A DNA stretch of 64,000 bases from contig JAYZQJ010000031.1 of the NCBI GenBank assembly GCA_036149055.1, forward strand, positions 1-64,000. Direction: 5' to 3'. The notes under the pieces were generated by a model that saw only the letters and a program-made list of their open reading frames with translations, was not told where the DNA came from and ran no database searches. The first letter of the stretch is position 1. Each line of letters starts with the position of its first letter. The DNA comes from Myxococcota bacterium. GTDB lineage: Bacteria > Myxococcota_A > Polyangia > Polyangiales > Sandaracinaceae. The position numbers were made by a program, and so were the translations under genes. Below, piece after piece: positions 1 through 64,000 of the stretch.

Positions 1-59
1 AGGGCCCCCAGCGCCCCGTCGCTGGGGTCGCGGCGCGAGCGCGAAGCGCGACGCGCCGG

Positions 60-125
60 CGGAGTCGGGAGGGGGGCCCCATTGGCGCTTTGCCCAATGG
101 GGGGAGGGTTTGCACCAAACCCTCC
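60..125. repeat. Interspersed palindromic element, family 1 (GGAGTCGGGAGGGGGGCCCC-hairpin-GGGGGGAGGGTTTG..CAAACCCTCC)
   Basis: Same arms recur at 18874-18938, with a partial copy at 18831-18863; two internal hairpins; lies a few nt downstream of the stop of a minus-strand gene. Confidence 0.75.
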
Positions 126-132
126 AAGAAAC

Positions 133-615
133 TCAACAGCTCCGGCCTTCGGTCACGGGCTGGAGCGAGTCGTCACCGGGGCACTGCATGCGGCAGGAGG
201 CGTCGGCGTCGCAGCTCATCGAGCAGCTCTCGCCCTCGCAGACGAAGTCGCAGCTCGAGCCGCTGCGGCAGGAGAGCGAGCAGCTGTTGCCCTGGCAGGT
301 CACGTCGCAGTCGGCGCCCTCGGCGCACTCGACCGAGCTGCTGTTGCCCGTGATCAGCGTGCAGTCGGTGCCGTCGCAGTCGAGGTTGCAGCTGTCCCCG
401 CAGGAGCCGGCGCAGCTCTCGGCGGCGCCGCACTCGAGGTTGCAGCTGTCGCCCGAGGCGTTGCAGCTCGCGACGTTCGAGAAGCCGCCGCAGGCCTCGG
501 AGCCGGGGCAGCTGAAGGCCGTGCCGTCGTAGGCGCAGTCGGCGGGGTCGCAGGGCGCGTCGCTCCCGCAGGCGCTCAGGACGAGGAGAGACGAAAGACA
601 GATCCAGCGGGTCAT
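133..615 (-). CDS. Cysteine-rich lipoprotein (160 aa, 26 Cys)
   Basis: Within ORF 133..846. MTRWICLSSLLVLSA-C is a lipoprotein signal; periodic C-x3-C-x4/5 pattern; TACCCT hexamer 6 nt before the ATG at 615. Confidence 0.75.
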   Translation of the reverse strand: MTRWICLSSLLVLSACGSDAPCDPADCAYDGTAFSCPGSEACGGFSNVASCNASGDSCNLECGAAESCAGSCGDSCNLDCDGTDCTLITGNSSSVECAEGADCDVTCQGNSCSLSCRSGSSCDFVCEGESCSMSCDADASCRMQCPGDDSLQPVTEGRSC

Positions 616-763
616 CGGGACAGGGTACTCCCGAGCGCCGCGGCTCGCAGGGCCGCCTTGCGAGATCGCCTCTCGGGGCTCAAGACACGCCCTGACGCGG
701 CGCGTCAAGACCGCGTCATGGCCGGCGGGACGAATCGACCCACATGGCAGCAGAGGAGCGTCC

Positions 764-1903
764 GTGCAGATCCTGATTCCGAGAGAGCGAGCGCCGGGGG
801 AGACCCGGGTGGCCGCCAGCCCCGAGACGGTGGGCCGGCTCGCCAAGGCAGGTCACTCGGTCCACGTGGAGCGCGGGGCGGGTGAGCGCGCGAGCTTCCC
901 GGACGAGGCCTACGCCGAGGCCGGGGCCGAGCTCGTGGGCGAGACCGAGGCCTGGGCCGACGCGCAGGTGGTCGCCAAGGTCGCCCCGCCGACGCCGGAG
1001 GAGACGGCGGAGATGAGCGCCGAGTCGATCCTGGTCGGCTTCTGCGCGCCGCACCGGGCAGTGGACGAGGTGAAGGCGCTGCGGGATCGGAAGGTGTCGT
1101 CGCTCGCGATGGAGCTGCTCCCCCGGATCACCCGCGCGCAGTCGATGGACGCGCTCTCGAGCCAGGCCTCGATCGCCGGCTACCGGGCCGCGCTGCTCGC
1201 CAGCACCCACCTCGACAAGCACTTCCCCCTCCTGATGACCGCGGCCGGGACCATTCAGCCGGCCAAGGTCGTGGTGATGGGCGCCGGGGTCGCCGGGCTC
1301 CAGGCGCTCGCGACCTGTCGCCGGCTCGGCGCCACCGTCGAGGTGAGCGACATCCGCCCCGAGGTGAAGGAGCAGGTCGAGTCCCTCGGCGGCCGCTTCA
1401 TCGACCTGCCGCTCGAGGAGAGCGGGGCCGGCGAGGGCGGCTACGCGCGGGAGATGGGCGAGGACTTCCTGCGCAAGCAGCGGGAGCTGATCGCCGAGCG
1501 CGTCGCTCAAGCGGACGTGGTCATCACCACCGCGAACATCCCCGGCCGCCCCGCCCCGCGCCTCGTCGAGGAGGAGGTGGTGAAGCGCATGCGCCCGGGC
1601 GCGGTGATCGTGGACCTCGCAGTCGAGACCGGCGGCAACTGCGCCCTCAGCGTCGCCGGCGAGACGGTCCGGCGCCACGGCGTGGTGATCGTCGGCCCGG
1701 TCAACGCGCCGGCCGCGATGCCGCGGGACGCGAGCCTGATGTACGCGCGCAACGTGCTCGCCCTGCTCGAGCACCTCGCGGGCGACGAGGGCGCCCCCCA
1801 GCTCGCGCTCGACGACGAGATCCTCGGCGCGATGCTGCTCACCCACGCGGGCGAGGTCCGGCACGCGCCGACCCGCGCGCGCCTCGAAGGAGACGAGTCA
1901 TGA
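764..1903 (+). CDS. pntAA: NAD(P) transhydrogenase subunit alpha part 1 (domain I)
   Basis: Motifs GETRVAASPE, PRITRAQSMDALSSQ, GAGVAGLQA and GEGGYA; GAGGAG RBS; stop overlaps the next start. Confidence 0.95.
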   Translation: MQILIPRERAPGETRVAASPETVGRLAKAGHSVHVERGAGERASFPDEAYAEAGAELVGETEAWADAQVVAKVAPPTPEETAEMSAESILVGFCAPHRAVDEVKALRDRKVSSLAMELLPRITRAQSMDALSSQASIAGYRAALLASTHLDKHFPLLMTAAGTIQPAKVVVMGAGVAGLQALATCRRLGATVEVSDIRPEVKEQVESLGGRFIDLPLEESGAGEGGYAREMGEDFLRKQRELIAERVAQADVVITTANIPGRPAPRLVEEEVVKRMRPGAVIVDLAVETGGNCALSVAGETVRRHGVVIVGPVNAPAAMPRDASLMYARNVLALLEHLAGDEGAPQLALDDEILGAMLLTHAGEVRHAPTRARLEGDES

Positions 1904-2196
1904 CCATGGGACCGGTGCTCATCGGCCTGTACGTCTTCGTGCTGGCTATCTTCGTGGGCTTCGAGCTCATCTCGAAGGTGCCCCCCACCCTGCACACGCC
2001 CCTGATGAGCGGCGCGAACGCCATCAGCGGCATCACGATCGTCGGCGCGCTCTACGCCGCCAAGGACGCCGACCCGTCGGTGGCCACCTGGCTCGGCTTC
2101 GCCGCGATCGCGCTCGCCACCATCAACGTGGTCGGCGGCTTCCTGGTGACCGATCGCATGCTGCGCATGTTCGGCGGACGCAGGGGGAAGAAGTGA
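1900..2196 (+). CDS. pntAB: NAD(P) transhydrogenase subunit alpha part 2 (membrane)
   Basis: VPPTLHTPLMSGANAISG and INVVGGFLVTDRML motifs. Confidence 0.95.
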   Translation: MTMGPVLIGLYVFVLAIFVGFELISKVPPTLHTPLMSGANAISGITIVGALYAAKDADPSVATWLGFAAIALATINVVGGFLVTDRMLRMFGGRRGKK

Positions 2197-3629
2197 GCGC
2201 GGCCGCCATCCAGTCGTCGCTCCCCCCGCTGGCGTACCTGCTCAGCTCGTCGCTGTTCATCTACGCGCTGAAGCGCCTCGGCCGGGTCAAGACCGCGCGG
2301 AGCGGCAACGCGATCGCGGCGGCGGCGATGCTGCTCGCGGTCGCCGGCACCCTGGTGGAGCTCGGCTTCGTCGACTACCGCTGGATCCTCGGCGGCGTCG
2401 CGCTCGGCGGCGCGCTCGGGGCCATCGCCGCGCTCCGGGTCGAGATGACCTCGATGCCGGAGATGGTCGCCATCTTCAACGGCTTCGGCGGCGCGGCCTC
2501 GTCGCTGGTCGCGCTCAGCGTCTTCTGGGGCCGCTTCGTGGAGGCCGGCGAGACGGGCAGCGCCTGGTCGGTGCTCGGACCGGCGGAGAGCGTGACCACC
2601 GCGCTCTCGGTGCTGATCGGCGGCGTCACCTTCACCGGGAGCGTGATCGCGTTCCTCAAGCTCCAGGGCCGGCTCGCCAAGGGCCGCCCGCTCATGCTGC
2701 CGGGCCGGCACGTGATCAACGCGCTGCTGGTGCTCGGCGCGGTCGGCAGCACGGTGGCCTTCAGCGGGGTGCTCGCCGGGCCGGACGACCTGACCGTCAG
2801 CCTGCTCGCGCTCACCGCGATCTCGCTCGTGCTCGGGGTGCTGCTCGTCATCCCGATCGGCGGCGCCGACATGCCCGTCGTGGTCTCGCTCCTCAACAGC
2901 TACTCGGGCCTCGCGGCGAGCGCGGCCGGCTTCGTCATCGGCAACCCGGCGCTCATCATCGCCGGCGCCATGGTCGGCGCGGCCGGGCTCATCCTCACCA
3001 ACATCATGTGCAAGGCGATGAACCGCTCGCTGGTGGCGGTACTGCTCGGCGGCTTCGGGCAAGACGGAGGCGGCGCGCAGGAGGACTCCGAGTACGTCGG
3101 CGTCACCAGCGCGGGCCCGGAGGAGGCGGCGCTCGTGCTCGAGGGCGCGCGGAACGTGATCATCGTGCCCGGCTACGGCCTCGCGGTCGCCCAGGCGCAG
3201 CACGCGGTGAAGGAGCTCGCGGGCGAGCTGGAGAAGCGCGGCGCCCACGTCCGCTACTGCATCCACCCGGTCGCCGGCCGCATGCCCGGCCACATGAACG
3301 TGCTGCTCGCGGAGGCGGACGTGCCGTACGAGCAGCTCTTCGAGCTCGAGGCGATCAACGCCGACTTCGCCACCTGCGACGTGGCCATCGTGCTCGGCGC
3401 CAACGACGTGGCGAACCCGGCCGCGCTCGAGGACGAGGGCAGCCCGATCTACGGGATGCCGATCTGCAACGTGCACGACGCGGCCACCGTCTTCGTCGTG
3501 AAGCGCTCCCTGAGCGCGGGCTACGCCGGCATCAAGAACCCGCTCTTCGAGCGCCCGAACACGTCGATGCTCTTCGGCGACGCGAAGAAGATGATGCAGG
3601 ATGTGCTGAAGGAGCTCCGCGAGCTCTAG
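2193..3629 (+). CDS. pntB: NAD(P) transhydrogenase subunit beta
   Basis: IGGADMPVVVSLLNSYSG, PGYGLAVAQAQH and HPVAGRMPGHMNVLLAEA motifs. Confidence 0.95.
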   Translation: MSAAAIQSSLPPLAYLLSSSLFIYALKRLGRVKTARSGNAIAAAAMLLAVAGTLVELGFVDYRWILGGVALGGALGAIAALRVEMTSMPEMVAIFNGFGGAASSLVALSVFWGRFVEAGETGSAWSVLGPAESVTTALSVLIGGVTFTGSVIAFLKLQGRLAKGRPLMLPGRHVINALLVLGAVGSTVAFSGVLAGPDDLTVSLLALTAISLVLGVLLVIPIGGADMPVVVSLLNSYSGLAASAAGFVIGNPALIIAGAMVGAAGLILTNIMCKAMNRSLVAVLLGGFGQDGGGAQEDSEYVGVTSAGPEEAALVLEGARNVIIVPGYGLAVAQAQHAVKELAGELEKRGAHVRYCIHPVAGRMPGHMNVLLAEADVPYEQLFELEAINADFATCDVAIVLGANDVANPAALEDEGSPIYGMPICNVHDAATVFVVKRSLSAGYAGIKNPLFERPNTSMLFGDAKKMMQDVLKELREL

Positions 3630-3661
3630 CTCGGCGCCTCGACCCTCAGGCGCCGGGCCCC

Positions 3662-4876
3662 GTGCCCGTGCCCCCCGAACTCTCCCGATCGGAGCGCCTC
3701 GTCGCGCTCGTCTGGCTCGCGTGTGGCGCGTGGTGCGCGTGGTTCCAGTGGCGGCACGACCTCGGGCTCCCCCTGCTCGACGAGGTGCTCGTGCCGCTCA
3801 CGCGACCGTCCGACCTGCTGGCGTCGCACTACGGGCATCGCATCCCGCTCCCCAGGCTCATCCTCTGGGGCCTGTACGAGCTCGGGGGACCGGCGGCGAT
3901 GCGCGCCGCGTCGTGGAGCTGTCCCTGGATCGCGGCCGGCGTCGCCGCTCGGCTGGCCCGCCGACTGCGGGGTCGCACGACGGCGGCGGACATCAGCTTT
4001 CCCCTCCTGCTGGCGGGCCCGTGGCACGCCTTCGGTGCCATCCACGCCTACGACCTCCACTTCGGGCTCCCGGCGCTCCTCGCCGTCGGCAGCGCTTACG
4101 CGCTCTTGCATCGGCGGGAGCTGTGCGGCGTCGTCCTTCTGGGGGCCTGTCTCGGCTGCGGCGTGAACGGCGTCTGCCTCGCGATCGGCCTCGCGGCGTG
4201 TCTCCCCTGGTGCGCGCGGAGCGCCCCTCGCGGCGCCGCCGTCGTCGTGGGCGTCTGCGCGTTCGGCGCGGCCCTCACCGCCGGCGCGTCGGGCGCGGAG
4301 CTGCCGGAGGTGCCCGTGACCGACGCGCTCTACACGTTCGGCGCTCTGACGCTGACCGTGCTGGATCGCGTGCCGGCCCGCTGGCCTCTGACCGTGGCCC
4401 CGGTCGCGCTCTTCTGGCTCACCGCCGGCGCGGTCACGCTTCGCTTCGGGGTCACGCGGACGCGGCTGCTGCCCCTGTGGGGCGGGCTGGTCGGCGCATC
4501 GTCGGCGTGGCTGGCGATCGCGTTGACGAGGGCGGTGCCCGCTGGCGAGTGGGCCTGGGTCCCCGGGCGCTATCAGACGCTCGTGGCGCTGCCCTACGTC
4601 TTCGCCCTGCTCCTCGTCGCCCGCGCGCAGCGGCGGCGTGCGGCCGCGTTGGCGCCGGCGGTCGTCCTGACCCTGAGCCTCCTCGCCGCCCTCCCCTCGG
4701 CGCTCGCACACGCGGACGAGATCGGGGCGTGGGTGGACGGGCTGGAGAGCGACACGCGCGTCGCGATCCAGAGCCTGTGGACCCCCGAGGAGCTCGCGAC
4801 GCACTACGGCGAGCGGCTCTTTCCCTACGACCGGGACGTCCTGGTCCGCTCCCTCCGCGCGGTGCTCGACCGCTGA
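3662..4876 (+). CDS. Hypothetical polytopic membrane protein
   Basis: 3' part of ORF 3008..4876, whose 5' part overlaps pntB; many hydrophobic segments; start (GTG 3662 or 3668) uncertain. Confidence 0.6.
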   Translation: MPVPPELSRSERLVALVWLACGAWCAWFQWRHDLGLPLLDEVLVPLTRPSDLLASHYGHRIPLPRLILWGLYELGGPAAMRAASWSCPWIAAGVAARLARRLRGRTTAADISFPLLLAGPWHAFGAIHAYDLHFGLPALLAVGSAYALLHRRELCGVVLLGACLGCGVNGVCLAIGLAACLPWCARSAPRGAAVVVGVCAFGAALTAGASGAELPEVPVTDALYTFGALTLTVLDRVPARWPLTVAPVALFWLTAGAVTLRFGVTRTRLLPLWGGLVGASSAWLAIALTRAVPAGEWAWVPGRYQTLVALPYVFALLLVARAQRRRAAALAPAVVLTLSLLAALPSALAHADEIGAWVDGLESDTRVAIQSLWTPEELATHYGERLFPYDRDVLVRSLRAVLDR

Positions 4877-4894
4877 CCGCGCTACCCTTCGCGC

Positions 4895-6550
4895 ATGTGG
4901 TCGACCCGCGTGACGCTCGCCCTCGCCCTCTTCGGCTGCTGCCTGACCGGCTGTGGAGCCAGCCCGGCGCCCACCCCTCGACACGCGCCGGTCGGGACGA
5001 GCGACGCCGCCCCCACGCCCGCGGTCGAGCGGCGCGCCGCGACGATGGGGACCCAGCGCGCGGAGCTGACCGCGGCCGACCCGATCAACGACGGGCAGGC
5101 CCACTACCACGTCTGGCAGCTCGAGCTGGACGGCAGCCAGCGGGTGCGGGTCCGCATGCGCAGCGGCGCGCTCGACCCGCTGATGGAGATCCGCGGACCG
5201 GGCGAGCAGCGCCTCCGGAACGACGACGCGTTCCCGGGCACGCTCGAGGCGATGATCGACTTCCAGCCGGGTGAGCCCGGGGTCTACGAGATCTGGACGA
5301 CCACCTACGCGGCTGGCCAGACCGGGCCCTACGACCTCAGCGTGGAGCCGGTCTCCCCCGAGGGCACCGGCCTCCCGCTGACCCTGGGCGAGGGGGCCGC
5401 GGCCGAGCTCGGGCAGCACTCGATCGACGGCCTGCCGGGGAGCTGGATCCGCTTCGAGGGTCAGGCGGGCAGCATCGTCCGGCTCCGCGTCACCTCGCAG
5501 GCCTTCGACACGATCGCGACGCTCATCGGCCCGGGCGGACAGACCTGGGTCAACGACGACGCCAACGACCTCGGCCCCGACGGCAGCGAGCGCGCGCTCG
5601 ACAGCACGGTCGTCGCCGCGCTGCCCCAGACGGGCGTCTACCAGCTCGTGGTGACGCCGTACGGGCGCGGGACCGGCGCGTTCGCGGTCCGGAGCGAGGT
5701 GCGGCCGCCGGTCGTGCTCGAGGACGGGCGGCGCCCCGAGGGGCTCGCGGGCGCGAACGGCGGCGGCCGGGTGCTCGGCGTGTTCGCCGGGATCACCGAG
5801 TACGAGACGCAGGGCCGGCTCTACGGCTGCGCCGACGACGCGCGCCTGCTGGCCGAGTCGATGCGCGCCGCGCACCTGCAGGACGAGTCCGATCAGGTCG
5901 TCCTCCCCGACGGGCTCGCCACCCGCGACGGCTTCCTGAGCGCGATCGCCCAGATGGCTCGCCAGTCGAGGCCGGAGGACGTGGTCGTGGTGTTCTTCAG
6001 CGGCCACGGCCAGCAGCAGCCCGACGGCGACGACGACGACGAGCTCGACGACCTCGACGAGACGATCGTGCTGCACGACGGCTCGCTGACCGACGACGAG
6101 GTGGTGGCCGCGCTCGACGGCGTGCAGGGCACGGTGCTGCTCGCGATCGACGCCTGCCACGCGGGCGGCTTCGCCGACGACTGGGTCCAGCGCCCGAACC
6201 GGATCGGCCTCTTCTCGAGCGACGAGGACGTGCTGAGCGACACCGCCGAGCCCCACCGCGCGGGCGGCTACCTCTCCTGGCACCTCCGGCGCGGGCTCCT
6301 CGGCGAGGCCGACAGCCGCCCCCGCGACGGCGTCCTGCACGCCGGCGAGCTCACCGACCATCTCTACGACGGCTTCGTCGCCGACCACGCCCTCATCAAC
6401 CCCGAGGACGAGCTCGACCGGGCCCAGCGCCTCGTCGTGCGGCGCGGCGCGGTGACCTGGGACCAGGTCCTCTGGGTCTACCCACGCAACCCGGATCTCT
6501 CCCTGCCCACGCTGCCGAGCCTCCCGCTCCAGAGCCCGCCCCCGGGTTGA
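4895..6550 (+). CDS. Lipoprotein with two PPC-like domains and a C-terminal caspase-family (peptidase C14) domain
   Basis: Lipobox LTG-C; NDD-containing beta-sandwich repeats; catalytic dyad motifs FFSGHG and IDACHAGG. Confidence 0.85.
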   Translation: MWSTRVTLALALFGCCLTGCGASPAPTPRHAPVGTSDAAPTPAVERRAATMGTQRAELTAADPINDGQAHYHVWQLELDGSQRVRVRMRSGALDPLMEIRGPGEQRLRNDDAFPGTLEAMIDFQPGEPGVYEIWTTTYAAGQTGPYDLSVEPVSPEGTGLPLTLGEGAAAELGQHSIDGLPGSWIRFEGQAGSIVRLRVTSQAFDTIATLIGPGGQTWVNDDANDLGPDGSERALDSTVVAALPQTGVYQLVVTPYGRGTGAFAVRSEVRPPVVLEDGRRPEGLAGANGGGRVLGVFAGITEYETQGRLYGCADDARLLAESMRAAHLQDESDQVVLPDGLATRDGFLSAIAQMARQSRPEDVVVVFFSGHGQQQPDGDDDDELDDLDETIVLHDGSLTDDEVVAALDGVQGTVLLAIDACHAGGFADDWVQRPNRIGLFSSDEDVLSDTAEPHRAGGYLSWHLRRGLLGEADSRPRDGVLHAGELTDHLYDGFVADHALINPEDELDRAQRLVVRRGAVTWDQVLWVYPRNPDLSLPTLPSLPLQSPPPG

Positions 6551-6561
6551 GCGGCCGACGG

Positions 6562-6597
6562 AAAAGAAAACGGGAGCGACGCGCTGCGCCGCTCCCG
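6562..6597 (-). terminator. Rho-independent terminator for the 6618..6995 gene, possibly bidirectional
   Basis: Stem CGGGAGCG/CGCTCCCG next to AAAAGAAAA (U-tract on the minus strand), between convergent genes. Confidence 0.75.
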
Positions 6598-6617
6598 CTC
6601 CGGTCGAGGCGGAGGCC

Positions 6618-6995
6618 TCAGTTGCCGGCGGCGGTCACGATGTGGAGCGTGTACGCCCCGCGGCCGTCGCTGTAGGCGCAGGCCTGGATCGTGTAGTCAC
6701 CGGCCTCGGCGGCGGTGTGGTTGAGGCGCGCGTTGAGCCCCTCACCGTCGTCGTTGTAGCCGACCTCGGCGCCACCGTGGGTCACGGCGACGTAGTTGTC
6801 GTACTCGCTGTCCATGTCGGCCCGAATCGTCCAGCCCTCACCGACGCTCACGTCGTAGCTGTCACACTTCTTGCCGTCGTACTCGGTGTCGCCGTCGGCG
6901 ATGTCACCGCTCTCGTTACGGTCAGCCGCTTCGTAGCTACCACCACAGGCGGCGAGCAGCGAGAGGGCCCCCAACACGATCAGAATGCGTCGCAT
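6618..6995 (-). CDS. Small PPC-domain lipoprotein
   Basis: Lipobox LAA-C; YNDDGEGLNARL..AGDYTI..GAYTL pattern; GGGAGA RBS. Confidence 0.8.
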   Translation of the reverse strand: MRRILIVLGALSLLAACGGSYEAADRNESGDIADGDTEYDGKKCDSYDVSVGEGWTIRADMDSEYDNYVAVTHGGAEVGYNDDGEGLNARLNHTAAEAGDYTIQACAYSDGRGAYTLHIVTAAGN

Positions 6996-7191
6996 GTCGT
7001 TCTATCTCCCTGAAAGTTCTCTCGGGCTCCATGAATACGTTCGAGGAGCTCGAATCTCCCCCCGCGTCGCAACGCCCATACCGTGACGGGCCTGCCCGCG
7101 GCGGCGGCGAGTGTCTCACCGCTTCGGGGATTCGTCACGTGACCTGTTGCGGACTGTCATTCGTTTTCCGGGAAACGTCTCGGTTCCCACG

Positions 7192-7225
7192 AAAAAGGCC
7201 CCGCTCCGGAGCGGAGCGAGGCCTT
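7192..7225 (-). terminator. Rho-independent terminator for the 7246..8640 gene
   Basis: AAAAAGGCCCCGCTCCG...CGGAGCGAGGCCTT hairpin with an A-run, 20 nt past the stop. Confidence 0.75.
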
Positions 7226-7245
7226 CTCGGTCGATCGCCGACGCG

Positions 7246-8640
7246 TCAGGGAGCCGCGGGCGGCCCGACCAGCACGCCGCAGCGGACCCAGTCACCGCTC
7301 ACCATCGGGTCCTGCGAGCCCTTGGTCAGGCGCAGGAGGTAGGTCCCGGCCGCGCTGACCGAGGCCTCCTCGATGGCGACGCCCTCGGTGGCCGACTCGC
7401 TGTCCATCTCGATGACGGTGGTCCCGGTCGAGTCGGTGAGGGCGGCCTGGAGGCCGACCACGCCCGAGCCGGCGGTGCGCGAGCCGCAGAAGATGCTCAC
7501 GACCTCGGTCGCGTCGGTGACCTCGAGGGAGAAGAAGTCCGTGTCTCCGTCGCCGACGTTGGCGCCGATGAAGGCGCGCTCCGCGCCCGGCACGCCCATG
7601 ACCGCCTCGAAGCTGAGCGCCTCGGGGGTGGCGGCGACGCCGTTGGTCGCCTCCATGGTCTCCGCCGGGTTGTCGACCCGACCGCGGAACATCTTCAGGA
7701 CGTAGAAGTCGGCCGCGCCGGCGCTGCCGCCGTGGTCGATCCAGAGGAGGTAGTCGCCCTCGGGGAGCGGCGGGTTGAGGCCGTCGAGCGCCGACGGGTC
7801 GATGCGCGCGATGACGTCCGAGCCGTCCGCGTTGGTGATCCAGATGGCGTTCGGGGTGACCGTCGAGCCGTTGCCGTCGGTGCCCACCGGCATCGGAATC
7901 ACGCGCGCGGCGACGCGCCCGGGGGTGATGCTGAAGGAGAAGACGTCGACGTCGGAGCCGTCGCGGAAGTCGCCCGCGATGATGCCGAAGTCGCTCGCCA
8001 TGCCCATGGTGTCGGCCGCGAAGCCGAGCGCGGTCGCGCTGGCCGCGTCGTCACCGCTCTCCGGATCGCCGGTCACCGCCTCGGCGTCGAAGTTCAGGCC
8101 GCCGATGGAGAGCTCGTAGGTGAAGTCGGCCTGACCCTCGGGGGTCTCGCCGGCCCACGTCGACCACTCCTGCACGAGCACGTAGTAGGTGCCGTCCGCC
8201 GGGAGCTGCGTGATGATCTCGCTGTCCGTGTTGACGCGCGGCTGCCCATCGTCGTTCTCGGCGATCTGGTTCATCGCGCTGTCGTAGAGGGTGATGACGG
8301 TGTCGACCATCTCGGGGTCGTCGTCGGCGTTGGCCTCGGTGCTCAGGATGACCCAAGCGCCGGCGGCACCTTCGAACGAGTAGTAGTCGAGGTCGCCGGG
8401 CTCGCCGATGGCGCCCATCGCCATGCCCTCGGTGAGCGGGGTGGCGTCGGCGAACGTGTCGTTGCCGTCGCCCATCATGACGCCGCTGTCCGGGTCCGTC
8501 GTCCCGGTGTCCGGATCCATCATGGTCCCGGTGTCGGGCATGTCCGTGCCGCTGTCGGGATCGCCCGCGCCGTCGTCACAGCCGAAGGCCAGCGCGCTGG
8601 CCAGAAGGAGAGTCGTCCAAGTCAGGTTTCTCATGTTCAC
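7246..8640 (-). CDS. Acidic lipoprotein with repeated PPC-like domains
   Basis: Lipobox AFG-C; PDSG/PDTG linker; GDLDYYSF, DVDVFSF and DTDFFSL repeats; AENDD motif; GAGGTG RBS. Confidence 0.8.
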   Translation of the reverse strand: MNMRNLTWTTLLLASALAFGCDDGAGDPDSGTDMPDTGTMMDPDTGTTDPDSGVMMGDGNDTFADATPLTEGMAMGAIGEPGDLDYYSFEGAAGAWVILSTEANADDDPEMVDTVITLYDSAMNQIAENDDGQPRVNTDSEIITQLPADGTYYVLVQEWSTWAGETPEGQADFTYELSIGGLNFDAEAVTGDPESGDDAASATALGFAADTMGMASDFGIIAGDFRDGSDVDVFSFSITPGRVAARVIPMPVGTDGNGSTVTPNAIWITNADGSDVIARIDPSALDGLNPPLPEGDYLLWIDHGGSAGAADFYVLKMFRGRVDNPAETMEATNGVAATPEALSFEAVMGVPGAERAFIGANVGDGDTDFFSLEVTDATEVVSIFCGSRTAGSGVVGLQAALTDSTGTTVIEMDSESATEGVAIEEASVSAAGTYLLRLTKGSQDPMVSGDWVRCGVLVGPPAAP

Positions 8641-8730
8641 CTCGTGTGAAGCGGCACGCTAGCAACCCGATCCAGGGGCGTCGAGGCACGTCGGTCGCGC
8701 TCCGGGCCGCGAAGGTGTACGAATCCGCTC

Positions 8731-9342
8731 ATGGCCCGACGGGAGATCGTCCTCACCTACGGCGAAGAGCAGACCGCCTTCAAGTTCACGCGCGTCGACC
8801 GCAGCAAGCTCTACGGTCGAAAGGAGCGCGTGATCCTCGACGAAGACGGCGAGCGCTGCGTCCCCGCCTACCTCACCCACGACGGCGCGGCGCTCGTCCC
8901 CCCGGGCGGCACCGCGCACATCTACGTCGACGAGGCGTTCGACACGGTCGAGCGCTCGGACCTGAAGGCGGTCGACGACGAGGGCGAGCCGCTCGAGCCC
9001 TACGCCTCGACCCTGGGAGAGCCGCAGCCGCTGACGCCGGTCGATCCCGCGCGGGTCCTCGACTGCCTCGTGACCAGCGTCTACGAGCTCGCGGCCGAGG
9101 AGCTGGGCGCGGCGCTGAAGAAGTCCCTCGACGACGGCGACCTCTTCGAGAGCGTCTACAACTACCGCGAAGGCTACGACCCCGACGTGCTCTTCTTGCT
9201 GAAGAACGACGAGGGGATCTTCGCCCTGGTCGCCAAGGAGACCGGCTTCGAATTCCTGACCCGCGAGGCCCCCGAGGCCGACGACGAGGACGAGGACGAG
9301 GTCGACGAGCTCGATGACGATCTCGACTTCTCGATGATGTGA
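8731..9342 (+). CDS. Hypothetical protein, candidate divergent Ku-like subunit A with acidic C-terminal tail
   Basis: Clean coding pattern; first gene of an operon with a DNA ligase; segments resemble the Ku core by eye; ends DDEDEDEVDELDDDLDFSMM. Confidence refers mainly to the CDS; the Ku call is inferred. Confidence 0.65.
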   Translation: MARREIVLTYGEEQTAFKFTRVDRSKLYGRKERVILDEDGERCVPAYLTHDGAALVPPGGTAHIYVDEAFDTVERSDLKAVDDEGEPLEPYASTLGEPQPLTPVDPARVLDCLVTSVYELAAEELGAALKKSLDDGDLFESVYNYREGYDPDVLFLLKNDEGIFALVAKETGFEFLTREAPEADDEDEDEVDELDDDLDFSMM

Positions 9343-9352
9343 GAGGACGCCG

Positions 9353-10078
9353 ATGCCCCGCCTGATTTCCATCATGGACGCGAAGAAGCGAGACGCTCAG
9401 ATCGAGGTCGACTCGCCGAAGAAGAAGGAGCGTCACCGCTACGTCGACCCGGCCGGCAACCCGGTGCAGCACCAGCGCGTCATCAAGGGCACCGAGAAGA
9501 CGACCTACGAGGCGCTCGTGGCCGAGGCCGGCGATCCGGACGCGCTCGCGCAGGCGCTGATCGACGGCGACCCCGAGCTCGATCTCGATCAGGTCGGCCG
9601 GCGCCTCGCCCACACCTCCCGCGTCTACCTCGGCCCCGCCGGCAACGTGCTCTACGTCGCGCGCATCCTGAAGGTCGTCTACGACGCCAAGGGCGAGGAG
9701 CAGAGCCGCGAGGACTTCGTGGACGTCGAGGCCACGGTCGGCGAGGAGCTGCCGCCGATCCCCTGGACCGGCCGGCTCATGCCGATCGACACGGTGATCC
9801 GGCGCTTCGCCTTCGTGCGCAAGCTGCAGCTGCGTCACGTCAACGGGCTGACCTTCGACTTCCTCTACGAGATCGCCGAGGCGCTCCAGAAGGAGAACAA
9901 GCTGATGCTCGTCGGCGCCGGCAAGAAGGGGCAGAGCCCGCTGATCTTCCAGACCAACGGCACCCCCTTCCGCGGCTTCCTCGAGGGCCGCGTGCAGGAC
10001 GGCGGCTACCGCCTGGTGCTGCACCTCTCCAACCTCGAGATCAAGCGCGTGACCGAAGACGAAGAGGAGGCGGGCTGA
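9353..10078 (+). CDS. Hypothetical protein, candidate divergent Ku-like subunit B
   Basis: GAGAGGA RBS; RYVDPAGNPVQHQRV..TTYEALV and FVRKLQL..IAEALQKENKL..LVLHLSNLEIK resemble bacterial Ku blocks; TGATG overlap with the ligase gene. Confidence 0.65.
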   Translation: MPRLISIMDAKKRDAQIEVDSPKKKERHRYVDPAGNPVQHQRVIKGTEKTTYEALVAEAGDPDALAQALIDGDPELDLDQVGRRLAHTSRVYLGPAGNVLYVARILKVVYDAKGEEQSREDFVDVEATVGEELPPIPWTGRLMPIDTVIRRFAFVRKLQLRHVNGLTFDFLYEIAEALQKENKLMLVGAGKKGQSPLIFQTNGTPFRGFLEGRVQDGGYRLVLHLSNLEIKRVTEDEEEAG

Positions 10079-11580
10079 TGCTCTGGTCCGAGAGCTGGTC
10101 GGGCTACGCCGACGGAAAGCGCGCCCCGGTCGGGGGGCTCGCCGACGAGGCGCTCGCGAAGCGGCTGCGCATCTACAAGCGGCAGGTCGCCAAGCGCTAC
10201 CGGGTGATCGATCCCGAGCAGATCGAGCGCCTCCTGACGCAGGGCCCCTATCACATCTCCACCAAGCTCGACGGCGAGCTCTGGTTCCTCGTCAAGCGCG
10301 AGGGCGAGGTCGCGCTCTGCGCCTACAACGGCCGGGTCCTCATGGGCACGCCGCTCGCGAAGGAGGCCGCCGAGCGCCTCGCGGACGCGGGCGACGTGAT
10401 CCTCGCCGGGGAGCTGGTGGCGGAGCCGGAGAGCGGCAGCGGCCGCGCGCGCGTGCACCACGTGGCCACCGCGCTCGGCGCGGACGAGCTCGAGAAGACG
10501 CTGTCCTTCCACGCCTTCGACCTCGTCGAGGACGACGGCAAGGACACGCTGCTCGTCGACTACGACGCGCGCGTCAGCCGCATGAGCGAGCTGCTCGGCG
10601 AGGGCGGCCGGGTGCGCGTCGCCGAGACGGTGGTCGGGGAGCCCGCGGACGTCGTCCGCCTCTACCGCGAGTGGGTCGTCTCCGATCGCTTCGAGGGCCT
10701 GGTGGTGCGCTCGGAGCGGGGGCTCACCTACAAGATCAAGAGCACCCTGACCCTCGACGCGGTGGTGATCGCCTTCGGCGAGCGCATCACCGGCGACGTG
10801 CACCAGGTGCGCGAGATGAGCGTCGCGCTCATGCGGGACGACGGAACCTTCCAGCTGCTCGGCGCGGTCGGCAACGGCCTGAGCGAGCAGGATCGCGCCG
10901 ACTGGTTCCAGCGCCTCTCCCCGATGCAGGTCGAGAGCCGCTTCCGGCTCGCCAACCGCGAGGGCACGCTGAGCCAGTTCGTCGCGCCGAAGATCGTGGT
11001 CGAGGTGCGCTGCTCGGATCTCCTCGCCTCCGACAGCTGGGACGCCCCCATCCGCCGGATGAGCCTGCGCTACACCGAGAACAAGGGCTGGGAGCCGATC
11101 CGCGAGACGCCGACCGCGGTGATGATCCACCCGATCTTCCTACGCGAGCGCACCGACAAGGCGGTCGACGTCGAGAGCATCGGCATGACCCAGATCACCA
11201 GCCGCGTGCCGCTCTCCACGCCCGAGGAGCAGGCGGCGCCGGTGGAGCAGAAGCCGGCCGAGGTCGTGCGACGCGCGGTGTTCACCAAGACGACCAAGGG
11301 CAAGGTCGCCGTGCGCAAGTACATGATCGTCGACACGAACAAGGGCGACGCCCGCGGCTACCCGCCCTTCGTGACCTTCTTCACCGACTACTCCGCCGGG
11401 CGAAAGGAGCCCCTCCAGACCGCGCTCCGCACCGCGAGCGACATGGAGAAGGCGGAGGCTCAGGTGGTCGAGTGGATGGGCAAGAACATCAAGCGCGGCT
11501 GGGGCGAGGAGGAGCAGGCCCGGGTCGGCGACCTGGTCCCTCCGCCGCCCGACGCCGCGAAGATTCTGGCGAAGAAGTAG
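10078..11580 (+). CDS. ATP-dependent DNA ligase-like protein (adenylation domain + OB fold + WGR-like C-terminal domain)
   Basis: Motif I KLDGE, III LAGEL, IIIa FHAFDLV, IV EGLVVR, V YKIK; OB features LDAVVIA, VGNGLS, PKIVVEV; motif VI HPIFLRERTDK. Confidence 0.85.
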   Translation: MLWSESWSGYADGKRAPVGGLADEALAKRLRIYKRQVAKRYRVIDPEQIERLLTQGPYHISTKLDGELWFLVKREGEVALCAYNGRVLMGTPLAKEAAERLADAGDVILAGELVAEPESGSGRARVHHVATALGADELEKTLSFHAFDLVEDDGKDTLLVDYDARVSRMSELLGEGGRVRVAETVVGEPADVVRLYREWVVSDRFEGLVVRSERGLTYKIKSTLTLDAVVIAFGERITGDVHQVREMSVALMRDDGTFQLLGAVGNGLSEQDRADWFQRLSPMQVESRFRLANREGTLSQFVAPKIVVEVRCSDLLASDSWDAPIRRMSLRYTENKGWEPIRETPTAVMIHPIFLRERTDKAVDVESIGMTQITSRVPLSTPEEQAAPVEQKPAEVVRRAVFTKTTKGKVAVRKYMIVDTNKGDARGYPPFVTFFTDYSAGRKEPLQTALRTASDMEKAEAQVVEWMGKNIKRGWGEEEQARVGDLVPPPPDAAKILAKK

Positions 11581-11587
11581 CCCGCGC

Positions 11588-12838
11588 TCAGGGCGCGACG
11601 ATGCGCACGACCGACGAGCCGAGCATGTAGAGCTCGCCGTTCGCGTCTTCGCCGAACGACGTGATGTTCGAGAGGCCGCCGCCGAGGCCCGTGGCCAGCT
11701 GCGCGCCGACCGCCTCGCCGTCGCACACCTTGAAGGCCGCGCGCTCGTTGTTGCAGTAGTCGCCGTAGAGGTACCAGCCCTGGAGGTCGGGGATGGCGGA
11801 GCCGCGGTAGACGTAGCCGCCGGTGACCGAGCAGCCGCCGATCGGCGCGCCGCCGTCGTGGGCGTACTCGAAGACCGGCTCGGCGTGCTCGGGCACGAGG
11901 TCGAGGTTGTCGGGGTTGAAGACGGTGGTGCCCTCGTAGGCCCGCCAGCCGTAGTTCTCGCCGCCGGCGGACGACGCGGGCTGGAAGTCGATCTCCTCCC
12001 ACTCGTTCTGCCCGACGTCGCCGATGTAGAGGTCGCCGGTGGCGCGGTCGAACGAGAACCGCCACGGGTTGCGCAGGCCGTAGGCCCAGATCTGCGCGAG
12101 GCCGCCGCCACCCTCGAAGGGGTTGCCGGCCGCGGCGTAGGAGGGCGCCGCGTCGACGTCGAGGCGCAGGATCTTGCCCATCAGGGTGTCGAGGTTCAGG
12201 CCGTTCCCGGTCGGGCCGTGACGATCGCCGCCGCCACCCCCGTCGCCGGTGCCGACGTAGAGGTGACCGTCGGGCCCGAAGGCGATCATGCCGCCGTTGT
12301 GGTTGTTCTCCGGGTCGTTGATGACCATCAGGCGCGCGACCTCGGTCGGGTCGGCGACGAACCGGTCGGAGGGCGCCGCGTACTCCGCCACGACGTTCTG
12401 CATCGCGTCGTTGGGCGTGTAGTAGATGAAGAAGCGCCCGTTGTCGGCGTAGTCGGGGTGGAAGGCGAGCCCCAGCAGGCCGCGCTCTCCGCCGAAGCCG
12501 ATCCGGCCCGTGAGATCGAGGAAGGTCTCGACGCCGCCGCCGCGCACCACCCGGATGCGGCCGACCTGCTCGACGATGAAGAGGCCGTCCACGCCCGCGG
12601 GCTGGGTGAGGAACACCGGGTTCTCGAAGCGGGTGCCGGGCGCCACCTCTTCGGTCGCCAGGGTCGGGAAGGTGAGGTCGTCGCAGAGATCGGGCGGCAG
12701 GCCCGAGTCCGGCTGGGGGCCGGTGTCGGGACGCGGGCCGGAGTCGCGCGGCGGCGGGGTGGAGGCGTCGGTGGCGGGGTCCTCCCCGTCGCACGCGGCG
12801 AGGGCGAGGCACCCGAGAAGCAGGCAAGCGGTTCGCAT
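11588..12838 (-). CDS. PQQ-dependent sugar dehydrogenase (GSDH family) lipoprotein
   Basis: GERGLLGLAFHPDY, NHNGGMIAFGPDG, YGLRNPWRFSFD and DVGQNEWEEID motifs; lipobox LAA-C after the ATG at 12838. Confidence 0.9.
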   Translation of the reverse strand: MRTACLLLGCLALAACDGEDPATDASTPPPRDSGPRPDTGPQPDSGLPPDLCDDLTFPTLATEEVAPGTRFENPVFLTQPAGVDGLFIVEQVGRIRVVRGGGVETFLDLTGRIGFGGERGLLGLAFHPDYADNGRFFIYYTPNDAMQNVVAEYAAPSDRFVADPTEVARLMVINDPENNHNGGMIAFGPDGHLYVGTGDGGGGGDRHGPTGNGLNLDTLMGKILRLDVDAAPSYAAAGNPFEGGGGLAQIWAYGLRNPWRFSFDRATGDLYIGDVGQNEWEEIDFQPASSAGGENYGWRAYEGTTVFNPDNLDLVPEHAEPVFEYAHDGGAPIGGCSVTGGYVYRGSAIPDLQGWYLYGDYCNNERAAFKVCDGEAVGAQLATGLGGGLSNITSFGEDANGELYMLGSSVVRIVAP

Positions 12839-12944
12839 GGGCGGAATGTAGCAGGTGCCCCGTGCACGTGTCGGGCTCCTCCCGGCTGGGAAAACGCCCG
12901 AGTCGCTTGGTATGATGGAAGAAGACGAGCTGGGAGGAACTCCG

Positions 12945-13862
12945 ATGGGCAGTCGATTCCGAGACGACGCCACGCAGCAGATCGAGACGTTGGGATCGCC
13001 GCCCGCTCGGCCGGTGGAGGGGCTCGGCGCCCCGGCGATACATCCGGACGTGTTCGGCCTGACCGACGTGGGCAAGGTGCGCGACCACAACGAGGACAGC
13101 TTCCTCGTGGCGCAGCTCGAGCGCTACATGCGGCTCTATCAATCGAGCCGCCCGGTCGACGACGGCACCAAGGTGAAGGGCCCCCCGCAGGGCTGGATCC
13201 TGATCGTGGCCGACGGCATGGGAGGTCACGCGGGCGGCGAGGTCGCGAGCGCGATGACCACCGACGCCCTCGCCCGCTACGCCTTCACGCTGATGCCCTG
13301 GTCGCTGCCGCGGAGCCGCGACGACAGCCGGGTGCTCGCGAGTGGCTTCCGCGACGCGGTGAAGAAGGTGCAGCAGGACATGCGCGAGGCCGCCAGCAGC
13401 AGCGGCCGCAAGGGCATGGGCACCACCCTCACCATGGCCTACGTCACCTGGCCCAACCTCTTCGTGGTGCACGTCGGCGACAGCCGCATGTACGCGATGC
13501 GCGAGGGGCGCCTCTACCAGATCACGCACGACCACACGCTCGCCCAGCAGCTGGTCGAGTCGAAGGTCATGAGCTCCGAGGAGGCCGAGGACAGCGAGTT
13601 CTCGAACATCCTCGTCAACGCGCTCGGCGGCGACAGCGACGAGCTCCGGGTCGAGCTGCACCACGCGCTGCTCTTCCCGGGCGACGTCTTCATGCTCTGC
13701 TCGGACGGGCTCAACAAACACGTGACCGACGACCGCATCCGCGAGCTGCTCGGCGGCGTGGCCGGCGGCGAGACCGCGGAGTCCGCCGCCCGGGCCCTGG
13801 TCGACGACGCGCTCCAGGACGGCGGCACCGACAACGTGACCTGCGTCGTCGCGCGCTTCTGA
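12945..13862 (+). CDS. PP2C-family Ser/Thr protein phosphatase
   Basis: TDVGKVRDHNED, VADGMGGH, GMGTT, HVGDSR, CSDGL and GGTDNVT motifs; GGAGG RBS before the ATG at 12945. Confidence 0.9.
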   Translation: MGSRFRDDATQQIETLGSPPARPVEGLGAPAIHPDVFGLTDVGKVRDHNEDSFLVAQLERYMRLYQSSRPVDDGTKVKGPPQGWILIVADGMGGHAGGEVASAMTTDALARYAFTLMPWSLPRSRDDSRVLASGFRDAVKKVQQDMREAASSSGRKGMGTTLTMAYVTWPNLFVVHVGDSRMYAMREGRLYQITHDHTLAQQLVESKVMSSEEAEDSEFSNILVNALGGDSDELRVELHHALLFPGDVFMLCSDGLNKHVTDDRIRELLGGVAGGETAESAARALVDDALQDGGTDNVTCVVARF

Positions 13863-13866
13863 CCGG

Positions 13867-14124
13867 TCAGCGTCGGCGGTCTCGCTCGAGCCGCCGGATC
13901 ACCTTCTTCAGCACCGCCGCCTCGGACATCCCGGGGTGGCGGTCTCGCTCGGCGTCGACCAGGCGCTGGGCCACCAGCGGGTCGTGCACGAGCTTGCGGA
14001 GCGTGCGCCAGAGCGCCGGGACCGACGCCTTCCGCTTCGCGCGGGGGCCGCGGCCGCCGAACGACCACCAGACGATCACGGCGAGGACCGCGAGGAAGAC
14101 GGCGACGAGGACGAGCTGGCTCAT
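13867..14124 (-). CDS. Small membrane-anchored hypothetical protein
   Basis: N-terminal TM helix followed by a basic helical domain; fills the gap between neighbouring genes. Confidence 0.65.
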   Translation of the reverse strand: MSQLVLVAVFLAVLAVIVWWSFGGRGPRAKRKASVPALWRTLRKLVHDPLVAQRLVDAERDRHPGMSEAAVLKKVIRRLERDRRR

Positions 14125-14164
14125 CGCCCTGCCCTACGCGCGGAGCCGCGGATCGATTCCCCCG

Positions 14165-14998
14165 CTAGCGACAGGCCGAGAGCCCCACCGGCATGCCGCC
14201 GCCGCGGAGGTGGGCCATCGCGCAGCTCGGCTCGGCGTCCCGGCAGAAGATCAGCTCGTTGGGCTCGTGGCCCTGGTAGAGCAGCTCCTGCGCGCAGGTG
14301 GGCTCGGCCCCGTCGCAGAAGATCTCCGCGCTCGCCGGGTGCCCGATGTCGGCGAGCGCGGCCTCGCAGCTCGGCTGCGCGCTGGGGTGAGCCACGTCGG
14401 GGCCGACCACGCCGGCGCCGACGCTGACCTGCGCCTGATGCGGCTGCGCGTACTGCGGCTGCTGGAGCTGCGGCTGCTGAAACTGGGGCTGCGGCTGCGC
14501 GTACTGCGGCTGCTGGACCACCACCGGCGCGACGGTCGGCGCGACGACGACGTCGGGCGCCGCCTCGGCCAGGCGGATCTGATGCTCCCGAGCCTCCCGC
14601 AGGGGGCGCGCGATCTCCTCGTCGATCTGCCGCTGGAGGTGGGTGATCATCCGGTCGTAGCGCGGGTGGATCCAGGCGGCGCCGCCCCGGTCGACGCTGT
14701 GCCGGAGCCCGGCGCTGTCGAGGTACTGGATCTGGTAGCCGGCCGGGTTGTAGGCGATGCCGACCCGGAGCGTGATCCGGCCCCGCGTGTAGCGCGCGAC
14801 GAGCTGGTTCTGCGCCTCCTGCTCCACCACGAACTGATCCGCCTCGAGCGCCCGGAAGAGCGCCGCGCGGACGTCACCGGGGGCGTGTCGACCGCCGATG
14901 GCCCCCGCGGTCGTCGTGCGGAGCGGGACCCCCCGCCTCCCGCAGCCCACCGCGAGCGTCGCCATCACCACCAAGCCCAGAATCGTCGCCTTCCGCAT
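14165..14998 (-). CDS. Hypothetical lipoprotein with a Gln/Pro-rich linker and a Cys-containing C-terminal domain
   Basis: MRKATILGLVVMATLAVG-C lipobox; GGGGAGAGG RBS; QQPQYAQP repeat. Confidence 0.75.
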   Translation of the reverse strand: MRKATILGLVVMATLAVGCGRRGVPLRTTTAGAIGGRHAPGDVRAALFRALEADQFVVEQEAQNQLVARYTRGRITLRVGIAYNPAGYQIQYLDSAGLRHSVDRGGAAWIHPRYDRMITHLQRQIDEEIARPLREAREHQIRLAEAAPDVVVAPTVAPVVVQQPQYAQPQPQFQQPQLQQPQYAQPHQAQVSVGAGVVGPDVAHPSAQPSCEAALADIGHPASAEIFCDGAEPTCAQELLYQGHEPNELIFCRDAEPSCAMAHLRGGGMPVGLSACR

Positions 14999-15157
14999 GC
15001 CCTCTCCCCTGGATCCGAATGGGTGCGCCCGCGAGCAGAATCCGGACCAGCCCCGCACGCGGGAGAGATCGGGACGGACTGGCTGGTGGCGTGACCACTC
15101 GTTCACGGTGGAGTGGAGGCTCGACCGGTCAGCGCGTCACGGTGACGGTGAGACCGC

Positions 15158-16549
15158 TCACGCGTGCCGGAGGTGGAAGGACTTCGGCCGGGTGAGGTAC
15201 GCGTAGCCCAGCCTGGAGAGGGTGCAGCCGCGTCCGGAGTCCTTCACGCCCACCCAGGCCAGCTCCGGGTCCAGGTAATCGCAGCGGTTCATGAACACGG
15301 TGCCGGTCTCGAGCCGGTCTCCGATGGAGGACGCGGCGTCGAGGTCCTCGGTGTAGATGGCGGCGGTCAGGCCGAAGCGGCTGTCGTTCATGAGCCGCAC
15401 CGCCTCCTCGTCGTCCTTCACCTTCATCACGCCGACGACCGGGCCGAAGGTCTCCTCGCGCATCAGCTCCATGTCGTGGGTGACGTCGACCAGGAGCTGC
15501 GGCGCGAGGTAGGGGTCGCCCTTCTCCGCCGCGATCGGGAAGCGCGCCGCGTCGACGAGCGGCCGGGCCCCCGCCGCGACCGCCGCCTCGATCTGGGCGC
15601 GGATGCCCTCGGCCGCCTTCGCGCGGACCACCGGGCCGAGGTTCGTCTCCGCCTGGGTCGGGTCCCCGAGGCGGTAGGCCTCGACCAGCGCCCGCGCCTT
15701 CTCGACGAACGCGTCGTACGCCGCCTCGTGCACGTAGATGCGCTCGATGCCGCAGCAGCTCTGCCCGCTGTTGAAGAAGGCGCCGTCGATCAGCCCCTCG
15801 GCCGCCTTCTCGGGATCGGCGTCCGCCCGCACGTAGCCGGGGTCCTTGCCGCCGAGCTCGAGGCCGACGCCGACGAAGCGATCGCTCGACGCGCGCTCCA
15901 CCGCGTGGCCGCCCGGCACGCTCCCGGTGAAGGCGACGAAGCCGACCCGCGGATCCGCCACCGCCTCGGCGACGCGATCGTGGCTCATGTGCAAGAAGTC
16001 GAAGACGCCCGGCTCGATGCCGGCCGCCCGCGCGTGCTCCACCATGCGCTCGGAGACGAGCGGCGTCTGATCGCTGTGCTTCAGCACCACCGCGTTGCCG
16101 GCCATCAGCGCCGGCACCACCGCGTTGACCGCGGTCAGCCACGGGTAGTTCCAGGGCGCGAGCACGAGCACGACGCCGAGCGGCTCGCGGCGGATGAAGC
16201 GCGTGAAGCCGTCCTTCTGCGGCACCTCGACGTCGCGCAGCTCCTCCAGCCCCAGCCGGATCATCGTGCGCGCCCGGTCTTCGAACCCGCCGACCTCGCC
16301 CGGCGTCTGGGAGATCGGCCGCCCCATCTGCCAGGTCAGCTCCTCGGCGATCCGCGCTTTGTCCGCGACCACCGCGTCGACGAACGCGCTCAGCCGCTCC
16401 GCGCGCTTCTCCCTCGAGGTCTCCCGCCACCCCCGCTGCGCCTCCTCGGCGCGCGAGAGCGTCTCGTTCAGCTCGCCCGCCGAGGCGAGCGGGCGCTCCA
16501 CGTAGATCGAGCCATCCACGGGCGACACGGTCCGAAGCTTCTCCGTCAT
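15158..16549 (-). CDS. NAD(P)-dependent aldehyde dehydrogenase
   Basis: APWNYP, FTGS, LELGGKDP, FFNSGQSCC and EETFGP motifs. The upstream ORF extension runs into repeats, so the start was placed at MTEKLRT. Confidence 0.9.
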   Translation of the reverse strand: MTEKLRTVSPVDGSIYVERPLASAGELNETLSRAEEAQRGWRETSREKRAERLSAFVDAVVADKARIAEELTWQMGRPISQTPGEVGGFEDRARTMIRLGLEELRDVEVPQKDGFTRFIRREPLGVVLVLAPWNYPWLTAVNAVVPALMAGNAVVLKHSDQTPLVSERMVEHARAAGIEPGVFDFLHMSHDRVAEAVADPRVGFVAFTGSVPGGHAVERASSDRFVGVGLELGGKDPGYVRADADPEKAAEGLIDGAFFNSGQSCCGIERIYVHEAAYDAFVEKARALVEAYRLGDPTQAETNLGPVVRAKAAEGIRAQIEAAVAAGARPLVDAARFPIAAEKGDPYLAPQLLVDVTHDMELMREETFGPVVGVMKVKDDEEAVRLMNDSRFGLTAAIYTEDLDAASSIGDRLETGTVFMNRCDYLDPELAWVGVKDSGRGCTLSRLGYAYLTRPKSFHLRHA

Positions 16550-16639
16550 GGCCCCATTTCTAACCGCGCCGGCCCCTTCGTACGAGGGGTCGTTCGGCGA
16601 ATTGCGCCGTTCGGCAGTGGCGCGCGCCAAGCCGCTCGC

Positions 16640-17490
16640 GGGCTCGACCGAGCGCGGGTCGGCAGCTTCGAGTTTTTGCTCTCGCCAAGCCGCCAAGCCG
16701 CAAAGAGACGGACGGGCCGCGCGATGGAGGCTCGCCGCCGGGGGCTCGAACGAGCGCGGGTCGGCAGCTGCTTTTTCTCTCGCAGAGACGCAGAGACGCA
16801 GAGAGAGAGCGGGCCGCGGGATGGAGGCTCGCCGCCGGGCGCTCGGACGAGCGCGGCGCGTGAGTAGCAATTTTGCTCTCGCCAAGCCGCCAAGCCGCAA
16901 AGGGGCGGACGGGCCGCGCGATGGAGGCTCGCCGCCGGGGGCTCGGACGAGCGCGGGTCGGCAGCTGCTTTTTCTCTCGCAGAGACGCAGAGACGCAGAG
17001 ACGCAGAGAGAGAGCGGGCCGCGGGATGGGCGCTCGCCGCCAGGTGCCGAGCGGCGCGCGGGCCCTCCCCACGAGGCCAGCCAGCCCAGCCCCGGCGAGC
17101 CGCCACCCCGCCGCCCCCCCCCTTGCCGGCTTGGCGGCTTTGCGCGAGCCCATCACCCCCACGCGCACCTGATCTGACACCACTCCGAGCGGCAGCCAGC
17201 CCAGCCCCGGCGAGCGACCACCCCGCCGCCACCCAGCCCCTTGGCGGCTTGGCGGCTTTGCGAGAGCCCATCACCCCCAAACGAACCTGATCGGACACCA
17301 CTCCGAGCGTCGGCCTACCGAGCCTCGGCGAGCCGCCACCCCGCCGCCCCTCTGCGACTCTGCGTCTCTGCGAGAGACCTGTTCGACCCAGTCACCACTC
17401 CGAGCGGCAGCCCGCCCAGCCCCGGCGAGCCGCCACCCCGCGGCCACCCAGCCCCTTGGCGGCTTGGCGGCTTTGCGAGAGCCCATCACC
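16640..17490. repeat. Cluster of eight REP-like units (family 2): four forward then four inverted
   Basis: Cores CTCTCGCCAAGCCGCCAAGCCGCAAAG or CTCTCGCAGAGACGCAGAGACGCAGAG at about 16679, 16777, 16876 and 16974; inverted cores at about 17122, 17240, 17350 and 17455; linkers also repeat. Confidence 0.9.
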
Positions 17491-17506
17491 CCCCAAACGC
17501 CCCCAC

Positions 17507-18766
17507 TCAGAGGGCGCGGGAGGTTTCTTCGAGCTCCTTGCCCTTGGTCTCGGGGAGGAGCCAGAGGATGAGGATCAGGGCGAGGATGGGGCCGATGGCG
17601 GTGATGGCGACCGCGGGGCCGTAGCCGAAGGCCTCGGCCGCCGCGCCGACCGCCCAGGGGGCGAGCACGTAGCCGATGCGGCCGAGGATGTTGTTCGACC
17701 AGGCGAAGGCGTCGCCGCGCAGGTGGGTGGGGAAGAGCTCGGTGTTGTAGGCGTTGAGCACCGGGAGCACCGCGCTGACCCCGAAGATGGCGCCGACCAC
17801 CGCGAGCGTCAGCCAGGGGCCGGGCTCGGTCAGGGTGTAGGCCGCGACGCAGGAGGCGCTGGTGACGACGAAGATGATCACCGCGCCGAGGCGCCGCCCG
17901 ATCCAGTCGAGGAGCTTGCCGGCGGCGAACACGAGCGGCATCGCGGCCACCGCGGCGAGGCTGATGACGCCGCCGACCGCGGTCGCGTCCATGTGCGGCC
18001 CGTAGGCGGGCGCCGGCGCGGACGCGTACTCCTTCCAGTACATGATCGCGGTCGCGGTGCAGACGTAGGTCAGCCCCCAGATGAGCGCGAGCTGGAGCAC
18101 CCGCTTCCGGTAGGGCGTCCTCCAGATGCGCATCATCGGCTTGGGCGCGGCGCGCTCCTCGGCGGTCATCGCCGCGAACCGGCTGCTCTCCTTCAGGCTC
18201 CGCCGCGCGACCGCGAGCAGGACCAGCGGGATGGCGCCGACGAAGTAGACCATGCGCCAGCCGTAGTCCGTCTCGATCAGCAGCGGCACGAGCCCGGCGC
18301 AGGCGATGCTGCCGAACGACGAGAACCCCTGGATGAGCCCGATCATCAGCCCGCGGTGCTTCGCGGGGAAGTCCTCCGCCGCGTAGACCATGCTGATGGC
18401 CCACTCCGCGATGAGGAAGATGCGCGCGAGGAACTGCGCGGCCGCGAACCACCACACGTTCGGCGCGAGGCCGGTGAGGAACGTGAAGACCGTGTAGCCC
18501 GCGATCGTGATCGTCAGGACGCGGCGTCGCCCCCACTTGTCGGCCTGCCGCACCAGCAGGTAGGCGAGGATCGTCCCGACGTTGATCACCGCCACGACGA
18601 GCCCGCCCATCGTCTCGTCGATCCCCATGTCGGCCCGGAACTCGGGGAGGATCTGGGAGAGCGCGATGTGGTCGTAGCCCTCGAAGAACGTGGCCACGCC
18701 GAGGAAGACGAACAGCCTCCAGTGATACCCGGTCAGCTTCTCGTCTTCGGGTGCCGCGTCGCTCAC
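17507..18766 (-). CDS. MFS transporter
   Basis: ADKWGRRRVL (motif A), LDWIGRR and ELFPTHLRG; about 12 TM segments; C-terminal PETKG. Confidence 0.9.
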   Translation of the reverse strand: MSDAAPEDEKLTGYHWRLFVFLGVATFFEGYDHIALSQILPEFRADMGIDETMGGLVVAVINVGTILAYLLVRQADKWGRRRVLTITIAGYTVFTFLTGLAPNVWWFAAAQFLARIFLIAEWAISMVYAAEDFPAKHRGLMIGLIQGFSSFGSIACAGLVPLLIETDYGWRMVYFVGAIPLVLLAVARRSLKESSRFAAMTAEERAAPKPMMRIWRTPYRKRVLQLALIWGLTYVCTATAIMYWKEYASAPAPAYGPHMDATAVGGVISLAAVAAMPLVFAAGKLLDWIGRRLGAVIIFVVTSASCVAAYTLTEPGPWLTLAVVGAIFGVSAVLPVLNAYNTELFPTHLRGDAFAWSNNILGRIGYVLAPWAVGAAAEAFGYGPAVAITAIGPILALILILWLLPETKGKELEETSRAL

Positions 18767-18830
18767 GCGCGCATCATCGAAGAGCGCGCCCTCGACGTCG
18801 AGGGATTAAAAGCGAAGGCCCCCCAGCCGA

Positions 18831-18938
18831 CGGAGTCGGGAGGGGGGCCCCACGGGGGGAGGGTGGCAAGCCACGGAGTCGGGAGGGGGGCCCCATGGGG
18901 CTCGGCCCCATGGGGGGAGGGTTTGCCTCAAACCCTCC
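18831..18938. repeat. Family 1 palindromic element, one partial and one full copy, downstream of tssC
   Basis: Matches 60-125 in both arms; the internal hairpin sequence differs but stays paired (CCCCATGGGG-CTCGG-CCCCATGGGG). Confidence 0.75.
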
Positions 18939-18946
18939 GGCTAGCC

Positions 18947-20428
18947 TCAGTTCTTGTCCAGCTTACCCACGAGGGAGAGCGTGAAGCTCGCGCCCATGTA
19001 CTTGAAGTGGGGCCGGACCTTGAGACCGCAGCGGTACCAGCCGGGCTGCCCCTCGACGTCCTCGACCACGATCTGCGCGGCGCGGAGCGGCTTGCGGGAG
19101 CGGACGGCGGGAGCCGGGTTCTCCATGTCCACCACGTACTGGCGGATCCAGTTGTTGAGCTCGCGCTCGAGATCCGCGCGCTCCTTCCACGTCCCGATCT
19201 GCTCGCGCTGCATCACCTTCAGGTAGTGAGACAGGCGGGTGATGATGAACATGTAGGGGAGCTGGGTGCCGAGGCGGTAGTTGGTCTCCGCCTCCTTGCC
19301 CTCGGGCGTGTTGGCGAAGATCTTCGGCTTCTGCGCGCTGTTCGCGGAGAAGAACGCCGCGTTGTCGCTGTCCTTGCGGAACGTGAGGCCGATGAAGCCC
19401 TGCTCGCTCATCTCGTACTCGCGACGCTCGGTGAGCTGCACCTCGGTCGGGCACTTGGTCTGGATCTCGCCCATCGCCTCGTACTGGTGGAGCGGCAGGT
19501 TCTCCACCGCGCCGCCCGCCTGCGGGCCGATGATGTTCGGGCACCAGCGGTACTTGGCGAACGAGTCGGCCACGCGCGTCGCCATCGCGATCGCGGTGTG
19601 ACCCCAGAGGTACTTGTCGTGGTCCCCGACGACCTCCTCCTTGAAGTTGAAGGACTTCACGGGGATGGTGTCCGGGCCGTAGGGCAGCCGGAGGAGGAAG
19701 CGCGGCGCGCAGAGGCCGACGTAGCGGCTGTCCTCGCTCTCGCGGAAGCTGTGCCAGCGCGCGTACTGCGGGCCCTCGAAGAGGCTCTGCAGATCCTTGA
19801 GCTTCGGCAGCTCCTGGTAGCTCTCGCAGCCGAACATGTCGGGCGCGACGTTCGAGAGGAAGGGCGCGTGCGACATCGCCGAGACGCTGGCGATGTTCTG
19901 CAGGAGCTGCATGTCCTGCGGGCCCGGGCCGAACTCGTAGTTGCCGACGAGGCAGCCGAAGGGCTTGCCGCCGAAGGTGCCGTACTCGTTCGAGTAGACG
20001 TGCTTGTAGAGGCCCGACTTCACGATCTCCGGGCTGTCCTCGAAGTCCTCGAGGAGCTGCTCCTTGGAGACGTTGAGGATCGAGACCCGGACGTTCTCGC
20101 GGAAGTTGACGTTGTCGATGAGGTACTTGAGACCCCGCCACGTCGACTCGAGCTTCTGGAGCTGCGGGTGGTGGAGGATCGTGTTGATCTGCGCGCTCAT
20201 GCGCTGATCGATCTCGGAGATCATCGCGTCGACCACCGCCTTGTCCACGCGCTCGCCCTTGCGGGAGGGCGCGAGCATCTCGGTGATGAACGCCTGGATG
20301 CCGCGGCGCGCGACGTCGTACGTCTCGTCCTCCGGCTTGATCTTCGCTTCCGCGAGCATGCTCTCGAGGAGGCTCGCGTCCTCGGCGAGGGCCTCTGCGC
20401 CCTCCGCTGCAGTCTGTTCTTCAGCCAT
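18947..20428 (-). CDS. tssC: T6SS contractile sheath large subunit
   Basis: ILHHPQLQKLESTWRGL, EYGTFGG, FRESEDSRYVGL, RFLLRLPYG and HYLKVMQREQIG motifs. Confidence 0.97.
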   Translation of the reverse strand: MAEEQTAAEGAEALAEDASLLESMLAEAKIKPEDETYDVARRGIQAFITEMLAPSRKGERVDKAVVDAMISEIDQRMSAQINTILHHPQLQKLESTWRGLKYLIDNVNFRENVRVSILNVSKEQLLEDFEDSPEIVKSGLYKHVYSNEYGTFGGKPFGCLVGNYEFGPGPQDMQLLQNIASVSAMSHAPFLSNVAPDMFGCESYQELPKLKDLQSLFEGPQYARWHSFRESEDSRYVGLCAPRFLLRLPYGPDTIPVKSFNFKEEVVGDHDKYLWGHTAIAMATRVADSFAKYRWCPNIIGPQAGGAVENLPLHQYEAMGEIQTKCPTEVQLTERREYEMSEQGFIGLTFRKDSDNAAFFSANSAQKPKIFANTPEGKEAETNYRLGTQLPYMFIITRLSHYLKVMQREQIGTWKERADLERELNNWIRQYVVDMENPAPAVRSRKPLRAAQIVVEDVEGQPGWYRCGLKVRPHFKYMGASFTLSLVGKLDKN

Positions 20429-20454
20429 GTTCTTCTACCCCAACTCGTGAGTGC

Positions 20455-20958
20455 CTATTCGTCGCCGCCCTCGTCGTCACCCATGCCGAGCTCCTTCATG
20501 AGGCGCTCGCGGGCGGCGTCGTCCCCGAGGAGTCCCTGGATCTTCTTCCGGAACTTCGGGATGTTCCCGAGCGGGCCCTTGAGGGCCGTCAACGCGCTGC
20601 GCAGCTGCATGAGCTGCCGGAGCTCCGGCACCTGCTCGGCGATGCCCTCGGGGGTGAAGTCCTTCAAGCCGTTGAACTTGAGGCTCACCGCCATCTCGGA
20701 GCCATCATCGCCCGACAGCTTGTCGTCGACGGTGAGGTCGAGCGACAGGTTGTGCTCGGCCATCACCTCGTTGAAGTTGTCCTTGTCGATGTTGATCGGC
20801 TTGCGCTCTTCGAGGGGCGTCTCGTCCGGCTTCCCGGTGTAGTCGCCCATCATCATGAAGCGGAGCGGAAGCTCGACCTCTTCCTGCTGATCGCCGGTGG
20901 CCGGCTTGTAGGTGATGTTCACGCGCTCCTTGGGAGCGACCGAGCCCTCTTTACCCAT
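20455..20958 (-). CDS. tssB: T6SS contractile sheath small subunit
   Basis: SVAPKERVNITY, ELPL..MGDY, IDKDNF and DFTPE..QVPEL motifs; AGGAG RBS. Confidence 0.97.
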   Translation of the reverse strand: MGKEGSVAPKERVNITYKPATGDQQEEVELPLRFMMMGDYTGKPDETPLEERKPINIDKDNFNEVMAEHNLSLDLTVDDKLSGDDGSEMAVSLKFNGLKDFTPEGIAEQVPELRQLMQLRSALTALKGPLGNIPKFRKKIQGLLGDDAARERLMKELGMGDDEGGDE

Positions 20959-21100
20959 CGCTTTGCTCTCCTATCTCTGGTTCCAGAGTGCTTTCACGAA
21001 GGGCCCACGAACGAACCGTGAGAGGCCCCCCTCTCAGCTGAACCCGCAGTGTGCCCAACTCGCGAGCGTTCGTGAAGCCCCGTCTTCGTGGCAATTGATC

Positions 21101-23458
21101 TCAAACCGGCGCTTTCGCGGCTCCGAGCGGGTCGACCCGACACAGCCGCCGGTACACCAGCGCGGTCTGCTGCGCGATGACCGGGTCATTTGCCTTCTTC
21201 ATGGCCCTCAAGCAAGACAGGTGGCCGCGGTAACACTCCGCCGCGAGCTCCGGCTCCCACTGCTCGAGCCGCACCGCGTCGATCTCCGCCAGCAGGGCGT
21301 CGTAGATGCCCTCGGCCGCCGGCGCGGTGTTGCCGGAGGCGAGCGCCTGGGCCATCGCGAGGCGCGCCTTGAACCGCGCCCGCCCGCTGCGCGCCGAGTG
21401 CGAGAGCCCTTCGAGCGCGCCGAGCGCCTCGTCGACCTTGCCGCCGGCCGCGAGGCTGCGCGCCTTGCCGAGGATCTCCGCGCCCTCCCCCGCGTCCGCG
21501 CCGCCCCCGCCGCCGGCGAGCTCGTTGGCGATCCAGTCCTTGGTCAGGTCACTCGCGAACGGGAGGCCCCCGGCGAAGGACATGTCGAGCAGCTCGGGGA
21601 AGAGCTTCACCCAGAGCGCGGCGCCGGCCATGACCGCGTCGCGCGCGCCCGCGTACTCCTTGCCCATGTTGCCGAGCGCGAGCGCCGCGTAGCGATGCAT
21701 GTCGAGCCAGTAGCGCTTGCCGCCGAGGGTGATCTCCGCCTTCTTGAGCAGCCCCTCCCAGTCGCCGGCCGAGAGCTTCGCGTCGAAGTCCTTGACCACC
21801 ATGTCGGGCGGCGCCGGGACCTTGGTCTGGCCCCCCTCCGCCGGCGGCACGTTCGCCCCGAGCGCGAGGCCGACCCGCAGGAAGGTGTAGGACATCGGCT
21901 CGGCGAGCGACGCCTCGCGCAGCGCCTTCGACGCGTCGAGCAGCGACTTGCCGACGTCGGTGGCGAACTTCTTGATCTCCTTCGTGTCCGCGAGATCGGC
22001 GGGCGCGCTCGGGGCCGCGGGCGCGGGGGCGGCGGCGGCCGGCTTCGCGGCGGCGGGCGCGGGGCGCGGCGCGGCGGCGGGCTGAGCCTGCGGAGGCGGC
22101 GCCGCCGGCTTCGGCGCGGCGGGCTCGGGCACCGACATCTTCAGCCGCTGCACGTTGTCGAGCAGCGGGCGGATCGACGGCGCCGCGTCCTCGAACTTGT
22201 CGCGCACCACGTTGGCGAAGCGCTTGGACGCCTCCTCGAGCAGCTCGACCGCGTGGCGGTCCTTCGCGGTCAGCTTCTCGTCGGGGAGCGGGCCCTCCAC
22301 TCGGTCCAGCAGCCAGGAGAGCGCGTTGCTCCGGCCGCGGATGCGTCGCGCGGGCGGGTAGCAGTCCTCCCAGTACCGCTCGCAGATCTGCGAGATCACC
22401 TCGAGGCCGATGGCGAGGCCCTCGACCCGCTTCGTCTCCCAGAGGCCGAAGGCGAGGTAGGTGGCGATGAGCAGATCCTTCGAGGTGTTCTCGAGGATGG
22501 CGCCCGCGCGCTGGATGCCGTCGTCCCAGTCGAGGTTGCCGCCGGTCGGCGAGTCGAGCGCGGTGACGTCGTTGCGCAGCTCCTCGTGCGCCAGCTCGTA
22601 CTTCGCGTCGATGCCGACGGGGGAGTCGCCCGGGATGGGCTCGATCCACTTCGCCGCCTTCTCGGCGAGCTCCGCGCCGAGGTCCTTCTCCTTCGGCGCC
22701 TCGGCCTGGGCCGGGCTCGCGGGCGGGGCGGGCTCGGCCGCGGGAGGCGGCGCCTGCGCGGGAGCGGGGGTGGGCGCGGGACCGGCCGCGGGCACGGCTG
22801 CGGCCGGAGCGGCGGCGCCCGCGCCATTGTCCGGCACCGGAGGCGCGGCGTCGGGCGGGGGCGGAGGCTCGGTGTCGGACGCCGGGGCGTCGGCGCGCTC
22901 GGGGAGCGAGAGCTTCAGGCGCTCCACCGCGTCGGCCATCGGACGGACCGCGGGGGCCTGATCCTCGAAGCGCTCGCCCACCACCGAGCGGAGGCGCTTC
23001 ACCGCCGCGTCGAGCGCCTCGACCGCGTCGTGGTCGCCCGCGCCGACCTGCGTCTCGGGGAGCGAGACGTCGAGCTTCTCGGTCAGCCAGCTGATCGCGT
23101 TCACGCGGGCGCGGATCCGCCGGGCCGGCGGGTGCATCGCGTCCCAGTAGCGGTCCATCGACTCGGCGAGCAGGAACAGCCCCGCCGCGAGGCCCATCAG
23201 CCCCTCGGTCTGGTACAGGGCGTAAGCCGCGTAGCTCTCGATGAGCAGGTCCTTGCTCTTCGAGGTGGTGAGCGACTCGGCGCTCTTCACGATCTGATCC
23301 CAGTCGGGCATCCCGGTCGTCGCCGACTCGAGCTTCGCCGCCTCGTTCCGGATCTCCTCGTGAAGGGGCTCGTAGCGGGCGTCCTCGCCGGCCGGGCTCG
23401 CGTCCGACACGGGCGCGAGCCACGGCTCGATGCGTGCCTTCGCCACCGCTTCGCTCAT
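21101..23458 (-). CDS. tssA: T6SS protein TssA with two tandem ImpA_N domains
   Basis: PVS..SPAGEDARYE..SKDL..YWD..P pattern occurs twice, separated by Pro/Ala linkers; C-terminal WLDMHR and LEQWEP region. Confidence 0.9.
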   Translation of the reverse strand: MSEAVAKARIEPWLAPVSDASPAGEDARYEPLHEEIRNEAAKLESATTGMPDWDQIVKSAESLTTSKSKDLLIESYAAYALYQTEGLMGLAAGLFLLAESMDRYWDAMHPPARRIRARVNAISWLTEKLDVSLPETQVGAGDHDAVEALDAAVKRLRSVVGERFEDQAPAVRPMADAVERLKLSLPERADAPASDTEPPPPPDAAPPVPDNGAGAAAPAAAVPAAGPAPTPAPAQAPPPAAEPAPPASPAQAEAPKEKDLGAELAEKAAKWIEPIPGDSPVGIDAKYELAHEELRNDVTALDSPTGGNLDWDDGIQRAGAILENTSKDLLIATYLAFGLWETKRVEGLAIGLEVISQICERYWEDCYPPARRIRGRSNALSWLLDRVEGPLPDEKLTAKDRHAVELLEEASKRFANVVRDKFEDAAPSIRPLLDNVQRLKMSVPEPAAPKPAAPPPQAQPAAAPRPAPAAAKPAAAAPAPAAPSAPADLADTKEIKKFATDVGKSLLDASKALREASLAEPMSYTFLRVGLALGANVPPAEGGQTKVPAPPDMVVKDFDAKLSAGDWEGLLKKAEITLGGKRYWLDMHRYAALALGNMGKEYAGARDAVMAGAALWVKLFPELLDMSFAGGLPFASDLTKDWIANELAGGGGGADAGEGAEILGKARSLAAGGKVDEALGALEGLSHSARSGRARFKARLAMAQALASGNTAPAAEGIYDALLAEIDAVRLEQWEPELAAECYRGHLSCLRAMKKANDPVIAQQTALVYRRLCRVDPLGAAKAPV

Positions 23459-23514
23459 CTGCTCCGCCCTCCCCTGGCTGCTCGGTCCGAGTCAGCCGAT
23501 CGTGTCCATGCGGC

Positions 23515-24450
23515 TCAGCGCAGCGTGCCGGCGGCGGCGCGCTGCGCGAGCGTGTCCATCAACCCGCCGAGCGGGCTCGTCTCGTTCAGGCCCGAGAGCG
23601 TCGGGCCCAGCGTCTGCTTCGCCGCCTCGATGGCCTTCTCGCGCTCGGTGGTGAGCGGCCAGAGGCGCTGGTGCTCCATCTTCGGGTCGGAGAGGAGCTG
23701 CAGCGTGTTGAGCGGCGCCGGTCCGAGCGACAGGAGCAGCCGCGGCGCGGGGTCCTCGATCCAGAAGTAGGAAGGATGCGCCGGCGGGAAGCCGAAGACG
23801 CGCCGGGCGAGCTCCAGCCACACGAAGAGATCGACGTCGACGTGGACCGGGCAGTCGAGCAGGGTCGACGCCTTGCCCGGGTCGGTCTTGGCCGCGTCCT
23901 GACACGCCGTGAGGAAGGTCTGGTAGGCGTAGAGGTGCCCGCCGTCGCTCGCGCCGAAGAGCCGCGCGTGGACCTCGTCCGCGAGCGGGTGCGACAGCGT
24001 CTTCTGCGCGATCTCGCCAGCCCTCGACAGGTCGCCGGGCTGCGGGAGCGGCAAGTGCTCGTGCGCGTTCCGCAGCGCGTCGAGCTCCATCTCCCCGGCC
24101 TGCTGACCGAGCGCGACCGCCGCGTCGAGGAACGGGCTGTAGGCGATCGGCAGCGTCGAGAACGCCTCCGCCGCCTGGCTCGCCGGCGCGAGCGCGAAGA
24201 AGACGATGGGGAACTTGCGCCCCACGCCGTCCTGGCTCGGGATCAGCGCCGCGACCACCGTCTTGGCGGATCCGGGCGGCGTGAACACCACGCGGATCGG
24301 GTGGTCGGGCATCTCGCCGCCGGCGCCGCGGAGCGCGTCGTTCGACTCCTGCACCCACTGCTCGAAGCTGCGCGCGGCGTCGTCCGCGACGTTCTGCCGG
24401 ACGAAGTCGCCCTTGGCAGGAATCTTTCCGAAGAACCCCAGCTCCGCCAT
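23515..24450 (-). CDS. tagF: T6SS-associated protein TagF
   Basis: GFFGKIPAKGDFV and PSQDGVGRKFP motifs. Confidence 0.92.
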   Translation of the reverse strand: MAELGFFGKIPAKGDFVRQNVADDAARSFEQWVQESNDALRGAGGEMPDHPIRVVFTPPGSAKTVVAALIPSQDGVGRKFPIVFFALAPASQAAEAFSTLPIAYSPFLDAAVALGQQAGEMELDALRNAHEHLPLPQPGDLSRAGEIAQKTLSHPLADEVHARLFGASDGGHLYAYQTFLTACQDAAKTDPGKASTLLDCPVHVDVDLFVWLELARRVFGFPPAHPSYFWIEDPAPRLLLSLGPAPLNTLQLLSDPKMEHQRLWPLTTEREKAIEAAKQTLGPTLSGLNETSPLGGLMDTLAQRAAAGTLR

Positions 24451-24505
24451 CGAATCTCCAGGACGTGGGAACCGGGGGGATGAGACCCCAGAAGGGGCCC
24501 TCAGG

Positions 24506-24709
24506 TCAATCGTCTGACGCCCTGTCTCTCGGCTCTTCTTCGTCTTCGTCGCCGAGCAGCCGATCGATGGCGCCCGGGCCGGTCAGATCACGCCGCGTCT
24601 GGTCGAGCGCCTTGGCGGACGCGAGCAGGCGCTTCCCGACCACGGGACCCGCGAGGAGCATGATCGCGCCCCCGATGATCAGCATCTCCATCCAGCCCAG
24701 CCCGAACAC
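24506..24709 (-). CDS. Small TatA/TatB-like membrane peptide
   Basis: MFGLGWMEMLII N-terminus like TatA/B, but LLAGP replaces the usual FG hinge; TACGCT hexamer 6 nt upstream of the GTG. Confidence 0.5.
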   Translation of the reverse strand: MFGLGWMEMLIIGGAIMLLAGPVVGKRLLASAKALDQTRRDLTGPGAIDRLLGDEDEEEPRDRASDD

Positions 24710-24728
24710 GCGTCGAGCGTAGCAGCTC

Positions 24729-24887
24729 GCGCCGGAAATGCGCGGGATGGATCGGCGAGCGCGACGTCGCGTCCAGCGCGGCGGGCCGACGACGAAATGC
24801 TTCAGCGTTTCGGAGGAGCGACTGGCGCGCTGGGCGCGGCGTCCCGCCGGCGAGGCGCGCGCAGTCGTTTTCGCCGCGCGCTGCCAG
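24729..24887. repeat. Structured palindromic element, family 3 (about 150 bp, MITE/REP-like)
   Basis: Nested inverted repeats (GACGTCGCGTCCAGCGCG / CGCGCTGGGCGCGGCGTC and CGAAATGCT-TC-AGCGTTTCG); 73 nt shared with 26579-26651. Confidence 0.8.
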
Positions 24888-24927
24888 GAGCGTGCCCGTG
24901 CCGCGCGGTCTCCTGTAGGCTGGGGCG

Positions 24928-26235
24928 ATGCGACCCGCGCTCGTCGGCCTCCTCCTCGCGGGGTGCTACTGCTCGCACTCCGTCGAGCCCGACGACGCCG
25001 CGCCCCCGCCCGACGCCCCGGCGGAGGACGCCGCCCCGCCCGTCTTCGTCTCGGGCTGTGACGATCCAGCCCTCTGGTCGGCGGCGCTGCCCGAGGTCGA
25101 GGCCTGGTTCAGCGTGGGCGGCGAGCCCTGCACGCCGCCTCAGTACCCGCTGCACGTGGCGCGCCTGTTTTGGGACGCCACCGAAGGACCGTCACCGGAA
25201 GCGATCTCCCGGACGTGCTGGCGGGTGACCGCGGCGGCGGAGGGCTCTGGCTGGCGGGTGGGCGACGTCGTGTCTGGCGGCGGAGTGTCCGGCGGCGGGT
25301 CCTCCGGCGATCCCGGTGGCCAGGTCGCGATCGTCGGGTTCGAGCGGCCGGTCCGCTTCGAGGGGCGGCTGATCGGCGCCGACGGTCGCGCCGTCGTCGC
25401 GGTCCGCGAGGCAGAGGTCGCGCTCGCCCCGCTGCGCCGCGTCGCCGAGAGCGCGGACGTGCGCGCGATCGTGAACGAGCGACTGTGGGCCACCGCCGAC
25501 TCGATCGTGTCGAACGGTGAGCCCGAGCCGATCGGCCCCTTCGTGGACGTCACGGCGGCCCGCTGGCGCCTGTTCATCCTGCGGGGCGGCCCCGACGGCT
25601 GGACGCTCGACGCGGTCGGACGCGACGGGGCTGCGAGTGCCACGCCGCTCGGGGCGGCGGCCCGCGCGCGGCTCGCGCGCGGCGGGGCCGCGGTCGCGCT
25701 CGATGACGTCGTCTGGGCACGCCCCCTGGACGACGTGCACGAGGTCTCGCTGCCCGGGCCGCCCGACGAGCTGGTCGTCGTGTCCAGCAATGTGTGCGGA
25801 ACCCTCGCGGACGGGGGTCTGTTCTGTCACTCGACCCGGGCGAGCGAGACCCGGGTGTCGTCCCGCGGCTCCGGCCGCCTCGTGCAAGGAGACGGGGCGC
25901 CCTACCTCTTCGACGGCGAGACGTTTCACGGGATCGCCTTCCCCGGGGACGCGCCCGACCTCGACCCGGCGCGCTCGTTTCGTCCGGCGGCGGCGGACCT
26001 CGCGGCGATCGGAGCGCCGATCGCGATCTACGACGGCGTCGTGATCGGGACCGAGGGCTTCCTCGACGCGCGCCCCGACGACGGACGCCCCGGGCCCCGG
26101 GTCGCTCTCCTGGACGACGTCATGGCCGCCGGCACGATCACCGCCTGGGGCGCCGACGAGGCGACCTACGCCGTGCGCCACGACGACGGCACGAGCGCGA
26201 TCTACCGCGCGCCGTTCGAGAACTTCTGCGAGTAG
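24928..26235 (+). CDS. Hypothetical lipoprotein
   Basis: MRPALVGLLLAG-C lipobox; PDA linker; beta-rich remainder; TAGGCT hexamer 6 nt upstream. Confidence 0.7.
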   Translation: MRPALVGLLLAGCYCSHSVEPDDAAPPPDAPAEDAAPPVFVSGCDDPALWSAALPEVEAWFSVGGEPCTPPQYPLHVARLFWDATEGPSPEAISRTCWRVTAAAEGSGWRVGDVVSGGGVSGGGSSGDPGGQVAIVGFERPVRFEGRLIGADGRAVVAVREAEVALAPLRRVAESADVRAIVNERLWATADSIVSNGEPEPIGPFVDVTAARWRLFILRGGPDGWTLDAVGRDGAASATPLGAAARARLARGGAAVALDDVVWARPLDDVHEVSLPGPPDELVVVSSNVCGTLADGGLFCHSTRASETRVSSRGSGRLVQGDGAPYLFDGETFHGIAFPGDAPDLDPARSFRPAAADLAAIGAPIAIYDGVVIGTEGFLDARPDDGRPGPRVALLDDVMAAGTITAWGADEATYAVRHDDGTSAIYRAPFENFCE

Positions 26236-26237
26236 GC

Positions 26238-26849
26238 CTACAGCTCGCGGAACATGATGTGGTGGTCGACGCGCTCGCCGCTCGGGAGACGGAAGCCCCC
26301 GGGCACGGTGCCGAGCACGCGGAAGCCGAGCGAGCGCCAGAGCCGCACGGCGGCGTGGTTGGTGCTGACCACGATGTTGAACTGCATCGCCGCGTAGCCG
26401 AGGGCCCGCGCCCGCTCGAGCGAGGCCTCCCCCATCGCGCGGCCCAGGCCCAGCCCCCGCCGGTCGCCGCGCACCGCGTAGCTCGCGTTGGCCACGTGAG
26501 CGCCGGGCCCCGGGTGGTTCGGTCGAAGGACGAACATCCCGACCACCTCCATCCCGACCTCCCCCTCCAGCAGCGCGTGATGGATCGGCGAGCGCGACGT
26601 CGCGTCCAGCGCGGCGGGCCGCGCGCAGTCATTTTCGCCGCGCGCTGCCAGCCGCGCCACGAAGCCGTCGCCCCGCTCCGGCGGGCTCCAGTACGCCCAG
26701 AGCGCGTCGTCGGTGACGTCCGGGTCGTAGGCGTAGGTGTCGCCGCTCCGCACGAGGTCCCGCGCGATCGCCACCACCGCCTCGCGGTCTCCGGGCGCCG
26801 CCCGCCGGATCTCCGGCGCGGGCCGCCCGCTGTCGATGTCTTCGGTCAT
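26238..26849 (-). CDS. GNAT acetyltransferase with an in-frame repeat-derived insertion
   Basis: GDTYAYDP, LRPNHPGPGAHVANASY, RGLGLGR and QFNIVVSTNHAAVRLWRSLGF motifs. Confidence 0.88.
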   Translation of the reverse strand: MTEDIDSGRPAPEIRRAAPGDREAVVAIARDLVRSGDTYAYDPDVTDDALWAYWSPPERGDGFVARLAARGENDCARPAALDATSRSPIHHALLEGEVGMEVVGMFVLRPNHPGPGAHVANASYAVRGDRRGLGLGRAMGEASLERARALGYAAMQFNIVVSTNHAAVRLWRSLGFRVLGTVPGGFRLPSGERVDHHIMFREL

Positions 26850-26917
26850 GCGAGCAGCGAGCGTGGGGACGCCCCACCCGCGCGTCCAGCCCCGGTTCAG
26901 CGCCCCGCCCGCCCCTA

Positions 26918-27061
26918 CTCTGCGACTCTGCGCGAGACCAAGTCGCCACCGGAGCCTCCCCCAACGGAGAGGCAGTCAGCCGAGCGGTGGCGGGCGCCCG
27001 TCCCGCCGCCGCTCCGGCCCTTTGCGGCTAGGGGGCTGGCGCCTTGGCGCCTTTGCGAGAG
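26918..27061. repeat. Two family 2 REP-like cores
   Basis: CTCTGCGACTCTGCGCGAGAC (26918-26938) and CTGGCGCCTTGGCGCCTTTGCGAGAG (27036-27061). Confidence 0.7.
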
Positions 27062-27079
27062 CCAATTCGCCGGCCGAAG

Positions 27080-30000
27080 TCACTGCCCCCGGCAGGTGGT
27101 GCGGCCGCTGACGATCTCGCGGGGCGGGTCGACCTGCGAGGCGCGGAGCGGCTGGAGGAAGACCGGGTTCCGCTCGCGGCCGGAGATGCCGAAGAACGGG
27201 GCGTCGCCGCGGACCGGGCGGATCTCGACGTGCACGTCGACCTGGTGATCGCGGAGGCGCCACGTCTGGGTGAAGACCCGGTTGCCGCGCGACTGCGAGG
27301 TGACCGTGCCCTGCTCGAGGAGGCGGTAGAGGCCCCACTCGCCCGTCTGCTCGAGGCGCTCGTGGATGCCGTCGGCGCCGCGGATCTCGAGCGTCGCGCC
27401 CGCCTCGGGGCTCTCGCCCGGCCAGGTGAAGCGGTGCCAGCGCTCGGGCCCGTTGTGGTACTCGACGCACTCGCCGCCCACGCAGAGCTCCTGGGTCGCG
27501 ACCCGCGGCGACGGCAGGATGCGCGCGTCGAACTGCACCTGCGGCTCCTCCGCGCCCGGCGGGAAGAAGACGTTCGAGATGTCGTTGGCCCGCTCGAGGT
27601 ACTGCAGGAGCTGCCGACGGTAGGCGCGGCTCGAGTCCTGGCCGAGCGCGGTCGCGAAGACGAAGTTGTCGCCCTCCTTCGGGATGCGCCGGTCGAGGAC
27701 CTCGTCGTAGAAGGCCCAGAGCGTGCCGCCCTCGCGGTTGTAGAACGCCGCGAAGTCGGCGAGGGGGACGTCGTGACCGCTGGGGTTCAGGGGGTAGCCG
27801 CCCTCGATGTTCCGGTGGTACGGCATGAACACCTCGGTGCACCACGAGCGGCCCGCGCCCGACGCCTGGCTCATCGCCACGCTGTTCGCGGAGCCCTCGA
27901 TCGGCGGCCAGAGCAGCGCCTCGAGGCGAGGCCGCCAGCCGATCTCCTGGCTCTCGATCAGCGAGCGCGTGCTGGTGCGCGCCGTCTGGAGCGCGGTCGT
28001 CAGCGCCTCCTCGGTGCCGTCCGGCGTGTCGAGGTGGGCCTGGAGCGCGTCGCGCACCGTGTCGAGCTGCTCCTCGTAGGTGCCGATCGGCAGCTCCGGC
28101 GGCGGCGGGGGCTCCTGGCCCTCGGCCGGCGGCTCGGGGGGCGGCACCGCGCCGAAGCGCGTGAAGCCCTCGAACGCGAGGTAGACGTGCTCGGGCGTGA
28201 GGTCGTCGTCGTCCTCGTTCTCCGCGCCGGGCCCGGTCTGGCCCTGGAGGATGCGCGCGATCGTCTGACCACCGCGGACGCGGCGGACCCGACGCCAGAA
28301 CGCGCTCCACGCCGTCTCCTCGACCACGTTGGAGTCGTCGTCGCCCTCGTCCTCCTGGCCCGGCACCGGCAGCGTCGTGTTGTAGAGCGTCTGCTGGAAC
28401 AGGCGGCGGTAGGGCTCGGGGTCGCCGCGGGTGAGGTCGCGCAGCGACGCGAGCGTCTGCACGTTGCCCTGCGGCGGCACGACGCGCACCGAGCGGAGGA
28501 AGTTCTGCCACTCCTCGATGTACGCCCGGAAGTACTGGTTGCGGAGCTGGCGGAGGTCCTCCTCGCGCTGCTCCACGTCCTCGGCCGCGCGCATGCCCTC
28601 CTGCCCGAGCACCCACGGCTCGCCGAAGACGTTGCCGTCCTCGCCGTCGAGCATCTCGCGCACCCGGGTGTCCCAGGCGCGGCGGGTGAAGGCGCCGCGC
28701 ACCAGCCCGTCCGACTGCATCGGCCGGACCGTGTTCCCGACGAGCGCGTCGAGGTTCAGGTCGTAGCCCATCGGCTCGATCTGCTGGATGATCCGCTCGA
28801 GGGCCATGTCGGTCATCGACACCCGGGTGAGCGCCCGGCGCGTGCGGGTGACCGCGTCGTCGTCGCGCGGGAAGCGCAGCGACTCGTCCGGCTGCACCGA
28901 GGTCGGATCGTCGGCGATCCGCTCGTCCTCGTCGGCGAGCAGGCTCGTGAAGAGCTCGGCCTGGCGGCGCATCTCCGCCTCCTCGCCCTCGTCGACCTCC
29001 TCCTCGCCGCCCGCGGCCTCGAACCACTCGCGCGCGATGCGGTTCGTGAGCCACTCCGCCGCGTCGTCGTCCTCGTCGAGGCTGGGCTCGCCCTCGATCG
29101 TCGGGCGCGACACCAGCAGGTGCATCTTCAGACGGTCGTACATGTCCGAGTGCTCGGCGCCGGTCGGCATCGCCTCGCGCAGCACCTCGTAGCGACGGCC
29201 GAAGTCGTCCATCGCCGACTCGTCCGCGGACACGATCGGGCCCACCACCTCGCTGCGGAGCAGGTGCGTGTAGTAGTCGCCGAGCGGGTCGAGCACGTCG
29301 TCCTGGTACATGCCCATCCGCATCAGGATCGGCGCGCCGTTCGAGTCGTACTCGCGGAGCTGCTCGATGCGCTCGCGCAGCGGCTGGAGCTCGCCCGGCT
29401 CGAGCGGCCCGCGCTCCTCTGCCGCCTCCGCCGTGCGATCGACGTCGTCGCGGATGTCGTTCAAGAACCCGCGGCTGTTGGCCCACGCGATGGCCGGGAA
29501 GATCGTCAGCAGCAGCGCGGTGGCGAAGATCACGCCCGCCGCGATGAACTGGTTGCGCTTCTCCCGCGCGATCGCGGCGTCGCTCCGGGACGCGACGTCG
29601 GCGTCCGGGAAGACGACGTTCAGGAACACGTCGCGGAGGAAGTAGCTCTTCGACTCCTTGACCGGCTCGCCGAGGTTGACCTCGCTGCGGATGCCGAAGG
29701 CCTCGGCCATCTTGTGCATCACGCGGTCGATCGGCCGCCCCTCCTGGGTGCCGCTCGAGAAGTAGGCGCCGCGAAACGCGGGGGTCTCGCCGTAGACGCT
29801 CGACTCGAAGAGCTGCGAGACCAGGGACGTGCAGTTGCGGCGGAGGGAGGCGAGCTGCTGCGGGAAGGAGTGGATCAGCTCCCGCGTCTCGATCTTCCGC
29901 TCCTCGCTCATGCGCTTCATCGCGCGCTTCTCGACGATGGTCGACAGCTCGTCGAAGCGCTCCTGGAAGTGCAGCCCCGGATCGGGCGGCGCGTCGGCGA

Positions 30001-30832
30001 GGGGCACGGTGAAGCCCCAGACCTGGCCGCGCTCCTGCTTCGACAGATCCCCGAAGGTCTCGACGAAGCCGGGCACGAGGTCCGACTTGGTGAAGAGCAC
30101 GTAGACCGGCAGCGACATCTGGAGGCGGCTCTGCACCTCGTCGATCCGCTCGCGCATGCGGCGCGCGAGGGCCGAGACCTCCTCGTCGTGCGCGCCGCCG
30201 AGCTGGTCGAGCGGCACCGCGGCGATGATCCCGTTGAGGGGCTTCTTCGGCCGGAACTTCTTGATGAGGTCGAGGAAGCCGAGCCACTCGTCGCGGTCCT
30301 CTTCTTCCGTCGTCCAGCGGCCCGCCGTGTCGAGCAGCACCGCCTCGTTGGTCAGCCACCAGTCGCAGTTGCGGGTGCCGCCGACGCCGCGCACGCCCCC
30401 GCCCGAGGTGGACATGTAGGGGAACTGCAGGCCGGAGTTGCGGAGCGCGGTCGTCTTGCCGGCGCCGGGCGGGCCGACGATGAGCTGCCAGGGCAGCGCG
30501 TACAGCGCGTTCTCACCGCCGCGCGCGAGCTTGCTGCTCTTGAGCGCGCCGATGGCCTTCTGGAACTCCTGCTGCATCTGCAGGATCTCGGCCTGCATGT
30601 CGGGCCGAGCGCTCCGGGCCTGCTCGGCTGCCTGAGCGGCGAGCGCCTTCTCGAGCTCTCGCGCGGCGCGACGCGCCCGGATCTTCCGGGCGATCACGAT
30701 CGCGACGAGCACGGCGACGGCGAGCACGGTGACGCCGAGCGGGACCCACCAGAACGGCTCCATCCCGGGGATGAAGAGCCAGGCGGCCCACGCCAGGACG
30801 ACGACGATGGCGGCTACGATGTACTTGAGCAT
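27080..30832 (-). CDS. tssM: T6SS membrane complex subunit TssM (IcmF)
   Basis: Two N-terminal TMs; LPWQLIVGPPGAGKTT Walker A; GTRNCDWW, LLDTAGR, PVYVLFTKSDL and RGAYFSSGTQEG; TTG start. Confidence 0.95.
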   Translation of the reverse strand: MLKYIVAAIVVVLAWAAWLFIPGMEPFWWVPLGVTVLAVAVLVAIVIARKIRARRAARELEKALAAQAAEQARSARPDMQAEILQMQQEFQKAIGALKSSKLARGGENALYALPWQLIVGPPGAGKTTALRNSGLQFPYMSTSGGGVRGVGGTRNCDWWLTNEAVLLDTAGRWTTEEEDRDEWLGFLDLIKKFRPKKPLNGIIAAVPLDQLGGAHDEEVSALARRMRERIDEVQSRLQMSLPVYVLFTKSDLVPGFVETFGDLSKQERGQVWGFTVPLADAPPDPGLHFQERFDELSTIVEKRAMKRMSEERKIETRELIHSFPQQLASLRRNCTSLVSQLFESSVYGETPAFRGAYFSSGTQEGRPIDRVMHKMAEAFGIRSEVNLGEPVKESKSYFLRDVFLNVVFPDADVASRSDAAIAREKRNQFIAAGVIFATALLLTIFPAIAWANSRGFLNDIRDDVDRTAEAAEERGPLEPGELQPLRERIEQLREYDSNGAPILMRMGMYQDDVLDPLGDYYTHLLRSEVVGPIVSADESAMDDFGRRYEVLREAMPTGAEHSDMYDRLKMHLLVSRPTIEGEPSLDEDDDAAEWLTNRIAREWFEAAGGEEEVDEGEEAEMRRQAELFTSLLADEDERIADDPTSVQPDESLRFPRDDDAVTRTRRALTRVSMTDMALERIIQQIEPMGYDLNLDALVGNTVRPMQSDGLVRGAFTRRAWDTRVREMLDGEDGNVFGEPWVLGQEGMRAAEDVEQREEDLRQLRNQYFRAYIEEWQNFLRSVRVVPPQGNVQTLASLRDLTRGDPEPYRRLFQQTLYNTTLPVPGQEDEGDDDSNVVEETAWSAFWRRVRRVRGGQTIARILQGQTGPGAENEDDDDLTPEHVYLAFEGFTRFGAVPPPEPPAEGQEPPPPPELPIGTYEEQLDTVRDALQAHLDTPDGTEEALTTALQTARTSTRSLIESQEIGWRPRLEALLWPPIEGSANSVAMSQASGAGRSWCTEVFMPYHRNIEGGYPLNPSGHDVPLADFAAFYNREGGTLWAFYDEVLDRRIPKEGDNFVFATALGQDSSRAYRRQLLQYLERANDISNVFFPPGAEEPQVQFDARILPSPRVATQELCVGGECVEYHNGPERWHRFTWPGESPEAGATLEIRGADGIHERLEQTGEWGLYRLLEQGTVTSQSRGNRVFTQTWRLRDHQVDVHVEIRPVRGDAPFFGISGRERNPVFLQPLRASQVDPPREIVSGRTTCRGQ

Positions 30833-30861
30833 TGGAGTTCAGATCCCCCCGAGCGCACGCC

Positions 30862-31545
30862 TCACGGCTGGCTCGACGCCTGCGTCTGCTGGATGTGCTC
30901 GACGAGATCGTCGGCCTGATTGGAGACGCTCCACTGGAGGCCGAAGTAGATGCCGAGCGACACCACCACCGCCGCGACGCTGATCCAGACCAGCGGCATG
31001 TGGCTGCGGACGCCCCCCAGGCTCTCCTGCGGCCGCGCCGCGTGCGGCGCGAGGTTCGTCTCTCCGATCATTCCGGCGCGCTGCAGGTCCGTCCCGACCG
31101 ACTCCACGATCGAGGCGAGCTCGATCTCGCCGCCCCGGACGCGGTACTGCCCCTGGAATCCGAAGAGGAGACACAGGTAGTAGACCTTGAGCACTTCCAT
31201 GCGCGAACGATCTTGCCTGAGGGTCTGCAGTTTCTGAAAGAAACCTTCACCCGCGACGTTCGTGTTGAACAGTTGCAGCTGGAGCGAGCGCGGCAGCCAG
31301 TAGTCGCGCAGCTCCCCGCCCTTGCTCATGACGAGCTCGTCGGTGAGCGCGACCAGGGCGTAGCCGATGTCCTGGACGTCCTGCTGCGCGAAGCCCAGCT
31401 CGCTCGCGCGACGCATCGCGCGATCCACGAAGGATCGCATGCGCTGATAGAGCATCTCCGGCATCGGCTGCGAGCGCTCGTCGGCGCGGCGGATCTGCGC
31501 GAGCGCGTTGAAGACTTCCTTCGTGACCTCGTTGACGCGGTCCAT
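30862..31545 (-). CDS. tssL: T6SS TssL (DotU), without an OmpA domain
   Basis: YALVALTDE, LQLQLFNTNVAGEGFF and YYLCLLFGFQGQY motifs; C-terminal TM. Confidence 0.95.
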   Translation of the reverse strand: MDRVNEVTKEVFNALAQIRRADERSQPMPEMLYQRMRSFVDRAMRRASELGFAQQDVQDIGYALVALTDELVMSKGGELRDYWLPRSLQLQLFNTNVAGEGFFQKLQTLRQDRSRMEVLKVYYLCLLFGFQGQYRVRGGEIELASIVESVGTDLQRAGMIGETNLAPHAARPQESLGGVRSHMPLVWISVAAVVVSLGIYFGLQWSVSNQADDLVEHIQQTQASSQP

Positions 31546-31559
31546 GGCTCAGCCCCTCC

Positions 31560-32924
31560 TCAGCCCTTCCGGGGGATCCCCAGGAGCTCGACCTTGGTCT
31601 GCTGCGGGTCGAACGGTCTGGGTAGATAAACGGCGATCTGTCGATCGGTGACGACGTTGCGCCAGTAGTTGTTCTCCGTCGAGACGACGAAGTAGACGAC
31701 CCCGGCCTTGACCGGGATCTCCGGCGGCGGGCGGTAGGTGACCTCGACCGCGGCGCCCGGCGTGGCGGCGCTCAGGATCGAGTTGATGTCGCCCCACGAC
31801 GCCATCTTGCAGAGCATCGGGAGCTTCTGCGCGATCTCCTGCTCGCCGATCGGCGCGCGCACCCCGACGAGGTACTTCGCGCAGCCGATGATGCGGTCGT
31901 CGGTCATCTGGCCGAGGTACATCCCGTCCTCGCGGCCATCGAGCATCATGGAGACGTAGTGCTCCTTGACGGTGGCCTGGAGCAGCTCGGTGATGCGCGC
32001 GAAGAGCGGCTCGAAGGTGCTCCGGAGGTCGTTGTAGTTGAACTTGGGCAGCGCGGCGGGGTCGAAGTCCGCGCTGAACGTCGCGAGCTGACCCGCGAGC
32101 GAGAGCATCCACATGTAGGCCGTACGCGGCGGGACCTCGGGCATGTCCACGAGGTGGTTGAGCACCGGCATGAACGTGTTGATGGCGTTCAGCAGGAGGA
32201 ACCGCGTGACGTCGCCGGCGTTGTACTCGACCGTCGCGTCGCCGCGCTCGCGCGCCGCCTCGGCGAGGGACCGGCGCCGGGTGCTCATCAGCCGCAGGAG
32301 CCGCCGCATCCCCGCGAGCACGAACGGCGACGCCTCGATGCGCAGGCACGGCGGGATGTACGGCTCGTTGACGGTGAGGTTCCCGGACGCGTCGCGGGTG
32401 ACCTCGGCGATCTTGAGCGCCTCGAAGTCGTCCTTGGGCTCGCTCCCGAAGAGGATCTGCAGGTTGCGCTGCGCGAAGCCGACCTCGAGGCTCTGCCCCT
32501 CGCCCGTCAGGTCGGGCACGGACTTGTTCGCGATGCGGAAGCGCGAGCGGCCGGCTCCGTTCTGCGCGTAGTTCGCGACGCCGTCCCGCTCGCGGGGCAC
32601 CGCGGCGTAGATCTCGAGCACGTTCTGCGTGTGCGGGAAGTGCCCCTCGACCGGGCGCGAGGCGGGCAGCTCCGGGTCGCCGGAGTCGCAGTCGATCACC
32701 AGCCCGTCCGGCAGCACGCAGGTCAGCGCCTCGATGCGCACCTGACCGCTCTCGAGGGCCCGGCGATCCACCTCCACGCGGACCACGCCCCAGTTGAGCG
32801 GCTCGAGCGCGTCGAGTCGGGAGCTCGTGAAGACCTCGTGATAGAGGTCCTGCTGCTGCATGTGCTGGGGGCTCATCAGGAGCCCCTCGGACCACACTAC
32901 TCTCAGCGGCGTCTTCATCGTCAA
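31560..32924 (-). CDS. tssK: T6SS baseplate subunit TssK
   Basis: VVWSEGLLMSPQHMQQQD, LPDG and YIPPCL motifs. Confidence 0.95.
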   Translation of the reverse strand: MTMKTPLRVVWSEGLLMSPQHMQQQDLYHEVFTSSRLDALEPLNWGVVRVEVDRRALESGQVRIEALTCVLPDGLVIDCDSGDPELPASRPVEGHFPHTQNVLEIYAAVPRERDGVANYAQNGAGRSRFRIANKSVPDLTGEGQSLEVGFAQRNLQILFGSEPKDDFEALKIAEVTRDASGNLTVNEPYIPPCLRIEASPFVLAGMRRLLRLMSTRRRSLAEAARERGDATVEYNAGDVTRFLLLNAINTFMPVLNHLVDMPEVPPRTAYMWMLSLAGQLATFSADFDPAALPKFNYNDLRSTFEPLFARITELLQATVKEHYVSMMLDGREDGMYLGQMTDDRIIGCAKYLVGVRAPIGEQEIAQKLPMLCKMASWGDINSILSAATPGAAVEVTYRPPPEIPVKAGVVYFVVSTENNYWRNVVTDRQIAVYLPRPFDPQQTKVELLGIPRKG

Positions 32925-32964
32925 TGCCTCGATCGGGTTCGTCGTTCGGGGGGACGGTACGCGA

Positions 32965-33666
32965 TCAGGGCGCCGGAGCCGAGGGCGTTTCCGCGCTCGG
33001 GACGTCCGGCTGCGGAGCCTCGGGGGTTTCGGGGGTCTCGGGCGCCTCGACGCCGGACGCCTGCTCCTCGGCGGCGCGCTCGGCCGCGCAGATCGGGTCG
33101 TTCGGGTCGCACGGGGGCGGCGGGTACTCGAGCCGGACCGCGCCCTCGATCTGGTAGTCGTCCAGCTCGAACGCGAGATACACGTTCGGCGGCTCCGGCG
33201 GCGCCTCCTCCGGGTTCTCCTGCAGCGCGGCGCACTGCGCCTCCTGCTGCGGCGGCGGCAGCTCGAGGATGGTGCGCCACGAGACGCCCGTCGGGCGGCG
33301 GACCACGGCCATGCCGACGATGTAGTTGGCCTCGGGGTTCCGCTCGAACTGCCGGTTCAGGGTGGTGTCCGGGTAGACGGTCAGCTCGTCCTTGCCGAGC
33401 AGGGCGTCACCGAGGATGTCCTCGTCGGTGTTCCAGATCTCCTCGAAGGTCGCGGTCTCCATCGCTCCGATGTTCGCGAGCTGGTAGATGCGCACGATCG
33501 TGGGCAGCGGCCTGCCGTCGGTGTCCGGGTTGGCCCGGTCGGTGGCCACGATGCGCAGGTTCGCGTTCTCCTGTGCATCACAGGCCGGCCGCGCCTGGTT
33601 GCCGTTGCAGCCGAGGAGGAGGGCCATCCCCAGCAGGGCGGCTCGCGTCGTAGTGGGCTTGATCAT
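32965..33666 (-). CDS. tssJ: T6SS lipoprotein TssJ with an acidic Pro-rich tail
   Basis: Lipobox LLG-C; ANPDTDGRPLPTIVRIYQL motif; position upstream of tssK. Confidence 0.9.
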   Translation of the reverse strand: MIKPTTTRAALLGMALLLGCNGNQARPACDAQENANLRIVATDRANPDTDGRPLPTIVRIYQLANIGAMETATFEEIWNTDEDILGDALLGKDELTVYPDTTLNRQFERNPEANYIVGMAVVRRPTGVSWRTILELPPPQQEAQCAALQENPEEAPPEPPNVYLAFELDDYQIEGAVRLEYPPPPCDPNDPICAAERAAEEQASGVEAPETPETPEAPQPDVPSAETPSAPAP

Positions 33667-33816
33667 GTCGGCGTCGCCTCGCGCGGAGGTCATCGCCCCC
33701 GCCCAGAAATCGTTTCGCGTCGAAGCGTGCCCGATGCGCCGCCGACTGGGCAACAGAGTGACGAACTCCCGTGACGTCCCCGAACCCGGTCCCCGAAAAA
33801 AAATCGAATCCGGGGT

Positions 33817-33843
33817 TTGACACGACCGAGAAATGGTTATCGT
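33817..33843 (+). promoter_or_regulatory. Possible sigma70-type promoter for hcp in the divergent T6SS control region
   Basis: Perfect TTGACA (33817-33822) and TATCGT (33838-33843), but only 15 nt apart; the region is locally AT-enriched. Confidence 0.35.
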
Positions 33844-33908
33844 CGGTTCTCGGCGGGGGGGACATGGGGTTTCACCCGCTCCGAACAAAGGAAACAGGGA
33901 GAAACATC

Positions 33909-34409
33909 ATGGCCTTCAACGCGTACGGTGAGTTCCAGATCAACGGTGCGGCCCTCGACGGTGATAGTACGATGAACGAGATCGGGGGGGTCGACGTCTC
34001 CTCGAATCATGTCGAGTGCTACCAGGTGAACTGGGGCACGATGATCGGTCACGAGCGGCAGGCTTCGCGGAGCGCGGCGCACCGCACCTGCCTCCCGCTC
34101 GTCTTCGAGCAGCGCCTCGATGCGACGGTCCCGATGTGGCACCAGGCGCTGACCGAGAACCAGACGGTCACGGGCACGCTCCGCATCTTCGACACCAACC
34201 CCGAGGACGGCGCGACCCGCGAGCGCTTCAACATCATCATCGAGGGCGGCCGCGTCATCTCGATCGAGGGTGAGAGCCCCGACGCGTTCGACGCCGACCA
34301 GTCGAACCGTCCGGTGTACGTCCGCGTCAAGCTGACCTACCACACCATCACCTACACCGACCTCATCGACAGCAAGGAGTACCAGGACAACTGGTCCACC
34401 GCGGTCTGA
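33909..34409 (+). CDS. hcp: T6SS tube protein Hcp (TssD), divergent
   Basis: 166 aa; PLVFEQRLDATVP..QALTENQ and VKLTYHTITY..YQDNW follow the Hcp pattern; AGGGAGA RBS; first gene of the baseplate operon. Confidence 0.85.
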   Translation: MAFNAYGEFQINGAALDGDSTMNEIGGVDVSSNHVECYQVNWGTMIGHERQASRSAAHRTCLPLVFEQRLDATVPMWHQALTENQTVTGTLRIFDTNPEDGATRERFNIIIEGGRVISIEGESPDAFDADQSNRPVYVRVKLTYHTITYTDLIDSKEYQDNWSTAV

Positions 34410-34427
34410 GGTCAGCCGAACCATGAG

Positions 34428-34464
34428 AAGCGCCGGGCTCCTTCGAGCCCGGCGCTTTCTTTTT
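34428..34464 (+). terminator. Rho-independent terminator after hcp
   Basis: Perfect 13-bp stem AAGCGCCGGGCTC-CTTC-GAGCCCGGCGCTT followed by a T-run. Confidence 0.9.
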
Positions 34465-34491
34465 GCGCCCCCCCGAAGGTACGCTTCGCTC

Positions 34492-34869
34492 ATGTCCAGC
34501 CGAGGGCTGCTCTCGCGCCTGTCCACCGGTTCGCGCCGGGCCGACGTGGTCTCGTCGGTGGTCGACCACCTGCGCGACATGCTGAACACGCGTCAGGGGG
34601 ACTCCGTCACCGTGCCCGACTACGGGCTCGTCGACTTCTCCGACGTCTGCCACAACATGCCGGAGGCGATCGGCGCCATCCAGCAGTCCATCCGCGCCAC
34701 GATCCTGAAGTACGAGCCGCGGCTCAAGAACGTCAGCGTCCGCTTCGTCCCCGGGGACGATCCGCTGACCGTCCGCTTCGAGGTGGTCGCCCGCCTGGCC
34801 GACGCGCGCCGGAGCGTGGTCCGGCTCCGCACCGCCCTGACGGCCGGCGGTCACATGGACATCGAGTAA
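34492..34869 (+). CDS. tssE: T6SS baseplate subunit TssE (gp25-like)
   Basis: GLLSRL, LNTRQG, PDYGL.D and ILKYEPRL motifs. Confidence 0.93.
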   Translation: MSSRGLLSRLSTGSRRADVVSSVVDHLRDMLNTRQGDSVTVPDYGLVDFSDVCHNMPEAIGAIQQSIRATILKYEPRLKNVSVRFVPGDDPLTVRFEVVARLADARRSVVRLRTALTAGGHMDIE

Positions 34870-34942
34870 CGGCGCTTTCCTCTCGCGGCCGGGCGGTTTA
34901 CTCTCGGCGCTCCGCAGGAGCAGCCAGAGGGAGCGGGGCGGC

Positions 34943-36691
34943 TTGTTCAACAAGTACTACCAGAGTGAGCTGAGCTATCTCCGCGAGCTCGGCCGGGAAT
35001 TCTCCGAAGCGAATCCGTCGCTCGCCGGCCTGTTCGCCGAGCAAGGGGGCGACCCCGACGTCGACCGCCTGCTCGAGGGCTTCGCCTTCCTGACCGCGCG
35101 CATCCGCGAGCGGATGGAGGACGCGGTCCCCGAGGTCGTGGACGCCCTCGCCGAGATGGTCGTGCCGCAGTACACGCGCACGCTCCCGGCCTGCTCGGTC
35201 GTCGAGTTCACCCCGCAGCAGACCGCGCTCCGGGGGCGGCACCGCCTGCCCGCGGGCACGGAGGTCGGGGCGCGCCCGGTCGAGGGCACGACGTGCCTCT
35301 TCCGCACCACCGTCGACCTCGACCTGCTCCCGCTGAGCCTCACCGACTTCGCCTTCGATCACTCGACCGAGGCGCACCCGGAGATCCGGCTCGGGTTCCG
35401 GTGCGCCCAGTCGGCGGAGGCCTTGCTCGGCGAGACCAAGCAGCTGCGGCTCTTCCTGCACGGGCCGCTCGGCCTGACGACCACCGCCTATCTCTGGCTG
35501 CTGCGCCACCTCTCCGACGTCCAGTACAAGGGCTCGGACGGCTACACGCACTCCCTGGGCAGGGACGCCGTCCGCCCGGTGGGCGTGTCCCCCGAGCAGC
35601 CGATGTTGCCCTGGCCGGAGCTGGCGCCGGACGGCCTCCGCGTGATGCAGGAGTACTTCACGCTCACGCAGAAGCTCCTCTTCATCGATGTCCACGGCCT
35701 CGACGAGATCCCCGCGGAGCACGCGACCGATCAGTTCGTGTTGACGTTCCGCTTCGACCGACCGCCGAAGCTGCCCGAGCGCCTCGACAAGGACAACTTC
35801 CGGCTCCACTGCGTCCCGGTCGTCAACCTCTTCGACATCACCGCCGATCCGATCGCGCGGGACCACCGCCACCACGAGTACCTCGTGCGGGCGAGCGGCG
35901 TGAACCCGCTCCACATGGAGGTCTACGACGTCCAGCAGGTGACCGGCCTGCTCGCGAACCGGCGGGGGCGGCGCAACTACACGCCCTTCTACGGCTTCCA
36001 GCACGTCATGAAGAAGAAGGGCGAGCAGGCCTTCTTCCTCACGCGGCGCGCGCGCTCGCCGATCGACGACGGGCTCGACACCTACCTGACGGTGCTGACC
36101 CCGGCCGACGTGGAGCCGGACTTCGAGGAGGAGACGCTCAGCATCGACCTCACCTGCACCAACCGCCTGCTCCCCGCGGAGCTGCGCGCGGGTGACATCT
36201 CGGTGCCGACGCCGCGCTCGCCGACGATCGCGCGCTTCAAGAACATCACCCAGGTGACCCGCCCGGTGCGCCCCCCGATCGGCGGCGAGCTGCACTGGCG
36301 GCTGGTGGCGCACCTCGCGCTCAACGTGCGCACCCTCGCGAACGTCGAGTCGCTCCAGTCGCTGCTCAGCCTCTACAACTTCCACGAGGACGCCGATCAG
36401 CAGCTCGGGCGCCAGAACCGCCTCCGGGTCGAGTCCATCCGCGACGTCGAGGTCCGCGCCGCCCGCCGGCTGATCGATCGGGTGCCGGTCCGGGGCCAGC
36501 ACACCACCATCGAGGTCGATCAGGCCGCGTTCGCGTCGGAGGGCGACGTCTTCGCCTTCGGGAGCGCGCTCGACTGGCTGTTCGCGAGCGAGACCCCGCT
36601 CAACTCGTTCCACCAGCTGTCGGTCCGGCTGCACCCCTCCGGGACGCAGATGGACTGGCGCCCGCGCACGGGCACGCACCCGATCTTCTGA
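34943..36691 (+). CDS. tssF: T6SS baseplate subunit TssF
   Basis: YYQSELSYLRELGREF, DPDVDRLLEGFAFLTAR, QEYF and LHCVPVVNLF motifs. Confidence 0.96.
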   Translation: MFNKYYQSELSYLRELGREFSEANPSLAGLFAEQGGDPDVDRLLEGFAFLTARIRERMEDAVPEVVDALAEMVVPQYTRTLPACSVVEFTPQQTALRGRHRLPAGTEVGARPVEGTTCLFRTTVDLDLLPLSLTDFAFDHSTEAHPEIRLGFRCAQSAEALLGETKQLRLFLHGPLGLTTTAYLWLLRHLSDVQYKGSDGYTHSLGRDAVRPVGVSPEQPMLPWPELAPDGLRVMQEYFTLTQKLLFIDVHGLDEIPAEHATDQFVLTFRFDRPPKLPERLDKDNFRLHCVPVVNLFDITADPIARDHRHHEYLVRASGVNPLHMEVYDVQQVTGLLANRRGRRNYTPFYGFQHVMKKKGEQAFFLTRRARSPIDDGLDTYLTVLTPADVEPDFEEETLSIDLTCTNRLLPAELRAGDISVPTPRSPTIARFKNITQVTRPVRPPIGGELHWRLVAHLALNVRTLANVESLQSLLSLYNFHEDADQQLGRQNRLRVESIRDVEVRAARRLIDRVPVRGQHTTIEVDQAAFASEGDVFAFGSALDWLFASETPLNSFHQLSVRLHPSGTQMDWRPRTGTHPIF

Positions 36692-37848
36692 TGGCGTCCA
36701 CCGGCGAGACCACCCCCGAGCCGAGCCCCTCCGAGCTGCCGCCGGAGCCGATCCGCGCCCTGGAGGAGCTCGCCGCGCCGGTGCTGAAGGCGGCGCCGCA
36801 CTCGACGTTCTTCCACATCGTGGCCCTGCTCGAGCGGCTCACCACCGCCGCGGCCCGGGTGGGAGGAGACGGGCCGCCGTCCGAGGAGCAGATCCGCTTC
36901 CGGCACGACTACGACCTGGGCTTCAGCGCCGGCGACATCACGCGCGTGCTCGTCCGGCCCCTGCCCACCGGCCCGGAGCGCTCGCTCGAGGCGCCGAAGC
37001 CGGTGTTCGAGGTCACGACGACCTTCCTGGGGCTCACCGGGATCGTCTCCCCCCTGCCGCTCTACATCGCGGAGGAGGTCCTCTTCGAGGAGGGCGAGAA
37101 CCCCGTCCGGCGGGACTTCCTCGACATCTTCCATCACCGGCTCATCTCGCTCCTCTACCGCTCGGTCTCGAAGTACATGCCGGCGCGGGAGCACCTGAGC
37201 CACCGCTCGGACGCGTGGATGCGTCGGGCGCTGACGCTCACCGGGCTCGATCCCGAGATCCAGACCCGCGGCATGCGGGTGCATCCGTCGAAGCTGGTCC
37301 GGCTCGCGCCGCTCCTGGCCGGGCGCGGGCGAGGGCCCCGGGTTCTGACCCTGGCGCTCCGCGAGGTGCTGTCCGAGGCCCTCGAGCCCGACGGCACCGT
37401 GCACATCGAGGAGTTCGCGGGCGGCTGGATCGAGGTCGACGAGGCGCAGCGCATGGCCCTCGGCGAGCGCAACGCGTATCTCGGGGTCGAGGCGATCCTG
37501 GGCAAGCGCGCGTACGACCAGAGCGGCCGCTTCTGCGTGAAGATCGGCCCCCTGCACCGCGACAACTATCACCGCTTCCTGCGCGACGGCGACATGTTGC
37601 CGTTGGTCAAGGACGTGGTCGAGCTGTGCTCGCGGGAGTCGCTCGACTTCGACGTGGAGCTGCACCTCGCCGCCGACGCGGTGCCGTCGTTCAACCTGAC
37701 CTCGGGCGAGGGCGGCGCGACCCTGGGCCGCGACACGCGCCTGCGGGGCGCCACCCGCGCGGCCGAGGTGATGACGATCTCGGACGTCGGCAACATGGAG
37801 TTCGACGACGAGCCGGACGAAGCGCCGGTCGAAGACGCCGCGGAGTGA
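36691..37848 (+). CDS. tssG: T6SS baseplate subunit TssG
   Basis: FLGLTG..SPLP.Y and DFLDIFHHRL motifs; TGATG coupling to tssF. Confidence 0.95.
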   Translation: MASTGETTPEPSPSELPPEPIRALEELAAPVLKAAPHSTFFHIVALLERLTTAAARVGGDGPPSEEQIRFRHDYDLGFSAGDITRVLVRPLPTGPERSLEAPKPVFEVTTTFLGLTGIVSPLPLYIAEEVLFEEGENPVRRDFLDIFHHRLISLLYRSVSKYMPAREHLSHRSDAWMRRALTLTGLDPEIQTRGMRVHPSKLVRLAPLLAGRGRGPRVLTLALREVLSEALEPDGTVHIEEFAGGWIEVDEAQRMALGERNAYLGVEAILGKRAYDQSGRFCVKIGPLHRDNYHRFLRDGDMLPLVKDVVELCSRESLDFDVELHLAADAVPSFNLTSGEGGATLGRDTRLRGATRAAEVMTISDVGNMEFDDEPDEAPVEDAAE

Positions 37849-37918
37849 CGCCGGGGTTTATCTGCCTCGTCAGCCCGCGTATGCTCGCGCACCAGATTCC
37901 AGCGTGGAGGGGAGAGAC

Positions 37919-40615
37919 GTGTCCGTACAGCCGAAGACGCTCGTGAACCGGATGACGCCGACAGCTCGGCAGATGCTCGAGGCCGCCATCGGGCGCGCCG
38001 CCAGCTCCGGGCACTACGAGGTGACCATCGAGCACTTCCTCGCTCAGATGGTCGACCCCGACGACGGTGACGTCGCCGCGATCTACCAGCACTTCGGCAA
38101 GAACCGGAAGCCGCTGCAGAACCGCGTCGAGAAGCTCATCCAGCACATGAAGACGGGCAACTCGTCTCGTCCGGTGTTCAGCGGCTCGCTCTGGAAGTGG
38201 ATCCAGGACGGCTGGGTCTACGGCTCGCTCGAGTACGGCGCCGGGCTCATCCGCACCGGCCACCTCTTCTACACGCTCATCCGTCACCCCGGCCGCTACA
38301 TCGGCGAGGTGCTCCCCGAGCTCGAGGACTTCTCGCTCGAGGAGCTCGAGAAGGACCTCGACGACGCGCTCAGCGTGACCCGCGAGGAGTTCGAGGCCGG
38401 CGCGGTCCAGAGCGCGGGCGGCGGCGGCGGCGCGGCGGGCGCCGAGGGAGGCCCGGCCCCCCGCAAGGGCGAGGGCGCGCTCGACCGCTTCTGCACCAAC
38501 TTCACCGAGGAGGTCCGCCAGGGCCGCCTCGATCCGATCTTCGGCCGGCACCGCGAGATCCGGCAGTGCGTCGACATCCTCAGCCGGCGCCGCAAGAACA
38601 ACCCGATCATCGTCGGCGAGCCCGGCGTCGGGAAGACGGCGCTCGCGGAGGGCCTCGCCCACGCGATCGTCGCCGGCGACGTGCCCAAGCACATCGCCCG
38701 CTGCGAGCTGATGGCGCTCGACCTCGGCGCGCTGCAGGCCGGCGCGGCGATGAAGGGCGAGTTCGAGAACCGCCTGAAGGCGGTCATCAACGAGGTGAAG
38801 GGCTCCGAGAAGCCGATCATCCTCTTCATCGACGAGGCGCACACGCTCATCGGCGCGGGCGGTCAGAAGGGCGGCGGCGACGCGGCCAACCTGCTCAAGC
38901 CGGCGCTGGCCCGGGGCGAGCTCCGCACCATCGCCGCCACCACGTGGGCCGAGTACAAGCAGTACTTCGAGAAGGACGCGGCCCTCGAGCGTCGCTTCCA
39001 GCCCGTCAAGGTCGACGAGCCGAGCGAGGAGAACGCGATCGTCATGCTGCGCGGCCTGCGCGAGCTCTACGAGAAGAGCCACAAGGTCCGCATCAAGGAC
39101 GAGGCGATCGTCGCCGCGGTCGAGCTCTCGAACCGCTACATCGCCGGGCGCCTGCTGCCCGACAAGGCGGTCGACCTCCTCGACACCACCGCGGCGCGCG
39201 TCCGCGTCGGCCGGCAGACCAAGCCCGAGGCCCTGATCGACCTCGAGGCGGAGATCGCGGCGCTCGAGCGCGCGACCCAGGCGATCCAGCGCGACGTCGA
39301 GCAGGGCGAGGAGAAGCGCCGCGAAGAGCTCGAGGAGAGCCTGCGGCAGCTCGAGGCCAAGAAGGTGCTGCGCCAGGAGGTGCACGACCGCTGGCAGACC
39401 GAGCTGGCCGAGGTCGAGGCGATCCTCCGCGAGCGCGGCGAGCTCGAGGACGAGGAGGAGGGCGCGGAGGCGGACGGCGAGGAGAAGCCGGCCGAGGACG
39501 CGGTGAGCGAGACCGCGAAGGCCGAGCCGGCCCCGGTCGAGGAGAGCGCCGAGCCGTCCAAGAGCAACGGCGCCGGAGACCACGAGAAGCTGATCCACGT
39601 CGACGTCGACGCCGACGCGGTCGCCCACACCGTCTCGGTGTGGACCGGCGTGCCCCTCGGCAAGATGCAGCGCGACGCGGTCGGCAACGTGCTCGCCCTC
39701 GAGGAGAAGCTCCGCGAGCGCGTGAAGGGCCAGGAGCCGGCGGTCGAGGCGATCTCGCAGGCGTGCCGCATGGCCTTCGCCGGCGTGCGCAACCCGGACG
39801 CGCCGGTCGGCGTCTTCCTCTTCGTCGGCCCGTCCGGCGTCGGCAAGACGGAGACCGCGCTCGCGCTGGCCGACGAGCTCTACGGCGGAGAGCGCTTCGT
39901 CACCCAGATCAACATGAGCGAGTACCAGGACAAGAGCGCGATCTCGGGCCTCATCGGCTCGCGCGCCGGCCTGGTCGGCTACGGCGAGGGCGGCATCCTC
40001 ACCAACTCGGTGCGGCAGCGGCCCTACTCGGTCGTGCTCCTCGACGAGTGCGAGAAGGCCGACCCCGAGGTGCTCAACCTCTTCTACCAGGTGTTCGACA
40101 AGGGCGAGATGAACGACTCCGAGGGTCGTCTCATCAACTTCCGCAACACGATCTGCATCCTGACCAGCAACCTGGCCACGGACGAGATCATGAAGGCCTA
40201 CGAGGGCGACGAGGTCCCCGAGGTCAGCGAAGTGGTGGCGCAGATCCGGCCGATCCTGAGCAAGTGGTTCAAGCCGGCGCTCCTCGCGCGCATGACGATC
40301 GTGCCCTACCGCCCGATCGACCCCGAGACGATGAAGATGATCGCGGGGCTCAAGCTGAACCGGCTCGTCCGGCGCATCCGCGACTCGCACGGCATCGAGA
40401 CGACCTTCGATCAGGATCTCGTCGAGGAGCTGGCGAAGCGCTGCACCGAGAGCGAGACCGGCGCCCGAAACGTCGACCACATCCTCCGCAGCACGCTGAC
40501 GCCGATGATCGCCCAGGGCCTCCTGGAGCGCATGGCCGACGGCGAGGAGCCCTCCGGGATCGAGGTCTCGATCGCGCCGAGCGGCGAGTGGCGCGTCGAC
40601 GTCGACGTCGCCTGA
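37919..40615 (+). CDS. clpV: T6SS AAA+ ATPase ClpV (TssH)
   Basis: [40 protein letters not shown] and LLDECEKA motifs; located in the T6SS cluster; GTG start at 37919 (ORF track start 37904). Confidence 0.95.
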
Positions 40616-40708
40616 CCGTGGACGGCAGGGGGTCCTTGCGGCCCCCGATTCCGCGTGAGAGGATGCCGACTCCCACGGGAAAACCCCAAGGATTTCCGAC
40701 GGAACCTC

Positions 40709-42112
40709 ATGCTTCCGCTGCTCGTCCGCATCACGAACACGCAGACCGGTGAGACCGAGCACTCCGCCTTTCCGAGCTCACCGGTTCGGATCGGGCGGAA
40801 CCAGCTCAACGAGCTCGTGCTGAACGAGCCGTTCGTGTCGCAGTGGCACGCCGTCGTCCGCTTCGACGAGCACAAGGTCCGGTACGTCGATCTCGGCTCG
40901 ACGAACGGCACGATGCTCAACGGGCGGCGGCTCGCGCGGCACATGCAGGTGGAGATCGACCCGCAGTCCGATCTGCGCATCGGGCCGATCCAGCTCGCGT
41001 TCGCGCGGGCCCAGGTGACGCCCGACATGTACGCGGCGCCGCGGACGACGATCTTCAACCTCAACACCCTCGGCGGCGGCGGCGGCGACGGGATGAACGC
41101 GACGATGGCGTTCAACCCCAACGAGCCGGCCACCGAGCAGCAGAACACCCTCTTCATGCCGCAGGGGGTCCCGCCGGGCGCGGCCCCTCAGCAGCCAGCC
41201 GCGGGCGCCGCCGTCGACATGCAGCGGCTGCTCGCGATCACCGAGGCCGCGAAGCCGTTCTATCAGCAGTACCGGAGCGCGTGGGCGCAGGTGCTCTCGG
41301 CCCTGAAGCGACAGCTCGAGGCGGCCCCCGGCCCCCAGCGCGCCGGGCTCGTGCTCTCCCTCTGCCAGCAGTTCCCCCAGCTCGCCAAGGAGCCGGAGTT
41401 CCGACAGCTCGCCGACAGCCTCGGCGTGGACCCGGCCGCCCTCGGCGAGGTCGACGCCAGCGCGTGGATCGAGCGCCTCGGCGGCTCCAAGCCCCCGGCT
41501 GGCCAGCAGATCAACACCGCCCTCGCGATGGAGCGGGTCGGCGCGATCCTCGAGAGCTACAGCCAGGCCTTCGTGGAGTTGCGCAAGGGCTACGAGCAGT
41601 TCGGCGAGGAGATGGCGCTCCAGCTCGTGCAGGAGCGGACCCCGCTGCGCGACGCCCAGAGCGGGCAGGAGGTGCTCGACTACCTCCTCGACTGGAGCAC
41701 CGACGGCGGCGAGCGGGTGCGGGAGCTGACCCGCGCCTTCGCCGACCTCGCCCTGCACCAGGTGGCGCTCCTCAGCGGGGTGATGGAGGGCGTGCGCAGC
41801 CTGCTCTCGTCGGTGTCGCCGCAGCAGCTGAGCGGCCAGAAGAACTACGCGCTCGCCAGGAGCGGCGGCGGCGGGCTCCTCGAGGGCATCTTCAACGGCA
41901 AGAAGGCGAGCCTGTGGAAGGCCTTCGCCGACGCCCACCAGCGCCTGACCGAAGAGGACCGGTTCAGCCGCGAGGTCTTCGGCCGCAACTTCGCCCGCGC
42001 GTACTTCATGGTCACGGGCGGACACATGCAGGGCCAGGACGGGAGCCAGCCGGGACAGACCGGACAGCAGCCCACGTACGGCCACCCGCACACCTCTCCC
42101 TACAACCAGTAG
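40709..42112 (+). CDS. fha: T6SS FHA-domain protein (Fha/TagH)
   Basis: FHA motifs IGR, VSQWHA and DLGSTNGT; C-terminal DLALHQVALLSG..FGRNFARAY typical of TagH. Confidence 0.88.
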   Translation: MLPLLVRITNTQTGETEHSAFPSSPVRIGRNQLNELVLNEPFVSQWHAVVRFDEHKVRYVDLGSTNGTMLNGRRLARHMQVEIDPQSDLRIGPIQLAFARAQVTPDMYAAPRTTIFNLNTLGGGGGDGMNATMAFNPNEPATEQQNTLFMPQGVPPGAAPQQPAAGAAVDMQRLLAITEAAKPFYQQYRSAWAQVLSALKRQLEAAPGPQRAGLVLSLCQQFPQLAKEPEFRQLADSLGVDPAALGEVDASAWIERLGGSKPPAGQQINTALAMERVGAILESYSQAFVELRKGYEQFGEEMALQLVQERTPLRDAQSGQEVLDYLLDWSTDGGERVRELTRAFADLALHQVALLSGVMEGVRSLLSSVSPQQLSGQKNYALARSGGGGLLEGIFNGKKASLWKAFADAHQRLTEEDRFSREVFGRNFARAYFMVTGGHMQGQDGSQPGQTGQQPTYGHPHTSPYNQ

Positions 42113-42193
42113 GACCGTCCGCGTTCGGCGACCGTGGCGGTCGTGGACGCACTTTCTTCCTCCCGGGTGCGGTGGCTGGGTAGACTCCGCACC

Positions 42194-43243
42194 ATGTCTC
42201 GTCTCCGTCTCGACCACCTCCTGGCGCCGGGGCTCATCGCCGCGGGCGCGGCCTTCGTCGCCTTCGCCTGCGGCGGGAGCGATACGCCGGAGGATCCGCC
42301 CCCGGTCTGCTACCTCTCGCACCCCATCCCCGACGGCGGGATGATGCGCAACCTCGACTCGAACGAGTGGGCCGACCTGGTCGTGCGCGGCTACCGCGAG
42401 GGTGCGTCGAGCAACCAGAACTGCGTGGGTGACGCCATCCAGTGGCGCCCCACCGACCGCGCCTGTCAGGTCCACGAGCCCGACGACGAGCGCCCGCCGC
42501 AGGCGGCCGAGCTGACCGAGGAGTCGGTGGTCATCGGCCGCAGCGACTCCGTCTCGGTGAAGCCGGTGTGGGTGATCACGCACCGCTTCGAGGACGGCGA
42601 CGGCTTCGGCCCGGTCGCGCTCACCGAGCGCACCGCGGAGGGCGTCGCGGTCCGCGCGATCGGGACCCTGCGCATGCCGACCGACCGCGCCCGGCTCCGG
42701 CTCCGCGAGACCGGCGGTCAGCAGATCGTCGTCGCGGACGGCGAGCGCTGCCCGGAGGAGGACGAGGACGCGAGCGACGCGCCCACCAACGTGGAGTCCG
42801 AGGAGGGCGCCGCCGAGGAGGAGGAGCCGACGTGCATCCGCTACGCCCGCGTGCTGCCGGTGGTCGGCGACCAGCTGATGAGCCCCGAGCTCCGGACGCG
42901 CGAAGGCCAGTGCCTCGGACCCGCGCAGATCTACCTGTCGCGCGAGCAGACGGTCGCGCTCGAGAACGGCTGGGAGCGCACCTTCCAGCTCGCGGCGTCG
43001 ATGGAGTACCGCGGCGGCGCGATCATCGTGCACGAGCAGGTCGTCGCCGAGGACCGCGACCCGCGCGACCCGGGCCGCCCGGCCCGACTCTTCCGCACCA
43101 CCGACGCCGATCGGGTGGTCCACCTCCGCCGCGGCGGCATGCGCAGCGAGGGCATCCCCCTCTTCGAGCGCGCCATTCGCGCGGACGGATCGACCCAGCT
43201 CCCGGTCGGCGAGTCCGACCGCGACGCCCAAGCTCGGAATTGA
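42194..43243 (+). CDS. Hypothetical lipoprotein within the T6SS plus-strand run
   Basis: Hydrophobic signal ending AFA-C; several Cys; TAGACT hexamer 7 nt upstream of the ATG at 42194. Confidence 0.7.
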   Translation: MSRLRLDHLLAPGLIAAGAAFVAFACGGSDTPEDPPPVCYLSHPIPDGGMMRNLDSNEWADLVVRGYREGASSNQNCVGDAIQWRPTDRACQVHEPDDERPPQAAELTEESVVIGRSDSVSVKPVWVITHRFEDGDGFGPVALTERTAEGVAVRAIGTLRMPTDRARLRLRETGGQQIVVADGERCPEEDEDASDAPTNVESEEGAAEEEEPTCIRYARVLPVVGDQLMSPELRTREGQCLGPAQIYLSREQTVALENGWERTFQLAASMEYRGGAIIVHEQVVAEDRDPRDPGRPARLFRTTDADRVVHLRRGGMRSEGIPLFERAIRADGSTQLPVGESDRDAQARN

Positions 43244-43317
43244 TCGCGCCCCGATTGCGATCGGGGGCGTGATCGGGGAACAATCCGGCCACCTTTCTCG
43301 AACGCAGGGGAGCGAGC

Positions 43318-45102
43318 GTGGCTGGCGAACAGGAAGATCGGGGCGGAGCACAGGTACATTGGCTGGTCGCGGGGCGCTTCGGGCTCGGCGAGCGCGGTAA
43401 GACGCTCTCGTTGACGCGGGCGGACTTCGACGACGCGCTGAAGAGCCGCGGCATCCAGGTCACCGCCGAGGTGCCGGACGCGGTGGGGGCCGGCGAGACC
43501 CGCAGCTACACGCTGAAGGTCGAGTCGCTCAAGAACCTGACGCTCAAGCACGTGGTCGGCGCGATCCCCGAGCTCACGGAGCTCGCCGCCAAGGCGGACC
43601 AGGTCGCCAAGCTGAAGGACCCCAGCGTGGACGGGCTCCGCGAGATCGTCGGCGAGGGCAAGCTCCTCGACGCGATGAAGGCGCTCGTCGCGCCCGAGGA
43701 CGCGCCGAAGGCCGAGGGCGGCGACGCGACCGGGGACGCGGACGCGATCTTCGAGAAGGCGGAGGTCCAGAAGAAGAGCGCCAAGAGCGCGATCAGCATG
43801 TTCGTGAAGGCGACCTCGAGCGCCAAGCCGAAGTCCAAGCCGGTCTCGCGGCAGCTCCGCGATCTCGTGGAGGAGGTCGTCTGGGGCATCGCCGCCGACG
43901 TGCTCCGCAGCGACGAGGTGCGCGCGGTCGAGACCTCGTGGCGCGGGCTCCGGTTCCTGCTGACCGAGTGCCCGAAGGACGCGCAGATGGAGGTCATCCT
44001 CCTCGAGACCGACGCCGAGCACCTGGTGGAGGATCTCGCCGGTCGCGATCGCGGGGACGACATCGACGAGCCGGACTGCATCTTCGTGCCGTTCGACTTC
44101 GAGACCACCGAGGGGCTGCGCGACGTGGCCGACCTCGCCGAGCAGGAGCTCATCCCGATCGTGGTGGGCGGCGCGCCGGCGCTCTTCGGGCAAGAGGAGC
44201 TGCAGCCGGTGCCGGACGCCTTCGACGCGCTCGAGAAGGCGCGCAACGAGGACCTCCCCGAGTGGGCCCGGGCGTGGGACGAGCTCCGCCTCGCGGAGTC
44301 CACCCGCTGGCTGGTGGTCGCGCTCAACCGGGTGGCGCTCCACGCCGAGGGCGCGGGCGTCGCGCAGCGCACCGTGTTCGGCTCGGGCGTCTGGGGCGTC
44401 GCGGCCATGCTCGCCGCGAGCTACCGGGCGACGGGCGGCTTCGCGCGCATCTTCGGCAAGGCGGGCTCCCTCCGCGCGCCGGCGAGCCACACCCTCGGCG
44501 CGGGCCGCTACGCGGACACCGCGGCGCCGACGGAGGCCTTCTACGCGATCCAGCCCTGCGAGCTGCTGGCGAAGAACGGCGTGCTCGGCGTGGGCAGCGC
44601 CCGGAACTCGGATCAGCTCGCGCTGATCAAGGCCTCCTGCGTGCGCGGCGCCGCCGACGCGGTGCCCCTCCCGGCGCAGATCCTCACCGGCCGGGTCGTG
44701 CGCTTCGCGAGCTGGGTCAAGGCGCAGCTCCCCGAGGGCTGCGACAGCAAGACGGCGAACGACATCTTCGTCAGCGCCGCGAGCGTCTTCCTCTTCCCGG
44801 GCCAGGAGACCGCCGCCCACGTCCGCGCCGCGACCGTCAACATCGACGGCGAGGCCCACGTGATGATCCGCGCCGCCGCGAACCCCGCGATCGCGTCGGT
44901 GCCCTTCGAGATCGCCTTCCCGCTCCCCCTCGGGTGGAGCGTGCCCGCGCCCGAGGCCAGCGCCGAGGAGAGCGCGGCCCCGAAGCCGGACGCCGGGAGC
45001 GCGGCCGAGGTCAAGGGCGACGCGACCGCCGGCAAGAAGGACGGCGTCGGCCTGTCCGGCGCGAGCGTCGGCTTCGACGCCAGCCTCGGCAAGGACGACT
45101 GA
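43318..45102 (+). CDS. Degenerate TssB-TssC fusion-like sheath protein
   Basis: N-terminus aligns by eye with this window's TssB; DVLRSDEVRAVETSWRGLRFLL and WDELRLAESTRWL parallel TssC; GGGGAG RBS. Confidence 0.75.
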   Translation: MAGEQEDRGGAQVHWLVAGRFGLGERGKTLSLTRADFDDALKSRGIQVTAEVPDAVGAGETRSYTLKVESLKNLTLKHVVGAIPELTELAAKADQVAKLKDPSVDGLREIVGEGKLLDAMKALVAPEDAPKAEGGDATGDADAIFEKAEVQKKSAKSAISMFVKATSSAKPKSKPVSRQLRDLVEEVVWGIAADVLRSDEVRAVETSWRGLRFLLTECPKDAQMEVILLETDAEHLVEDLAGRDRGDDIDEPDCIFVPFDFETTEGLRDVADLAEQELIPIVVGGAPALFGQEELQPVPDAFDALEKARNEDLPEWARAWDELRLAESTRWLVVALNRVALHAEGAGVAQRTVFGSGVWGVAAMLAASYRATGGFARIFGKAGSLRAPASHTLGAGRYADTAAPTEAFYAIQPCELLAKNGVLGVGSARNSDQLALIKASCVRGAADAVPLPAQILTGRVVRFASWVKAQLPEGCDSKTANDIFVSAASVFLFPGQETAAHVRAATVNIDGEAHVMIRAAANPAIASVPFEIAFPLPLGWSVPAPEASAEESAAPKPDAGSAAEVKGDATAGKKDGVGLSGASVGFDASLGKDD

Positions 45103-45173
45103 TCGAGCCTGGAGGGCGCAGAGGCCGCCCGACGCAGAGCCGTGGCCACCCCCCATCCCGGGGCCCCCCACGC

Positions 45174-45200
45174 CTTTGCGTCTTTGCGCCTTTGCGAGAG
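45174..45200. repeat. Family 2 REP-like core
   Basis: CTTTGCGTCTTTGCGCCTTTGCGAGAG, at the right end of the T6SS cluster. Confidence 0.7.
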
Positions 45201-45362
45201 TAATAAGAAGCCAAAAGCAGACGCCCCCAAGCCCATACCCCCTACGAAACAGCAAGGTCGGTGCCGTTAGTACGGAAAACGGGGACCCCCGGAGGGAAAC
45301 CGTCGTAGCGGCCGTGTTCCGGCCGCCGGCGCCCTTCCCGCCGTTCTATGCTTTGGGGAGAG

Positions 45363-47264
45363 ATGGACGAGAAGCTCGCGAGCTTCCTGCTGGAAGCGAT
45401 GGCCGACGGGTTCTCGGTGCTCCGGGAGGACGGCGCCCACCGCCTGGTCAACCCCGCCTTCTGCCGGATGGTCGGCTTCACGAAGGAGGAGCTGATCGCG
45501 GGGGGCCCACCGCCGCACCCGTACTGGCCCGAGGAGCACATGCCCGACATCCTGCGGGCCTTCGAGGAGATGGAGGCCGGCAAGGACGTCCGGGCGCGCC
45601 TCATCTTCTGCAAGAAGGACGGCACCCGCTTCCCGGTGATGGTGCACCCGGCGACGGCCAAGGTCCGGGGCGAGACGCTCCACTTCGCGACCGTGCAGGA
45701 CCTCACCGAGATCGAGGCCCGCGCCCGCCGCGAGGAGGAGCTCCGCGCGCTGGTCGAGACGATGATCCGCGCCGGGGACCTCGCGACCTGGGTGTGGAAC
45801 CTGCAGGACGGCACCTCGACCGTCAGCGACAGCTACTTCACGGTGCTCGGCTACGCGCCGGGCGCGTGGAAGCCCGGCTACGACACCTGGGCGAGCCTCA
45901 TCCACCCCGACGACCTGCCGGCGGCGGAGGCGAGCATGCAGGGGCTCCTCGCGCACGAGGATCGCCTCTACGACACCGAGCACCGCATGCGCGACGCGAA
46001 CGGGCAGTGGCGCTGGGTGCTCGTGCGCGGCTACGTGACGGAGTGGGACGAGGCGGGTGGGCCGACCCGCATCACCGGCACGATGCAGGACATCCATCGA
46101 CTCAAGACGCAGGAGCTCAAGCTCCGGCAGTTCGAGAAGATGGAGGTCCTCGGTCAGCTCACCGGCGGCATCGCCCACGACTTCAACAACATCCTGACCA
46201 CCCTCGCCGGCAACCTCGGGCTCCTCGAGATGTCGGCGGAGGGAGAGCAGAAGGAGCTGGTCAGCGAGATGCACGAGGGCGTGCGGCGCGCCGAGTCGCT
46301 CGTGCAGTCGCTGCTTCGCTACGCGCGCCGCAAGTCGAAGGGGCTGGTGTCGACGGAGCTGCACGCCTTCCTCGAGCGCACCGAGAAGGTCCTCCGCACC
46401 GCGGTGCCCGAGCCCATCACGCTGCGACTCGAGCACGGAGACGGCGAGCTCGGCGCGCGCTGCGACGTCGACGCGCTCGAGAACGCGCTGCTCAACCTCG
46501 TCGTGAACGCGCGCGACGCCTGCGGGCCGGGCGGCACCATCGTGATCCGCACCGGCCGCCGCGTGGTGTCCGAGGAGGAGGCGAGCGGGCTGGACACGAC
46601 GCCCGGCGAGTACGCGTTCGTGGCGGTCTGCGACGACGGGCCCGGCATGTCCCCGGAGGTGAAGCGGCGCGCGCTGGAGCCGCTCTTCACGACCAAGAGC
46701 GAGGGCACGGGGACGGGGCTCGGGCTCAGCATGGTGCAACGCGCGATGCGCGACGCGGGCGGCTTCGTCGGGATCGAGAGCGAGCTCGGTCGGGGCGCGA
46801 CGGTGACGCTGCACCTGCCCACCGCGTCGGCGACGCCGTCCCTCCACGCGCGAGCGGAGGACGCGACCCTCGCGGGCTCCGAGTCGCTCCTGCTGGTCGA
46901 CGACGAGGAGGGGCTGCTCCGGGTGATGGCCGCCGGGCTGCGGGCGCTCGGCTACGACGTGACGACGTGCGCCTCGCCCGACGAAGCGCTCCGGCACCTC
47001 GGCTCGGTGGACGCGCTGGTGACCGACATCGTGATGCCGTACGCGATCGACGGGGTGGAGCTGGCGCGGAGGGCGCGCGGCGAGCGACCCGACCTGCCGG
47101 TGGTGCTGATGACCGGGTACGCGCGCGAGGAGCGGGAGCAGGCGGCGCGAGAGCTCGGCCGCGTGCTCTGGAAGCCCTTCCGGGTGGAGCAGCTGGCCGG
47201 AGAGATCCGGCGCGCGCTCGACGCTACTCGGGCAGACGAAGCTGTCGACGCCGCAGCGTCGTGA
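45363..47264 (+). CDS. Cytoplasmic PAS-PAS hybrid histidine kinase/response regulator
   Basis: Two PAS domains (VNPAFC, IHPDD); GGIAHDFNNIL; NLVVNARDA; GTGLGL; receiver LLVDDE..TDIVMP. Confidence 0.92.
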   Translation: MDEKLASFLLEAMADGFSVLREDGAHRLVNPAFCRMVGFTKEELIAGGPPPHPYWPEEHMPDILRAFEEMEAGKDVRARLIFCKKDGTRFPVMVHPATAKVRGETLHFATVQDLTEIEARARREEELRALVETMIRAGDLATWVWNLQDGTSTVSDSYFTVLGYAPGAWKPGYDTWASLIHPDDLPAAEASMQGLLAHEDRLYDTEHRMRDANGQWRWVLVRGYVTEWDEAGGPTRITGTMQDIHRLKTQELKLRQFEKMEVLGQLTGGIAHDFNNILTTLAGNLGLLEMSAEGEQKELVSEMHEGVRRAESLVQSLLRYARRKSKGLVSTELHAFLERTEKVLRTAVPEPITLRLEHGDGELGARCDVDALENALLNLVVNARDACGPGGTIVIRTGRRVVSEEEASGLDTTPGEYAFVAVCDDGPGMSPEVKRRALEPLFTTKSEGTGTGLGLSMVQRAMRDAGGFVGIESELGRGATVTLHLPTASATPSLHARAEDATLAGSESLLLVDDEEGLLRVMAAGLRALGYDVTTCASPDEALRHLGSVDALVTDIVMPYAIDGVELARRARGERPDLPVVLMTGYAREEREQAARELGRVLWKPFRVEQLAGEIRRALDATRADEAVDAAAS

Positions 47265-49353
47265 GCTCGTCCTCGAGGGCCTGACTGCGCGACTCCTCGG
47301 TGCGCAGCCGCTCCTGGAGCAGGAGCTCTCGCTCGCTCGCGTCGGACGGCGCCAGCTCGGCGGCAGGCGCGCCCTGGACGACCTCCAGGGTGCGGGGCGG
47401 CGCGTCGGTGAGCATCGCGCTGCCGGCGAAGAGGGCCGCGAGGGTCGCGCCCACCAGGAGGGTCCGCAGCTTCTTCGGGGCGACGCCGCCGGTCCCGCGC
47501 ATCCGCTCGGCGCGCAGGTGCGCGATCTCGTCGGCGAGCTCACCGGCGCTCGGGCGCTCGGCCGGGTCGGGGGAGAGCCAGCGCGTGAAGCAGGGCTTCA
47601 GGAACGCCAGCTCCGGCGAGCGCGGCCCCGACGGCACCACCTGGGTGCGCTTGCGGAGGAAGCCGTCGACGTCGGTCGACTGGAGGTCGGAGAGATCCGC
47701 CTCCTCGACGCTGTGCAGGAGCGAGAGCGCGAGCGCGAAGACGTCGGCCTTGGGCGTGAGCGGCACCGAGGCCTGCTCGTCGAAGATGCGCGCCGCGACC
47801 TCGGGCGGGAAGTACATGGGGGTCCCCGCGAGCGCCATCTCGCCGTTGGGCGCGGCGACGCCGAGGTCGAGCAGGATGGGCAGGGTCTCGGGCGTCTCCT
47901 CGTTCGCGCCGGTCCGCAGCTCCACCAGGAAGAGGTTCTCGGGCTTGATGTCCTGGTGGCGGATGCCGGCCGCGTGGAGCGCCGCGAGCGCCCGGGCGAG
48001 GCGCTCGAAGTGCGCGAGCGCGTCGTCGAGCGGGAGCGGCCCGCGCCGGATGCGGTCGAGCAGCAGCTCGCCCTGGTAGAAGGGCATGACGAACCACAGC
48101 CGCTCCTCGAACCAGCCGTGGTCCTTGAACTGGACGAGCGAGGGGTGGAACGCGCTCGCGATGAGCGAGAGCTCGCGGATGGCGCCCTCCCGCGCGGCCG
48201 GGGTGCGGGCGCTGCGGTGCAGGAGCTTGAGCGCGACCACGTGGCCGGGGACGCGCACGTCGCGCGCCCGGTAGACGTAGGCGAACTCGCCGCCGCCGAG
48301 CTTGGACTCGATCTCGTAGCGATCCCCGATGACCGTCCCCGCCGGCAGCGGCACGACCTTGGGGCGCGCGGCCGCGAGCTGCTCCGCGGTGGGCGGCGCG
48401 ATCTGGAACGCGTCGTCGAGCAGGCCGTCGAGCGCCGGGGCCTCGTCGAACACGTCCTCGAGGAGGAGCTTCGCGTAGCCGAGGGCGGCCTCGACCTTGC
48501 GGGAGATGGCGTCGCGGGGGACGCCGAGCACGTAGGACAGCTCCTCCACCGTGAGGCCCGCGCAGACGTGGAGCTGCAGGATCTCCTGCTCCTCCGCGCC
48601 GAGCCCGAAGCGGACCTCGTCGAGGCCGCGCCCCCAGCCGTCGGGCCGCCCGGGCGGCGTGGGCTCCCAGGGGACGGCGCTCATCGGCGCGTCGAGCCCG
48701 TCGCCGAAGAGGCGCTCGTACTCGACCAGGTTCTTGGCGGAGAGGAAGAGGCCCGCCTTCTTGGTCGGCGCCTTGTCGATCTCCTCGGTGATGCCCTGCT
48801 CGCAGTCGTCCTCGATGGCCGCGATCGCCCGCTGGGCCGCCTCGCCGTCGCGCATCTGCACGGTGAGGTAGGCGCGGAGCGCGGCCGCGTGCTCCTTGAT
48901 GAGGCGCTGGCCGACGACGCCGGCGGCGGTCTTGTAGAGGCCGCTCGCCATCACGACCTTCACCGACGCGCCGACCTTCGCGGCCTCCTTCGGCGCGGGC
49001 GCCTTCTTCTCGGCCGGGCCCTTCGCCAGGGCCGGCGTGGCGATCGGCGCGCTGCGGGTCGCGAGCTTCAGCCCGAGCCCACGCTGGGTGGCCGCGAGCA
49101 GCCTCCCGAGCGCGCCCATCGGAGACGGCGGCGGCTCGGCGGGAGTCTCGACCCGGATGGGCGGCGGCGTGGTCGGGGCGGCCTTGGTCGCGATGCGCAC
49201 GCCGAGCCCCTTCTGGGTCCCGGAGAGCACCTGCTCGATGGGCGAGGGCTTCGCCACCGGCTGGACGCCGGACTCCGGGCGCCCCTGGTCCGTCTTCTTC
49301 GCGTCGGGCCCCAACCCCTGGTGGGTGGCGCCGACCATGCCCTGCGTCTTCAT
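47224..49353 (-). CDS. Ser/Thr protein kinase fused to a degenerate ECF sigma-like region
   Basis: GGGEFAYVY, VALK, HQDIKPEN, DLG and GTPMYFPPE motifs; upstream EEQEILQL..GLTVEELSYVLGVP is sigma-4-like; C-terminal TM. Confidence 0.82.
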   Translation of the reverse strand: MKTQGMVGATHQGLGPDAKKTDQGRPESGVQPVAKPSPIEQVLSGTQKGLGVRIATKAAPTTPPPIRVETPAEPPPSPMGALGRLLAATQRGLGLKLATRSAPIATPALAKGPAEKKAPAPKEAAKVGASVKVVMASGLYKTAAGVVGQRLIKEHAAALRAYLTVQMRDGEAAQRAIAAIEDDCEQGITEEIDKAPTKKAGLFLSAKNLVEYERLFGDGLDAPMSAVPWEPTPPGRPDGWGRGLDEVRFGLGAEEQEILQLHVCAGLTVEELSYVLGVPRDAISRKVEAALGYAKLLLEDVFDEAPALDGLLDDAFQIAPPTAEQLAAARPKVVPLPAGTVIGDRYEIESKLGGGEFAYVYRARDVRVPGHVVALKLLHRSARTPAAREGAIRELSLIASAFHPSLVQFKDHGWFEERLWFVMPFYQGELLLDRIRRGPLPLDDALAHFERLARALAALHAAGIRHQDIKPENLFLVELRTGANEETPETLPILLDLGVAAPNGEMALAGTPMYFPPEVAARIFDEQASVPLTPKADVFALALSLLHSVEEADLSDLQSTDVDGFLRKRTQVVPSGPRSPELAFLKPCFTRWLSPDPAERPSAGELADEIAHLRAERMRGTGGVAPKKLRTLLVGATLAALFAGSAMLTDAPPRTLEVVQGAPAAELAPSDASERELLLQERLRTEESRSQALEDELTTLRRRQLRLPE

Positions 49354-49411
49354 CGCGCGTGCCCCCGGGGCAAGCTACAGGGACGGGGTCCAGGATCGCA
49401 AGAAAGCCCCC

Positions 49412-50764
49412 TCACGTTCCGCCCTCCCCGCCCGGGCCCACGCGCACCAGCCGGGTGACCATCGGGTAGCGGAGGCGGTCGGTCTGGGTGGCGGCGCCGC
49501 GGGCCCAGAACACGGTGCGGGTGCGCTCGAGGACCGAGCCGTCCTCGCCCTCGTCGACGACCTCCTCGCTGCCGGCGGGCAAGCGCGGATCGACCTCGCG
49601 CTCGACCGCCGCGTGGCGGCGGTGCAGCACCCGGGTGTTCCACTCGACGCGGGGCGCGCGCCGGGCCCCCATCAGCTCCACCCGCATGGTGCCGCGGTAG
49701 GCGCTCGCGCGGACGCGGACGTGGAAGGGGTGCGGGTTCCGGATCCGCACGTCCTTGTTGGGCCAGCTGACCGCGGCGTCGAGGCCGGCGGGGATGTAGG
49801 TCGAGTTGCGGGTGTGGGGGTGATGCTCGACGATGTCGAAGCCGGCGAAGAAGGCGGCCGCGTGGAGCGTCGCCGCGGCCTGGCAGACCCCGCCGCCGAT
49901 GCCCTCGGTGCGGCGGCCGCCCCGGGCGAGCTCGATGGCCGGCGCGAAGCCGCGCTCGAACGTGCGCTCCCCGACCACCTCGTTGAAGGAGAGCTCGCCG
50001 CCGGGCTCGATGACCGCGCCGTCGAGGAACCGGGTGGCCAGCTCGATGTTGCGGGCCCGCCCCGCGGCGTCGCCGTAGAAGGCGTAGCGGGTCTCGTGGG
50101 CGGCGACGACCTCGTCGAAGCGCGCCTCGTGGGCGTCGCGGACGGGGTAGGCGGCCGGCGCGAGCGAGCGGACCGGAAGGCGCAGGAAGGTCTGGTCGGT
50201 GCGGAGCGCCTCCGACACCGCGGCGGTGGCCGGCGTCAGGTTCAGCGACACCCCGGGCCGCCCCCCGTACCCCGCGACGTCGGTGGGCGTCGGATCGACG
50301 CTCGCCCGCCGGCGCAGGTCGGCGAGGAAGGCGTGCGCGGCCTCGGCGTCGACCTCGCGGCGCCAGTCGAGCGCCCGGCTCTCACGGGTCCAGGCGGCGA
50401 TCACCCGGGCGTGGAGCGGCGCGTCTCCCCGCGCGGCGCGCACCGCCGCGAGCGCCGCCTCGACGTCCACCGCCCCACCGAGCTCTCGCCGTGTCGCGCG
50501 CACCACCTGCGAGCCCGCGTCCAGGCTGACCTCGGTCTCGTGCCACTGCGCGGCGAGGCGACGCACGAAGCGCTCGCAGTCCCCCTCGGGCACGGCCACG
50601 CCGGCGAGGGTGATGGGCTGACCTTCGTACGCAGTGAGCGCGCTGACGCCCCAGCCGAGCGCCGCGAGGGAGAGCGCGAGCCCCAACGCCCCCGCGAGCC
50701 GGCGCGGCCCGATGCGCGCGGGCCACGTCGGGCGAGGCAGCGTGGGTTCGACGGCGGAGGACAT
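49412..50764 (-). CDS. VanW-family protein
   Basis: RARNIELA, SFNEVVGER, GGGVCQ, EHHPH and GLDAAV motifs; N-terminal TM; G5-like C-terminus. Confidence 0.88.
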   Translation of the reverse strand: MSSAVEPTLPRPTWPARIGPRRLAGALGLALSLAALGWGVSALTAYEGQPITLAGVAVPEGDCERFVRRLAAQWHETEVSLDAGSQVVRATRRELGGAVDVEAALAAVRAARGDAPLHARVIAAWTRESRALDWRREVDAEAAHAFLADLRRRASVDPTPTDVAGYGGRPGVSLNLTPATAAVSEALRTDQTFLRLPVRSLAPAAYPVRDAHEARFDEVVAAHETRYAFYGDAAGRARNIELATRFLDGAVIEPGGELSFNEVVGERTFERGFAPAIELARGGRRTEGIGGGVCQAAATLHAAAFFAGFDIVEHHPHTRNSTYIPAGLDAAVSWPNKDVRIRNPHPFHVRVRASAYRGTMRVELMGARRAPRVEWNTRVLHRRHAAVEREVDPRLPAGSEEVVDEGEDGSVLERTRTVFWARGAATQTDRLRYPMVTRLVRVGPGGEGGT

Positions 50765-50836
50765 GGCGGGCGGAGCCTCGAAGCTACCGGCTCGCGCCCT
50801 CGGGGCCAAGAATCCCGGCTTTGACAGCCCCCGGAC

Positions 50837-51172
50837 ATGAGCGATCATGCGGCGGTGTCCGCGGACCCCGAGCTGTTCGTCGCCGTGAGCGTCTTCGTCG
50901 TCGCCAACGAGATGGACGACGCCGTGCAGGACGCCTTCCGCGCGCGGCCACACCTGGTGGACGGCGCCGACGGCTTCGTGCGCATGGAGGTGCTCCGGGG
51001 CGTCGACGATCCGAAGGAGTTCTGGCTGATCACCCACTGGCGGGACGAGGCGAGCTACGTCGCCTGGCACCGAGGCCACACCTATCACGACTCGCACGCC
51101 GGCATCCCGAAGGGGCTGAAGCTCGTGCGCGGCAGCGCGAGCGTGCGCCGCATGCGGAGCGTCGCGCTGTGA
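50837..51172 (+). CDS. ABM-domain monooxygenase (IsdG/HmoA-like, candidate haem-degrading enzyme)
   Basis: AFRARP..VDGADGF..THW....YVAW.....DSH pattern; GTGA overlap with the next gene. Confidence 0.8.
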   Translation: MSDHAAVSADPELFVAVSVFVVANEMDDAVQDAFRARPHLVDGADGFVRMEVLRGVDDPKEFWLITHWRDEASYVAWHRGHTYHDSHAGIPKGLKLVRGSASVRRMRSVAL

Positions 51173-52224
51173 GCGCCGAGGGGGCGGCCTGGCTGATCGA
51201 GCGAGCGCCCGCGCTCGCGGCCAGGGTCACCGACTTGCAGTACGCGCGCCGTCCGGAGCTGGCCCAGCGCTGGGGAGACGCGGGGCGCCAGCGCTGCGAG
51301 GAGGACGCCCGCCATCACCTCGACTACCTCGCGTCCGCCCTGCGGGGCGCCTCGGAGGCGCTCTTCGTGCGCTACGTGGAGTGGGCCAAGGTCCTGCTCG
51401 CGGCGTACGGGGTCGGCGCCGACGACCTGCGGCTGAACCTGGAGATCCTGCGCGAGGCGGTGCTGGAGGCGGCCGAAGAGGCGGACGGCGCGACGCTGCG
51501 CGCCCCGATCGACGCCGCGCTCGCGCAGCTCGACGACATGCCCTCGTCGCTGCCCTCGCTGATCGACCCGAGCGCGCCTCACGCCGGGCTCGCCCGACGG
51601 TACCTCGACGCCATGCTCGCCGGAGAGCGCCGCCGGGCGATGGAGATGGTGATGGACGCGGTGAAGGGCGGGGCCCCGGTCCGCGAGATCTACCTCCACG
51701 TCTTCGCCCCGGTGCAGCACGAGATCGGGCGGCTCTGGCAGGAGAACGAGATCTCCGTCGCCACCGAGCACTACTGCACGGCGATCACCCAGCTGGTGAT
51801 CTCGCAGCTCTATCCGTGGGTCTTCGCGGGCGAGCGGCGCGGGCGCACCCTGGTCGCCACCTGCATCGAGGGCGACCTGCACGAGCTCGGCGTGCGCATG
51901 GTGGCCGACTTCTTCGAGATGGACGGCTGGGACACCATCTACCTGGGGGCGAACGTCCCCCTCCGGAGCATCGTGGACACGGTCGAAGAGAAGGGCGCGG
52001 ATCTGGTCGCGGTGTCGGCGACGATCTCCAAGCACACCGGGGGCATCGCGAGCCTGCTCGAGGCGCTGCGCGCGCGGCCGGCCACCCGGGACGTCCCGGT
52101 CCTCGTCGGCGGCTACCCGTTCAACCTCGAGCCCGAGCTGTGGCGGCGCCTCGGGGCGAGCGGCCACGCGCGCGACGCCGAGGAGGCGGTCTCGATCGGG
52201 CGCCGGCTCGTGGAGGGGGCGTGA
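51169..52224 (+). CDS. Globin/phycobiliprotein-like domain fused to a CarH-type B12-binding domain
   Basis: RCEEDARHHLDYLASAL N-terminal motif; IGRLWQENEISVATEH (W-x9-EH); EGDLHELG; YLGANVP; VLVGG. Confidence 0.85.
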   Translation: MSAEGAAWLIERAPALAARVTDLQYARRPELAQRWGDAGRQRCEEDARHHLDYLASALRGASEALFVRYVEWAKVLLAAYGVGADDLRLNLEILREAVLEAAEEADGATLRAPIDAALAQLDDMPSSLPSLIDPSAPHAGLARRYLDAMLAGERRRAMEMVMDAVKGGAPVREIYLHVFAPVQHEIGRLWQENEISVATEHYCTAITQLVISQLYPWVFAGERRGRTLVATCIEGDLHELGVRMVADFFEMDGWDTIYLGANVPLRSIVDTVEEKGADLVAVSATISKHTGGIASLLEALRARPATRDVPVLVGGYPFNLEPELWRRLGASGHARDAEEAVSIGRRLVEGA

Positions 52225-53393
52225 GCGGCTCGATCCGGCTCGGCATCGCGCTCCGCCTCGGCGAGGGCGGGGTCATCGAGGAGATCCTCGTCGACGGCTT
52301 CGGCCTCGCGAAGACCGGCGCGCGCCTCGACGAGCTGGTCGAGCCGGCGAGCGCCGAGAAGGCCCGGCACTTCCTGGATCAGATCGCGCGCGAGGGGGTG
52401 GCCTTCGACTGGGAGCTCACGGTTCCCCACGCCGGCAAGCTCACCGTGCTGACCTTCTCGGGCCGCGAGCACGACGGCTCGGCGGTGGTCCTCGGCGGCC
52501 GGACCGCGCTCGAGATCGAGCGCCTGTACGACGACCTCCTGCGCATCAACAACGAGCAGGCCAACCTGCTGCGGAGCACGGTGCTCGAGCTCACGAGCGT
52601 GAAGCGGCGGCGGCCGACCGACACGCTCGACGAGATGATGGAGCTCAACAACGAGCTCGCCTCCCTGCAGCGCGAGCTGGCCCGCCAGAACGTGCAGCTC
52701 GAGCGCCTGAACCAGCAAAAGAACCAGCTCCTCGGCATGGTGGCCCACGATCTCCGCAACCCGCTCGGGGTGGTCGCCGGCTACGCGCGCTCGATGCTGG
52801 AGGGCATGGGTGGGCCGCCGAACGAGCGGCACCGACGCTTCCTCGAGCGCATCACCCGCACCAGCGAGCACATGCTCGGCATGGTCGAGGACCTGGTCGA
52901 TCTCTCGGCCATCGAGTCCGGCCGCGTCTCGGTGGAGCGGGCCCCGCTCGACCTGTCCCAGATGCTGGGCGACGCGGTGGAGATCCACGGCCTCATCGCC
53001 GAGCAGAAGGGCATCGAGGTGACGCTCGAGGTCCCGGAGGCGCTCGCGCTCGAGGCGGACGGCGGCAAGCTGCGTCAGGTCGTCGACAACCTGCTGAGCA
53101 ACGCCATCAAGTACTCGCACGAGGGCACGACCGTCCAGGTCCGGGCCCGCGTCGAGGACGGCGCGGTGGTGCTCGAGGTGCGCGACCAGGGGCAGGGCAT
53201 CCCGGAGGCCGAGCGCGCCCGGCTGTTCCAGCCGTTCGGCCGCACGAGCGTGCGCGCCACCGCCGGGGAGAAGAGCACCGGCCTCGGCCTCGCGATCGTG
53301 AAGCGCATCGTCGAGGCCCACGACGGCGGCATCGAGGTCGAGAGCACGGTCGGCGCCGGCTCCACCTTCCGCGTCACCCTGCCCCGCACCTGA
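52221..53393 (+). CDS. Cytoplasmic sensor histidine kinase
   Basis: MVAHDLRNPL, NLLSNAIKY, DQGQGI and STGLGL motifs; coiled coil; GTGA overlap with the B12-binding gene. Confidence 0.9.
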   Translation: MSGSIRLGIALRLGEGGVIEEILVDGFGLAKTGARLDELVEPASAEKARHFLDQIAREGVAFDWELTVPHAGKLTVLTFSGREHDGSAVVLGGRTALEIERLYDDLLRINNEQANLLRSTVLELTSVKRRRPTDTLDEMMELNNELASLQRELARQNVQLERLNQQKNQLLGMVAHDLRNPLGVVAGYARSMLEGMGGPPNERHRRFLERITRTSEHMLGMVEDLVDLSAIESGRVSVERAPLDLSQMLGDAVEIHGLIAEQKGIEVTLEVPEALALEADGGKLRQVVDNLLSNAIKYSHEGTTVQVRARVEDGAVVLEVRDQGQGIPEAERARLFQPFGRTSVRATAGEKSTGLGLAIVKRIVEAHDGGIEVESTVGAGSTFRVTLPRT

Positions 53394-53419
53394 CGCGGCA
53401 TCGAGAAGAGCGGAACTGG

Positions 53420-53569
53420 CTCTCGCAAAGCCGCCAAGCCGCCAAGGGGGACCTGGCGACGCGATGACGGGACGCCGCCGGGTCACCGTCGGCGGCCCCT
53501 GACTCGCCGGTGACCCCCCATCCCGCCGCCCCCCGACCCTCTCTTTGCGCCTTCGCGCCTTTGCGAGAG
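53420..53569. repeat. Inverted doublet of family 2 REP-like cores (REPIN-like)
   Basis: CTCTCGCAAAGCCGCCAAGCCGCCAAG (53420-53446) and CTTTGCGCCTTCGCGCCTTTGCGAGAG (53543-53569), between convergent genes. Confidence 0.8.
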
Positions 53570-53630
53570 CAGAATTGAAGAAGGCCGCCGCGGTCGCCCG
53601 CGACGGCCTCCGGTGGGCGTGAGCCGGGGC

Positions 53631-54194
53631 TCACATGCCGCCGGCGGTGCCCTCGCGGCAGACCAGGATGCTGAACTCGACGCGCCGGTTGGTCTGGCGG
53701 CTCAGCTCGGTGGCGGAGCGCGCCTGGCGGGTCTCGCAGGCCTCGTTGGCGCGGGGCTGGGTCGAGCCGTAGCCGACCGTCTCCATCATCTCGCGCGGCA
53801 CGCCCATCTCGACGAGCGCGAGCGCGACCGCCTCGGAGCGCTGCTGCGAGAGCGACATGTTGTTGTTCTCGTCGCCGCAGGTGTCGGTGTGACCCTCGAC
53901 CCGCACGCGGCGGATGTCCTGACGGCTCTGCGCGGTGCGCACGACCTCCTGGAGGATCGCGCGGTTCTGCGCGTCCAGCTCGGCGCCGCCGGTCGGGAAG
54001 TTGATGAGCACGGGCATGTGGACCCACTCCTCGGTGCACGGGCCGGTCTGAGCCACGGGCTGGGGAGCAGGCTGCGCCGCGGGCTGCGGACACACGGGGC
54101 AGTTGCACTCGGGGCACTCACCGCCGCCGCAGGCGCTCGCGACCAGCAAGGCCAGCGTGGCGACGGCGACGCTCAAACTCATGCGAATCTTCAT
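53631..54194 (-). CDS. OmpA-family peptidoglycan-binding lipoprotein
   Basis: VEGHTD, NMSLSQQRS, GYGSTQP and NRRVEF motifs; lipobox ASA-C followed by CPECNCPVC. Confidence 0.9.
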   Translation of the reverse strand: MKIRMSLSVAVATLALLVASACGGGECPECNCPVCPQPAAQPAPQPVAQTGPCTEEWVHMPVLINFPTGGAELDAQNRAILQEVVRTAQSRQDIRRVRVEGHTDTCGDENNNMSLSQQRSEAVALALVEMGVPREMMETVGYGSTQPRANEACETRQARSATELSRQTNRRVEFSILVCREGTAGGM

Positions 54195-54287
54195 CTCTCT
54201 CTCTTCTCCCCCAGAGGCAGAGCCTCCGCTGAAATCGGCCGCGAGTATCACCGCGCGGGGGCGCGCTTTGCAATAGGGCGGCTGGGA

Positions 54288-56090
54288 TCAGAGAGAGCGC
54301 AGGTAGGTCACCAGGTCCCGGCGCTCCTCGGCGCCCAGCCGGTGGGCCTCGCCGTGACCGGCGACGAAGGTCTGCTCGAGCGTGGGCGCCCGGCCGTCGT
54401 GCAGGAACGGCGCGCGATAGGAGACGCCGACCAGGCTGGGCGTCTGGAACGGCTCCCCGGTGCCGACGTCGTGGTTGAGATCGTCGGTGAGGGAGGCGCC
54501 GGAGTGGCAGCCCGCGCAGCCCGCGTCCCCGCCGAAGAGCGCCTCGCCGCGCGCGATCGCCTCGGCGTCCCGCAGGTCTCCGGCCGGGGCCGGGAGGGCG
54601 TCGATCCAGCGCGCGATGGCGTCCACGTCGCCGCTCGAGAAGGGCGCCGACATGCGCTCGGTGAAGGTGCCCTGCATGATGTCGCGCATCCCGGGCTGGT
54701 CCCCGGACCAGTGGAAGGGCGCGGTGTCGAGGATGCCGCCGGTCAGGGTCTGGGTGCGGCGGGGCCCGGCGGGCTGGAAGTTCCAGGTGAAGCCGTCCTC
54801 GGCGCCCTCGGGGTGGCACGAGGCGCAGGCGAGCATCGCCGGCGTGGCCGCGTGGAAGAGGCGGAAGCCCGGGTCGGGCCCGATCGCGCCGGCCACCGTC
54901 AGGGTCATCGGCGCGCCCCGCGTCGGCTGCACGAAGAGCGTGTCGCCGTCGGTGGAGAGGGCGATCACCCGGCCGTCGGGGGCGAGCTCGACCGCGCTCG
55001 AGGGCTCGGGCGAGACCATGCGCGGTCCGACGTCGAGGCAGGGCTGGTCGAGGCTGCTGGCGGCGACCGAGCGGACGCTGCCGCTCACCTCCGGGATCGG
55101 CAGGACGTCGTGCGGGAGGGCCGCGCTGGCCATGAAGTAGGTCTCCCCGCCCGCGTCGAGCGCGAAGTCGACGACGAGCGAGGCGAAGGCGATCGGGCCA
55201 CCGGCGCTGGGCTCCCCGTCGGGCGGGAAGCGGGTGATCGCGGCGTGCACCACGCCGTTCGGGCAGTCGTCGCCGCCGCCGCTGTAGCCGTCGGTGCCGA
55301 CGTCGATCGGGTCGACCACCGAGCGCTGATGCAGCATCGCCACCCCGCCGTCCGGGAGCGGCCGCAGCCGATAGGCCACGTTGGGCACGAAGGTCAGCCG
55401 GGTCGGCTCGCGGCGCATGGACGCGGTGACGGTGCGGGCCTGAGGCGAGCGGCGATCGATCACCCGCCCCTCGGCGTCGAGCGTCAGGAGCTCCGCCGAC
55501 CGGAAGCGGCTCACGTAGAGGCGATCGCCCTGGACCACCACGTCGCGGAGGTCGTCGTCCAGACGGAGCCGCCGGGTCGCCGGCCCGCCCGCGGCCGGGA
55601 GCGTCACCAGCTCGCCGCTCGCGCACGCGACGTGCAGCCGCTCCCCGTCCACCGCGACGCCGCGCGGCTCGGGGCAGAGATGACGCCGGGCGAGGATGCT
55701 GGGGCCGCTCGGGTCGAGGGTCACCAGCTCCCCGCGGTTGGTGAGCACCACGTGCACACGGCCGGCCGCGTCCGAGGTGATGCGCCCCGGGACGCCCCCG
55801 TCGGGCATCGGGACCGAGCCCACCACGGCGGCGCCGTCGACCACGCTGACCGCCGCGTGCTGCGGGTGGCCGACCACGGCGCGCCCATCCGCGAGGACGT
55901 GCAGCGTGCCGCCCGCGATCGCGGGGCGCGCGGCGGTGGGGGCCGGGAGGCCGCTCGGGATCGGTGCGTCCGCGTCCGGCGTCCCCGTTCCAGCGTCCGT
56001 GGGTCCGGGCCGGTCGGGCGGCTCGAGCCCCATGGAGTAGCAGCCCGCGAGCGCGAGCGGGACCAAGACCACGAACGTTTCTCTTCGCAT
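54288..56090 (-). CDS. Dihaem cytochrome c lipoprotein (beta-propeller + cytochrome c peroxidase-like domain)
   Basis: CASCH and CAGCH haem motifs; TAPFHWSG, TPSL and APFLHDG; lipobox LAG-C. Confidence 0.85.
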   Translation of the reverse strand: MRRETFVVLVPLALAGCYSMGLEPPDRPGPTDAGTGTPDADAPIPSGLPAPTAARPAIAGGTLHVLADGRAVVGHPQHAAVSVVDGAAVVGSVPMPDGGVPGRITSDAAGRVHVVLTNRGELVTLDPSGPSILARRHLCPEPRGVAVDGERLHVACASGELVTLPAAGGPATRRLRLDDDLRDVVVQGDRLYVSRFRSAELLTLDAEGRVIDRRSPQARTVTASMRREPTRLTFVPNVAYRLRPLPDGGVAMLHQRSVVDPIDVGTDGYSGGGDDCPNGVVHAAITRFPPDGEPSAGGPIAFASLVVDFALDAGGETYFMASAALPHDVLPIPEVSGSVRSVAASSLDQPCLDVGPRMVSPEPSSAVELAPDGRVIALSTDGDTLFVQPTRGAPMTLTVAGAIGPDPGFRLFHAATPAMLACASCHPEGAEDGFTWNFQPAGPRRTQTLTGGILDTAPFHWSGDQPGMRDIMQGTFTERMSAPFSSGDVDAIARWIDALPAPAGDLRDAEAIARGEALFGGDAGCAGCHSGASLTDDLNHDVGTGEPFQTPSLVGVSYRAPFLHDGRAPTLEQTFVAGHGEAHRLGAEERRDLVTYLRSL

Positions 56091-56202
56091 CGTTCCTCCC
56101 CGGGGCGATCAGGGTGCTCCCGATCCGACACCCCGACAAGGTCCAGTGACGCGAACCACGCGATCGTTGCAAAAAAAGACGCGCTCGGCTCGGAAAACCC
56201 GC

Positions 56203-57831
<1,629 letters not shown>

Positions 57832-57976
57832 GGCGGTCTCGTGCTCGCGGGCATGGGTGCGTCGCACGGACCGCCCCCGCAGCCGTCATCTTGGATGACC
57901 CCGGACACTCTGACGCATGAACGCCCCCGGGGCCCGCCGATTTCGACCGCCCCGGGGGTGTCCGCCGATGGAGACA

Positions 57977-60900
57977 TCACCCTCCGCGGAGGGCGGCGGG
58001 CGGGGCCGCGGGAGGCGCGAACCGGTAGCCCACCTCGCCGCGAAGCTCGGAGGCGATGGGGAAGCGGGCCGCGTCGAGGCGGTTGAGCGCCTCCTCGCAG
58101 TGGCGCGAGCGCGCGTCGAACCACCGGGCGCGGGTGGCGGCGGTCAGGCAGTGCTCGTAGCGCTCGATCGCGGCCCGCTCGATCGGGTGGACCACCTCCA
58201 GGATCGCCGCCTCGTAGAGGGCCAGCAGCTCGTCGTCGCGCGCGATCGCGTCCGGCACCGGGCTCTCGAGGAGCTGCGACGCCAGCTCGGCGCGCATGTC
58301 GCCGAGGCGCGAGGCGGCGGCGATGCGCCAGCGCGGGATGCCGAGCGGCGCGACCCGGGCGTACGCCTCCTCCGCCGCCGCGAGCCGGGCCTGCTTCTCT
58401 TCGAGCCAGGGCCGCAGCTCTCGCTCCGACCAGCGCTGGACGCGGATCACGGTCGCGGTGCCGTGGAAGGTCGGGAAGCGCAGGGCCTCGAAGGCGCGGC
58501 GCCTCTGCTCGGCGAGCTGGTAGTGGGCCTCGCTCGCCGCGTCCCGCAGCAGGGTCAGCTCGAGCTGCCGCTCCTCGTCGGTCCCCTCCAGCGCGAGCGC
58601 CGCCTCCTCTCCGCCGCGCTCGTGGATCGCGATCGCCGCCCGCCACCCGGGCTCCGCGCGCTCGACCCGCTCCAGCGCGAGCCAGCCGCGAGCCGCGAGC
58701 ACGTGGGCCCGCGCGAGCTGCGAGGGGGTGGCGTGCCGGGCGTGGCGACGGATGAAGTCGGCGTAGTGCCGGGTCAGTCGCCGCGGGTCGCCCTCGAAGA
58801 GCGCGCCGACCGCGAAGTCGATCCGGGCCACCGCCTCCGGGCGCCGCCGCCCGAGAAGACGCGCGGCGAGCGCGGCCGCCTCCAGCGCCTCGTCGGTCTG
58901 CCCGAGGCCCATGCGGAAGAGCACCGCGTCTTGCAGGCCCTCGGCCGGATCGGGGCAGGGCTGCCCCTCGAGCGGCGCGCAGCTCGCGTGGGCCTCGGCG
59001 TAGCGCTGGTAGTGCTCGGCCGCGAGCCCGTACATCGCCAGGGCGTGGTAGCTCGCGCCGTTCTGATGGAGCGCGCGGATCGCGAGCTCCCGCCGCTCCG
59101 GGTAGGCGCGCACCAGGGCCGCCCGGACCCGGATCGCGCGCCCGAGGAGCCGGGCCGCCTCGAAGGCGATGGCCGCGTTGTAGAGGTAGCGAGGCGCCTC
59201 GTCGCAGCGGCGCCGGGCGAGGGCGACGTAGGCCTCCGCCGCCTCGCGGTGACGGCCCGCCTCGGCGGCGTCGTACGCCTCCTGGGCGCCGAGCCGGCAG
59301 CTCAGCGGGGCGAGCGCCTCGCACACCTCGGCGTGGCGCGGGCAGTGCGCGGCCTCGACCCGCGGGATCGCGGCCCGCAGGGCGTCGAAGCAGACCGCCT
59401 GGCCCCGCCGCTCCGCCAGCACGCCGAGGCTGTCGAGCCAGAGGTTCGCCGCGAACGGGCCCACCTCGGAGTCCGGGTGATCCAGCGCCACCCGCTCGAA
59501 GAGCGCGGCGGCGTCCGCGAACCGGTTCGCCTCGTAGTGCAAACGCGCCCAGCGATAGAGCACCACCGGCCGCTCGGGGTGCTCGGGGGCGGCGCAGGCG
59601 AAGCGGTGGAAGGTGCGGGCCATGCGCGCCTCCTCCGCGGTGAGCGCCCGCGCGGTCAGGGCCTCGTCGCTCGGCGTGCCCGGAGGCTCGCGCGAGCCGA
59701 GGTGGCGGTCGTAGCAGAGCACCGCCCCGTAGGCGGCGTCGGCGGCGAGCTGACCGCCGGGCGCCGCGTCGAGCGTCGCCTCGAAGGACGCCGCGCACGC
59801 GGACCAGCGCTGCATCTCGAAGAGGAGATCCGCGCGGTGGAAGTGAAGCTGCGCCCGCGTCGGTCGGTCGCGCGCGTCGATGCGGTCGAGGGTGAGCGCG
59901 TCGAAGCGCGGGTAGGCGTCGAGCACCAGCCCGTACATCGCCTCCGCCTCTCGCAGGGTCGCCGCGTCGCGCGTGCCGGGCTGGTCCTCGGTCCCGACGG
60001 CCTCGCGGTGCCACGCGGTCGCGAGCAGGACGAGGGTCGTCGCCGCCTCCGCGCCGCACGCCCCGGGCGCCGTCGCGATCAGGCGCTCCGCCTCCTGCCG
60101 CTGCGCCGCCTTCGGGGCGGAGGCGATGGTCGCGTCGAGCACCCGGAGCTGCCAGCGACAGCGGGCGCCGCCCGGGCGCTCGGCGATGAGCTGGCGGTGC
60201 ACGCCGGCGCTCTCCGTCCACTGCCCGGTGTCGTGGTAGAGCGCGCCGAGCGACTCGAGCATCTCGAAGGCCTCCGCCTCGCCCGCCGCCACCCGCCGGA
60301 AGAACGCCAGCGCGCGGTCGGGCCGAGCGACCCGGGCGTAGGGCAGGACGAGCTCGCGGCGGGCCTGCCGGGCGAGGGCGTCGGCGTTCGTCTCGTCCGG
60401 GTGATCGCGCAGGTGGGCGAGGAGCTGCACGAAGGCGTCGAGCGAGCCGCGGAAGTCCTCCCGGTTGTAGCGGACCCAGGCGAGCTTGTAGCGCGCGTAG
60501 CCGAACACCGGGTTCCGGGCGGGCGGGATGCCGAGGACGCGCTCGTAGAGCTGCTCGGCGGCGTCGAGGTCTCCCCCGGCGAACGCGTGCTCGGCGAAGG
60601 CGAGCCACGCCTGGGGCACGAAGCGGCTCTGCGGGAAGGCGCGGAGGAGCCGCTGGTAGACCATGCGGGCGCGCGAGCGCTGCCCGATCGCCTCGAGGTG
60701 CAGCGCCAGCGTGTAGAGCGTCACGTCGAGATCGCGGCGGTCCGGGTGGTCGGCCACCACGCGGGCGAGCGCCCGGATCGCGCCGTCACGATGCACGCGC
60801 GCGTCCTGCTCCAGGTGCCGGCGCGCGTCCTCGAGCCGCTGACGCTCGGCGCCCTCCGCCCGATGCACCGGGCCGTCGAGCGCGCGCGCCCGGCCGGTGG

Positions 60901-61303
60901 ACTCGCGACGCAGCTCGTCGTGCGTCATCGCGAGGCGCTCGAGCACGTCGGCGTGCCGTGGATCGCTGGGGCCCGTGCGCTGCGCGAGGCGCTCGAGCAC
61001 CGTGAGCTCTCGCTCGAGCAGCCCGCGCGCCCGGGGCGGGGTCTCGGCGCCCCGGGTCGGATCGATCTCGATCCCGGGCGCGGTCTCGCCGCTCGGGCGC
61101 GCCGACGGCGTCGCGCTGGGCAGCGCGGAGGGCGGCGCTCTCCGGCGCGCGGGCCGGGCCGCCTCGACGCCCTCGCAGGAGATGGCCGCCTCTGGAGGCA
61201 CGCAAGCCTCCTGGGCGTGCACGAAGGTCGGGGCCAGGCACACGGCGAGCGCGCAGATCCATGCGCGACGCCGCGCGCGGCCCGGGTGGGTCGCGTCGGA
61301 CAT
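57977..61303 (-). CDS. Large exported TPR protein, AgmU/GltD-like
   Basis: Signal peptide; many TPR helices; YARYKLAWV.YN, LGALYHDTG and WHREA segments recall the myxobacterial gliding protein AgmU/GltD (family call from memory). Confidence 0.7.
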   Translation of the reverse strand: MSDATHPGRARRRAWICALAVCLAPTFVHAQEACVPPEAAISCEGVEAARPARRRAPPSALPSATPSARPSGETAPGIEIDPTRGAETPPRARGLLERELTVLERLAQRTGPSDPRHADVLERLAMTHDELRRESTGRARALDGPVHRAEGAERQRLEDARRHLEQDARVHRDGAIRALARVVADHPDRRDLDVTLYTLALHLEAIGQRSRARMVYQRLLRAFPQSRFVPQAWLAFAEHAFAGGDLDAAEQLYERVLGIPPARNPVFGYARYKLAWVRYNREDFRGSLDAFVQLLAHLRDHPDETNADALARQARRELVLPYARVARPDRALAFFRRVAAGEAEAFEMLESLGALYHDTGQWTESAGVHRQLIAERPGGARCRWQLRVLDATIASAPKAAQRQEAERLIATAPGACGAEAATTLVLLATAWHREAVGTEDQPGTRDAATLREAEAMYGLVLDAYPRFDALTLDRIDARDRPTRAQLHFHRADLLFEMQRWSACAASFEATLDAAPGGQLAADAAYGAVLCYDRHLGSREPPGTPSDEALTARALTAEEARMARTFHRFACAAPEHPERPVVLYRWARLHYEANRFADAAALFERVALDHPDSEVGPFAANLWLDSLGVLAERRGQAVCFDALRAAIPRVEAAHCPRHAEVCEALAPLSCRLGAQEAYDAAEAGRHREAAEAYVALARRRCDEAPRYLYNAAIAFEAARLLGRAIRVRAALVRAYPERRELAIRALHQNGASYHALAMYGLAAEHYQRYAEAHASCAPLEGQPCPDPAEGLQDAVLFRMGLGQTDEALEAAALAARLLGRRRPEAVARIDFAVGALFEGDPRRLTRHYADFIRRHARHATPSQLARAHVLAARGWLALERVERAEPGWRAAIAIHERGGEEAALALEGTDEERQLELTLLRDAASEAHYQLAEQRRRAFEALRFPTFHGTATVIRVQRWSERELRPWLEEKQARLAAAEEAYARVAPLGIPRWRIAAASRLGDMRAELASQLLESPVPDAIARDDELLALYEAAILEVVHPIERAAIERYEHCLTAATRARWFDARSRHCEEALNRLDAARFPIASELRGEVGYRFAPPAAPPAALRGG

Positions 61304-61435
61304 GAGACTCCTCCTCGGGCGCGCGCCCTCCTTCTCGCGAGGAGGGAGCCGCCGCTCTCGTCGCGCGACGGTGGGGTGGCCGCCGCGCCGGATACGTGCT
61401 TGGAGGACGCGGGCGGGCGGTCCTTGGGTCTCTTT

Positions 61436-63817
61436 TCAGGACTCGAGCGCCTGGTCGACCGCGCGCGCGAGGCCGTCCACGTCGAACGGCTTGGGCAGGA
61501 AGCCCTTCGCGCCGTCGGCGATGAGCGGCGTGACCTCGGCCTCGGAGTAGCCGCTCATGATCAGCACGCGCTGCTCCGGGACCCGCGCCCGGATGGCGGC
61601 GAAGGCGCGGGGGCCGTCCATGCGAGGCATCACCATGTCGAGCAGCACGAGCTCGTACCGCGCCCCGCTCTCCACCCGGGCCAGCGCCTCGTGGCCGCCG
61701 TGCACGCACTCCGGCGTGAAGCCGAGGCGCTTGAGCAGCCGGGCGGTGGCGCGGGCGAGCGGCTTCTCGTCGTCGACCACCAGCACCCGCCCGGTCCGGA
61801 CGCGGTGCGCGGGCGCGTGGCTCTCGCGCTCGGGCTCGCTCGGCGCGGCGAGCGGCAGACGGATGCTCGCGGTGGTGCCGACGCCCACCTGGCTGTCGAG
61901 CGTGATCGTGCCCTCGTGGCTCTCGATGCAGCCGTAGACCATCGACAGCCCGAGCCCGGTGCCCTCCCCCTTGGGCCGCTTGGTGAAGAACGGCTCGAAG
62001 GCGCGCAGGATCGTCTCGTCGCTCATGCCGCAGCCGGTGTCGTGCACCGTCAGCAGGAGGCGCCCCTCCTCGACCCGCGTCGCGATCGTCAGGCGCCCCT
62101 CCCCGCCCATCGCGTCGACCCCGTTGAGGCAGACGTTCGTGATCGCGTGGGCGAGCTGATGAGGGTCACCCTCGATCACGTCGGGCGACGCGTCGAGCTG
62201 CTGCACCACCTCCACCCGCTCCCGGAAGGTGCCGCGGAGCACGGTGAGCGCGTCTCCGATCACCGAGTGGAGCGACACGCGGGTCCGGATGCGCTTGCCG
62301 CGGCGGGCGAAGCCGAGCAGGTTGGCGGTGAGGTCGCGGCCGCGCACCGCCGAGCGAACGATCGACGAGGCGTCGTCGCGCTGCCGGCTCCGCTCGGGGA
62401 GCTCCTGCTCGAGCAGCGTCGCGAAGCCGACGATCGACCCGAGCACGTTGTTCATGTCGTGGGCCACGCCGCCGGCCAGGCGCCCGAGCGCCTCGAGCTG
62501 CTGACGGTGCCGCATCTCCTCGGTGAGCTTGGCGTGCTCCGCCTCGCGCTCGGCCCGCGCCTCGATCTCGGCCCGCAGGCTCGCGTTCGCGTTCGAGAGC
62601 GCCTCGGTCCGCTCGGCGACGATCTCCTCGAGGTGGGTCTTGTGGGTCTCGAGCGCGCGGCGATAGCGCTGGATCCGGTCGGCGAGCGCGAGCGAGAGGA
62701 GCAGCCCCTCCACCGCGAAGGCGATCTGGAACGCCTCCGCCGAGACGCCCACCGGCGGGAGCAGGCCGAGGGCGTTCAGGAGCGAGACCGCGACGCCCAG
62801 CACGAGCGCGCCATAGGAGAGCACGAACCACCGGGCCGGGCTGAATCCGTCGCGCCAGCGCCGGACGCCCAGCGCGACGGTGAACATCAGGATCACCAGC
62901 ACGAAGACCGCGCCGCCGACCTGCCAGAGCGCGCCGAAGCAGAGCGGCGTGAGCACGATGAAGCCGAGCACGGCGCCCGCGATCCACTGCATCGCCTGCT
63001 CGGCGCGCGGGAGGTGCCGTCGCAGCGACAGGAAGGTGGAGGTGAAGCCCACCATGAAGAAGGCGCTGGTGCCGATCAGCACCACCGTGCCCACCGAGTT
63101 CCACCACGTGGCCCGAGGCCAGAGGTGCTGGAAGCCGAGCCCCGAGTGCGTCGCGCTCAGCAGGCCGACGCTCACCACGTAGAGCACGTACCAGAGGTAG
63201 CTGCGGTCGCGGAGCGAGACGAAGAGGAAGAGGTTGTAGAGCGCGAGGCCCCCGAGCAGCCCGAACAGCGCCCAGTGCCAGGCCGCGTCGACGCGCTCCA
63301 CCCGCGCGTACGCCGCCGGCGTGGACCAGCGCAGCGGCACCTCGAGCGGGCTCGTCGAGCTGACGCGCAGGAGGTACCGATGCCGGCCCTCGGGCGCCTC
63401 GAAGGTGGGGCCCAGCGAGTCGCGCGGCCAGGCGCCGTGCGGCACCGCGTCGCCGGCGCGCTGCACGTCGAAGCCGTCGCCCTCCACCCGATGGAGCTCG
63501 GCGAGGTCGAGCGGCGGGTACTCGATCGCGAGCAGCCCGGGCTCCGGCGCGTCGACGGTGAAGCGCAGCCAGTGCGCGCGGTCGGTGATGCCGAACGAGA
63601 GGTGGTGCCGATCGGTGGGGCGAAAGTCCTCACGCGCGAGCACCTCACGCGCCGAGCGCGGGCGGTCGTCGGGCTCGACCCACACCTCGACGTGCCCGGC
63701 GAGCGAGACCCGATCCCCCTCGGGGACCAGCGGCTCGACCGGCCCGGTGGGCGCGGAGCACGCCATCACGGCGAGCGCGAGGCACACCGGGGCCACCGAA
63801 CGGAGCTGCACGGACAC
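61436..63817 (-). CDS. 7TM-DISM hybrid histidine kinase/response regulator
   Basis: 7TMR-DISMED2-like HWLRF; LALYNLFLF..RDRSYLWY; LLSLALADR; GGVAHDMNN; receiver VLVVDDE. Confidence 0.9.
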   Translation of the reverse strand: MSVQLRSVAPVCLALAVMACSAPTGPVEPLVPEGDRVSLAGHVEVWVEPDDRPRSAREVLAREDFRPTDRHHLSFGITDRAHWLRFTVDAPEPGLLAIEYPPLDLAELHRVEGDGFDVQRAGDAVPHGAWPRDSLGPTFEAPEGRHRYLLRVSSTSPLEVPLRWSTPAAYARVERVDAAWHWALFGLLGGLALYNLFLFVSLRDRSYLWYVLYVVSVGLLSATHSGLGFQHLWPRATWWNSVGTVVLIGTSAFFMVGFTSTFLSLRRHLPRAEQAMQWIAGAVLGFIVLTPLCFGALWQVGGAVFVLVILMFTVALGVRRWRDGFSPARWFVLSYGALVLGVAVSLLNALGLLPPVGVSAEAFQIAFAVEGLLLSLALADRIQRYRRALETHKTHLEEIVAERTEALSNANASLRAEIEARAEREAEHAKLTEEMRHRQQLEALGRLAGGVAHDMNNVLGSIVGFATLLEQELPERSRQRDDASSIVRSAVRGRDLTANLLGFARRGKRIRTRVSLHSVIGDALTVLRGTFRERVEVVQQLDASPDVIEGDPHQLAHAITNVCLNGVDAMGGEGRLTIATRVEEGRLLLTVHDTGCGMSDETILRAFEPFFTKRPKGEGTGLGLSMVYGCIESHEGTITLDSQVGVGTTASIRLPLAAPSEPERESHAPAHRVRTGRVLVVDDEKPLARATARLLKRLGFTPECVHGGHEALARVESGARYELVLLDMVMPRMDGPRAFAAIRARVPEQRVLIMSGYSEAEVTPLIADGAKGFLPKPFDVDGLARAVDQALES

Positions 63818-63850
63818 TCCGAACGGCGGCTTCGGTCCGAGGCTGAGGGA

Positions 63851-64000
63851 TCAGGACGCTTCCGGCTCGGGTCCGGCCGCGTCGACCCCGGTGGCGTGCA
63901 GGGCCACGAGGCGCGCGTCGATGTCCTCGAGGAGCGCCCGGGCGACCGGCTCGTCGATCACCCCGCTCCGCTCGGCGTCCTCGACCGCCTTGCGCTCCGC
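63851..64000 (-). CDS. 3' end of a gene running off the window, possibly a CPA1 Na+/H+ antiporter C-terminus
   Basis: Manual translation AERKAVEDAERSGVIDEPVARALLEDIDARLVALH..EAS*, stop at 63851-63853. Confidence 0.45.
   Translation of the reverse strand, partial: AERKAVEDAERSGVIDEPVARALLEDIDARLVALHATGVDAAGPEPEAS

Follow-up and report, generated by a model that had tools for sequence, protein, structure and literature searches.

A predicted heterodimeric Ku-like pair with a dedicated ATP-dependent ligase, a candidate end-joining module in Myxococcota

Results and Discussion

Here, we report a three-gene cassette in a 64,000-nt stretch of DNA from a Myxococcota bacterium (the window), in which two adjacent genes encode proteins predicted to adopt the Ku fold and the third encodes an ATP-dependent DNA ligase. 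We consider that the cassette specifies a heterodimeric Ku, invisible to Pfam, together with a dedicated ligase for end joining, a reading to which we give a probability of roughly 0.6. The cassette is probably a minimal, self-contained end-joining module that standard annotation has missed.

Gene layout of the cassette

The features of the cassette are as follows.

8731..9342, + strand: ORF1 (203 aa), predicted Ku-fold subunit A; residues 1-174 are predicted to form a Ku core with bridge, followed by an acidic tail
9256..9339, + strand: acidic C-terminal tail of ORF1, a candidate docking peptide, ending in a conserved D-F-x(1-3)
9343..9352, + strand: intergenic gap of 10 nt between ORF1 and ORF2, with a Shine-Dalgarno-like GAGG
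9353..10078, + strand: ORF2, predicted Ku-fold subunit B (241 aa), bearing most of the conserved basic residues
10078..11580, + strand: ORF3, ATP-dependent DNA ligase (500 aa) without POL or PE domain
10222..10737, + strand: ligase adenylation domain (PF01068, E 1.3e-10, residues 49-220)
10810..11160, + strand: ligase OB-fold domain (PF04679, E 4.5e-9, residues 245-361)
11254..11508, + strand: ligase C-terminal domain of about 85 aa, specific to the cassette and of no known family, with a weak WGR-like lead

The first-pass annotation had described three genes on the same strand, joined by a 10-nt gap with a ribosome-binding site and then by a TGATG overlap, and both coordinates and sequence agree: the gap is exactly 10 nt, its GAGG lies six bases 5' of the ORF2 ATG, and TGATG combines the ORF2 stop with the ORF3 start. 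All the peptide blocks quoted there are present in the ORF1 and ORF2 translations. The reading frames are genuine rather than chance, since searches with the cassette genes recovered 135 and 879 homologues (E ≤ 0.001) and the gene order is repeated in more than 100 loci. A search for a sigma-70 promoter at the cassette found none, and the one terminator-like site there is at chance level. RNA-library contigs span the cassette (one covers 9273-11267); we draw no inference on expression from them because the same run covers 30 of 30 bins and DNA carry-over is possible.

Predicted Ku fold of ORF1 and ORF2

By sequence, neither protein is linked to Ku. ORF1 and ORF2 have no family match in Pfam, NCBIfam, PADLOC, or PHROGs; the canonical Ku model PF02735 matches neither of them nor any of 89 ORF2 homologues; hhalign against 23 canonical Ku proteins placed the ORF1 and ORF2 profiles at probabilities of only 3.4% and 0.2%; and PDB sequence searches with profiles gave no Ku match. 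TolC, the best PDB profile match (E 0.02), was dismissed as chance. Every score in an ESM Atlas search stayed below 0.9, and a β-clamp lead there (0.80-0.81) was weak and unsupported by the fold search.

The structural models point to Ku. AlphaFold (AF2) models of ORF1 and ORF2 reached pLDDT 89.1 and 94.7, respectively, and all of the Foldseek matches listed (32 of 32 for ORF1 and 36 of 36 for ORF2) were Ku or Ku-containing entries at 8-17% identity, the best being Bacillus subtilis Ku for ORF1 (9vnq, E 8.2e-5) and Mycobacterium tuberculosis Ku for ORF2 (9ig8, E 6.3e-6). The matches are moderate (TM 0.34-0.50, E about 1e-5 to 1e-3). An independent aligner, VIA, also ranked Ku top for both proteins, and the split β-barrel core was found in both models by both methods. 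For ORF1, VIA gave Z 9.8 and 9.7 against B. subtilis and M. tuberculosis Ku, with 155-163 residues aligned as compared with 90-108 for SPOC-type barrels, which indicates that the Ku bridge is present in the model. The bridge evidence is weaker for ORF2, whose insertion is longer: 149 residues align to B. subtilis Ku in VIA, Foldseek alignments span about 250-270 columns, and the Z values (Ku80 11.9, M. tuberculosis Ku 11.7, B. subtilis Ku 11.2) put SPOC, at 10.9, no more than 1 below the top Ku entry. For both proteins, the structural match extends no further than residue 174 of M. tuberculosis Ku, and only a short stretch of sequence follows it; according to the models and VIA, the C-terminal helical arm and minimal C-terminus of canonical Ku are absent from both. 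The Ku assignment made in the first-pass annotation is supported at the level of predicted fold, i.e., a Ku barrel with a bridge-bearing insertion, and ORF1 and ORF2 are predicted to be anciently diverged Ku-fold paralogues.

Parallel sequence blocks had also been proposed between the two proteins. Profile alignment of ORF1 with ORF2 gave a probability of 3-4% with shallow profiles and 31% with a deeper pair; in the latter, the core pairs hold (PVDPARVLD/SVYEL/ALKKSL against LMPIDTV/RKLQL/EIAEAL), but the pairing of YVDEAF with RYVDPAG does not, the ORF1 block aligning instead with ORF2 residues about 92-107.

The ligase

ORF3 had been described as carrying ATP-dependent ligase motifs, and it scores above the Pfam cut-offs for PF01068 and PF04679. 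In its adenylation domain, K63-D65-G66, E112, F147, E206-G207, and K219/K221 are each invariant in 70 of 70 sequences, and in the OB domain P352, R358, D360, and K361 are invariant in the alignment of 70 sequences; we assign these residues, by motif numbering, to the nucleotidyltransferase motifs, the KxDG lysine included. The absence of POL and PE domains is borne out, with no PF21686 or PF13298 match in ORF3. Against the LigD model TIGR02779 it scores 70.5 bits (cut-off 227.75), and it falls below all LigD cut-offs. In the ligase tree, the cassette ligases sit on their own branch, apart from 22 Ku-linked ligases and from the sampled LigD-, LigB-, and LigC-type ligases.

The C-terminal domain of the ligase gave no consistent Pfam match in 40 members and no PDB sequence match. 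A weak hhalign hit to WGR (PF05406; 4.9%, E 0.008) aligns the terminal helix and a GW/GY element. The domain is confined to genomes carrying ORF1 or ORF2, and G241 and P0308 carry it as a natural fusion with ORF2.

Co-conservation and distribution

The three genes travel together, as a co-occurrence check of the first-pass proposal makes plain: in 108 of 114 loci ORF1 lies ahead of ORF2, in 108 of 112 the ligase comes after it, and the pairwise identities of the three genes covary (Spearman 0.84-0.85, 79 loci). Partial cassettes occur, with ORF1 alone in G158 and the ligase core absent in G241. No conserved fourth gene was found among 30 GTDB loci and the window.

Bacterial NHEJ surveys depend on the Pfam model for Ku, and the cassette family escapes it. 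Among 301 genomes of the phylum, 62 have canonical Ku, to which the cassette adds 46 candidate genomes with a cassette gene, and none has both; if the cassette joins ends, the spread of NHEJ in bacteria is underestimated. For ORF2 together with canonical Ku, 0 co-occurrences were observed against 8.65 expected, a statistic inflated by related genomes. Replacement of Ku-LigD would not be strict, since 12 of 32 genomes of the bacterium's own family hold both systems. In the bacterium's own genome (96% complete), neither Ku (PF02735) nor PE is found; LigD-type polymerase is missing from 39 of 41 cassette genomes and PE from 35 of 41, so that in most of them the known NHEJ enzymes could not process dirty ends.

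These observations bear on what the ring would do. The Ku-fold heterodimer might assist a ligase that seals nicks or single-strand breaks, as a clamp for loading or processivity, or it might serve another end-related job, e.g., sealing after excision or recombination, rather than double-strand break joining. The lack of end-processing enzymes in the unit and in most host genomes fits such a role, as does the branching of the ligase apart from LigD, and the accessible part of one study has the M. tuberculosis LigD ligase domain alone sealing nicks only (PMC9638933). On the other hand, the cassette and canonical Ku nearly exclude each other in the phylum sample, which suggests that the two do the same work. 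A closed Ku-type ring, moreover, needs a free end to load, which also speaks against a nick clamp, and we regard this explanation as unlikely.

In G076, at least nine full cassette copies are found next to genes for terminase, portal, and serine recombinase proteins, and the ligase is fused to an AAA ATPase. This setting would suit a conflict role, in which the proteins cap or ligate the ends of invading or mobile DNA, either as an anti-phage system or in end protection or circularization of a mobile element, like Mu Gam. Six of the 12 PADLOC matches among neighbors likewise come from four loci of the G076 clade and long-ligase relatives (L177, L184, L214, L215). Yet only 12 of 124 heuristically picked neighbors match PADLOC at all, several through generic domains and with no background rate to set them against; PADLOC has no match for the three proteins, nor PHROG for ORF1 and ORF2; and word- or BLAST-limited searches found no relatives in viral contigs, plasmids, or phages. 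In its own family, the cassette is single copy, near-core (28 of 32 genomes), and set in an ordinary neighborhood. The anti-phage alternative thus gets little support from gene neighborhood, and a conflict role as a whole seems to us quite improbable.

Predicted heterodimer, charge, and tails

The pairing of ORF1 with ORF2, proposed in the first-pass annotation, is supported by complex prediction. The protein-only heterodimer model reached ipSAE 0.79 against 0.00 for the best control, the ipSAE mark being one reached by 116 of 157 solved pairs and 2 of 215 mismatched pairs; this score may owe something to likeness to solved Ku dimers, and close paralogues can pass such a test. At least 81% of contacts agree between runs, and partner pLDDT is at least 76. 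The predicted interface has 309-326 contacts and comprises both bridge regions, which are interlocked in the model, and a reciprocal contact of C-terminal strand to barrel.

The charge of the two subunits differs markedly. The ORF1 family is strongly acidic (median net charge −19), and its core has a median charge of −11 vs −4 in canonical Ku cores, which is odd for a DNA clamp. Columns that are at least 60% basic number 14 in ORF2 and 6 in ORF1. The D-F-x(1-3) ending is found in 93 of 97 aligned ORF1 homologues, with F200 invariant and D199 nearly so, in a tail of low pLDDT (about 60); Lys/Ala-rich tails are added in some ORF2 homologues.

Such asymmetry could also mean that the working Ku is an ORF2 homodimer, which the acidic ORF1 would tune, block, or unload as a regulator or an alternative subunit, not as an obligate half of the ring. 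In line with this, 6 of 114 loci have an ORF2 with no ORF1 next to it, and the complex test is one that close paralogues could pass. But ORF1 is kept in 41 of 42 ORF2 genomes (unlinked in two), the sole exception being a contig-edge fragment; its model retains the full bridge; R21, R24, K26, R75, and R146 are nearly invariant; and the predicted interface is large and reciprocal, which makes this explanation very doubtful to us. That both proteins are SPOC-like barrels, i.e., ligase adaptors that do not encircle DNA, is hardly credible: SPOC and related barrels do reach VIA Z 6.4-10.9, but near full-length Foldseek alignment is to Ku only, the long insertion of ORF1 matches the Ku bridge, and the model of the complex shows interlocked bridges.

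A model for end joining

In the preferred reading, a heterodimeric Ku with its own ligase, ORF1 and ORF2 would assemble an asymmetric Ku-like ring, as their predicted fold and pairing suggest, and the ring, by analogy with Ku biology, would load onto and hold a double-stranded DNA end. It would then recruit the co-translated ATP-dependent ligase, probably through the acidic D-F tail of ORF1 and/or the ligase's C-terminal domain, given that neither subunit has the arm that canonical Ku uses with LigD. The ligase would presumably seal ends that need little processing, because the unit contains neither polymerase nor phosphoesterase. In much of the phylum, the distribution suggests that the cassette stands in for Ku-LigD. 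If the cassette joins ends, this three-protein kit (fewer than 950 residues) directly tests what a Ku heterodimer does beyond a homodimer and whether a ligase suffices without polymerase or phosphoesterase, and it could become a compact end-joining tool for bacterial genome editing.

A more far-reaching reading, which we hold only tentatively and at somewhat less than even odds, is that the cassette represents a second, independent bacterial end-joining lineage. Its core would be an obligate heterodimeric Ku-fold ring in which labor is divided in a eukaryote-like manner between a basic subunit and an acidic one bearing a docking tail, served by a ligase family of its own. Many bacteria scored as NHEJ-less would then use this lineage in place of Ku-LigD, prophage-like elements would sometimes carry it in a form whose ligase is fused to an AAA motor, and it would provide a bacterial model for the origin of the Ku heterodimer.

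Comparison with known systems

Canonical bacterial NHEJ usually consists of a Ku homodimer and LigD (LIG/POL/PE). Like bacterial Ku (PF02735; PDB 9i91, 9vnq, 8v53) with LigD, the cassette combines the barrel-and-bridge fold, as modeled here, with an operonic ATP-dependent ligase of adenylation and OB domains. It differs in having two different subunits, at 9-15% identity to Ku, that PF02735 misses and that lack the C-terminal arm, and in a ligase that has no POL/PE, carries an extra C-terminal domain, and falls on a separate tree branch. The minimal Ku C-terminus stimulates LigD, according to the accessible portion of PMC9638933.

Our search found no published description of the cassette; subscription papers lay mostly, and supplements wholly, outside it, and a mention there is possible. 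With respect to a heterodimeric Ku outside eukaryotes, the predicted pairing stands, but the supposed lack of bacterial precedent does not: Ku3-Ku4 of Sinorhizobium meliloti, which acts with LigD4, is a putative bacterial Ku heterodimer encoded by two co-occurring, usually operonic genes, as far as the available text of PMC6379672 goes. Since bacterial Ku heterodimers have already been proposed, the cassette is a variant and not a new concept. Judging from the same text, Ku3 and Ku4 are recognizable Ku paralogues with LigD enzymes, whereas the cassette subunits and ligase form a separate, sequence-invisible lineage.

Eukaryotic Ku70/Ku80 is likewise a heterodimer of diverged Ku cores, as predicted for the cassette, whose subunits lack the vWA, SAP, and helical C-terminal domains and give no evidence of special kinship. 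The acidic-hydrophobic tail of Ku80, a DNA-PKcs-binding motif in the accessible part of PMC8549938, resembles the ORF1 tail, a likeness that could be convergent. SPOC-type barrels (PHF3, SPOCD1, FPA, MED25 ACID, INTS13/14) share the same barrel, with Z up to 10.9, but they have no bridge and work as adaptors in eukaryotes rather than as partners of a ligase. The phylum also has canonical Ku genes in adjacent pairs, which are a distinct system.

Gene organization and conservation of the cassette

All three open reading frames that the first-pass annotation had grouped into an operon were located, together with the 10-nt gap between ORF1 and ORF2, which bears GAGG in line with the claimed ribosome-binding site, and the TGATG overlap between ORF2 and ORF3:

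8731-9342 (+): ORF1, predicted Ku-fold subunit A, 203 aa
9353-10078 (+): ORF2, predicted Ku-fold subunit B, 241 aa
10078-11580 (+): ORF3, ATP-dependent DNA ligase, 500 aa

The cassette has a G+C of 0.67-0.71, matching its surroundings, and is flanked by a divergent PPC-domain gene on one side and a convergent sugar-dehydrogenase-like gene on the other. The closest named relatives of its proteins are from Sandaracinaceae (Myxococcota), every named one labelled hypothetical, and the window probably derives from that family. Among 139 loci from three possibly overlapping searches, with loci of short flank excluded from each count, ORF1 is directly upstream of ORF2 in 108/114 and the ligase directly downstream of ORF2 in 108/112, which bears out the proposed co-occurrence; the computation shows the three genes to be tightly linked, and a neighborhood comparison of 30 loci and the window found no shared fourth gene. 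Of 301 genomes sampled across the phylum, 45 have ORF1, 42 have ORF2 and 41 the ligase tail; 39 have all three, and 46 at least one. ORF1 is retained though unlinked in two genomes (G073 and G168) and stands alone in G158; G154 has a remnant. The family also extends to a second phylum (9/251 genomes, one with a weak fragment only), and searching the whole library yielded 534 clusters at the 50% identity level.

Predicted fold of ORF1 and ORF2

ORF1 and ORF2 were recognized by no library family and no sequence profile tried. Their AlphaFold2 models are confident, with pLDDT of 89.1 (ORF1, alignment of 97 homologues) and 94.7 (ORF2, 98 homologues). Foldseek against the PDB returned 32 rows for ORF1 and 36 for ORF2, all Ku or Ku-containing entries, with 8-17% sequence identity in the Ku matches; the best were Bacillus subtilis Ku (BsKu) for ORF1 (E 8.2e-5, TM 0.44) and Mycobacterium tuberculosis Ku (MtbKu) for ORF2 (E 6.3e-6, TM 0.39). 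A second structural aligner, independent of Foldseek, compared each model with 48,161 chains and top-ranked Ku for both. ORF2 gave Z 11.9 with Ku80 (rmsd 3.1, 124 aligned), 11.7 with MtbKu (2.9, 114) and 11.2 with BsKu (4.0, 149), against 10.9 for a SPOC domain, a related barrel without the bridge, and 3.1 for the first unrelated fold. For ORF1 the values were 9.8 (rmsd 6.1, 155 aligned) and 9.7 (6.2, 163) with bacterial Ku, at most 8.3 with SPOC-type barrels (90-108 aligned), and at most 3.8 with unrelated folds. Since both searches rank Ku first, both proteins are predicted to possess the Ku/SPOC barrel, and the Ku-like assignment previously made by eye gains structural support: in the models, the bridge is well supported in ORF1 and less sharply in ORF2. 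The structural match of both ends at MtbKu residue 174, so neither has Ku's C-terminal arm, a minimal part of which stimulates LigD in canonical systems, according to PMC9638933. Profile alignment of ORF1 with ORF2 is collinear over 124 columns, at a probability of only 31%.

Predicted heterodimer and subunit asymmetry

Modeling also favors the heterodimeric clamp that had been suggested. The ORF1+ORF2 complex scored ipSAE 0.79 (0.80, 0.78, 0.79) versus 0.00 for the best control, with at least 81% contact agreement between runs and partner pLDDT of at least 76; this mark is attained by 116/157 solved and 2/215 mismatched pairs, counts that are only approximate for the alignments used here. The predicted interface links both bridge regions (ORF2 20-46 and 87-122, ORF1 20-88), and the C-terminal strand of each subunit is exchanged onto the partner's barrel. 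At the level of predicted structure, the computation shows the Ku fold in both subunits and predicts their pairing. Please note that the high score may stem from resemblance to solved Ku dimers, with only the heterodimer modeled.

ORF1 is acidic (family median net charge -19, core -11, versus -4 for canonical Ku cores), and an acidic D-F tail is the C-terminal end in 93/97 homologues. By analogy with Ku80, whose acidic-hydrophobic tail binds DNA-PKcs (PMC8549938), we infer that this tail may dock the ligase. The ORF2 family has 14 mostly basic alignment columns, and a histone-like HC2 model is matched by 2/16 long ORF2 homologues examined, one above cut-off. Four ORF2 homologues (P0260, P0268, P0270 and P0271) bear long Lys/Ala-rich tails, and P0260 has a SAM domain at its end.

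The ligase

ORF3 is above the cut-offs of PF01068 and PF04679 and far under those of all LigD models, and the domain-model search found neither POL nor PE in it, in agreement with the first-pass annotation. The ligase is computationally shown to be intact, its catalytic residues being invariant in 70/70 homologues. A quick tree was built from every third row of the 70 cassette ligases (24 sequences), 22 Ku-linked ligases and two further ligases of the source genome. A long branch (SH-aLRT 100) sets the cassette ligases apart from the others; this supports their distinctness at the sequence level and says nothing of origin, given the narrow outgroup and the meeting of long branches. The 85-residue C-terminal domain, found in 41/301 genomes, all with ORF1 or ORF2 too, is by its sequence distribution cassette-specific. 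Profile alignment gave a tentative likeness of this domain to WGR, at a probability of 4.9%. ORF2 and the domain form a direct fusion in genome G241 (locus L210:5572-6753) and in protein P0308; the cassette-type ligase core was not found in G241.

Relation to canonical Ku and LigD

Canonical Ku occurs in 62 of the 301 genomes and in none of the 46 with cassette genes; the overlap with ORF2 expected by chance is 8.65 (hypergeometric P 2.7e-5, overstated because related genomes are not independent). Computation thus shows near-exclusion of the cassette and Ku beyond Sandaracinaceae. Within that family the separation is looser: among 32 genomes, including the unpublished G023, ORF2 is in 28, Ku in 13, and both in 12. 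Searches of the source genome for Ku and PE found neither; it encodes LigB-like and LigC-like ligases (labels assigned here) and two LigD-type polymerases. Since the 41 other ORF2 genomes have a LigD-type polymerase in 2 and a PE domain in 6, the host usually lacks known end-processing enzymes.

By sequence, the cassette belongs to neither the canonical Ku nor the LigD family, but is predicted from the models to work alike. Literature searches at the level of main texts and listings found no description of it, nor do passages from PMC4889933, PMC11936186 and PMC11377751 contain one; the eukaryotic set of the Ku survey PMC11936186 was trimmed by Pfam domain. A bacterial Ku heterodimer is not a new concept, because Ku3-Ku4 of Sinorhizobium meliloti was proposed as one on genetic grounds (PMC6379672) and adjacent canonical Ku gene pairs exist in the phylum (G001:C73, G004:C49, G005:C294, G035:C65, G051:C58, G057:C164, G215:C16, G229:C291 and G315:C109), which are candidates for Ku3-Ku4-like heterodimers. 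The first three genomes carry the cassette besides the pair.

Possible role of the cassette

The ORF1-ORF2 ring would load onto DNA ends and bring in the ligase, through the ORF1 tail or the ligase C-terminal domain, and the ligase would join ends that are directly ligatable. We give end joining a probability of roughly 0.6. Some other role for a ligase with its clamp is unlikely. A role in conflict, i.e., defense or mobile DNA, is slightly less probable again. That mobile elements carry the cassette in at least one clade is real: one genome (G076:C1, loci L176-L184) has at least nine complete, dispersed copies, with terminase, portal and serine recombinase genes beside them and a prophage- or island-like setting, and the ligase tail is matched 16 times in that genome. 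Eight copies have 5-10 kb blocks in common (87-98% identity), and both copies scanned fuse the ligase to an AAA ATPase (1033-1034 aa) across a middle region of ~280 aa without assigned family; these multicopy cassettes may represent a family of mobile elements, or else an assembly artefact. However, the cassette is mostly single-copy elsewhere, and PADLOC matched 12/124 heuristically picked neighbors from 52 loci, several via generic domains and without a background rate, so defense is a minor rival to end joining. Slightly less probable than a conflict role is that ORF1 acts as a regulator.

Other observations

Relatives in a different family likewise have long ligase reading frames, at L214:5050-8331 (1094 aa), L215:4984-7536 (851 aa) and L216:1650-3560 (at least 637 aa); AbiE and Fic genes adjoin two of these loci. 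Further features of the window are:

4895-6550 (+): protein with PPC and caspase domains
6618-6995 (-): small predicted lipoprotein gene
7246-8640 (-): PPC-repeat protein
16546-17301: repeated peptide blocks
19001-21000: lowered G+C

The PPC/caspase and PPC-repeat genes both accompany the cassette in only 5/31 closely related loci. Deep contigs cover the lipoprotein gene in 4/4 RNA-library runs, though contig depth cannot rank genes. At 16546-17301 the same peptide blocks recur two or three times across overlapping junk ORFs, a pattern suggestive of a non-coding repeat array; the gene downstream is presumably aldehyde-dehydrogenase-like. At 19001-21000 the G+C falls to 0.63-0.67, against ~0.72 across the window.
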